A DNA stretch of 40,284 nt, from the NCBI GenBank assembly GCA_937870865.1, contig CALMZY010000133.1:1-40284 (forward strand). Reading direction: 5' to 3'. Below the pieces are notes generated by a model. The model ran no database searches, had not been told where the DNA came from, and saw only the letters and a list, made by a program, of their open reading frames with translations. Shown here piece after piece: positions 1 through 40,284 of the stretch (positions are counted from its first letter, which is position 1; every line of letters begins with the position of its first letter). The stretch comes from an uncultured Lentisphaerota bacterium. GTDB taxonomy: Bacteria; Verrucomicrobiota; Kiritimatiellia; CAIQIC01; JAGNIJ01. The translations under genes were made by a program, and so were the position numbers.

Positions 1-381
1 CTGCGCACAGGCGAATGGGGCGAGGATCAAGCCGCCCGCATGCTCAGCGGCAAAGGGTATCGTATTCTCGGCCAGCGCGTGCGTGTGGGCCGCCGGGATG
101 AGCTCGACATCGTGGCGCGTCACGGGGAGGTGCTTGTCTTCGTCGAGGTGAAAACCCGCCAAGGCGAGGAATACGGTCGGCCGATCTCCTCGGTGAACCG
201 CGCCAAGCGGCATTCGTTGTCGCGCGCGGCAATCAGATACATGAAGCAACTCCGGCAGAAACCCGACTACTTCCGTTTTGATGTCGTGGAAATCGTCGGC
301 TCCGATCCGTCGGCTGATCCAATCGTTCGCCATATCGAAAACGCCTTTACTTTGGATCGCGGCTACCGCATACCATGGTGA
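1..381 (+). CDS. yraN: YraN family (UPF0102) PD-(D/E)xK endonuclease-like protein, 5'-truncated by the window
   Basis: Frame is open from base 1 (LRTGEWGEDQAARML...). Motifs ELDIVA, LVFVEVKTR and RFDVV are typical of YraN. Confidence 0.9.
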   Translation: MRTGEWGEDQAARMLSGKGYRILGQRVRVGRRDELDIVARHGEVLVFVEVKTRQGEEYGRPISSVNRAKRHSLSRAAIRYMKQLRQKPDYFRFDVVEIVGSDPSADPIVRHIENAFTLDRGYRIPW

Positions 382-1430
382 CCATGATCCAGCGGATGCT
401 TCTTCTCGTTTGCCTGTGCCTTCTTCTCCCGGCCGCATCCGCCCAGGACATGACAATCGAAGAGCTCGCCAAAGCCGGGACCGAGTTGCTCGACGGCTAT
501 TCCGTGGAGGACCTGATCGAGCACCTGGAGATTCCCACCGCCGAGGAGTGGAGCGATTTCTGGAAGAGCCTTCAGGGCGCTCTCCAGTCCGGCTCCTTGG
601 ATGATCTCTCGTGGCTCCTGCCGTACGTGGAAACGGCCTCCGGTTTCCTGAAGACGGTTCCGCAGGGGGAGCCCTATGCCGCGTGGCTGGAACAGCGCTT
701 GGACTACTTCGACATGGCGCGCAGCGTCCTGAAAACCGTGCCGGGGCCGGTGCCGGAAACCCGGCCGCCCGTCGAGCGCGCGCCCGGCCGGTTCCGGCTG
801 GTTCCGCCGCCGAGGCCCCGAAGTACGCCGGCACCCGCCGCCGTGTCGAAACGGCGGATCGATACCGCGCGCAGTTCGGCCACGTGGAAGCAGAAACTGG
901 CGGGCCGGCCGCTGCCGCCGAACGCGAAGAAACTCCTGCCGACGCTTCAAAACGCGTTCCGCTCCGAGGGCGTGCCCGTGCAGTGGGTCTGGCTCGCGGA
1001 GGTGGAGTCCACGATGAATCCCGCCGCCCGGAGCCCGGTCGGGGCCGCGGGCCTTTATCAGTTCATGATCCCCACCGCCGAACGCTTTGGGCTCCAGACC
1101 CGGCCGGTGGATGAGCGGCTTGTTCCGGACAAGAGCGCGCACGCCGCGGCCCGGTACTTGAAGGTCTTGTACAAGCAGTTCAACTCATGGCCGCTGGCCC
1201 TGGCGGCGTACAACGCGGGCGAGGGGCGGGTCGGCCGGCTTCTGAAGAAAAGCCCGGCAAAAACCTTCGAGGCGATCGAGGATTCCCTGCCCGTGGAAAC
1301 CCAGATGTATGTCCCGAAAGTCATGGCGGTCGTGGCCATGCGGGAGGGTGTGGACCCGCTGAAACTCCCCGCGCCGACGGCGATGCAGATGCCGCAGGGG
1401 ATGTTCCTCGTGGCGTGGGTGTTCGAGTAG
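375..1430 (+). CDS. Secreted lytic transglycosylase (SLT domain, MltD-like, no LysM seen)
   Basis: Signal peptide (LLLVCLCLLLPAASA). SLT motifs VES, AAGLYQF and ALAAYNAGEGRV. Pro-rich linker. Start overlaps the yraN stop. Confidence 0.88.
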   Translation: MVTMIQRMLLLVCLCLLLPAASAQDMTIEELAKAGTELLDGYSVEDLIEHLEIPTAEEWSDFWKSLQGALQSGSLDDLSWLLPYVETASGFLKTVPQGEPYAAWLEQRLDYFDMARSVLKTVPGPVPETRPPVERAPGRFRLVPPPRPRSTPAPAAVSKRRIDTARSSATWKQKLAGRPLPPNAKKLLPTLQNAFRSEGVPVQWVWLAEVESTMNPAARSPVGAAGLYQFMIPTAERFGLQTRPVDERLVPDKSAHAAARYLKVLYKQFNSWPLALAAYNAGEGRVGRLLKKSPAKTFEAIEDSLPVETQMYVPKVMAVVAMREGVDPLKLPAPTAMQMPQGMFLVAWVFE

Positions 1431-1431
1431 G

Positions 1432-1449
1432 CGCGATTTCGAAATCGCG
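1432..1449. repeat. Perfect 18-bp palindrome between convergent genes (REP-like or bidirectional stop signal)
   Basis: CGCGATTTCGAAATCGCG fills nearly all of the 20-bp gap between two convergent stop codons. Confidence 0.6.
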
Positions 1450-1450
1450 T

Positions 1451-1951
1451 CTACTGCCGATCCGCCGATTTCGTCGCCAGCTTCAGCGCCATTTTCACGG
1501 CATCTTCCGGCGTCCTGGCCACGTGGATGCCCGGGTCGGGTTTGCCGTTCCGGACCACGCTCCACGTCTGAAGGCCGACCACCGGGACCTTCAGCCGAAG
1601 CGCGAAGGCGATCTCCGAAAGTGTGCCGTAGCCGCCGTGGATGGCGATGACCGCATCGCAGCAGCGGACAAGCACCGCGTTTCGGATCGCGCCCAAGCCG
1701 GTGGGCAGGGCGATGTCGATGAACTCGTTTGCCACCGAAGCGGTTTCGCCCGGCAGGATTCCGACGGTCACACCGCGTTCGCTCTTCGCGCCTTCAGCCG
1801 CTGCCTCCATCATCCCGCCCAGCCCGCCGCACAAGAGGATCGCGCCCTGTCGCGCGAGCTCCGCGCCGACAGCGAAGCCGATCTTGCGTTCCTCCTTTGA
1901 ACAATCATGAGGCCCGAGGACTCCGATCCTTAGTGTGTGATTTGCTTTCAC
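1451..1951 (-). CDS. TIGR00725 family / LOG-SLOG Rossmann-fold protein
   Basis: Motifs IGVLG, CGGLGGMMEAA, VGILPG, TGLGAIRN and GGYGTLSEIA. GTG at 1951 preferred because the 1978 start lies inside a repeat. Confidence 0.85.
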   Translation of the reverse strand: MKANHTLRIGVLGPHDCSKEERKIGFAVGAELARQGAILLCGGLGGMMEAAAEGAKSERGVTVGILPGETASVANEFIDIALPTGLGAIRNAVLVRCCDAVIAIHGGYGTLSEIAFALRLKVPVVGLQTWSVVRNGKPDPGIHVARTPEDAVKMALKLATKSADRQ

Positions 1952-1955
1952 GACC

Positions 1956-2055
1956 GGAGTCCAAAGTCCAAGGTCCAAAGTTCAAGGTGGAAGAAGTGGA
2001 GTCCCAGGGTCGTACTTCTTCGACCTTGGACTTCAGACTTTGGGCTTTGGACTCC
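1956..2055. repeat. Miniature inverted-repeat element built of GTCCAAR heptamers
   Basis: 42-nt arms at 1956-1997 and 2014-2055 (36/42 complementary) with a 16-nt loop. Each arm holds about four heptamers. Confidence 0.85.
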
Positions 2056-2060
2056 CCCTC

Positions 2061-3560
<1,500 letters not shown>

Positions 3561-3603
3561 GATCTCTCTCCCTGGATGACGTGGGGGCAAAATATCCGAA
3601 TAC

Positions 3604-3636
3604 CGGAAAAGACGGAAGAGGGAAGACGGGAAGAAA
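3604..3636. repeat. Short purine-rich heptamer tandem (GASGGRA) upstream of asnS
   Basis: cggaaaa-gacggaa-gagggaa-gacggga-aga. Confidence 0.45.
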
Positions 3637-3793
3637 AAGAAAGCCGATGGTTTTCCGAAGCCGCCCTTCCCCTTGCAGGTTACCCCGAAACCCTTGTCTG
3701 CTTGCAAACCCTAGCTTCGGTACGCCACCGGCTTATCTGCTAAAACTCTTGCAGAAGACGTCGCCTGTGTCTGCAATAAAAAAGCCGGAACCC

Positions 3794-3811
3794 TATAGGA
3801 TAATCCCTACA
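3794..3811. promoter_or_regulatory. Putative NarL/UvrY-type response-regulator binding site
   Basis: Minus-strand TGTAGG-GATTAT-CCTATA resembles the GacA box TGTAAG-N6-CTTACA. It lies 3 bp past the regulator stop codon. Confidence 0.45.
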
Positions 3812-3814
3812 ACT

Positions 3815-4450
3815 TTATTCGATCAGGCCGGACTCGATGGCATAGCGTATGAGGTCCGTCTTGTTGGCCATCTGGAGCTTCTCCATGACGCGCGCCCGGT
3901 ACGTCGTCACGCTTTTTTCGCTGACTCCCAGCTGGTAGGCGATCTCCTTCACGGAGAGCCCGTTTCCCAGCAGGATCAACACTTCGAATTCCCTTTGGGA
4001 GAGCGATTCCAGCGAGCCCTTCCGTTTGCCGTCGCGCTTCAGATGACCGGCCAGTTTGGTGGCCATTGCCGACGACACGAACGTGTTGCCCCCGGCGACC
4101 GTCCGGATGGCCTGCAGGAGTTCCTCGAAGGGGGCGCCCTTGACGACGAAGCCGTCGGCGCCGCTCTCCAGGGCGTGCACGGCATAGCGCACGTGATCGT
4201 ACATGGTGAGGACCACGATCTTGCAGCTGGGCAGGGCGTTATTGATCTGGCGGATCAGCGTGACGCCGTTGGCGTCCGGTAGTTTCATGTCGAGGATCAT
4301 CACCGTGGGTTTCAGAGTCGCGATCTTCGTCAGGAGTTCCTTTGCGCTGGCCGCTTCACCCACGACCTCCATGTCGGGATGGCCGGCAAACTTGCTTCGG
4401 AGTCCCTCTCTGAGCATCGCGTGGTCGTCGGCGAGCATGAGCTTGATCAT
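3815..4450 (-). CDS. NarL/LuxR family response regulator (UvrY/GacA-like)
   Basis: REC domain (LADDH, ILDMKLP, VKG) plus HTH LSQREFEV...KSVTTYRARVMEKL. ATG at 4450 overlaps the kinase stop (ATGA) after a GGAGG SD. Confidence 0.93.
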   Translation of the reverse strand: MIKLMLADDHAMLREGLRSKFAGHPDMEVVGEAASAKELLTKIATLKPTVMILDMKLPDANGVTLIRQINNALPSCKIVVLTMYDHVRYAVHALESGADGFVVKGAPFEELLQAIRTVAGGNTFVSSAMATKLAGHLKRDGKRKGSLESLSQREFEVLILLGNGLSVKEIAYQLGVSEKSVTTYRARVMEKLQMANKTDLIRYAIESGLIE

Positions 4451-7400
4451 GGCGAGTCCTCCTGGATCCGGGCGGGTACACAGGCCCGGATCCTTGTGCC
4501 CTTGTTCTTCTCCGAAATGATCTCCAGGGATCCGCCGCACCGGGACAGCCGTTCGCGCATGCCGATGAACCCGATCCCCTTCTGATTCTGCTGATCGTTT
4601 TGGTCGAAGCCTATGCCGTTGTCCTGGATCTCGAGGCAGGTCTCGTTGCCGCATGTCTTGAGCTGGACGTTGACTTGCGACGATTCGGAGTGCTTGGCCG
4701 CGTTGGTGAGGGCCTCCTGCAGGACGCGGTACAGGCAGGTTTCCGTTGCGTCGGTCAGGGCCGGCTTGGGCCCCACGTTCGTGAATGACACGTGGATGCT
4801 GGATCCATCCGTGAAATCTTCCGTCAGGGTCTCGAGCGCAACTTCGATGCCGAGGTCGTCGATGATCGGCGGGCGCAGGGCCACCGCGAGGCGGCGGACC
4901 GAGCCGAGCATTTCATCCAGCCGCGCCATGGCGTTACGGATGCTCTGCTGCGATGCGGCATCGCCGCCCTCCACGGAGCCGAGTTCGAGGCGGGTGAGCG
5001 TCAGGAGCTGGCCGAGGTGGTCGTGAAGCACGGAGCTGATATCGCGCCGCTCTTTTTCCTGCACTTCCAGCAGGTTCGCCGCAAGCCGCGTCCGCTCCTC
5101 CTCGAGCTTCTTCTGGAGGCTGATGTCGCGGGCAATCGCCATCACCGCCGGCCGGCCCCTCCAGATCGTCTTGGCGATCGAGACGTCCACCGGGAATTGG
5201 CTGCCGTCCTTGCGGATCGCGCGGGTCTCGTACCGCGTCGGCACGAGGATGTCGCCGGCCAGTCTTCTCTGAAAAGTCGCCCAGCCGTCTTCCCTCAACT
5301 CCGGGAGAACGATATCCCAAAGGGTGAGCTTGAGCAGTTCCTCCTCCGAGTACGTGCTCATGCCGACGGCCGCCTTGTTGGCGTAGACCAAACGCGCCTC
5401 CGCGCCGGTCATGATAATGATTCCGTCCAGTGCGTTTTCCGCCAGCGCGCGGAAGTTGGCTTCGCTTTCCCGGACGGCGTCTTCCATCTGCCGCCGGTGC
5501 GTGATGTCGCGCGACACGCCCAGCACGGCGGTCGCTTCCCCCTTGCCGTTGAGGATGGGGACGAGACGCGTTTCGATCCAGACCTTGGATTCCTGAAGCA
5601 TTTCCGTGACTTCGGAGAAGAGCGGCTGCTTCGTCTCGCAGACCCGTCGGATCGCGGCCGTGTGGCGCGTCGCGATCTCCGGGGGGAAGAGTTCCTCCTG
5701 CTTTTTCCCGGCGACCTGGTCGGGGCGCAGGTTCCACTGCTGGGCGCCCAGCGTGTTCGTGTAGATGATGTCTCCGTTGGGCGCGCACATGAAGATCATG
5801 TCGGGGGACGCTTCGGCGAGAGTCCGGTACCTGTCTTCACTGTCCCGGATGGACTTCTCAGCCTCCCGCTGCTCCGTGACATCGTCCGTGTGTACCATGA
5901 CCTGGTTCGGCGGGACGAAGACGAACGTGATGTTCAGGCGCCGCATCCTGTTTGCGGTCCGGAACTGAAGATCGGTTTCCCGGGAGAAGGTGGAGCGTTC
6001 GCTCAGGCAACGGCGGATGTCGGCGATGATGTCCGGGCGATCCTTGTGGAATTCCGTGACTTTGTATCCAGCGTATTTCCTGATGTTCCCCTCGGTCAAC
6101 AGAACCCCGGCGTTGTTGAAGTCGGTCAGAATGAGTTCATCACCCACGAGAGTCCATGTGAACGTCGGAATGGGGAAGCCCATGTACTGCGCGCGCCACA
6201 CCTCCTCGCTGTGGCGGATTTCCTCCTCGGCCCTCTTGCGGTCCGTGATGTCCCGGATCACGCCGACGATGTGATGCCGGCCGCTCGGATCGGTGTATCG
6301 CGTCTTTTTCGTGGAGATGGTGTACGTCCGGCCGTAGGCGTCAGAGATGGTTTCCTCGCTGACATTCTCCTGGCCCGTGGTCAGCACCTCCTCGTCGTGT
6401 TTCCAGAACACGTCGACCTGCTCCTTCGGGAAGAAGTCGTAGTCGGTCTTGCCGATCATCTCCTCGCGGCTCCTGTCGGCCAGGGCGCATTCCGCGTCGT
6501 TGACCAGGACGAAGCGGTGCTGGCTGTCCTTGACGAAGATGGGGTCACTGATGCTGTTGATGATCTTGTCCAGGTATTCGCGGGATTCCTTGAGCGCCGC
6601 CTCGATCTTCCTGCGTTCGGTGATGTCCCACGCGACGCCCTGGAGATGGGTGATCGCTCCCGCGGCATCCCTCACGATCCGGGTCCGGTCCTCCACCCAG
6701 CGGATCTCGCCGCCGCGGGTCCGTACGCGATACTCCTGGACGAAAGCGTCCCGCCCTTGCCGTAGATGCTCCTCGGTTTCCTTTTCGATCCGCAGCAGGT
6801 CGTCGGGATGAATGATGTCAGCGACGCGGGGCTTCCCCGCGATAATCTCCTCCGCCGTGTAGCCGAACTGCGAAATGTTGTCGGAGACGAATTCGATGGG
6901 CCAGCCCTCGACATTCCTCCACAGGAAGGCGATCGCGGGGCTCTGGCTGATGATCGCCTCGAGATCGCGAAGGCGCCCCTGGGCTTTCTTGTGTTCGGTG
7001 ATGTCCTGGTTGACTCCGTAGGTCCTGATGGTGCGTCCGCTCTCGTCCTGGACAACGAAGAAGCGGACGTTCATGAATCCGGTCTCCCCGTTGGCATAGA
7101 GGATGCGATGTTCCAGAAGGCGGCTGTAGTGGGGGTCCGCGGTCTCGTTCGACGCCTTGATCTCCTCGGCCACGCGGTGCAGGTCATCGGGGTGGCAGAA
7201 TCTTCGCGCATACTCCGCCGAGCGCATCGTGTAACCGCCCACTTCCTGGGCCGTGGTTCTGAAGATCCGGTAGAAGTTGTCGTTGAACGTGAACGTATCG
7301 CTGTCCACGTCATATTCCCAGTAGCCGGCATGCGCCATCTGCAGGGCGGTGGCCAGGCTCGCCTCGCTCCGGCTCAGCGCCTCCTCAGCCAGTTTGCGCT

Positions 7401-8772
7401 CCGTGATGTCGTGGCCGACCCCCTGGATCTCAATCAGCTGGCCCTGCTCGTTGAAGACCGCGCGATTCGTCCACCGTCCCCACCGGACCTTGCCGTCGGA
7501 CCCGGTCGAGCGATTCTCGCTCACCAGGAAGGGATTTTGAGGACTGAGGGCCGTCAGTTGGTCCAGCAAGGCCTGGCGATCCTCCGCCAGCACGTAGGGG
7601 GCGAAGGGCCGGCCGATCACTTCCTCGCGCTTCTTTCCGTAATACTGGCAGCACGCTTCGTTGACGAAGGTCACGATGCCGTTCGGAAGAAACCGGCAGA
7701 TGCAGTCCGTCTGGGATTCCACGATGGCCCGGAAACGCTCCTCGTTCCGCCGCAGGACCTCGTCCGCGCGCCGGTGTACCAGCGTATTGCCGATGGCCGT
7801 CGCGACATTCGCCAGCATGGTCTTGTCCCGCTCCGTCCAGGTGCGCTCGATGCGGTGGTCCTCGATGAGAACGAAACCCCAGCAGCGGTCCTCCACGAGA
7901 ACGGGAACGGCAAGCAGGGAGATGACACGGCGCGCCAGGAAGAACGGCTGCTCCTCGGCGGGCAGCGATCGGGTGGCCCCGCCGAGGGCGTGGCCGCTGG
8001 AAAGGACCGTGTGCCAGCGTGAAAGGCCGAGTGACTTGTAAGCCGCATCCTGCAGGCCCGGGTCGTTGTACTTGAAATCATCGGAATCGCGCGACCACTC
8101 GAAGCGATGGCTGATCGCGGGCTGCTTGGTCGCGGCATTGACGGTCTGTTCGAACACCGTCAATCGGTCCGCGCCCAGGGCCCTGCCGAGGATGCCGAGG
8201 GCGCCGATGATCACCGAGAGACGGTCGGTCTGCGTGTTGAGGAGCATGACCGCCTCGGCGCCGGCTTCGAGGAGGGTGTCCTTCTTGCGCTTGTCCTCCT
8301 CCTCCTTGTAAACGCGGACGGCGTGCGAGATGACGCGCGAGACCGTGTCGGCATTGATCCGGTCTTTCGGCAGGTAGTCCGCGGCGCCCGTCCTCAGCAG
8401 GTCGGCCACCAGCATCTCGTCTCCGAAACCGGTCGTGATGATGACCGGAATGCGTATGCCCGCGTCGCGGATCTTGCGCAGGAGGTCCAGGCTCTTGCCG
8501 TCCGGCAGAACGTGGTCCAGCATGATGACGTCAAAGGCGTTTTTCCGGATGAGCTCAACCGCGGAAGCGATGTCCGCCGCCTCCGTGGTCTGGGGATTCA
8601 GCTTGGTGCCTTTAAGTGCGCGGAGGACCGTCATGCGGTCGACGGGGTCGTCATCAACGACCAGGATGCTCAATTGCCGGGCCGGGCTGATCTCGTCGCG
8701 GGTTCGCGGATCAGCGGCCGCGGGCTTGCCGCCCGCGGTTTTTTTCCCGTCCTTGTCCGATGGTTTCGCCAT
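4447..8772 (-). CDS. Soluble hybrid sensor histidine kinase REC-GAF-7xPAS-HisKA_3-HATPase
   Basis: N-terminal REC (VVDDD, MLDHVLP), a GAF domain, and seven PAS/PAC units ending in DIT/DVT/DIS. H-box ERRDISSVLHD, N-box QEALTNAAKH, DNGIGF and GFIGMRER. No TM helix seen. Start MAKPSDK at 8772 chosen. Confidence 0.9.
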   Translation of the reverse strand: MAKPSDKDGKKTAGGKPAAADPRTRDEISPARQLSILVVDDDPVDRMTVLRALKGTKLNPQTTEAADIASAVELIRKNAFDVIMLDHVLPDGKSLDLLRKIRDAGIRIPVIITTGFGDEMLVADLLRTGAADYLPKDRINADTVSRVISHAVRVYKEEEDKRKKDTLLEAGAEAVMLLNTQTDRLSVIIGALGILGRALGADRLTVFEQTVNAATKQPAISHRFEWSRDSDDFKYNDPGLQDAAYKSLGLSRWHTVLSSGHALGGATRSLPAEEQPFFLARRVISLLAVPVLVEDRCWGFVLIEDHRIERTWTERDKTMLANVATAIGNTLVHRRADEVLRRNEERFRAIVESQTDCICRFLPNGIVTFVNEACCQYYGKKREEVIGRPFAPYVLAEDRQALLDQLTALSPQNPFLVSENRSTGSDGKVRWGRWTNRAVFNEQGQLIEIQGVGHDITERKLAEEALSRSEASLATALQMAHAGYWEYDVDSDTFTFNDNFYRIFRTTAQEVGGYTMRSAEYARRFCHPDDLHRVAEEIKASNETADPHYSRLLEHRILYANGETGFMNVRFFVVQDESGRTIRTYGVNQDITEHKKAQGRLRDLEAIISQSPAIAFLWRNVEGWPIEFVSDNISQFGYTAEEIIAGKPRVADIIHPDDLLRIEKETEEHLRQGRDAFVQEYRVRTRGGEIRWVEDRTRIVRDAAGAITHLQGVAWDITERRKIEAALKESREYLDKIINSISDPIFVKDSQHRFVLVNDAECALADRSREEMIGKTDYDFFPKEQVDVFWKHDEEVLTTGQENVSEETISDAYGRTYTISTKKTRYTDPSGRHHIVGVIRDITDRKRAEEEIRHSEEVWRAQYMGFPIPTFTWTLVGDELILTDFNNAGVLLTEGNIRKYAGYKVTEFHKDRPDIIADIRRCLSERSTFSRETDLQFRTANRMRRLNITFVFVPPNQVMVHTDDVTEQREAEKSIRDSEDRYRTLAEASPDMIFMCAPNGDIIYTNTLGAQQWNLRPDQVAGKKQEELFPPEIATRHTAAIRRVCETKQPLFSEVTEMLQESKVWIETRLVPILNGKGEATAVLGVSRDITHRRQMEDAVRESEANFRALAENALDGIIIMTGAEARLVYANKAAVGMSTYSEEELLKLTLWDIVLPELREDGWATFQRRLAGDILVPTRYETRAIRKDGSQFPVDVSIAKTIWRGRPAVMAIARDISLQKKLEEERTRLAANLLEVQEKERRDISSVLHDHLGQLLTLTRLELGSVEGGDAASQQSIRNAMARLDEMLGSVRRLAVALRPPIIDDLGIEVALETLTEDFTDGSSIHVSFTNVGPKPALTDATETCLYRVLQEALTNAAKHSESSQVNVQLKTCGNETCLEIQDNGIGFDQNDQQNQKGIGFIGMRERLSRCGGSLEIISEKNKGTRIRACVPARIQEDSP

Positions 8773-9001
8773 GATTCCGCGCCCATCCCGAAACACGACA
8801 GAAATCAATCCCGCCCGAACTCTCCCGATGACAAAAATAGACGCGGGCGAATGCCAAAGCCAGTTTTTTAGTGTGCGAAAGACCGTTGAACGACCGAAGT
8901 CGGAAGGCAAATGCTCTATCCAAGAAACGGCCTGTGCAGTAAGGTACCGGAAAACGTTGCCGGGCCGTCTTGTGGAGCGAGTATGAAGGAAGGAGCCGCT
9001 C

Positions 9002-10372
9002 ATGAGTGACAAGCCTGTGACTCATCTTTTTCGCTATGTGGCCCTCGGGGTGGGGGCTGTCGGACTCGGCCTTCTTTACCTCTCGGCTCTCCATCGGGAA
9101 ATCCCCGCCGTCAAGATCGGCGATATCAAGCCGTCCATGAACTTCGCAACCGTGCGTGTGTCCGGCGAGGTTTCACGCGATGCGCGGCTGTTCAGGGAGG
9201 GAGAGCACATCCGGGCCCTGCGGTTCAGCGTCAGCGACGGAACCGGGGAAATCCATGTCCAGGCTCAGAAGTCCGCGGCCCAGGCGTTGGTGGCCCGCTT
9301 TGGACTGCCCCGCGAAGGGGACCGCGTCGAGGCGGTCGGAAGTCTCGATGTGTCGGAGGGGAGCGAGGTCGTCATGCGCCTGCAGGTTCCGGAGTCGTTT
9401 GTGCTCACGCGCGCCGAGATCAAACCCGTGGCGCTGAAGGAGATCGACAGCCGCCTGCTCGGGAGGAGCGTTGTCGTCGAAGGAATCATCAAGAAGGTCC
9501 TTGCGCCGAAATCCGGGAGCAAGGCGCCTTGGACGATGGTGATCGGGGATTCCGGCGGACAGCAGGAAATCACCTTCTGGCAGGACATCTACGACGAGAT
9601 TCAGAACAAGGTCTTGCTGGCGCCGGGCGCGCCGGTTCGCGCACGCGTCGAGGTCCGGAACTACAAGGACGAGCTTCAGTTGGCCTTGGGGCAGGGGATG
9701 GATATCGAGTTCCTCGCCCCGGCCGCGGCCCCGGATCAGGCCCCGCTGACGCCCGCGGGGGCCGTGACCCGCGCGATGGCGGGCAAGACCATCAAGGTGA
9801 CGGGCCGGGTCGCGCAGATCAAAGCGCCCGAAGCGGGGTCGAAGGCGCCTTATGAAGTGACTCTGCAGGATGACGGCAAGGACGTGTGTGTTGTGTACTG
9901 GGATGCGGTCGCCGGCCTTCTGGACGATGGGAACAAGCCTTTTGTCGGCGCCCTGATGACGGTCAAGGGCCAGGTCAACGAGTACAAAGACAAACTCCAG
10001 ATCAAGATCGAGGACCCTGCCGATCTGACGCTCGTCGACGTGAGGCCCGCGTCCGCGCCGCAAGTGGATCCGGCGCGCGAGATGGAAATCGGTTCGATCA
10101 AGCCGTCCATGGCAGGCCGGGGCGTTACCGTTCGGGGCGAGTTGGGGGAGCCCCGATCCATCCGGGGTGGAGTCGTTTATCCTCTGAGAGATGGATCCGG
10201 CTCGATCATGCTGGTCCTCTGGGACAAGACCGCTTCAGGGCCGGTGCGGGATGACTTGTCGGCCGGGAGCCATGTGGTGGTTTCCGGGAAGGTGACAAAG
10301 TACAAAGGCGACCTCGAAGTGGTTCCCGACAACATCGAAGCGATCCGGATCGTTGCTCCGCCGAGCCGGTAG
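9002..10372 (+). CDS. Membrane-anchored protein with four tandem OB folds
   Basis: N-terminal TM (YVALGVGAVGLGLLYL). Four repeats of V-x-V-x-G...D-G-[TS]-G-x-I-x-V-x-x-W...G-x-V-x-x-Y-K-x-x-L-[QE]. AAGGAG SD. Confidence 0.8.
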   Translation: MSDKPVTHLFRYVALGVGAVGLGLLYLSALHREIPAVKIGDIKPSMNFATVRVSGEVSRDARLFREGEHIRALRFSVSDGTGEIHVQAQKSAAQALVARFGLPREGDRVEAVGSLDVSEGSEVVMRLQVPESFVLTRAEIKPVALKEIDSRLLGRSVVVEGIIKKVLAPKSGSKAPWTMVIGDSGGQQEITFWQDIYDEIQNKVLLAPGAPVRARVEVRNYKDELQLALGQGMDIEFLAPAAAPDQAPLTPAGAVTRAMAGKTIKVTGRVAQIKAPEAGSKAPYEVTLQDDGKDVCVVYWDAVAGLLDDGNKPFVGALMTVKGQVNEYKDKLQIKIEDPADLTLVDVRPASAPQVDPAREMEIGSIKPSMAGRGVTVRGELGEPRSIRGGVVYPLRDGSGSIMLVLWDKTASGPVRDDLSAGSHVVVSGKVTKYKGDLEVVPDNIEAIRIVAPPSR

Positions 10373-10388
10373 AACCGGGGGCTTCGAA

Positions 10389-10859
10389 TCATTCCGGAAA
10401 GAAGTCGCCAAGGCGGGCGCCTGATTTCTTCCCATGATGCGCGGCCGATTGCCGGGACAGATGGCCGCGCGTTCTCTCGCACAGGTCGAGAAAATCTCCG
10501 CAGGACATCGTGTCCGCGCCGGCCGCGGAGGTGGTCTCGCGCTCCAGCCGATCCGACGTGACCACGAGGATGCCGGCCGGGTCGCCGTCGTCGTGAACAA
10601 GCCGCTCGATGACGGTGTCGGCCGTCTTGTCCGCCGGCGAGAAGACGACTTCAATCGATGCCGATTCGTAGCCCTCGCGGCCGCCCCGCGCGGTGCCGTC
10701 GAACACCACGGTAAAGCGTTCGGCGAGGCTGCCGGCTACTTCCTCCAGTTGGCGCACCAGGCGATGCCGGGCGGTCAGAAGGGTGCCCGTCCGCGATCCG
10801 GATTGGGGGTGACGGTGAAGCAGGCTGTAGCCATCGACGATGATCCAGCGCGCGTTCAT
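10389..10859 (-). CDS. NYN domain protein (YacP/Rae1-like PIN-fold nuclease)
   Basis: Acidic motifs IVDGYS, VVFDG, TADTVIE and VVTSD. Confidence 0.88.
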   Translation of the reverse strand: MNARWIIVDGYSLLHRHPQSGSRTGTLLTARHRLVRQLEEVAGSLAERFTVVFDGTARGGREGYESASIEVVFSPADKTADTVIERLVHDDGDPAGILVVTSDRLERETTSAAGADTMSCGDFLDLCERTRGHLSRQSAAHHGKKSGARLGDFFPE

Positions 10860-10889
10860 GGTTCAGGTTTCCCGCCCGGGTCGAGCGTT

Positions 10890-11921
10890 CTAGGTCTTGG
10901 CCGGACCGGTCGACTCTCGGACGATCAGTTTGACCGGAAGGACTTCATGGCAGGTCGAGATATCGCCCCGGAACAGCGCCAGCAGGCGCTCGCACGCGGC
11001 GCGACCCATCTGGTACAGCTCGTGGCGGATGGTGGTCAGGCCTGGCGTCGTGAATTTGGCCTGCGGAATGTCATCCACGCCCATCACCGACACGTCTTCG
11101 GGAATCTTCAGATTGTGCGTGTGGATGTATCGCATGGCCCCGATGCCCATCCGGTCGTTCCCGGCCATGATCGCCGTGATCGCCGGGTTCGTGGCGAACA
11201 GCTTGCGCGTGGCTTCAAAGCCGCCCTCCTGGCTCCAATCCCTTCCCCCGTCCTCCCACAGCACGGCTTTCTCGTCCAGACCCGCGGCGCGGCAGCGAGC
11301 AATGAACTCATCCCGGAACGCCAGCCCCGTGTGCGTGTTCGTGCCGGCAATGACCCCGATATTCCGGTGGCCGAGGCCCAGCAGGTGGTCGGCCGCCTGG
11401 CGCGCGGAGTCGCGATAATCGACGCCCAGGAAATTCAGCGAACTGTTGGGAAAGAAATGGTTGACCAGCAGGAACTTGTACGGACTGCCTTCGAACGCAC
11501 GCAGGTAATCGTCCTCGATGGATGAAGCGATGAACAGCATCCCGTCGACCCGCCTCGATTTGAGGATGTTGATGTACTCCTGGCTTTCGACGAACTTGCT
11601 GTTCGCGACATCGAGAAGGACCTTGTAGTTGTCGTCGCACGCGCGGTCGTAAATGCCGCTCACGATTTCCCCGAAATAGATGTCGGCAAAGACGTGATTC
11701 AAATGGGGGACCACCACGCTGATCACCTCGCTGGTCTGTGAGGCGAGACCGCGAGCGTGGATGTTCGGTTGATACCCGTGCTTCTTCACCGAGGCGAGGA
11801 CGCGGTTCCGTGTCTTCTCGCTGATGCGCGAGTTGTTGTTCAGCACGAGCGAAACCGTGCTCAACGAAACGCCGCACTCCTTGGCGATATCCTTGATGGT
11901 CGTTCTTTGTCCCTGTGCCAT
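10890..11921 (-). CDS. LacI family transcriptional regulator
   Basis: HTH TIKDIAKECGVSLSTVSLVLN, hinge YQPNIHARGL and C-terminal LIVRESTG. Confidence 0.95.
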   Translation of the reverse strand: MAQGQRTTIKDIAKECGVSLSTVSLVLNNNSRISEKTRNRVLASVKKHGYQPNIHARGLASQTSEVISVVVPHLNHVFADIYFGEIVSGIYDRACDDNYKVLLDVANSKFVESQEYINILKSRRVDGMLFIASSIEDDYLRAFEGSPYKFLLVNHFFPNSSLNFLGVDYRDSARQAADHLLGLGHRNIGVIAGTNTHTGLAFRDEFIARCRAAGLDEKAVLWEDGGRDWSQEGGFEATRKLFATNPAITAIMAGNDRMGIGAMRYIHTHNLKIPEDVSVMGVDDIPQAKFTTPGLTTIRHELYQMGRAACERLLALFRGDISTCHEVLPVKLIVRESTGPAKT

Positions 11922-11944
11922 GTTGTTCCCTTTGGAGTCCTCGG

Positions 11945-11958
11945 GTGAAACGTTCTAC
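11945..11958. promoter_or_regulatory. Putative LacI-family operator (autoregulatory)
   Basis: GTGAAACGTTCTAC is a near-palindrome with central CG. It lies between a minus-strand TAGAAT -10 element and the lacI start. Confidence 0.6.
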
Positions 11959-12134
11959 CTATAGCACAGTGATTCTACACGTGCAAAAGCAATTTGTTCA
12001 GAAAAGAGCGCGTTTTTGGCCTATTTGCCGGGGTTGGCGCTCTTGGCCACCGGGCCGGGTTTTTCTTTTCATGCCGTTCGTCCGGCACTATTCTTCTGCC
12101 GCGGTGGTGACCTTCTTTCGAAAGGAGATACGCT

Positions 12135-12794
12135 ATGCAGCATCGTGCCCTCGCTCTCAAGGCCGCCTGTTTCCTGTTCAGTGTCTCGCTGTGCGGTGCC
12201 GAGCTCAACATGGACTGGGCCTATCACAACGTCGCGGGATCGGATCGTGCCCAGGAGTTCGTGCCCGGTCAGGGTTTTTCGTTTCTCGGCAACAGCAAGG
12301 TGATCATCCCGGATGGCGAGCCGGTAACCCTCTATGTCACCACGGCCAACCAGTTTGCGGGTGATGCCGACGAGCAGGTGTTTGTCCGCTGGTGGAACGG
12401 CAGCGAGGAGAAGTGGATTTCGGGGACGTGGGCGACGAACGTCTGGCTCGGGAGCGGTGAGAACGATGCCGGGCGTTTCCATGGCCTGCCGATGGATCAG
12501 TCCGTCATGCTCGACGTGTGGAAGTTCGAGATCGGCGCGGATGTGACCCTGCCCGGCGAGAACTTCTACGTGATCCAGTTGAAGGGCTGGAAGGAAGGGA
12601 GCGAGCCGGCTCAATCCTACTTGCTCAAGGATTCCGGCACGGACAGCCAGGTGAACAACATCGGCCAGATCTGGACCTCGGGCGACTATTTCCAGCACGA
12701 TTGGAGCGTGACCATCGAGGGCGCAGGCAGTCCCGCCGCCAAGCCGGCAGGCGCGTCCACCAACGCTCCGAAAGCCGTCGCGGCGCCTCTGTAG
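12135..12794 (+). CDS. Secreted Trp-rich beta-sandwich-like hypothetical protein (possible carbohydrate-binding module)
   Basis: AAGGAG SD, signal peptide, many Trp/Tyr residues and an Ala/Pro tail. Divergent from lacI. Confidence 0.7.
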   Translation: MQHRALALKAACFLFSVSLCGAELNMDWAYHNVAGSDRAQEFVPGQGFSFLGNSKVIIPDGEPVTLYVTTANQFAGDADEQVFVRWWNGSEEKWISGTWATNVWLGSGENDAGRFHGLPMDQSVMLDVWKFEIGADVTLPGENFYVIQLKGWKEGSEPAQSYLLKDSGTDSQVNNIGQIWTSGDYFQHDWSVTIEGAGSPAAKPAGASTNAPKAVAAPL

Positions 12795-12914
12795 AGGGGA
12801 GTCTTGGGCCGTAAAAAACATTGAAGGTTTCGCGCGGCCCGGCGTCTTATTAGTGTTTACCGGCATCGACGGGATGTTAGAGTTTACGCGAAGTAGCCAA
12901 AACGGAGGTGGCAA

Positions 12915-13859
12915 ATGAGACGTTTCATATCAGTGCTGATGGCCGTTGCCGCGGGTGCGGCGGTTGCGTCCGCCGAACCGATCCGCGTCGCGCTCATGGA
13001 CTTCCAGGATCAGACGGGCATGAAATCCGATGCCGATCTTGGCGGCGGCATCGCGCCGTCCGCCCTCGCGGGCAAGGGCGTGTTCCTTCTCGCCGAACAA
13101 CTGGTCGGCAAGGAGGGCTTCACCCTCGTGGATCGCCGCGACTTCATGGACCAGATGGAGAAGCTGCAGCCGAAGGACATGGGCGAGAAGACCCCGACCA
13201 AGCCCTCGTTCATCCAGGCGGCGCAGGCCCTGAACACCGATGTCGTGCTGCGCGGCAGCCTGCTGGGGTTCTCGACCGGGAAAAAGGTCGTCGACCAGGG
13301 CGGCTACAAGACCGAGTTTTCGACGGCCTCGCTGCGCGTGGGCATTGAGGCGCTGGATTCCGTGGACGGGACCGTCGTGGCGATGGCGAACGGCGTTGCG
13401 GACGGGAACTTCCGCCAGACGGCCGCCAGCTACACGGTCATGTCCGAGGAAGACGCGATCGGCCTGATGCAGAAGGCCATCGCCCAGGCGCTGCCCAACA
13501 TCGAAAACGCTCTTCAGACGCGGCTCTCCAAGCTCGCGAGCCGGCCGAAGATCAAGCTGAGCGTGAGCACGTCCGCCGACCCCGCGCTGATCGAGATTGA
13601 CGGCATCCTGGTCGGCACCTCGCCGGTCAAGGGCCTGGATATCTACCAGGGCGATCACGTGCTGACGATCGGCAAGCCCGGCTACCGTGACATCACCAAG
13701 CGCATCCTGTTCGAGAAGAACACCGAGATTGAAGTGCCGATGATGCGCACGGAACTGTCCGCCGAGGAAATGAAGGAAGTCCTTGAAAAGGCGCGGCTGG
13801 ACATCATTTCGACGGACGGCGTCATAAAACCCGGGCTGATCATCAAGACCGTGGACTAA
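12915..13859 (+). CDS. Secreted PEGA-domain protein with an N-terminal CsgG/FlgO-like alpha/beta domain
   Basis: GGAGG SD and signal peptide. IRVALMDF...FTLVDRR...DVVLRGS pattern. PEGA motif DPALIEIDGILVGTSP...GDHVLTIGKPGY. Confidence 0.78.
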   Translation: MRRFISVLMAVAAGAAVASAEPIRVALMDFQDQTGMKSDADLGGGIAPSALAGKGVFLLAEQLVGKEGFTLVDRRDFMDQMEKLQPKDMGEKTPTKPSFIQAAQALNTDVVLRGSLLGFSTGKKVVDQGGYKTEFSTASLRVGIEALDSVDGTVVAMANGVADGNFRQTAASYTVMSEEDAIGLMQKAIAQALPNIENALQTRLSKLASRPKIKLSVSTSADPALIEIDGILVGTSPVKGLDIYQGDHVLTIGKPGYRDITKRILFEKNTEIEVPMMRTELSAEEMKEVLEKARLDIISTDGVIKPGLIIKTVD

Positions 13860-13892
13860 GGGCTAGAATAATCTGCCGGTTTGAAGTATTTA

Positions 13893-13930
13893 TTCGCCGG
13901 GGCGTGAAGGCGCCCCGGCGAACTGTTTTT
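13893..13930 (+). terminator. Rho-independent terminator
   Basis: 12-bp stem TTCGCCGGGGCG/CGCCCCGGCGAA followed by CTGTTTTT. Confidence 0.7.
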
Positions 13931-13937
13931 GCGGGAT

Positions 13938-14483
13938 ATGATGTCTTCGTTGCTAGCGTTTCTGCACCACATCCTCACGAACCTCGGATTCGTGCTGGTC
14001 TGGGTGATGTGTCTCGTGGGCCTCCTTCTCTCGTGTCTGTCCATTTCGGGGACATGGCTGGTGGTCGGCGCGACCCTGCTTTCGATGCTGCTCGTCGGTT
14101 CGGGCTTTCCGGGATTCGGAACGGTTCTCCTGATGATCTGGGTCGCGATCTGCGTCGAGGTGGTCGAGTACGTCGCCGGCGTGTGGGGCGTCAAAAACCG
14201 CGGCGGTTCGAACTGGGCGGGCTTGGCGGCTCTGGTCGGGGGCGTGGCCGGGTTGATCCTTGGCACGGCGATTCCGGTGCCGGTCCTTGGCAGTCTGCTG
14301 GGGATGACCGCCGGCAGTTTCGGTTTTGTGTACGGCGTCGAGCGTTACCGCTTGAAACGGGCCTCGCCGGCCGTCCATATTGCCCTCGGCGCGGTGGTCG
14401 CGCGGTTCTTCGTGGTGCTCTTGAAGGTCGGCGTCACGCTCGGGATGATGGCATGGCTCGCAATCGGCTTGGCGGCAAAATGA
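13938..14483 (+). CDS. DUF456 (YqgC-like) integral membrane protein
   Basis: Several TM segments and the family pattern GTWLV...EYVAGVWGVKNRGGS...GGVAGLILG...PVPVLGSLLG. Confidence 0.82.
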   Translation: MMSSLLAFLHHILTNLGFVLVWVMCLVGLLLSCLSISGTWLVVGATLLSMLLVGSGFPGFGTVLLMIWVAICVEVVEYVAGVWGVKNRGGSNWAGLAALVGGVAGLILGTAIPVPVLGSLLGMTAGSFGFVYGVERYRLKRASPAVHIALGAVVARFFVVLLKVGVTLGMMAWLAIGLAAK

Positions 14484-16390
14484 GCGGCGCGTTTTTTCCA
14501 AGCCTTGGAAAAAAATCTGTTGTTGTTTCCAAGGCTTGGAAAATCCTTCTCGCAAGCTCCCTCCTCGCGATGACCGCGCCGGCCGAAAATCTCCGTCCGA
14601 TCCTCGGGACCCACGAGCAGGCGCGCCTGGAAGATGCGCTGCGCGGCATGGAGATGACCGGGGTGGATCTGGGTTTCGGAAAGGACTACGGCAAGCCGCA
14701 GGTCGTTCTCCAGCGCGCGCGCCGGCTTCTCTCGGAACCGCTCGGACTGCCGGCGATGGCGGACGAGATCCTTGCGACGTTCCAGCCGAATTGCCCGCCC
14801 GCCGTCTGGCTGGAGTCCGCCAGCCTGCTCGAGGTGAAACTGACCGAGCCGGCGGCCGCGCCGCCTGCGGGCGCAAGTTCCCTGACCAACGGCCTCGCCT
14901 CCTTCCTGTCGGGAGCGCGCCGGGCCGAACAACGGCTGACGCAGGCCTTTGGCTCCCTGACCGGCGACGAGAAGCGGTACGTCGCGGCGGCTTTCTTCGC
15001 GGGGACGTTCAACGCGGAGGACAAGGCCGACGTGCGGGTTGACCTTCTCTCCGTCGGGGTGTCGACGTCCGAAATCCAGCGGGCGATCATGGAGAGCCTG
15101 GACATCGATCCCGGGCCGGCGTCGTCGAACTTTCTCGCCGTTCTGGGGAAAGTGGACATCGCGGCGCTGCTGGACGCGGGGCGCGTATTTCAGCAAGCGG
15201 TGTATGAAGCGCGCGAGGCCGCGAAGTCCGTTCACGATTGGCCTGAGAAACCCACGCGCGTCGATTCGATCCTGTTCGGCACGCGGGGCGACGATGTGTA
15301 CACGAACGCGGAACTGCTGATCCTGGATCCGGGCGGAGACGACACCTACTGCGGGGACGCGGGAAGCGCGAACGGTTTGCAGGGCAGGCTGCTCGCCGCG
15401 ATCGTGGACCTTGCGGGCAACGACCGCTACATAGGCGATCGGGTGTTGGGGCCCGGCTCCGCCGTGTTTGGCGCGGCGGTGTTGCTGGACGGTGCGGGCG
15501 ACGACCTGTACCGCGCGAAATACACCGGCCAGGCGTCCGCGTTTTTCGGCGCGAGCTGGCTGGAGGACCTGACGGGAAGCGATGTCTATCGCGCGCAGGC
15601 GCACTCGCAGGCCGCCGGGTACGCGGGGTTCGGATATCTGCGTGACGGCGCCGGCAACGATGTGTACGACGTCGGGTTCGCGGGTCAGGCGTACGCGGGG
15701 GTCATGGGCGTGGGCGTCCTGGTGGATGAGGCGGGGAATGACCGCTATCTCGCGGGCGGGGTCGAGCACGACTACGAGCGCAACGACGACCGGTACGTTT
15801 CGATGGCGCAGGGACTGGCGATCGGCATGCGGCCGTACGCGGGCGGCGGTGTCGCCGCATTGATCGATCTCGAAGGCAACGACACGTACACGGCCGACGT
15901 GTTCGGGCAGGGGGTCAGCTACTGGTATTCCGTCGGCATGCTGCTGGATGTCGCGGGCGACGACACGTACTCGATGTACCAATACGGGCAGGGTTCCGGC
16001 ATCCATCTCAGCTCCGGCCTTCTGGCCGACGGCGGCGGCAAGGATGTTTACACCGGCGGCGTGCTGGTGCAGGGCAACGCACACGATTACGGGGTCGGGA
16101 TGCTGTTCGAGCAGGGCGGGGACGACACGTACACCGCGAACCAGCACGCGCAGGGCCGGGCGATCAACAACGCGCTCGGGATTCTCGTGGATTCCGCCGG
16201 CGACGACTCCTATTTCGGGCGGCAGACCGATGAGTGCCAGGGCATCGGCAACGACGCGGGCGAGCGCGAGTACGGGAGCCTGGCGGTGCTGATGGACCTG
16301 GCGGGCAGGGACGTCTACTCCTGCGGCGCGACGAACGGGTGCCGGATGACGAGGCCGGATTTCGGGATTATTTATGACGATCAGCCCTGA
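14480..16390 (+). CDS. Secreted protein with ~13 DxxGxDxY repeats (RTX-like Ca-binding beta-roll/solenoid)
   Basis: ATGA coupling with the DUF456 stop at 14480. Signal peptide ending AMTAPA. Repeats such as VDLAGNDRY, LDGAGDDLY and IDLEGNDTY at ~26-aa spacing. Confidence 0.78.
   Translation: MSGAFFPSLGKKSVVVSKAWKILLASSLLAMTAPAENLRPILGTHEQARLEDALRGMEMTGVDLGFGKDYGKPQVVLQRARRLLSEPLGLPAMADEILATFQPNCPPAVWLESASLLEVKLTEPAAAPPAGASSLTNGLASFLSGARRAEQRLTQAFGSLTGDEKRYVAAAFFAGTFNAEDKADVRVDLLSVGVSTSEIQRAIMESLDIDPGPASSNFLAVLGKVDIAALLDAGRVFQQAVYEAREAAKSVHDWPEKPTRVDSILFGTRGDDVYTNAELLILDPGGDDTYCGDAGSANGLQGRLLAAIVDLAGNDRYIGDRVLGPGSAVFGAAVLLDGAGDDLYRAKYTGQASAFFGASWLEDLTGSDVYRAQAHSQAAGYAGFGYLRDGAGNDVYDVGFAGQAYAGVMGVGVLVDEAGNDRYLAGGVEHDYERNDDRYVSMAQGLAIGMRPYAGGGVAALIDLEGNDTYTADVFGQGVSYWYSVGMLLDVAGDDTYSMYQYGQGSGIHLSSGLLADGGGKDVYTGGVLVQGNAHDYGVGMLFEQGGDDTYTANQHAQGRAINNALGILVDSAGDDSYFGRQTDECQGIGNDAGEREYGSLAVLMDLAGRDVYSCGATNGCRMTRPDFGIIYDDQP
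14492..14543. repeat. Pair of TTCCAA-N3-TTGGAA palindromes in inverted orientation, inside the CDS N-terminus
   Basis: TTTTTTCCAAGCCTTGGAAAAAA (14492-14514) and TTTCCAAGGCTTGGAAA (14526-14542). The second is the exact reverse complement of the core of the first. Confidence 0.8.
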
Positions 16391-17063
16391 TTTTGTTGCC
16401 GCAAAGAGGCGCAAGAGGACACAAGGGAGGAATGTTTCCCTGTGTGTCTTCTTGAGCCTCTTTGCGGCCAACGTTTTTTCCGGAGGGCCGCCGTCCGACG
16501 ACGAGTTGATCTTCAACCTTCAGCGTTACGGCAACACGCCGGAGAAGCGCGAGGCCAAGGCGCGCTCGCGCGAGATCCTAGTCCGGCGCGGCCCCGACGC
16601 CCTGCGCCTCCTGATGGGGCGGGTCCACCTGGAGAACGTGATGATCTCGGTTGAGGCGGAGAATATGGTGCGGACGATGGACACGCAGGAGGTCGCGTCG
16701 GTCCTCTCCGGGTTCCTCGCCGACGCGCATCCCCGGACGCGCAAGCTGGCGGCGTACTGGCTGGGTTTTCACGACACGCCGGAGTACGCGGCCCGGGTTT
16801 ACCCTCTTCTGGAAGACGACGAAACGGCTGGGGCGGCGATTCGCACGCTGGGCAAGTGGCGGGACCGTGACGCGATCCCGAAGATCGTCCCGTTCCTTTC
16901 GCACGAGAAGGAAGTCCGGCGGATCGCGGCGGTCAACGCCTTGCGCGACATCGGCGACGCGTCCGCGATCCCGGAACTGGAGCCTCTGCTCGACGACCGC
17001 TATTTCACCGTTCGCAAAGCGGCGGAACGCGCCCTCGCGAAACTCCGCGAGTCACGGCCGTAA
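16374..17063 (+). CDS. HEAT/PBS-lyase repeat protein, probably exported
   Basis: Repeats [34 protein letters not shown] and [12 protein letters not shown]. Overlaps the upstream gene end by 17 nt. Confidence 0.8.
16398..16468. repeat. Miniature inverted-repeat element inside the CDS N-terminus
   Basis: GCCGCAAAGAGGCGCAAGAGGACACAAGGGA / TCCCTGTGTGTCTTCTTGAGCCTCTTTGCGGC: 2 mismatches, 1 indel and an 8-nt loop. Confidence 0.85.
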
Positions 17064-17089
17064 TGTCCATCTGCGATCACTCTTTGTCT

Positions 17090-17117
17090 TTGACACGCCG
17101 CGCTCCTGATGTATCTT
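17090..17117 (+). promoter_or_regulatory. Sigma70-type promoter for mscL and the DUF481 gene
   Basis: TTGACA-N16-TATCTT. Confidence 0.55.
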
Positions 17118-17161
17118 CAAAAGCCGCTGGCCAGATGGGCCATAACAACACGGAGGATCAT

Positions 17162-17566
17162 ATGGGCAACTGGGTCAAGGAATTCAAAGAGTTCGCCGTC
17201 AAGGGGAACATGGTCGACATGGCCGTCGGTATCATCATCGGCGGCGCGTTCGGCAAGATCGTCTCGTCGCTGGTCAACGACGTCCTGATGCCGCCCCTGG
17301 GCATGCTGATGGGCGGCGTGGATTTCTCCGACAAGGTGGTCACGCTGAAGGAGGCCGTTGAAAACGCCCCCGCCGTTCAGCTCAAGTACGGCATGTTCAT
17401 CAACAACATCATCGACTTCACCATCGTGGCGTTCGCCGTGTTTCTTCTGGTGAAGGGCATCAACCAGTTGAAGAAGAAGGAAGCGGCCGCCCCGTCGACG
17501 CCTCCGGCGCCTTCGGCGCAGGAAGTGCTGCTGGGCGAAATCCGCGACATCCTGAAGACGAAATAA
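17162..17566 (+). CDS. mscL: Large-conductance mechanosensitive channel
   Basis: [37 protein letters not shown] and [16 protein letters not shown] before ATG 17162. Confidence 0.96.
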
Positions 17567-17582
17567 CCGCAAGGAGAACATC

Positions 17583-18332
17583 ATGATGAGAATTGTATCT
17601 GCACTGATTGCCGTTCTGCTGGCCGCCGCGCTGTCCGCGCAGGCGGAGGAATCCGCCGGGGCCAAGTGGAGCACGAGCGCGAACGCGGGGCTGAACCTGA
17701 CGCGCGGAAACAGCCGGACCACGGCGGGCAACGCCAGCATCGTTTCCGAGCGCAAAGGCGACGCGCATGAAGTCACGCTGGGCGTCGAGGGCAACTACGG
17801 CCAGAGCGAGCAGACGGATGCGGACGGCGGGACGGAAATGAAGACCACCGTCCAGAACGAGAAGGGGTATGCCAAGTACCGCTACCTGTTCACGGACCGC
17901 GACTACGCCTACATGAACGGCGAACTCAGCCAGGACAAGATTGCGGATATCAAGTACCGGCTGATCGTCGGTCCCGGCCTCGGCCGCTACTGGATCAAGA
18001 GCGACAAGAACACGCTCGGAACGGAACTCGGTATCTCCTGGATCAAGGAAAAGATCAGCGAGGACGAAGGCGATCGCTTTGCCCTGCGTTTCGCGGAGAA
18101 GTACGAGTTGAAGATCAGCGACACGGCGAAGCTGTGGGAAAGCGTGGAGTACCTCCCCGCCATCGATGACTTCGAGAATTACCTGGTCAACGGCGAAATC
18201 GGCGTTGAGGCGGCCATGAACTCGAAGCTCAGCCTGCGCATCGTGGCCCAGGACAAGTACAACAACGTTCCGGCGGACGGCAAGGAGAAGAACGACTTCA
18301 CCGTAACCGCCGGCATCGGGTACAAGCTGTAA
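17583..18332 (+). CDS. DUF481 (YdiY-like) outer-membrane beta-barrel protein
   Basis: Signal peptide, GLNLTRGNS, GPGLGRY, amphipathic beta strands and terminal GIGYKL. AAGGAG SD. Confidence 0.88.
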   Translation: MMRIVSALIAVLLAAALSAQAEESAGAKWSTSANAGLNLTRGNSRTTAGNASIVSERKGDAHEVTLGVEGNYGQSEQTDADGGTEMKTTVQNEKGYAKYRYLFTDRDYAYMNGELSQDKIADIKYRLIVGPGLGRYWIKSDKNTLGTELGISWIKEKISEDEGDRFALRFAEKYELKISDTAKLWESVEYLPAIDDFENYLVNGEIGVEAAMNSKLSLRIVAQDKYNNVPADGKEKNDFTVTAGIGYKL

Positions 18333-18350
18333 GGCGTTTCGACGGATTGG

Positions 18351-18390
18351 AAGGCCGGGCATCGGCTGCCGATGCCCGGCCTTTTCCTTT
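18351..18390 (+). terminator. Rho-independent terminator
   Basis: 15-bp stem AAGGCCGGGCATCGG/CCGATGCCCGGCCTT followed by TTCCTTT. Confidence 0.8.
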
Positions 18391-18402
18391 GCGGCAGAGA
18401 AC

Positions 18403-18431
18403 TTGCCCTCCCGGAGGACGATGCATACAAT
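18403..18431 (+). promoter_or_regulatory. Sigma70-type promoter for thrC
   Basis: TTGCCC-N17-TACAAT, 15 nt before ATG 18447. Confidence 0.55.
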
Positions 18432-18446
18432 GCCGCGCTGACCTTT

Positions 18447-19835
18447 ATGAAATCGATGTCCTACATCAGCACGCGCGGGCAGACCCGGCCGATGAGTTTT
18501 CAGGATGCCGTGATCACCGGCCTCGCGCCGGACGGCGGCCTGCTGATTCCCTCCGACATCCCGCGCGTGGCCGATCGACTGCCGGAATGGTCGAAGCTGT
18601 CCTACCAGGACATCACCTTCGAAATTCTGCGTCTCTTCGTGGACCTGCCGGACGGCGACCTGCGGGACTTGATCGAGCGCAGCTACTCCACGTTCCGCCA
18701 CCCGGAGATTGCGCCGGCCTGGAAGGTCGGGCCCGTGCACATCCTTGAGCTGTTTCACGGCCCGACGCTGGCGTTCAAGGACATCGCGCTCCAGTTCTTG
18801 AGTAATTTCTTCGAGTACATCCTGGAGCACCGCGGCACGCACCTGAACATTCTTGGGGCGACCAGCGGCGATACCGGAAGCGCGGCGATCCACGGCGTGC
18901 GCGGCCGCGACCGGATGAGTATTTTCATGATGCACCCGCACGGCCGCGTGGCGCCGCTGCAGGAGAAGCAGATGACGTCCGTGCTGGACCCGAACGTGTT
19001 CAACCTCGCGATCGAGGGCACATTCGACGATTGCCAGCGGATCATGAAGACGATCTTCAGCGACCTGCAGTTCAAGGAGCGGTTTGCGCTGGGGGCGGTC
19101 AATTCGGTCAACTGGGCGCGCGTGGTCGTGCAGATCGTCTATTACTTCTCGTCCGGCCTGTACGTCATGAACACAACCGGCAGCAAGGCGGTGCGCTTTG
19201 CCGTGCCGACCGGGAATTTCGGCGACATCCTGGCCGGCTATTACGCCGCGCGCATGGGACTGCCGATCAGCCGCCTGATCCTCGCGACGAACGAGAACGA
19301 CATCCTGGCGAGGTTCTTCAACACGGGCGACTACAGCCTCGGCAGGGTTGTTCCCACGATCAGCCCCTCGATGGATATCCAGGTGGCGAGCAATTTCGAG
19401 CGCTACCTCTTCTACAAGGTCGGCGGCGACAGCCGGAAACTGGACGGCCTGTTCAGGCAGTTCGCGTCGACGGGGCACCTGACCATCCCGCGCGACGACA
19501 AGGGACGGGTTGACGATCTGTTCGTTGCGGGAGTCGGTCGCACGTCGGAGACGCTGGCCGTGATCAAGCGGTACTATGAGCAGTACAATTACCTCATGGA
19601 CCCGCACACCGCGGTGGGCGTCAAGGTGGCCGAGTCCTGCGTGGACGATGGGGAGCCGGTGATCTGTCTCGCCACCGCGCATCCCGCGAAGTTCAGCCAG
19701 GCGATCCAGGACGCGACGGGCAAGGACCTCGCGCACCACGAGATTCTCGACCGGCTCGCCGATGCGCCGACACGCTGCACCGTGCTTCCGGCCGACGAAA
19801 AGCGGGTCAAGGACTACATCTGCGCGCATGCATAG
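18447..19835 (+). CDS. thrC: Threonine synthase
   Basis: YISTRG, GLAPDGGL, PLP-Lys motif LFHGPTLAFKD, ATSGDTG, NSVNWAR, VPTGNFG and ATAHPAKF. Confidence 0.96.
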   Translation: MKSMSYISTRGQTRPMSFQDAVITGLAPDGGLLIPSDIPRVADRLPEWSKLSYQDITFEILRLFVDLPDGDLRDLIERSYSTFRHPEIAPAWKVGPVHILELFHGPTLAFKDIALQFLSNFFEYILEHRGTHLNILGATSGDTGSAAIHGVRGRDRMSIFMMHPHGRVAPLQEKQMTSVLDPNVFNLAIEGTFDDCQRIMKTIFSDLQFKERFALGAVNSVNWARVVVQIVYYFSSGLYVMNTTGSKAVRFAVPTGNFGDILAGYYAARMGLPISRLILATNENDILARFFNTGDYSLGRVVPTISPSMDIQVASNFERYLFYKVGGDSRKLDGLFRQFASTGHLTIPRDDKGRVDDLFVAGVGRTSETLAVIKRYYEQYNYLMDPHTAVGVKVAESCVDDGEPVICLATAHPAKFSQAIQDATGKDLAHHEILDRLADAPTRCTVLPADEKRVKDYICAHA

Positions 19836-19947
19836 CCGCCCGCGCCCGAAATTCGGCGCGGCGAATCCGTCTTCCCTTTCCTCCGATCTCCGCGTTACAA
19901 TCCGTTTCAGGGCGGAATAACGGGCCCGTCTTCTTCTCGCGCGACGC

Positions 19948-20781
19948 ATGACAGGAAACGTGGACAAAGTGAGGAGTCTGGTGGTGGCGATTTGCATCGT
20001 GTGCGGATCGGCGCGCGTCTTAGCCGGCACGCTTTACGAGTCCGCGGCCATGGGCCCCCCCGGGCGACTTGGCGGAACCACCCTCATGCACGATCAGTAC
20101 GCGGGAGCGCGCTTTTACATTTCGCAGTCCAGCCTTGTTTCGCGAGTCGGCGGACACATGGGTTGCGACACTCCGAGCCATACGTTCTTTGCCGCGATCG
20201 TCAGACTGGACGGCCCGACAGCCTTGCCTCACGGCGACCCGTTTACGACCGGGGAACTCGTTGCGGTCACCAACTTCTCGATGGGCGCGGCGGGCTGGCC
20301 GTCGCTCGATTGGATGACCCCGTTGAGGGTGGCGCTGGACCCCGGCTGGTACGGCCTGGTGTTTGGCGGAGGGCGCTATTCAGAACCGTTCCACGGCGCC
20401 TACGGGAGCGGGTTCATGCCGGCGAACAACGCGAACCTGCCGGGTTCGACGTATTTTGGATGGACCAGCCCGTATCTGGAGCCGACCAACGTCTGGAAGA
20501 ACGGCATTGCCTCCGAGTGCCGCTTTGTCGTCGAAGGGAGCGCGGTCACGTCGCAGCCCCGGATCTGTTCCGTGAGATTCGCCAACAACAGAATGCTGGT
20601 CACCCTGACCAACCTGCTGTGGGGCTATGAGACCGGGGTGGAGGCGAGGAACGGTCAGCGCGAGGCCCCGTGGACTGACGTCACAAACGCCGCGTTCGTG
20701 GCGACGAACAGCTGCAGCAGTTGCTCCACGGTAATCTCCAACATGGGGAATGCGGGTTTGATCCGGATGATTCAGCGGTAG
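19948..20781 (+). CDS. Secreted hypothetical protein with a putative C-terminal sorting-type domain
   Basis: Signal-like segment LVVAICIVCGSARVLA, a Gly/aromatic-rich beta domain, and the C-terminus YETGVE...PWTDV...ATN...LIRM. Confidence 0.6.
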   Translation: MTGNVDKVRSLVVAICIVCGSARVLAGTLYESAAMGPPGRLGGTTLMHDQYAGARFYISQSSLVSRVGGHMGCDTPSHTFFAAIVRLDGPTALPHGDPFTTGELVAVTNFSMGAAGWPSLDWMTPLRVALDPGWYGLVFGGGRYSEPFHGAYGSGFMPANNANLPGSTYFGWTSPYLEPTNVWKNGIASECRFVVEGSAVTSQPRICSVRFANNRMLVTLTNLLWGYETGVEARNGQREAPWTDVTNAAFVATNSCSSCSTVISNMGNAGLIRMIQR

Positions 20782-20798
20782 GAGGTTTCCCTCCAGCG

Positions 20799-21935
20799 CT
20801 AATCCAGGCGCTTTCGGAATTTGAGGACAGCCAGTCCGAGGATCCCCGCGCCCCAGGCGAAAAGCGCGAGCGCCTGCGGCCACAGGTCCGGCCACCACGT
20901 GCCCTTCAGGAAAATCCCCCGGATGATGGTCAGGTAGTATTTCAACGGGATGAACGCCGCGACGTATTGGATCGGCCGCGGCATGTTCTCGACCGGAAAG
21001 ATGAACCCCGACAGCAGGACGAACGGAAGCATGACGAAGAAGCCGGCGATCAGCATGGCCTGCTGCTGCGTCTTGACGAGCGTGGAGATGAACAGGCCGA
21101 GGCCCAGCGTGGTCAGCAGGAACAGGCCCGAATAGGCATAGAGAGCCAGGACGTTGCCCCGCAGGGGCACGTGGAAAACGAAGAGAATCACGGCGATCGC
21201 GAGCGTGATCTCGATGAACCCGATGACGACGAACGGCAGGAGCTTGCCGGCGATCAACTCGCTGGGCCGGAGCGGTGTCACGATGACCTGCTCCATCGTT
21301 CCCTCTTCGCGTTCTTTCACGAGGGCCATGCTTGTGACGATCATCGTGGTTACCAGGAGGAGAACGCCCATCAGAGCGGGAACCATGTAGTAGGTCGATG
21401 TCAGGTCCGGGTTGTACCACGCGCGCGATTCGGCGACGATCGTCGGCAGTGCGATTCCCCGCCGCGCCAAATCGGCTTCCACCACGCGCACGAGCCGCTC
21501 GGAATACAACCGGGTTGCTTTCTGAAGGTAATTCAATCCCTGCACGGCGAAGTTGCTGTCGGCGCCATCCACAAGCACCTGGACGGTGGCCGGAGTGTTT
21601 CGAACCAGCCGCTTTCCGAAGTCCGGCGGGATCACGACCACAAGCCCGGCGGCGCCGGAAACGAGCAGATCGGCATCGTTGTTTTCGGGCCCGTCGAGCA
21701 GGGCGATCTGGAAGTAGCCCGAGGCCCCCAGCGCCCGGATATACTCGCGGCTGTGGTAGGATTGGTCGTTGTCGCGGATCGACATGGAAATGTCGCGGAT
21801 ATCCGTCGTCGCGGCATTTCCGAGGACCAGGAGCTGGATCAGCGGCGCGACGATCAGGATGCCGAACAGGCTTTTGTCGCGCCGGATCTGCGTCAGTTCC
21901 TTTTTCAGAAGCACCTTGACGCGGTTCAAGTTCAT
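20799..21935 (-). CDS. ABC-2 type exporter permease (YbhR-like)
   Basis: KELTQIRRD, WYNPDL, VKEREEGTMEQVIVTP and LSGFIFPVENMP. Confidence 0.92.
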   Translation of the reverse strand: MNLNRVKVLLKKELTQIRRDKSLFGILIVAPLIQLLVLGNAATTDIRDISMSIRDNDQSYHSREYIRALGASGYFQIALLDGPENNDADLLVSGAAGLVVVIPPDFGKRLVRNTPATVQVLVDGADSNFAVQGLNYLQKATRLYSERLVRVVEADLARRGIALPTIVAESRAWYNPDLTSTYYMVPALMGVLLLVTTMIVTSMALVKEREEGTMEQVIVTPLRPSELIAGKLLPFVVIGFIEITLAIAVILFVFHVPLRGNVLALYAYSGLFLLTTLGLGLFISTLVKTQQQAMLIAGFFVMLPFVLLSGFIFPVENMPRPIQYVAAFIPLKYYLTIIRGIFLKGTWWPDLWPQALALFAWGAGILGLAVLKFRKRLD

Positions 21936-21936
21936 C

Positions 21937-23055
21937 TCAGATGGCTTTCCTTGTTTTGTGAGCCGCGATCAGGTTGTAGAAGACGCCCAGCGCCAGCATG
22001 GCCGCGAGGTGCGGGGCGATGACCTGCAACGACGCATCCTTCATCATGATCTCGCGCAGGGCGGAGACAAAGTAGCGCGGGATTACGACGAAGGTCAGCC
22101 CCTGGATGATGAGGGGCATGTTTTTGATCGGGAAAATAAAACCCGAGAGGATCAGGGAGGGGAGCAGGGTCGTGAGGATCGCGATCTGAAACGCCATCTG
22201 CTGGGAGCGGGTGACGGAGGAGATCAGCACGCCCATTCCCAGGGCGGCGAACAGGAAGAGCAGGGTCGTGATGCCCATCAGGATGAACGAGCCGCGGATC
22301 ACAACGCCGAACAGGTGGTATCCGATCAGCAGGATCATGATCATGGTCAGGAGCCCGATGATGACGTAGGGGAGCGTTTTCCCGAGAATCAGTTCCTCGG
22401 ACCGGATGGGGGAAACCATCATCTGCTCGATCGTTTCCCGTTCCTTCTCGCGGACGATCGAGAGCGAGGTGGCGATCACGGCGGAGAGCATCAGCAGGAG
22501 TCCGATCAGGCCGGGCACCAGGAACTTCGCGCTCTCGAGTTCCGGATTGAACCAGAGCCGCGGCTCCGGCAGGACCATGGGAATCGAGGCGCCGCCGCCG
22601 CTGAGGACATCCAGTCGCGCCTTACGCGTGGCCCGTTCGGCGAGTGCATCGAAGTACCCGACGGCCGCAGAGGCGGTGTTGGCATCGGCGCCGTCCACCA
22701 GAACCTGGAGGCTTACGCGCTCGCCGCGGTCGAGCGCCTTCGCGTAGCCTTCGGGCACAATGAGGACCGCGCGGACCATCGCGTGGATCAACAGTTTGTC
22801 GATTCCTTCGCGGCTTGTGAGCGTTATCGCCCGGTCGAAGTACTCGTTCTGGAAAACGCTGTCGAGGAGTTCCCGGCTGGCCTGCGTGCGGTCTTCGTCG
22901 AGAACGGCGACGCGGATGTGTTTGACGTCGAAAGAGAGCGCGTAGCCGTAAAGGACGAGCAGCAGGGCCGGGATGAAGATCAGCAGGCCCAGCGAAAGCG
23001 GGTCGCGCCGGATCTGCCGGAATTCCTTCTTGAAGATGGCCCAGAATCGACTCAT
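21937..23055 (-). CDS. ABC-2 type exporter permease (YbhS-like)
   Basis: KEFRQIRRD, WFNPEL, VREKERETIEQ and LSGFIFPIKNMP. Confidence 0.92.
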   Translation of the reverse strand: MSRFWAIFKKEFRQIRRDPLSLGLLIFIPALLLVLYGYALSFDVKHIRVAVLDEDRTQASRELLDSVFQNEYFDRAITLTSREGIDKLLIHAMVRAVLIVPEGYAKALDRGERVSLQVLVDGADANTASAAVGYFDALAERATRKARLDVLSGGGASIPMVLPEPRLWFNPELESAKFLVPGLIGLLLMLSAVIATSLSIVREKERETIEQMMVSPIRSEELILGKTLPYVIIGLLTMIMILLIGYHLFGVVIRGSFILMGITTLLFLFAALGMGVLISSVTRSQQMAFQIAILTTLLPSLILSGFIFPIKNMPLIIQGLTFVVIPRYFVSALREIMMKDASLQVIAPHLAAMLALGVFYNLIAAHKTRKAI

Positions 23056-24014
23056 CCGTTCTTCTCCGCCGCTTGTTTCTGCACCAGCCGCACAAACGCA
23101 TCTTCCAGGGACACGGGGATAAGTTCCGCGCGTTGAACATCCAGGCCTCGTTCTTGGACGGTGTGTTTCAGTGAGCCGACCGTGAACGTCCCGCGCCGGC
23201 AGAAGAGATGCAGGCGGGAACCGAAATACGAACTGGCGCGCAAGCCGTCCAAGCCCGACAGTTTTTCGAGCGCGCCGCGGAAAGAGGGAAGCGTCAGCTC
23301 GAACAGGTCCTCATCCACCGACTGGTGCTTCAACGCCCGCGGCGTGTCGAGCGCGACCAGCCTGCCGCCGCTGATGAAGCCGATGCGCCCGCAGAACTCG
23401 GCCTCGTCCATGAAATGGGTCGTGATCAGAATCGTGACGCCGGTGGAAGCCATTTCCTGGATCAGATCCCAGAACATGCGCCGGGAGATGGGATCGACCC
23501 CGCTGGTCGGCTCGTCGAGAAAGAGGATCGGGGGCTCGTGAAGGATGGCGCACCCGAGCGCGAGCCTCTGCTGGAGGGCGCCGGAGAGCGTCCCTGTGAG
23601 CTGGCTCTCCGAGCCCGATAAGCCGGCCATGGCCATGACGGCCGAGGCGCGTTCCGCTAGCCTTTTGCCGGCCAGGCCATACACGCCGCCGAAGAACGCG
23701 ATGTTTTCTTCGACGGTCAAGTCCTTGTAGAGACTGAATTTCTGGGACATGTAGCCGATGCTCTGGCGAACCTGCTCCGGCTGGCGGTTGATGTCGAACC
23801 CGCCGACGTTTGCGGATCCCGAGGAAGACGACAGCAGCCCGCACAGCATCCGGATCGTCGTGGATTTGCCGGCGCCGTTCGGCCCGAGAAATCCGAAAAT
23901 CTCACCGCGGCGGATCGAGAATGAGATGTGATCGACCGCGGTGAAGCGGCCGAACACTTTGGTCAGGTCATGGACCTCGATGACCGGAGCCTGCTGTTCA
24001 AGGCGTTTCGGCAT
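23052..24014 (-). CDS. ABC transporter ATP-binding protein (like the YbhF C-terminal half)
   Basis: Walker A GPNGAGKST, degenerate signature LSGAL, LDEPTSGVDP and TTHFMDEAE. Start MPKRL at 24014 chosen. Confidence 0.92.
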   Translation of the reverse strand: MPKRLEQQAPVIEVHDLTKVFGRFTAVDHISFSIRRGEIFGFLGPNGAGKSTTIRMLCGLLSSSSGSANVGGFDINRQPEQVRQSIGYMSQKFSLYKDLTVEENIAFFGGVYGLAGKRLAERASAVMAMAGLSGSESQLTGTLSGALQQRLALGCAILHEPPILFLDEPTSGVDPISRRMFWDLIQEMASTGVTILITTHFMDEAEFCGRIGFISGGRLVALDTPRALKHQSVDEDLFELTLPSFRGALEKLSGLDGLRASSYFGSRLHLFCRRGTFTVGSLKHTVQERGLDVQRAELIPVSLEDAFVRLVQKQAAEKNG

Positions 24015-25338
24015 ATTGCCTCGATATCTCTCCCGTGGCGTGATCCAGGGCCGCGCGCGCAAGCAGAACATCCGCCTGGGCCGCAATGAGCTGGTACTGG
24101 GCATCCGTCAGTTGGGCCATGGCGTCCAGGACGTCGGAATGACGGGCCAGCCCGCTTTCCCAGAGATCGGTGGCGGCCTGAAGGTTTCTCTCGGCGCTCT
24201 TACAGGCGCGCTCCGTCACGGTGACGCGCGAACTGGCGTCCTGCAGGTTGATCCGGGCCTCGCGGATTTCGAGAGTGATTTGTTCCTCGAGCTGCTTGAG
24301 GCGCAGACGGGCCTGCTCGGTCTGCGCGGCGGCTTCGGCGGCTTTCGCGCGCGTCAGTCCCCAATCGAGGAGGTTCCACGAAAGGGTCACGCCGGCGAAC
24401 GCGTCGTATTTCCACTCATCGGCAAGGGGGAAATCCATTACGTTCGGGTTGGCCTGTTCATAGCGGGCGCTCAGGGATAATTGAGGATAGAAATCCGATT
24501 TTGTGCTTTGCTGTTGTGCCTCTGTTGCCTCGACATCCAGAGCGCCCGCGATCATTTCGGGACGGTGAACCTCGGAATTCGTGCCCGGGGTTGCCATGTC
24601 CGCGGGGACGACAGCCTCTTCGGGAACCGCGCTTTCGGACAGGGGATTTCCCGTGAGAAACTCGATCTTTGAACGGCTCAGCGCGACGCGGTTCCGCGCG
24701 TCCTCGAGCAACAGTCGCGTCTGGTCGAGCTGGACTTCCGTGGCCAGGAGATCGTTATCCGTCACCATTCCGGCCTCGTGCTGGTTCCTCATGTCCACCG
24801 CGTGAGCCTCGGTGCGCTCAACCGCCGCTTCCAGCGACTGCACCAGGTAGTGTGCCTTCGACCAGTTCCAGTAGGTCGTCAGCGCGGCGAGTACCGTGTC
24901 CGCCTTCGTTGCGCCGAGGCTCTGTTCGGCGGCGGATTTGCGGGAGAAGGCCCCGCGCTTCTGGTTGCTGATGCGCCCGCCCGTGTACAGCGGCTGGGTG
25001 ATTCCGATCGATGCGCTGTAGCGGTCCTCGACGGCCTCAATGGTTGTTTGCGGACCGAGCGTTGCGTCCTCAAGGCCCTGGTAACGGGCGGCCTGCGCCT
25101 TCACGTCGAGCGTCGGGTAGGCCTGTGCCTTGGCCTGCCTGTGCCTGGCGGCATAGACGTCCACATTCTGCGCGGATACTTTCAGCGGGTAGTTATGCGC
25201 CAGCGTCTCGGTGACGATTTTGTTTGGAGAGGTCACGGTTAGTTCGCCGGCCCATGAAGACACGGCCACGGCAAATGCGGCGCACAGGACGATCGGCAAC
25301 TTGAAACGTGGAACTTGGAACATGGAACTCCGCTTCAT
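23998..25338 (-). CDS. TolC family outer-membrane efflux protein
   Basis: Signal peptide and two OEP repeats (YPTLDV...ITQPLYTGG; FYPQLSL...GVTLSWNLLDWG). Confidence 0.9.
   Translation of the reverse strand: MKRSSMFQVPRFKLPIVLCAAFAVAVSSWAGELTVTSPNKIVTETLAHNYPLKVSAQNVDVYAARHRQAKAQAYPTLDVKAQAARYQGLEDATLGPQTTIEAVEDRYSASIGITQPLYTGGRISNQKRGAFSRKSAAEQSLGATKADTVLAALTTYWNWSKAHYLVQSLEAAVERTEAHAVDMRNQHEAGMVTDNDLLATEVQLDQTRLLLEDARNRVALSRSKIEFLTGNPLSESAVPEEAVVPADMATPGTNSEVHRPEMIAGALDVEATEAQQQSTKSDFYPQLSLSARYEQANPNVMDFPLADEWKYDAFAGVTLSWNLLDWGLTRAKAAEAAAQTEQARLRLKQLEEQITLEIREARINLQDASSRVTVTERACKSAERNLQAATDLWESGLARHSDVLDAMAQLTDAQYQLIAAQADVLLARAALDHATGEISRQYAETP
25298..25328. repeat. Heptamer tandem (AACWTGR x4) inside the tolC signal-peptide n-region
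   Basis: aacttga-aacgtgg-aacttgg-aacatgg-aac, translated on the minus strand as SSMFQVPRFKL. Confidence 0.7.
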
Positions 25339-26282
25339 GACTCACCTCCCGGCGCTTGCTTCGAACCCAGCAGGGCAACAAAGACGTCTTCCAAAGACGG
25401 TGAAATCGGGGACAGGGCCACGGGTCCGAGCTTCTGCTGTTCCAGCCACGCGACGGACGCTTTCGCGTCGGCGTCGCCGCGCGGCGTCCACAGGTTCAGC
25501 CGGTCGCCGTACAGCACGAGGCCGGCGGCTGGCCACTTCTGTTTCAGCGTCCTGTACGCGGCGCCCAGGTCCGCGCATTCGATCTTGAAGACTATCCCGG
25601 GCAAGGTCGCCTTGACTTCGTCGGGTGTGCCGGTCTGAATGAGCCGGCCTTTATTCATCAGGCCGATGCGGTGACAGCGGTCCGCCTCGTCGAGGTAGGG
25701 GGTGGTCATCAGGATCGTGACGCCCTGCTCGAGGATATCGCTGAGGATGTTCCAGAATTCGCCGCGAGAGAGGGGATCGACGCCGGTCGACGGTTCGTCG
25801 AGGAAGATGATTTCCGGCGTGTGAATGAGCGTGCAGGCCAGCGCGAGCTTCTTCTTCATGCCGCCCGAAAGGGCGCCGGCCAGGCGCTTGCGAAACGGTG
25901 CAAGCCGCGTGAAATCGAGAAGATCGTTGCGTCTTTTCTGAAATCCACGGACCCCGTGGATGGCCGCGAAGAACTCGATGTTCTCGTCAATGGTGAGGTC
26001 GCCGTACAACGTGAAGGCCTGCGAAAGGTATCCGATGCGCGACTTGATTTGCTCGGCTTCGGTGGCGAGATTGAATCCCAGGATGTGTCCTTCGCCGCCG
26101 GTCGGCTTGAGGATGCCGCACAGGAGGCGGATGGCCGTGCTCTTGCCGGCGCTGTCCGGGCCAACCAGTCCGAACATCTCTCCGCGTTGGACTTCGAGGT
26201 CGAATCCGGAGACGGCGGACACCGGGCCGAAGGAACGCGCCAGGCCGCGGGTCAGAATGGCCGGTTGACGATCCGCGATCAT
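25335..26282 (-). CDS. ABC transporter ATP-binding protein (like the YbhF N-terminal half)
   Basis: GPDSAGKST, LSGGMKKKLAL, LDEPSTGVDP and TTPYLDEA. Confidence 0.92.
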   Translation of the reverse strand: MIADRQPAILTRGLARSFGPVSAVSGFDLEVQRGEMFGLVGPDSAGKSTAIRLLCGILKPTGGEGHILGFNLATEAEQIKSRIGYLSQAFTLYGDLTIDENIEFFAAIHGVRGFQKRRNDLLDFTRLAPFRKRLAGALSGGMKKKLALACTLIHTPEIIFLDEPSTGVDPLSRGEFWNILSDILEQGVTILMTTPYLDEADRCHRIGLMNKGRLIQTGTPDEVKATLPGIVFKIECADLGAAYRTLKQKWPAAGLVLYGDRLNLWTPRGDADAKASVAWLEQQKLGPVALSPISPSLEDVFVALLGSKQAPGGES

Positions 26283-27043
26283 GGGCCCTCCAGGTAGCCG
26301 TCTGCCGGCATGCCCGGCTTGAATATCCCGTCCGGGTTGGGCAGGGTGATTTTCACTCGATAGACCAGCTTGGCCCGTTCGTCCGGAGTCTGGACATTCT
26401 TGGGTGTGAATTCCGCCTCGGGCGAGATGAACGTTACCTTGCCCTCGTGGAACTTCGGGTTGCCGTCGAGTTTGACCCGGGCCGTCTGGCCGAGTTTGAC
26501 GCGGTGCAGTCGGTCCTCCGGAACGTAAACGGAAAGCCAGACTTCATCGAGCCTCGAGAGGGTGACGATCGGCATGCCGGGGTTGACGTACTCGCCTTCC
26601 TCGCGGCTTCGCAGGGTGACGACTCCGTCCAGGGGAGCGGTAATGGTGCAGTCCGCCAGCGCTTTTTCGGCCAAACGGAAACGCGCCGAGGCCAGGTCGT
26701 ACGCCGCCTGCGCGTCGTCCATCTGCTTCTGGGTGGCCGTCTTCTTCTCGAACACCTGCGCAATGCGTTTGAGGTCCAGTTCCGCGGCGCGCAAAGCAGC
26801 CTGGGCCTCGTCCTTCTTCAACTCGTAGTTTCGAGGATCCACTTGGGCGACGAGCGCGCCCTTTTTGATCGAATCCCCTTCCTGCGGCGGAAGCTTCAGG
26901 ATCGGTCCGGCGACCTGCGGAGCGACCTGCACCTGGGTGCATTCGATGGTTCCGGAGCCATCGGGCTGGTTCCCGATCAAGCCGCATCCCGCGGACATGC
27001 CCGCGATAAGAATGGAAAGAATGGCCTTGTTCATGATGTTCAC
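26279..27043 (-). CDS. HlyD/YbhG-type membrane fusion protein (lipoprotein)
   Basis: Lipobox SAGC, GTIE, ITAPLDG and ISPEAEFTPKNVQT...LVYRVK. Confidence 0.9.
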   Translation of the reverse strand: MNIMNKAILSILIAGMSAGCGLIGNQPDGSGTIECTQVQVAPQVAGPILKLPPQEGDSIKKGALVAQVDPRNYELKKDEAQAALRAAELDLKRIAQVFEKKTATQKQMDDAQAAYDLASARFRLAEKALADCTITAPLDGVVTLRSREEGEYVNPGMPIVTLSRLDEVWLSVYVPEDRLHRVKLGQTARVKLDGNPKFHEGKVTFISPEAEFTPKNVQTPDERAKLVYRVKITLPNPDGIFKPGMPADGYLEGP

Positions 27044-27675
27044 TCCTTTGATTGTCCGTCTGCCAACCCGAGCACCAGCAAATCGACGATCTGTTGTTTG
27101 CGTTCCTGTCCATTGAACGGAGGCATCGCGGAGTCAGGGACGCGGATCTGCACCGGCAGGTCGCGAGTGAGCAGATTCAACAGGCACATGCCGATGATGC
27201 TCCACCATGCGTGGATGGGCGGCATTCGCCGCAGTTCGCCCTTGTCCATGCCTTCCCGCAGGACGTCGAGCGGAACGAGGACTTTCTCGCGCACGATCGC
27301 GTTGAGGGCCTCGGCAAACAGGTTCGAGTGGCTGCTGAGCGCAAGCGCCATGAGACGCATGCGCTCGGGGTGTTCGGTGTAGTAATCGAAGACGCAGTCA
27401 ACCAAGTAGGTGAGTCGCTCGCGCGCGTTCGAAAATGGCCGGCGCCGTGTCGCGAGTGTCTCGAGAAACTCGCCCAGGATCATGCGAACGGATTCGGTGA
27501 AGAGGGTATGCTTGTTCTCGTGGTAATAATAGAGGAGGGCGCTGTTGACCTTCGCAGCGCGTCCGATATTTCGGATCGTCGCGCCCTTGTAGCCCTTCTC
27601 CCCAAAAACCCGTACCGCGGCATTCAGGATGCGGTTCTTCTGCTCCGATTCAAATCGCGCCTTCTTCGTCTTCAT
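27040..27675 (-). CDS. TetR family regulator (CecR/YbiH-like position)
   Basis: HTH RILNAAVRVFGEKGYKGATIRNI...VNSALLYYY. First gene of the efflux operon. Confidence 0.92.
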   Translation of the reverse strand: MKTKKARFESEQKNRILNAAVRVFGEKGYKGATIRNIGRAAKVNSALLYYYHENKHTLFTESVRMILGEFLETLATRRRPFSNARERLTYLVDCVFDYYTEHPERMRLMALALSSHSNLFAEALNAIVREKVLVPLDVLREGMDKGELRRMPPIHAWWSIIGMCLLNLLTRDLPVQIRVPDSAMPPFNGQERKQQIVDLLVLGLADGQSKE

Positions 27676-27696
27676 CGGGATCCCACAATCGCGCCA

Positions 27697-27725
27697 TAAT
27701 CATTCGATTTAATCACTTGATTAAA
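27697..27725. promoter_or_regulatory. Tandem TetR operators
   Basis: Perfect TTTAATCA-CT-TGATTAAA (27708-27725) overlapping a degenerate copy TAATCA-TT-CGATTT (27697-27710). They cover the -10 element and the transcription start. Confidence 0.75.
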
Positions 27726-27751
27726 GTACATGGGATCGCATGTGTTGTCAA
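27723..27751 (-). promoter_or_regulatory. Sigma70 promoter of the efflux operon
   Basis: TTGACA-N17-TACTTT on the minus strand. Confidence 0.7.
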
Positions 27752-27889
27752 GGAAGGGGGGCGGAGAGAAGGGCTGTGGCAGTGGGGCAGGTCGCCGTTC
27801 CTTGCCGATTCTGTCGCCTTGCGGAATACACGCCGGGCGGGGGTGAAATAATCCGTAATGAAGCTCGCGCCCGGCCGGTTTGGTGGATG

Positions 27890-28318
27890 CTACGGGGTCG
27901 AAGGGTGCGAGTCGTCCGGCTTGTCCGCCTTCTTGACGACGTAGTAACCGGCGGCCAGGGCGAAGATGGTCGCGGCCAGCCCGATCAGGGAAACGCCGGA
28001 CACCTCGTGCAGGTTGAGGATGATCACCTTCCGCGCGATGGCGATCATGGCGACCATGAACACGACTTCCACATGGATCTGGCTGCTGCGGAGGTACGTC
28101 TTGACCGACTGCAGGAGTTCGATGCCGATGAGGACCATCAGGAAGAACCCGAACAGCTCGAACAGCTCCTTGATATCGAGCAGAAAATACGGGGGGGTGA
28201 TCACCTGGCCGACCATGATCCAGCCCAACTCGATGGTCGACAGCAACACGGCGATGATCATCATGACGACCAGGGCCAGAATGATGAACCGTTCGCACGC
28301 CTCGACAAGTTTGATCAT
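27890..28318 (-). CDS. Phosphate-starvation-inducible PsiE family membrane protein
   Basis: Four TM segments and FLMVLIGIELL...IHVEVV...IAIARKVII. GGAGG SD. Confidence 0.85.
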   Translation of the reverse strand: MIKLVEACERFIILALVVMMIIAVLLSTIELGWIMVGQVITPPYFLLDIKELFELFGFFLMVLIGIELLQSVKTYLRSSQIHVEVVFMVAMIAIARKVIILNLHEVSGVSLIGLAATIFALAAGYYVVKKADKPDDSHPSTP

Positions 28319-28329
28319 GTTCGCCTCCC

Positions 28330-28623
28330 TCAGGATAACAGCAGAACCTTCGCCTTGGCCGAATCCTCGGCCGGGACTGCCGTATCCGCCAGGACAACGG
28401 CATTCCCGCCGCTGATCTCGATCACGCCCTCGCCGGTTACAAAGTACAGATCCCGGCCTCCGCCCGCCGCGCGCAGGATGCCGCGCTTGAGCGCGGTGAT
28501 CATCGGCGCGTGATGGGCCAGCACGCCGAGGCGTCCCTTGCGGCCCGGGGCTTCAAGCGATTCCACCTCGCCGCGGAACGCCTGGCCCTCGGGTGTGTAA
28601 ATGGCCAGGGTGAACGTTGCCAT
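28330..28623 (-). CDS. atpC: ATP synthase epsilon subunit (short form)
   Basis: IYTPEG, GRLGVLAHHAPMITAL and position after atpD. Confidence 0.93.
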   Translation of the reverse strand: MATFTLAIYTPEGQAFRGEVESLEAPGRKGRLGVLAHHAPMITALKRGILRAAGGGRDLYFVTGEGVIEISGGNAVVLADTAVPAEDSAKAKVLLLS

Positions 28624-28624
28624 G

Positions 28625-30073
<1,449 letters not shown>

Positions 30074-30084
30074 TCAAAAGTCTG

Positions 30085-30945
30085 TCACATCGCCTCGGCG
30101 CCCGAGACGATCTCCGAAATCTCCTTGGTGATGGCGGCCTGCCGGGCCCGATTCCTCAACAGCGTCAGACGCTCGATCATATCGTCCGCATTGTTCGTTG
30201 CGTTGTCCATCGCGGTCATCCGCGCGCCCTGTTCGCCGGCGGCGTTTTCGAGCAGGGCGTGAAACACCTGGAAGTCCAGCATCTTGGGAAGAAGCAGGGC
30301 CAGCAGTCTCTTCTTCCCGGGCTCGTAGAGATACGGGATCTCGTGGCCGGCATCGCCGGCCGTCCTCGGCTCGAACGGAAGAAACGGCTCAACGACCGGT
30401 TTCTGCACCAGCGGGCTTTGATACTGGTTGTAGGCGAGGTAGATGTCGTCATAACGGCCGGCGAGGAACGGCTCCTTCAGTTCCGCGCTGATCCGGCGCG
30501 CATCGGCGTAGGAGGGTTTGTTCGTGACGCCTTCGTAGTTGCGGCGGACTTTCACGCGGTTCTTCAGCGCGTTGTAGCCGCGGCGGCCGCAGAAGCTCAC
30601 GTCCACGCGCTCGAACCGGTTGCCCTGCTCCTGGATCCACGAAACCACGCGCTTGCAGATCTGGTTGTTGAACGAACCGCACAACCCGCGGTCGGAGGTG
30701 AACACCAGCACGAGCGCGCGCTTCGATGCGGCGCGGACCTCCAGGAACGGGTCGCGGAGATCCTCGCCCGCGGACAGGAATCGCGACATGAGTTCCGAGA
30801 GCCGCGCGGAGTAGAGCCGGGCGCCCTCCTGGGCCTGCTGGGCGTGGCGCAGGCGCGTCGCCGCCACCATTTTCATGGTCTTGGTGATTTTGCGCGTGTT
30901 CTTAAGGCTCTTGATCCTGTGCGTGTATTCCTTGAGCGCCTGCAT
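30085..30945 (-). CDS. atpG: ATP synthase gamma subunit
   Basis: KITKTMKMVA, SDRGLCG, ARMTAMDNAT and RQAAITKEI. Confidence 0.97.
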   Translation of the reverse strand: MQALKEYTHRIKSLKNTRKITKTMKMVAATRLRHAQQAQEGARLYSARLSELMSRFLSAGEDLRDPFLEVRAASKRALVLVFTSDRGLCGSFNNQICKRVVSWIQEQGNRFERVDVSFCGRRGYNALKNRVKVRRNYEGVTNKPSYADARRISAELKEPFLAGRYDDIYLAYNQYQSPLVQKPVVEPFLPFEPRTAGDAGHEIPYLYEPGKKRLLALLLPKMLDFQVFHALLENAAGEQGARMTAMDNATNNADDMIERLTLLRNRARQAAITKEISEIVSGAEAM

Positions 30946-30966
30946 AGCTTCTCTTCCGAGCCTGCG

Positions 30967-32490
<1,524 letters not shown>

Positions 32491-32496
32491 GGGACC

Positions 32497-33036
32497 TCAC
32501 GCGGTGATGAGCTTCTGTTTGAAAGTGTCAAGCTGGTGTGCCGTGCTCGAGTTGTAAATGACGTCGCCGATCCGGACCGTGAACCCGCCGAGAAGGGCGG
32601 GGTCGGTTGCCGCCTCCGCCGAAATGCGCTTCTGCAGCTTCGTTTCCAGGTTCTTCCGAAGCGCGTCGATCTGCTCCGCGGAGAGCGGTCGCGCGGCGGT
32701 GATCTTCGCCTTTACGATGCCGCGCTCCTGGTCACGGAGCTCGCCGAAAAAGTCCGCCATCGGCTCGAGCATCCGCATCTGGTGCCTTTCCTCCAGGAAC
32801 ATCAGGAACCGGTACGTCAGCGCGTCCAGCCGCTTCTCGAACAGCGTCTTGAGCAGGTCGATCCGCTGGTCCGGGGGAATCATGTAGTCCGTCAGGAACG
32901 CGGACAGCTCGGGCAGCCGGCGCGCGAGATCGCGCAGCCCGGCGAGGTCGGCCTGCACGTCGTCCACGCGGCCCGCCTCCCGGGCCATCGTGTGGAGGAC
33001 CTTCGCGTACCGGCGGCTTGTGCGTGTGTGAAGCAT
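32497..33036 (-). CDS. atpH: ATP synthase delta subunit
   Basis: Start MLHTRTSRRYAK at 33036 and DPALLGGFTVRIGD. Confidence 0.92.
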   Translation of the reverse strand: MLHTRTSRRYAKVLHTMAREAGRVDDVQADLAGLRDLARRLPELSAFLTDYMIPPDQRIDLLKTLFEKRLDALTYRFLMFLEERHQMRMLEPMADFFGELRDQERGIVKAKITAARPLSAEQIDALRKNLETKLQKRISAEAATDPALLGGFTVRIGDVIYNSSTAHQLDTFKQKLITA

Positions 33037-33041
33037 GTGCG

Positions 33042-33578
33042 TCAGAGCTGGCCGATCAACTTGTCGACCAGGGAACGGTTCTTCTCGTCGTCGAGATTCG
33101 AGCCGATCAGCTTGCCTGCGATCGCGATGGAGAGCTCGGCGCTCTCCCTGCGGAGCGCGGCGACGGCGTTGTCGCGCGCCTTGCCGATGTCGCGCTCGGC
33201 GTTCTCGACGAGGATCTGCGCCTCGCGGCGCGATTTCTCCTCGATCACGCGGCCAGCCTCCTCGGCGGCGCGGCGGGCCGCGGCGAGGATCTCCTTGGCC
33301 TGTTTTTCCGCGTCGGCGACGGCCTGCCGGCGTTTCTCCTCCATGTCCTGGAGCTGGAGGCGGATCTTCTCGGCGTTTTCCTGCGCCGTGCGGATCGTCT
33401 GCTCGCGGCGTTCGAGCGTCGCGAGGATCGGCCTCCAGGCCACCTTGTAGAGGATGAGGGTGACGAGGATGAAGGTCACCCACGTCAGGCCCATCATCAT
33501 GGGCGAGATGGCCATGACGTCGGCCTCGCCGTTGTGCGAAGGCACTTCGACCGTTGCGTGTGTTGCCTGGTCCTGCAT
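33042..33578 (-). CDS. atpF: ATP synthase Fo subunit b
   Basis: TM segment followed by WRPILATLERREQTI and a long charged helix. Confidence 0.93.
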   Translation of the reverse strand: MQDQATHATVEVPSHNGEADVMAISPMMMGLTWVTFILVTLILYKVAWRPILATLERREQTIRTAQENAEKIRLQLQDMEEKRRQAVADAEKQAKEILAAARRAAEEAGRVIEEKSRREAQILVENAERDIGKARDNAVAALRRESAELSIAIAGKLIGSNLDDEKNRSLVDKLIGQL

Positions 33579-33602
33579 ACGTCGGTTCCGGGGAACCCGC
33601 GG

Positions 33603-33818
33603 TTACTTGGCCAGGAAGCAGATCACCGCGCCGAACAGCGCGATGCCTTCGATCAGCGCCGCCGCGATCAGCATGTTGATCTGGATCTTGGGCGTCGCCT
33701 CGGGCTGGCGGGCGATGCCTTCCATGGCGGAAGCCGCCAGCCGGCCGATGCCGATGCCCGCGCCGATCGTCACGAGTCCCGCGCCGAGCGCGGCCAATCC
33801 TGCTGTAATGCTGCCCAT
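33603..33818 (-). CDS. atpE: ATP synthase Fo subunit c (H+-type)
   Basis: GAGIGIG, ARQPEA loop and essential Glu in LIEG. AAAGGA SD before ATG 33818. Confidence 0.96.
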   Translation of the reverse strand: MGSITAGLAALGAGLVTIGAGIGIGRLAASAMEGIARQPEATPKIQINMLIAAALIEGIALFGAVICFLAK

Positions 33819-33834
33819 ACGTATTCCTTTCTGA

Positions 33835-34602
33835 TTAGTGCTCCGGGTGAACCATCTGACCGATGAACATCGCTGAAAGCAACGTGAAGATATAGGCCTG
33901 CAGAAAAGCGATAAACAACTCCAAAAAGTAGACACCCATGGCGAGGGCCATGGCCGGCAGGGCGGCCCAGCCGAAGATCACGACGAGGCCCAGCAGCGCG
34001 AAGATGACGATGTGGCCCGCCAGCATGTTCGCGAAGAGACGGATGGTCAGCGCGAAGGCCTTGATGAACATCCCGATGAACTCGATCGGCGTCAGCAGGA
34101 AGAGCAGGGGCCACGGGACGCCGTGCGGCACGAACGCCTTCACGAACCCGATGAATCCGTTCTTGTAGATCGAGCCGAAGATCATGAAGCCGAGCGTGAT
34201 CAGCGCCAGCGCGGCGGTGACGTTCACGTTGCCGGTCGCGGCGCGGAAAATCGGGATCAGGCCCATCAGGTTGAGGCCGAGGATAAAGAAGAAGAAGCTG
34301 CAAAACAGCGGCGTCATTTTCCGGCCATCCTTGTCGCCGAGGCAGGCGATCGAGATCTGGTCGCGGACGAAGAGGACGAACACCTCGAGGAGATTGGTCA
34401 ACCCGTGCGGCACGACGTCCTTCTTGCGGTACAGGACGCCGAACAGCAGGAGCAGGATGGACGCGCAGAGGATGAGCATCACGCCATGGACGCTGAGGAA
34501 ATCGGGCAGGTGGACCTTGATGAAGGGCAGGACCCACTCGTGGGAGTCCTGCACCTCCTCCATGATGTACTGATTGACTGCCGCGGTTTTGTCCATGGTC
34601 AC
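33835..34602 (-). CDS. atpB: ATP synthase Fo subunit a
   Basis: NLMGLIP, IRLFANMLAGH and LQAYIFTLLS. Start is GTG 34602 or ATG 34596. Confidence 0.96.
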   Translation of the reverse strand: MTMDKTAAVNQYIMEEVQDSHEWVLPFIKVHLPDFLSVHGVMLILCASILLLLFGVLYRKKDVVPHGLTNLLEVFVLFVRDQISIACLGDKDGRKMTPLFCSFFFFILGLNLMGLIPIFRAATGNVNVTAALALITLGFMIFGSIYKNGFIGFVKAFVPHGVPWPLLFLLTPIEFIGMFIKAFALTIRLFANMLAGHIVIFALLGLVVIFGWAALPAMALAMGVYFLELFIAFLQAYIFTLLSAMFIGQMVHPEH

Positions 34603-34605
34603 ATA

Positions 34606-34676
34606 TCGTACTCGTCCTTCTCCTCGATTCGATCTCGTCCTCGAAGAACGAGGACGAGAACGAGGACGACGACGAG
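34606..34676. repeat. Inverted hexamer-repeat element (CTCGTC/GACGAG) between atpZ and atpB
   Basis: tcgtac-tcgtcc...ctcgtcctcg-aagaa-cgaggacgag-aacgag-gacgac-gacgag, with a perfect 10-bp inner stem. Confidence 0.8.
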
Positions 34677-34685
34677 TTCCTGTTT

Positions 34686-34946
34686 CTATGCCGCAGGTCT
34701 TCCTTCCTCGTCCTTCCGCCCGGCCTTTTTACTCAATTGGCGGACCACCTTCCAGACCTCGTACGCCCCGTAAAACAGCCCCAGGAAAATACCGCAGAGC
34801 GTCCATGCCTTGCCGCCGCCGCGCTTCTGGTCCAGCCAGTAGCCGGCCAGGGTAAACACGACCACCCCCACGGCCATGTTCAGGCCGAGCGAAATCGCCG
34901 TCCCATAGAACGAATACAACTCCTTTTTCCTCGCGTCGTCCTGCAA
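34686..34946 (-). CDS. AtpZ/AtpI family (ATPase gene 1) two-TM protein
   Basis: LGLNMAVGVVVFTLAGYWLDQK...WTLCGIFLG. First gene of the atp operon; TTG start uncertain. Confidence 0.85.
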   Translation of the reverse strand: MQDDARKKELYSFYGTAISLGLNMAVGVVVFTLAGYWLDQKRGGGKAWTLCGIFLGLFYGAYEVWKVVRQLSKKAGRKDEEGRPAA

Positions 34947-34975
34947 AAAAGCCCCGCGGTAGAATCTTGTTTGGA

Positions 34976-35004
34976 AGAATACGGCAAAGTAGTATGGGTC
35001 TCAA
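34976..35004 (-). promoter_or_regulatory. Sigma70 promoter of the atp operon
   Basis: TTGAGA-N17-TATTCT on the minus strand. Confidence 0.6.
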
Positions 35005-35038
35005 GGGCGATTAATCCACCCGGTGGAACGAGGCTTTT

Positions 35039-35734
35039 ATGGATCATATGGCGTTGTTGAAGAAGTACATCCGCGAGAAGGAAGACGCGGATATCATCAA
35101 TCGCGGCTATCCCTTTGTCACCATTTCCCGCCAGGCGGGGGCGGGGGGTCATGCGCTGGCGCGCGACATCCTCTGGGAGATGGACAACCACGCGCAGAAC
35201 AACGAGCTGTTCCAGGGGTGGGACCTGTTCGATCAAACCGTCTGCGCCCTCGTCATGCAGGATCCCGAGGTCAGCGCCTCGTTCGATGCCCTGGTCACGG
35301 AGGAGTACCGGTCGGAGACCTCGCAGTTTCTCTACGACATGATGACCGGCCGGAGCCAGCAGTATGCGACGTACAAGCGTATTTTCGAGATCGTCCGCAT
35401 CCTGGCCACCCTGGGCAAGGCCATTATCATCGGCCGCGCCGGCGTCTGCGTGACGCACAAGATGCCGCACGGCATCCACATCCGTCTCATCGCGTCCGAG
35501 GAAAGCCGGATCAAGACGCTGATGAAGGAGCAGAACCTCGGCTATGACGAGGCCCGGAAATTCATGCAGAAGAGCGACAGGGAAAGAGAGCGCCTCATCA
35601 AGGATTTCTTCAACAAGGACATCAACGATCCGCTTCTGTTCGACGTCACCTTCAACATGGATACGCAGTCGACTGCGGACCTGGCGGCGATCATCGTCCA
35701 GATGATCAAGCTGAAGGCGAAGAAGACGCACTGA
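35039..35734 (+). CDS. Cytidylate kinase-like family protein (Cytidylate_kin2)
   Basis: VTISRQAGAGG, AIIIGRAG, HIRLIAS, SDRER and FDVTFN. Confidence 0.85.
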   Translation: MDHMALLKKYIREKEDADIINRGYPFVTISRQAGAGGHALARDILWEMDNHAQNNELFQGWDLFDQTVCALVMQDPEVSASFDALVTEEYRSETSQFLYDMMTGRSQQYATYKRIFEIVRILATLGKAIIIGRAGVCVTHKMPHGIHIRLIASEESRIKTLMKEQNLGYDEARKFMQKSDRERERLIKDFFNKDINDPLLFDVTFNMDTQSTADLAAIIVQMIKLKAKKTH

Positions 35735-35744
35735 CGCCGTTTCG

Positions 35745-36953
35745 TCAACATCTCCACCGGTGGACGCGCACGCCCGACCCGGCGCGAAAGGCTTTCTTCT
35801 CGTCCGGCAGCTCGATGAAGCCGTCGCTCCGGCCGGGGGAAACGACGTCGCCGGGGCCGAAGTAGGGCGTGCGCCGTGCGGTCAGCGTGCCGTCGGGGCG
35901 CGAAGAGAGCTGGACCGGGAAGTAGTGCGTGACGAACTCCTCCGTCAGGATGTCCTGTTCCAGCTCGGCGAATTCGTCCGGCCATGGCGCGGCCCCCATG
36001 GATTTGCGGAGGAACGGCAGGACAAAGCGGTGCATGCAGACGAGGGCGGAGACCGGGTCTCCCGGCAGGGCGAAGACCGGTTTCCTGTCCCGGGTGATTC
36101 CGAACCAGAACGCCTTGCCGGGGCGCTGGTTGACCTTGTCGAAAACCATCTTCACGTCCAGCGATTTGAGCACGCCCGGCACAAAATCGAATTCGCCCGC
36201 GGAAATGCCGCCGTTGACGACGATCAGGTCGAAATCCTTCAGGATGCCCTTGAGCACGCGTTCGAGCTGCCGCGGCTCGTTCCTCGTGTGGAACATCGAC
36301 ACGTTCGCGCAGCCCGTGTTGCCCAGCGCCGCGTTGATCCCGTAGTTGTTCGAGAGCCGCAGTTGGTGCGGCTGAATCTCCATCCCCAGGTCCAGCAACT
36401 CGTTGCCGCACGCCAGCGCGGCGACGGAGGGCGTGCAGCTGACCTCGACACTGGAGAGGCCGATCGACGCGATGACTTCCACCTGGGGGGAGAGGAGAAC
36501 GTTGCCTTTCGCCAGGAGCAGGGCGCCTTTCCGGCTGTCCGTCCCCTGCGGATGAACGTGCTGGCCCTTCTGGGCAACGGCGTTTTCCGAAACGACCGAT
36601 TCGCTGCCGTTGGTCCGAAGCTCGTTGTAGGGGATGACGCAGTCGCACCCCGCGGGGAGAACCGCGCCCGCCATGACCTCGATGCAGCCGGCATTCCGAT
36701 CCTGCAGTTCGCTCCTCGGTTCGCCGGCCTGCGCGGTTCCCTCGATCCTGAACCGGCGGTGGCCCTGTTGCCACGCCGGAAAGGCGATGGCGATTCCGTC
36801 GATGGTCACTCGGTCATACGGCGGCAGGTCGCGGTCCGCGAAAATATCCTCGCCCAGCACCTTCCCGTGCGCGCTGGACAGGGGGCACAGGGCGGTATCG
36901 AGTTCCAGCGAATTGTAGAGGATGGTTTTTTCCGCGTCCTCAACGGTGATCAT
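35745..36953 (-). CDS. moeA: Molybdopterin molybdotransferase
   Basis: ADRDLPPYDRV-IDG, MAGAVLPAGCDCVI, GNEL, GGISAG, RPGK and LPGDPVS. GGAGG SD. Confidence 0.88.
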   Translation of the reverse strand: MITVEDAEKTILYNSLELDTALCPLSSAHGKVLGEDIFADRDLPPYDRVTIDGIAIAFPAWQQGHRRFRIEGTAQAGEPRSELQDRNAGCIEVMAGAVLPAGCDCVIPYNELRTNGSESVVSENAVAQKGQHVHPQGTDSRKGALLLAKGNVLLSPQVEVIASIGLSSVEVSCTPSVAALACGNELLDLGMEIQPHQLRLSNNYGINAALGNTGCANVSMFHTRNEPRQLERVLKGILKDFDLIVVNGGISAGEFDFVPGVLKSLDVKMVFDKVNQRPGKAFWFGITRDRKPVFALPGDPVSALVCMHRFVLPFLRKSMGAAPWPDEFAELEQDILTEEFVTHYFPVQLSSRPDGTLTARRTPYFGPGDVVSPGRSDGFIELPDEKKAFRAGSGVRVHRWRC

Positions 36954-37086
36954 GATTTCCCTCCCATCTCATGTGCCTTGCGACGCAAGGACTGGAGCCG
37001 AATCATGCATCCGCGGCAACGCCGACCTGCGGTTCCCCACGACATCCGCCCGGACGTCGCGATCCGGGCGACGGGGCCGGCAGGTC

Positions 37087-37482
37087 CTAATCGAAGTAAA
37101 TGAACGCGTCGAACCGGTTGGAGTCGTTGGGATCGACGCTCAACTCCAGGATCGTCCTCTCGCCTTCGAGGATGTCCACATCGCCCCGGAACACGCGATA
37201 GGTGTGATCCTGGTCGACGACCACGCGGCGAACATCCGGATCGAGATCGTACCATTCGTTGTCGTCGTCATCCACGCCCCGTTGTTCAACCCCGTCGATG
37301 TACACATTGCAGTCATTCGGAGTCCGGTTCACGACGTACAGCGTGCCTTTTCCGGCGGGCGGTTCATGGTCGAAATCGTCATCGTTGATGTCGCAGCCCA
37401 GGAAGGGGAGGGAAAGCGACACGGTGATGGCGGCGAGCAGGAAGGTTCTTCCAAGGCACAACTCGTTTTGTCGTTTGGGCAT
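37087..37482 (-). CDS. Small acidic lipoprotein with a PEGA-like beta domain
   Basis: Lipobox FLGC and GTLYVVN...NVYIDG. GAGGTG SD before ATG 37482. Confidence 0.7.
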   Translation of the reverse strand: MPKRQNELCLGRTFLLAAITVSLSLPFLGCDINDDDFDHEPPAGKGTLYVVNRTPNDCNVYIDGVEQRGVDDDDNEWYDLDPDVRRVVVDQDHTYRVFRGDVDILEGERTILELSVDPNDSNRFDAFIYFD

Positions 37483-37542
37483 GCTGCACCTCTTGAGTGT
37501 TGTTTGAAGGATAACGTGGACAAAGGCGCTGAACAAGACGAT

Positions 37543-38013
37543 TCAGGAAACTTCTGCGGCGGGCGCGCGCGCGGCAGACTCCCCGCCGGGACCTGCGCTT
37601 TTCCCGTTCACATCGCTCAGCATCTTCTCGCATTCCGGGCAGGCGTTGCGTTCGAGGGAGATGGGGTAGTGCTTCATGAAGTATTCGTCCACGTGCTCCC
37701 ACTTCCCGTCGGCGGTCTTGACGCGGTGGCAGTAAAGACATCCCCGGAGAAGGTTCCGGAGCATGGCGCGCTGCTGTTCGTAGGTACAGCCGATGGCGAT
37801 CACGGCGGCGCCGATAACGGCGGCGGAGACCAGGCAGACGCGATGGAGATTGAACGCCGTGGCCTCGGCCCCGAACGCCCTGTGCGGAATGTCCAGGATT
37901 TCAAGCACCCACACGAAGCTGAGGAGAAACAGGAACGCCATGTACTGCCAGAACGCGATACGCGCAAACGCGTCGCGGCGCAAGAGCCCGGTCGTCCGTT
38001 GTGTTGTCTGCAT
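37543..38013 (-). CDS. Two-TM membrane protein with a C-terminal CxxC...CxxC domain
   Basis: Two hydrophobic helices followed by CLYCHRVKTADGKWEHVDEYF...CPEC. Confidence 0.7.
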   Translation of the reverse strand: MQTTQRTTGLLRRDAFARIAFWQYMAFLFLLSFVWVLEILDIPHRAFGAEATAFNLHRVCLVSAAVIGAAVIAIGCTYEQQRAMLRNLLRGCLYCHRVKTADGKWEHVDEYFMKHYPISLERNACPECEKMLSDVNGKSAGPGGESAARAPAAEVS

Positions 38014-38213
38014 GTCGCGCCCTTCCTGTTCGTCGGGTCGTTCCGCCGGGTCAGCCGTGAAATGAACACCGGGCCCGCCCCGTTGTCTGATCCATGGGTT
38101 CGGATTCCTCCCAGTGAGGGATATAACCAAATGACCGCAATCTGTTTAGAACCCCGTCTCCGCTTGTGCGGCTGGCTGTCCCGGGTTATTGTTTGTCGAA
38201 GAAAGGTTTCGTG

Positions 38214-39503
38214 ATGAGCAAATCAACTGTAGCGATCTTGAGAACGCGGCCCGCGACCGTGCTGTCGGATTACCACCGGCTGATGAACCTGGCGGGTTAC
38301 CAGCAGGCCCTGCCGAAAGACCGCGAAACCGGCCTGAAAATCAACATCAGCTGGCATTTCTTCTATCCCGCGAGTTCCACCACGCCGTGGCAGTTGGATG
38401 GCGTGATCCGCGCCCTCAAGAAGGACGGTTATGATCCCGGCAAGATCCACGGCTGCCACAACCGGACCGTCGTGATCGACGCGCATCTCGGCGAGCGCGA
38501 GAACAAGCAGTTGCCGGTCATCCAGGCCCACGGCCTGAAGAATGTTCATCTCTACGAGGGCGATGAATGGATCAACGTGCGGGACGCCGTGGGCGATCTG
38601 GCCGACAAGTTCCTGTGCCTGAACCAGGTCTATCCCCAGGGCTTCATGATCCCGAAGCGGTTCATCGGCGAGAACATCATCCACCTGCCCACCGTCAAGA
38701 CGCACGTGTTCACCACGACGACCGGCGCGATGAAGAACGCGTTCGGCGGATTGCTGAACGAGAAGCGGCACTGGACCCATCCCGTGATCCACGAGACGCT
38801 CGTGGACCTGCTCATGATCCAGAAGAAAATCCACAGCGGCGTGTTCGCCGTGATGGACGGCACGTTCGCCGGCGACGGTCCCGGACCGCGCTGCATGATC
38901 CCCCACGTCAAGAACGTGATCCTCGCGTCGTCCGACCAGGTCGCGATCGACGCTGTGGCGGCGAGGCTGATGGGGTTTGATCCTCTGAAGGACATCAAGT
39001 TCATCCGGCTCGCGCACGACCTCGGCCTCGGCTGCGGCGATCCGCGGGAGATCGAGATCGTGGGCGATGCCGACGCCGTGAACGAGCCGTGGCATTTCAA
39101 CGGTCCGTTCAAGAAGATGACGTTCGCGAGCCGCATGCAGCATAAGATCTACTGGGGCCCGCTGAAGAAGCCCATCGAGTGGTCGCTGAAAACCATCCTC
39201 GCGCCGTGGGCCTACATGGCGAGCGTGCTGTACCACGACACCTTCTGGTATCCCACGCACCAGAAGATCATTCATGACATCCTTCACAGCGACTGGGGGC
39301 GCCTGTTCCAGAATTGGGAGAAGCTCGCCCTGCCGCCGGACGACCTGACAACGCCGGGCTGGGAGAACGTCGGCAACGAGCCGGCGGAACTGAGGAAGGA
39401 GAGTATGAAGTTCTTCCTGGAATCCTTCCGCATTCTCGGCCTGTGCGTCAAGGAAGCGCCCGAATTCGCCGCGAAGAAGAGGATGAAGGCGGGCGCGCGG
39501 TAG
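38214..39503 (+). CDS. DUF362 domain protein
   Basis: LKINISW, IIHLPTVKTH, TGAMKNAFG, AVMDG and DQVAIDAVAARLMGFDP. Confidence 0.85.
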   Translation: MSKSTVAILRTRPATVLSDYHRLMNLAGYQQALPKDRETGLKINISWHFFYPASSTTPWQLDGVIRALKKDGYDPGKIHGCHNRTVVIDAHLGERENKQLPVIQAHGLKNVHLYEGDEWINVRDAVGDLADKFLCLNQVYPQGFMIPKRFIGENIIHLPTVKTHVFTTTTGAMKNAFGGLLNEKRHWTHPVIHETLVDLLMIQKKIHSGVFAVMDGTFAGDGPGPRCMIPHVKNVILASSDQVAIDAVAARLMGFDPLKDIKFIRLAHDLGLGCGDPREIEIVGDADAVNEPWHFNGPFKKMTFASRMQHKIYWGPLKKPIEWSLKTILAPWAYMASVLYHDTFWYPTHQKIIHDILHSDWGRLFQNWEKLALPPDDLTTPGWENVGNEPAELRKESMKFFLESFRILGLCVKEAPEFAAKKRMKAGAR

Positions 39504-39527
39504 GGGGGGGCCGCCGGATCGACGGTC

Positions 39528-40284
39528 ATGTCGCTTTCAGGCAACACGCAGTCGCGCTGGGCTCTGGCCCTGCTTCTCGCCCTGCTGGCGGGCGGCTGCG
39601 GGTTTCGATCCCGGCCCAACGTTCTGCTCATCACCCTCGACACGACACGAACCGACCGCCTGGGCTGTTACGGCAGCGCGCGAGCGCTGACGCCCGCGCT
39701 CGACGATCTCGCCGGGGCCGGGGTCGTGTTCGAGGAAGCCTACGCGACGGTTCCGCTCACGCTGCCGTCGCATGCGACGATCCTCACCGGCCGCTATCCC
39801 CCGGAACACGGGCTTCGCATCAACGGGGAAGGGGTGCTTCCCGCCGATGTGCCGACCCTCGCGGAACTCCTGGCCCGGCGCGGATACCGCACCGGCGCGT
39901 TCGTGAGCGCGTTCGTGCTGAACCGCAAGTTCGGCCTCGATCGCGGGTTCGAAATCTACGACGACGAGCTGGCCGGCGGGGCGTACGTGGAGACCGAGCT
40001 GTACCGCTCGCGGCCCGGCGCCGCGGCGGTGGATGCGGCGATCGAGTGGCTGACCGGGAACCGCCGCGGCCGGTTCTTCTGCTGGGTTCATCTGTTCGAC
40101 CCGCACGTGCCGTACGACCCGCACGCGGAGCTGTGGGGGACGAGATTCGCGGATCAGCCGTATGACGCGGAGATCGCCTATGTCGATCTGCAGGTTGACC
40201 GGCTCATGCAGTTCCTGCGCGAAACCGGCCGCGATCGAAACACGCTGATCGTGATCGCCGGCGACCACGGCGAGGGGCTGGGCG
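39528..40284 (+). CDS. Sulfatase-like hydrolase/transferase lipoprotein, 3'-truncated (absent from the ORF track)
   Basis: Manual translation gives MSLSGNTQSRWALALLLALLAGGC...PNVLLITLDTTRTDRLGCYG...VPLTLPSHATILTG...WVHLFDPHVPY...YDAEIAYVD...IAGDHGEGLG. Confidence 0.9.
   Translation, partial: MSLSGNTQSRWALALLLALLAGGCGFRSRPNVLLITLDTTRTDRLGCYGSARALTPALDDLAGAGVVFEEAYATVPLTLPSHATILTGRYPPEHGLRINGEGVLPADVPTLAELLARRGYRTGAFVSAFVLNRKFGLDRGFEIYDDELAGGAYVETELYRSRPGAAAVDAAIEWLTGNRRGRFFCWVHLFDPHVPYDPHAELWGTRFADQPYDAEIAYVDLQVDRLMQFLRETGRDRNTLIVIAGDHGEGLG

What the first reader, a model, noticed from the sequence alone, without database searches (positions are those of the whole stretch)
16374..16490. A palindromic DNA element whose two arms encode a signal peptide
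Seen: a 71-bp near-perfect inverted repeat (16398-16468) lies in frame at the start of the HEAT gene. The purine-rich left arm reads [10 protein letters not shown] (basic n-region) and its pyrimidine-rich complement reads [11 protein letters not shown] (hydrophobic h-region), followed by NVFS-GG. Inference: an A/G-rich arm and its complement automatically give K/R codons followed by F/L/V/C codons, so this kind of mini-element could create or remodel an export signal on insertion. That might have let a formerly fused HEAT domain be exported separately.
Basis: partly seen in the sequence, partly recalled or inferred. Interest (0 to 1): 0.72.

Follow-up and report, generated by a model that had tools for sequence, protein, structure and literature searches.

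The report
Repeat hairpin translated as signal peptide
A small hairpin-forming DNA repeat that usually lies between genes in these wastewater and sediment bacteria sits here at the start of a gene and is very probably read as its export signal, one arm giving the charged head and the mirror arm the greasy core.

Summary
The palindrome is real: 26-nt arms, 92% complementary, RNA fold -60.8 kcal/mol, z -9.1. It starts 4 nt after the stop of the upstream repeat-protein gene and lies in frame in codons 9-32 of the HEAT gene.

Comparison supports translation. Apart from seven fusions to the upstream protein, the orthologues examined in Kiritimatiellia MAGs show a signal-peptide-like N-terminus in this slot by my reading. 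Five distinct loci in two genera keep the same palindrome open in frame, and two more keep only the hydrophobic arm. Three natural haplotypes differ by 7-15 substitutions and no indel.

The arm motif is a low-copy dispersed repeat, and its other copies here are extragenic.

Its history does not: the palindromic forms nest among ordinary-signal forms, so the element remodelled an existing signal rather than freeing a fused domain.

[quoted passage not shown] This scan has noted similar cases in other genomes. I could not run SignalP and found no RNA or proteome data.

The parts
14480..16390 (+). Upstream gene: a 636-aa repeat protein with no Pfam or PDB match. It has its own signal-like N-terminus, and its stop codon is at 16388-16390.
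   Evidence: ORF and candidate starts. No Pfam family and no PDB sequence match. Its C-terminal motif is conserved just before the HEAT gene in orthologous loci.
16374..16376 (+). Probable ATG start of the HEAT gene, overlapping the upstream gene by 17 nt.
   Evidence: It is the first in-frame start of the ORF. The same start and the following residues recur in the same-genus locus L002/L021 and in L065 and L066. In the sister genus the ATG overlaps the upstream stop codon and follows a Shine-Dalgarno-like purine stretch.
16398..16423 (+). Left, purine-rich arm, translated as the basic n-region of the signal peptide.
   Evidence: for the arm; n-region net charge +5.
16424..16442 (+). Centre of the palindrome: an inner stem and a 4-nt loop.
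   Evidence: Folds.
16443..16468 (+). Right, pyrimidine-rich arm, translated as the hydrophobic h-region.
   Evidence: for the arm; a 15-residue uncharged stretch with mean Kyte-Doolittle hydropathy 2.23. This arm alone is retained in L049 and L065.
16475..16480 (+). Run of six T one base after the extended stem. The geometry resembles a terminator, and the run also encodes part of the c-region.
   Evidence: Present in L002/L021 and shortened in L066. In L065 the T-run is shortened and no hairpin remains. Absent in the sister genus.
16374..16481 (+). Inferred coding sequence of the signal peptide, about 36 codons. The cleavage site was not predicted by any tool.
   Evidence: Rule-based features. 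The position matches the signal-like N-termini of the orthologues.
16374..17063 (+). HEAT-repeat protein gene, 229 aa as a precursor.
   Evidence: The mature part from 16506 scores +0.34 per codon on a genome-trained codon score.
14494..14543 (+). A second palindrome from a different, abundant repeat family, lying in the predicted n-region of the upstream gene.
   Evidence: Stem 21 with 20 matches. There is no in-frame start between it and the h-region. Relatives show a similar arrangement.

Best explanation
A member of a low-copy, dispersed family of hairpin repeats landed or formed directly behind the stop codon of the upstream gene. The arms of this family are short purine-rich units and their complements. 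Because the HEAT gene is translationally coupled and starts at that very spot, the element lies inside its first codons.

In the one frame that gives a signal-like peptide, the purine-rich arm reads as Lys/Arg codons, which give the n-region. The complementary arm reads as Phe/Leu/Val/Cys/Ser codons, which give the h-region. The element now supplies the Sec signal peptide of an exported HEAT protein and has replaced an older, ordinary signal.

Shown: the hairpin, the repeat family, the conservation of the frame, and the signal-like features.

Inferred: translation from 16374, export and cleavage, and the order of events.

The hairpin itself looks dispensable. It has decayed in two lineages and in one haplotype, while the hydrophobic arm's coding stays.
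For: 1. The slot encodes a signal peptide across the family. I scored 10 orthologous loci, including the window's own. All have a net positive n-region (+2 to +5) and an uncharged h-region of 11-19 residues with mean hydropathy 2.15-3.02, directly before the conserved mature N-terminus. The wider sets of 41 and 19 loci show the same by my inspection, apart from the fused forms.

2. Seven rows are fused to the upstream protein, which has its own signal. The HEAT domain is therefore extracytoplasmic in every architecture, and in this genome only the palindrome-coded N-terminus can provide export.

3. The frame is kept through the palindrome in L001, L021, L066, L023 and L024. L021 is shorter by exactly one codon.

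4. In the sister genus the ATG lies directly at the left arm, overlaps the upstream stop codon and follows a Shine-Dalgarno-like stretch.

5. Contigs from four metagenome runs of four studies carry three haplotypes with 0, 7 and 15 substitutions in 16406-16481. None has an indel or a stop codon. Eight of 16 substitutions are synonymous in the HEAT frame, against 2 and 4 in the other frames. The replacements keep the basic and hydrophobic character.

6. L049 and L065 have lost the left arm (fold z -1.2 and -0.1) but keep the right arm's coding as the h-region.

7. It is a repeat family. The 18-nt arm motif with up to 2 mismatches occurs 9 times in this genome, against 1 for the reversed control. 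Over 21 related genomes it occurs 57 times against 14.
Against: - I could run no signal-peptide predictor and had no RNA or proteome data. Export is inferred from rule-based features and orthology.
- Codon usage in the palindrome looks non-coding: -0.18 per codon against +0.34 in the mature part. My crude caller starts the coding core at 16446.
- The hairpin followed by six T looks like an intrinsic terminator in this genus.
- An in-frame TTG at 16506 could start a protein without a signal.
- The excess of synonymous changes is only suggestive: the null mean is 5.1 and P(>=8) = 0.078.
- Copy number is low, only 2 in the 97%-complete same-genus genome G001. Nothing shows mobility, so 'element' may overstate it.
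- Gene contexts of the other copies rest on my own rough gene calls.
Confidence: 0.75

Rival explanations
1. The hairpin is an untranslated intercistronic RNA element, either a terminator/attenuator or an mRNA stabiliser like classical REPs. The HEAT protein then starts downstream, for example at the TTG at 16506, and the open frame through the palindrome is incidental.
For: The stem is followed one base later by six T. The other family copies are extragenic, and several lie just after stop codons. The palindrome's codon score is -0.18 per codon. Palindromes of purine and pyrimidine units contain few stop codons anyway; 81% of random placements of the observed substitutions create no stop.
Against: - The orthologues scored all have a signal, and the unfused loci look the same on inspection. 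Fused forms ride on the upstream protein's signal. A start downstream would leave this protein in the cytoplasm.
- The frame is kept in five distinct palindromic loci, including a one-codon length difference, and in three haplotypes.
- There is no ATG or GTG between the palindrome and the mature domain here.
- In the sister genus a Shine-Dalgarno-like stretch and an ATG lie upstream of the palindrome, not downstream.
- The T-run is not conserved outside the genus.
- This rival does not exclude translation. The RNA may do both.
Confidence: 0.12
2. One reading: the HEAT domain was formerly fused to the upstream repeat protein, and insertion of the palindrome created a stop/start junction and a new export signal, which let it be exported on its own.
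For: Fused forms are real and recurrent: 7 of 55 tree rows (L025, L050, L051, L052, L054, L057, L060) have one open frame through both proteins. One of them, L025, is from the same taxonomic family and sits in an unresolved polytomy near the palindromic clade.
Against: - 38 of 55 rows are split genes with ordinary signal peptides, and they surround the palindromic clade.
- Fused rows are scattered: 6 changes on the tree, and at least 2 forced by starred branches.
- The palindromic clade (8 rows, SH-aLRT 89) includes one row with an ordinary signal, L070.
- The tree is unrooted, made by the quick method from about 200 columns, and 21 of 51 inner branches are weak. Polarity is therefore not proven either way.
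Confidence: 0.08
3. No element was inserted. The palindrome grew in place inside an existing signal-peptide coding region, for example by template switching between arms (quasi-palindrome correction). The similar motifs elsewhere are then a low-complexity sequence class rather than copies of one element.
For: Copy number is low and no transposase is linked. Y1_Tnp genes exist, but none of the three loci carries the motif nearby. Copies share only the arm motif, not a common interior. I saw no direct target duplication in the flanks. The palindrome region is a mutation hotspot: in one 401-nt contig, 15 of 16 differences fall in 76 nt (Fisher P 6e-11). One haplotype makes the stem more perfect, including a G-C to A-T double change.
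Against: The same 18-nt motif recurs well above its reversed control in several genera (57 against 14). It forms comparable inverted pairs at unrelated extragenic sites. Different palindrome families occupy the same slot in L037/L012 and L068, and one lies at or just upstream of it in L061. That is easier to explain by repeated arrival of ready-made hairpins.
Confidence: 0.15

Closest known systems
Rickettsia palindromic elements (RPEs). Source: passages of the review PMC10969869 read. The original papers, Ogata et al. 2000 and 2002, were seen only as references there.
   Same: A family of small palindromic repeats found in frame inside protein-coding genes, translated as part of the host protein without destroying it.
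   Different: RPEs are about 150 bp and insert at many sites within unrelated genes, and each family encodes a conserved peptide. Here the palindrome is about 75-80 bp and only this copy of its family is coding in this genome. Its peptide works as a targeting signal through composition, basic then hydrophobic, rather than as an internal insert.
[quoted passage not shown] Source: Delihas 2007, PMC2759123, passages read.
   Same: A small MITE-like intergenic repeat is fused in frame to the start of an ORF and contributes to a predicted signal peptide. Homologues elsewhere have unrelated signal sequences.
   Different: In that case a 168-bp repeat contributes part of the signal, in a single species, on SignalP evidence only. 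Here both arms of one hairpin give the n- and h-regions. The arrangement is inherited across at least two genera, with decayed half-forms in a third genus and in one metagenomic relative of this genus, and other palindrome families fill the same slot in other lineages.
REP/BIME extragenic palindromes. Source: PMC3733652, abstract seen in the listing. The rest is general knowledge, recalled.
   Same: Short dispersed repeats that occur singly or as inverted pairs in either orientation, mostly extragenic, often near gene ends, and able to form stem-loops.
   Different: A single arm here is not itself a palindrome. I saw no GTAG or CGTC tag at the arm ends by eye. Copy number is far lower, and no link to a RAYT-type transposase was found.
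[quoted passage not shown] Source: PMC2996958, abstract read.
   Same: Coding DNA with dyad symmetry, associated with membrane-targeted proteins.
   Different: PARCELs are tandem 25-residue protein domains inside ORFs and are spread by horizontal transfer. They are not a single hairpin that supplies a signal peptide.

Membership tests
Sec-type (signal peptidase I) signal peptide | Positively charged n-region at the N-terminus | tested here: met
   a 20-residue n-region with net charge +5. The nine other loci scored range from +2 to +5.
Sec-type (signal peptidase I) signal peptide | Uninterrupted hydrophobic h-region of roughly 7-15 or more residues | tested here: met
   15 uncharged residues with mean Kyte-Doolittle hydropathy 2.23, inside the 2.15-3.02 range of all ten loci scored.
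Sec-type (signal peptidase I) signal peptide | c-region with small residues at -3 and -1, and a predicted cleavage site | tested here: inconclusive
   Small residues follow the h-region, but no SignalP-type predictor was available, so no site was scored.
Sec-type (signal peptidase I) signal peptide | Export and cleavage shown experimentally | not testable with these tools
   No RNA holder was listed and no proteome data were available.
REP / BIME | Many dispersed, mostly extragenic copies | tested here: inconclusive
   The copies are dispersed and extragenic, but there are few: 9 motif hits against 1 for the control in G000, and 2 in the 97%-complete G001. G000 is only 76% complete in 388 contigs, so repeats may be under-assembled.
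REP / BIME | Each unit is itself an imperfect palindrome with a conserved GTAG or CGTC tag | tested here: not met
   A single arm does not fold on itself, and no such tag is visible at the arm ends in the 13 aligned copies. This was checked by eye. The tag definition comes from the abstract of PMC3733652.
REP / BIME | Association with a RAYT (Y1 transposase) gene flanked by the repeats | tested here: not met
   PF01797 gives 2 hits over the cut-off in G000. The motif model finds nothing better than E 4.7 in those three loci.
MITE | Terminal inverted repeats plus a direct target-site duplication, and copies sharing the whole element | tested here: not met
   The arms could pass as terminal inverted repeats. 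However, the flanks extend the inverted symmetry rather than repeating directly, and other copies share only the arm motif.
RPE-like in-frame coding palindromes | A member of a repeat family lying in frame in a functional ORF | tested here: met
RPE-like in-frame coding palindromes | Most copies are intragenic and encode a conserved peptide | tested here: not met
   By my rough gene calls, the other copies in G000 are extragenic or touch only the last codons of an open frame.
Intrinsic terminator | Stable stem directly followed by a U-tract | tested here: inconclusive
   The stem plus six T one base later is present here and in L002/L021. The scan tool flagged only the inner stem. The T-run is absent in the sister genus, and no transcript ends were available.

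The most novel reading that the evidence does not exclude
Purine/pyrimidine hairpin repeats may act as ready-made signal-peptide cassettes. They tend to sit right behind stop codons, so at tightly coupled gene junctions they fall into the first codons of the next gene. Because one arm reads as Lys/Arg and its complement as Phe/Leu/Val/Cys, they can replace or rebuild export signals again and again.

In this one gene family, the slot or the sequence just upstream of it is occupied by up to four different palindrome families in different lineages. A second family lies in the n-region of the neighbouring gene. The palindrome is also a local mutation hotspot.

Together with the similar cases that this scan noted in other phyla (unchecked), this would be a general and so far barely described route of signal-peptide turnover in bacteria.
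Probability: 0.4. Interest if true: 0.7.

Novelty: new variant of a known kind. Interest (0 to 1): 0.5.

Why it matters
Signal peptides evolve fast and their origins are rarely traceable. Here the source is visible. A generic genomic hairpin repeat supplies both the charged and the hydrophobic part of an export signal, simply because complementary strands of a purine-rich repeat encode those two residue classes.

The case comes with a natural series: ordinary signal, full palindrome, half palindrome, other palindromes, and fused gene. It also comes with population haplotypes, so it offers a test bed for how selfish or structural repeats are taken into proteins.

It is also a practical warning for annotation. 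Gene callers tend to start such genes after the hairpin and so miss the signal; my own crude caller did.

Tried and rejected
- SignalP or any comparable predictor was not available. I used only rule-based features.
I redid it from stored loci by coordinates.
- RNA evidence: no RNA holder was listed among 23 runs, so nothing can be said on expression or transcript ends. The four runs laid were contigs only, and some pieces do not span the whole stretch.
- Terminator scan: it flagged only the inner stem 16424-16441, not the whole hairpin. The tool counts at most 20 pairs and loops of 3-8.
- Link to a Y1/RAYT transposase: none found.
- Pfam and PDB sequence searches for the upstream protein gave nothing.
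- One search failed on wrong coordinates and was corrected.
- Genome-wide scan for other hairpins translated as signals. Of 246 hairpins with a stem of 16 or more, 142 were intergenic, 69 lay in the open frame 5' of a coding core, and 35 lay inside cores. By eye, only the one at 16396-16470 encodes both the n- and h-region. In most of the 69 an obvious start codon follows the hairpin. The gene calls are my own crude ones.
- Covariation of the stem: 85.4% of cells are paired against 39-52% when slid, and 5 of 26 pairs change on both sides. However, 14-36 of 500 shuffles reach the observed values, and there are only 6 related sequences. This is suggestive only.
- My ungapped hairpin score missed the bulged hairpin of L021 (score 7), so I relied on folds instead. 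In one search my cut for L037 clipped its right arm (z -1.1). The full stem is seen.
- Literature: searches found no paper describing both arms of one repeat hairpin encoding a whole signal peptide. The library lacks most subscription journals, so this is not proof of absence.
Full report
**Observation**

The inverted repeat exists as described. Its arms are 16398-16423 and 16443-16468, 26 nt each, 92% complementary and 19 nt apart. With an inner stem and a short outer extension, the RNA hairpin spans about 16394-16473. It folds at -60.8 kcal/mol against -28.2 +/- 3.6 for shuffles, z -9.1, with 0 of 200 shuffles as good.

The hairpin lies in the frame of the ORF 16374-17063. Residues 147-222 of that ORF match Pfam HEAT_2 at E 5.8e-20. 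The upstream 636-aa repeat protein has no Pfam or PDB match. It ends at 16390, only 4 nt before the hairpin base, and the ATG at 16374 overlaps it by 17 nt. Six T follow the stem after one base.

**Organism and repeat family**

The window is contig C133 of a 2.95-Mb, 388-contig, 76%-complete genome with 62% G+C. Record titles of related loci name Kiritimatiellia MAGs, variously labelled Verrucomicrobiota or Lentisphaerota.

The outer part of the arm is a repeated motif:
- A profile built from 13 copies finds 14 places at E < 0.01. Twelve of these are seeds and match by construction; the thirteenth seed scores E 0.021. The new places are on C159 and C143.
- The 18-nt motif with up to 2 mismatches occurs 9 times in G000 against 1 for the reversed control. 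Over 21 related genomes it occurs 57 times against 14. The 97%-complete same-genus genome G001 has only 2.
- Copies occur singly or as inverted pairs in either orientation.

By my own rough gene calls, the other copies in G000 are extragenic:
- four lie in a gap between two convergent frames on C143;
- three lie between divergent frames (C233, C26, C95);
- three lie just after a stop codon (C302, C159, C115);
- one lies 12 nt before a start (C263);
- one pair lies upstream of a gene (C149);
- one touches the last codons of a frame (C387).

I found no link to the Y1 transposase genes of the genome and no target duplication. This is a low-copy REP-like family whose mobility is not shown.

**Is it translated?**

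I collected orthologous loci from related genomes, from GTDB species genomes and from metagenomes. In the loci examined, the HEAT gene follows the conserved C-terminus of the upstream protein directly.

All ten loci that I scored, the window's own among them, have a basic n-region (net +2 to +5) and an uncharged h-region of 11-19 residues just before the conserved mature N-terminus. The window's values are +5, 15 residues and mean hydropathy 2.23.

Seven loci are instead one open frame with the upstream protein, which carries its own signal-like N-terminus. So the HEAT domain is outside the cytoplasm in every architecture. In this genome the palindrome-coded N-terminus is the only candidate signal. 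The only in-frame start between the palindrome and the mature domain is a TTG at 16506.

The same palindrome, in the same frame, is present in the following loci, with fold z-scores (loci):
- L021 (= L002), same genus: z -3.6. It is exactly one codon shorter.
- L066, a 74%-identical metagenomic relative: z -4.2.
- L023 and L024, the two species of a sister genus: z -4.9 and -4.4.

In that sister genus the ATG sits directly at the left arm, overlaps the upstream stop codon and follows a Shine-Dalgarno-like stretch.

Two lineages, L049 and L065, have lost the left arm (z -1.2 and -0.1). They keep the right arm's coding as the h-region. This suggests that the peptide is under selection and the hairpin is not.

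**Population data**

Nineteen DNA runs from 10 studies (wastewater, sediment, river) hold the stretch. None is on record as RNA. Contigs of four runs from four studies show three haplotypes of the palindrome, with 0, 7 and 15 substitutions within 16406-16481 and no indels.

In the one contig that spans all 401 nt, 15 of 16 differences fall in those 76 nt (Fisher P 6e-11). Both variant haplotypes stay open and signal-like. Eight of 16 substitutions are synonymous in the HEAT frame, against 2 and 4 in the other frames. The null mean is 5.1 and P = 0.078, so this is only suggestive.

One haplotype keeps the stem (-54.0 kcal/mol), with a G-C to A-T double change. The other weakens it (-36.8, against -57.9 for the reference in the same cut).

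Across six orthologues, 85.4% of stem cells pair against 39-52% when slid, and 5 of 26 pairs change on both sides. The shuffle control is not decisive, with 14-36 of 500 shuffles reaching the observed values.

**Evidence against translation**

- Codon usage in the palindrome is non-coding-like: -0.18 per codon against +0.34 in the mature part.
- The stem plus T-run resembles a terminator in this genus, though the T-run is absent in the sister genus.
- I could run no signal-peptide predictor, and there are no expression data.

I put translation as a signal peptide at about 0.75. An RNA role is not excluded and could coexist with translation.

**History**

I built a quick-method IQ-TREE tree of 55 HEAT rows: L001, L021-L062 without L022, and 13 metagenome loci.

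Rows left out:
- L002-L020;
- L022, L063 and L064;
- L067, L069, L071, L075, L076, L080-L082 and L085-L092.

These were duplicates, partial matches or paralogues.

The tree puts the five full and two half palindromic forms, plus one ordinary-signal row (L070), in one group of 8 (SH-aLRT 89). That group is nested among rows with ordinary signals (38 of 55). The seven fused rows are scattered. The tree is unrooted and weakly resolved, with 21 of 51 inner branches open.

The simplest reading is that an ordinary signal was remodelled by the palindrome once, in the ancestor of these genera.

Different palindromes occupy the same slot in L037/L012 and L068 (z -4.1). Another lies at or just upstream of it in L061 (z -2.8). 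That points to repeated capture of hairpins at this coupled junction.

**How general is it in this genome?**

Of 246 hairpins with a stem of at least 16, 142 are intergenic, 69 lie in the open frame 5' of a coding core and 35 lie inside cores. By eye, only this one encodes both the n- and h-region of a signal. The palindrome at 14494-14543, from another abundant family, lies in the n-region of the upstream gene.

**Comparison with what is known**

In-frame palindromic repeats are known from Rickettsia (RPEs; review PMC10969869, passages read). [quoted passage not shown]

Earlier notes of this scan describe similar repeat-hairpin signals in other phyla. I did not check those notes.

I therefore class this as a new variant of a known kind. 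It differs in four ways:
- both arms of one hairpin give the whole signal;
- it has been inherited across at least two genera, with half-forms retained in a third genus and in one metagenomic relative of this genus;
- other palindrome families have filled the same slot in parallel;
- the palindrome is a local hotspot of substitution.

Noticed in passing
window 14494-14543, and about 20 further sites in G000 (for example C386:27604-27649, C177:10403-10454, C379:2472-2521): The most abundant hairpin family in this genome is a different palindrome, about 50 nt long with a stem of 16-24. It usually sits a few bases upstream of gene starts, so it may be a promoter or 5'-UTR element. At 14494-14543 it lies inside the predicted n-region of the upstream repeat protein, with no in-frame start between it and the h-region. 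Relatives show the same arrangement.
   Followed up: partly
window 16406-16481: The palindrome is a substitution hotspot among natural populations. In one contig, 15 of 16 differences over 401 nt fall in these 76 nt. There are no indels, and one haplotype makes the stem more perfect. This could reflect quasi-palindrome template switching or conversion from another copy. The cause is unexplained.
   Followed up: partly
L025 (= L007), L050, L051, L052, L054, L057, L060: In seven loci the upstream repeat protein and the HEAT protein form one continuous open frame without an internal signal. On the tree these fusions are scattered, so fusion or fission seems to have happened more than once. The linker of L060 is itself a purine-rich repeat read in frame.
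   Followed up: partly
G000 C240:8300-8351, C265:2952-3000, C375:333-384: Copies of the abundant promoter-proximal palindrome family appear to lie in frame inside the coding cores of three genes, as RPEs do. They could also be errors of my crude gene caller.
   Followed up: no
G000 C263:1054-1160; also L098 (G001) and L100 (G002): A single arm of the motif lies about 12 nt upstream of the start of a gene that looks to me like a pseudouridine synthase (not searched). It is kept at the same place in three species of the genus. In G000 a long hairpin of another repeat family sits next to it.
   Followed up: no
window 13893-13922 and 18351-18383: Two further strong hairpins. The first has a 13-bp G+C-rich stem followed by a T-run, lies after the PEGA-domain gene and looks like a terminator. 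The second is a perfect 16-bp palindrome with a 1-nt loop between the DUF481 gene and the next gene.
   Followed up: no
window 12915-18332: The neighbourhood is rich in envelope proteins: a PEGA-domain protein with a signal peptide, the repeat protein plus HEAT pair, MscL, and a DUF481 outer-membrane beta-barrel. The repeat protein plus HEAT pair is conserved across Kiritimatiellia, but its function is unknown.
   Followed up: no
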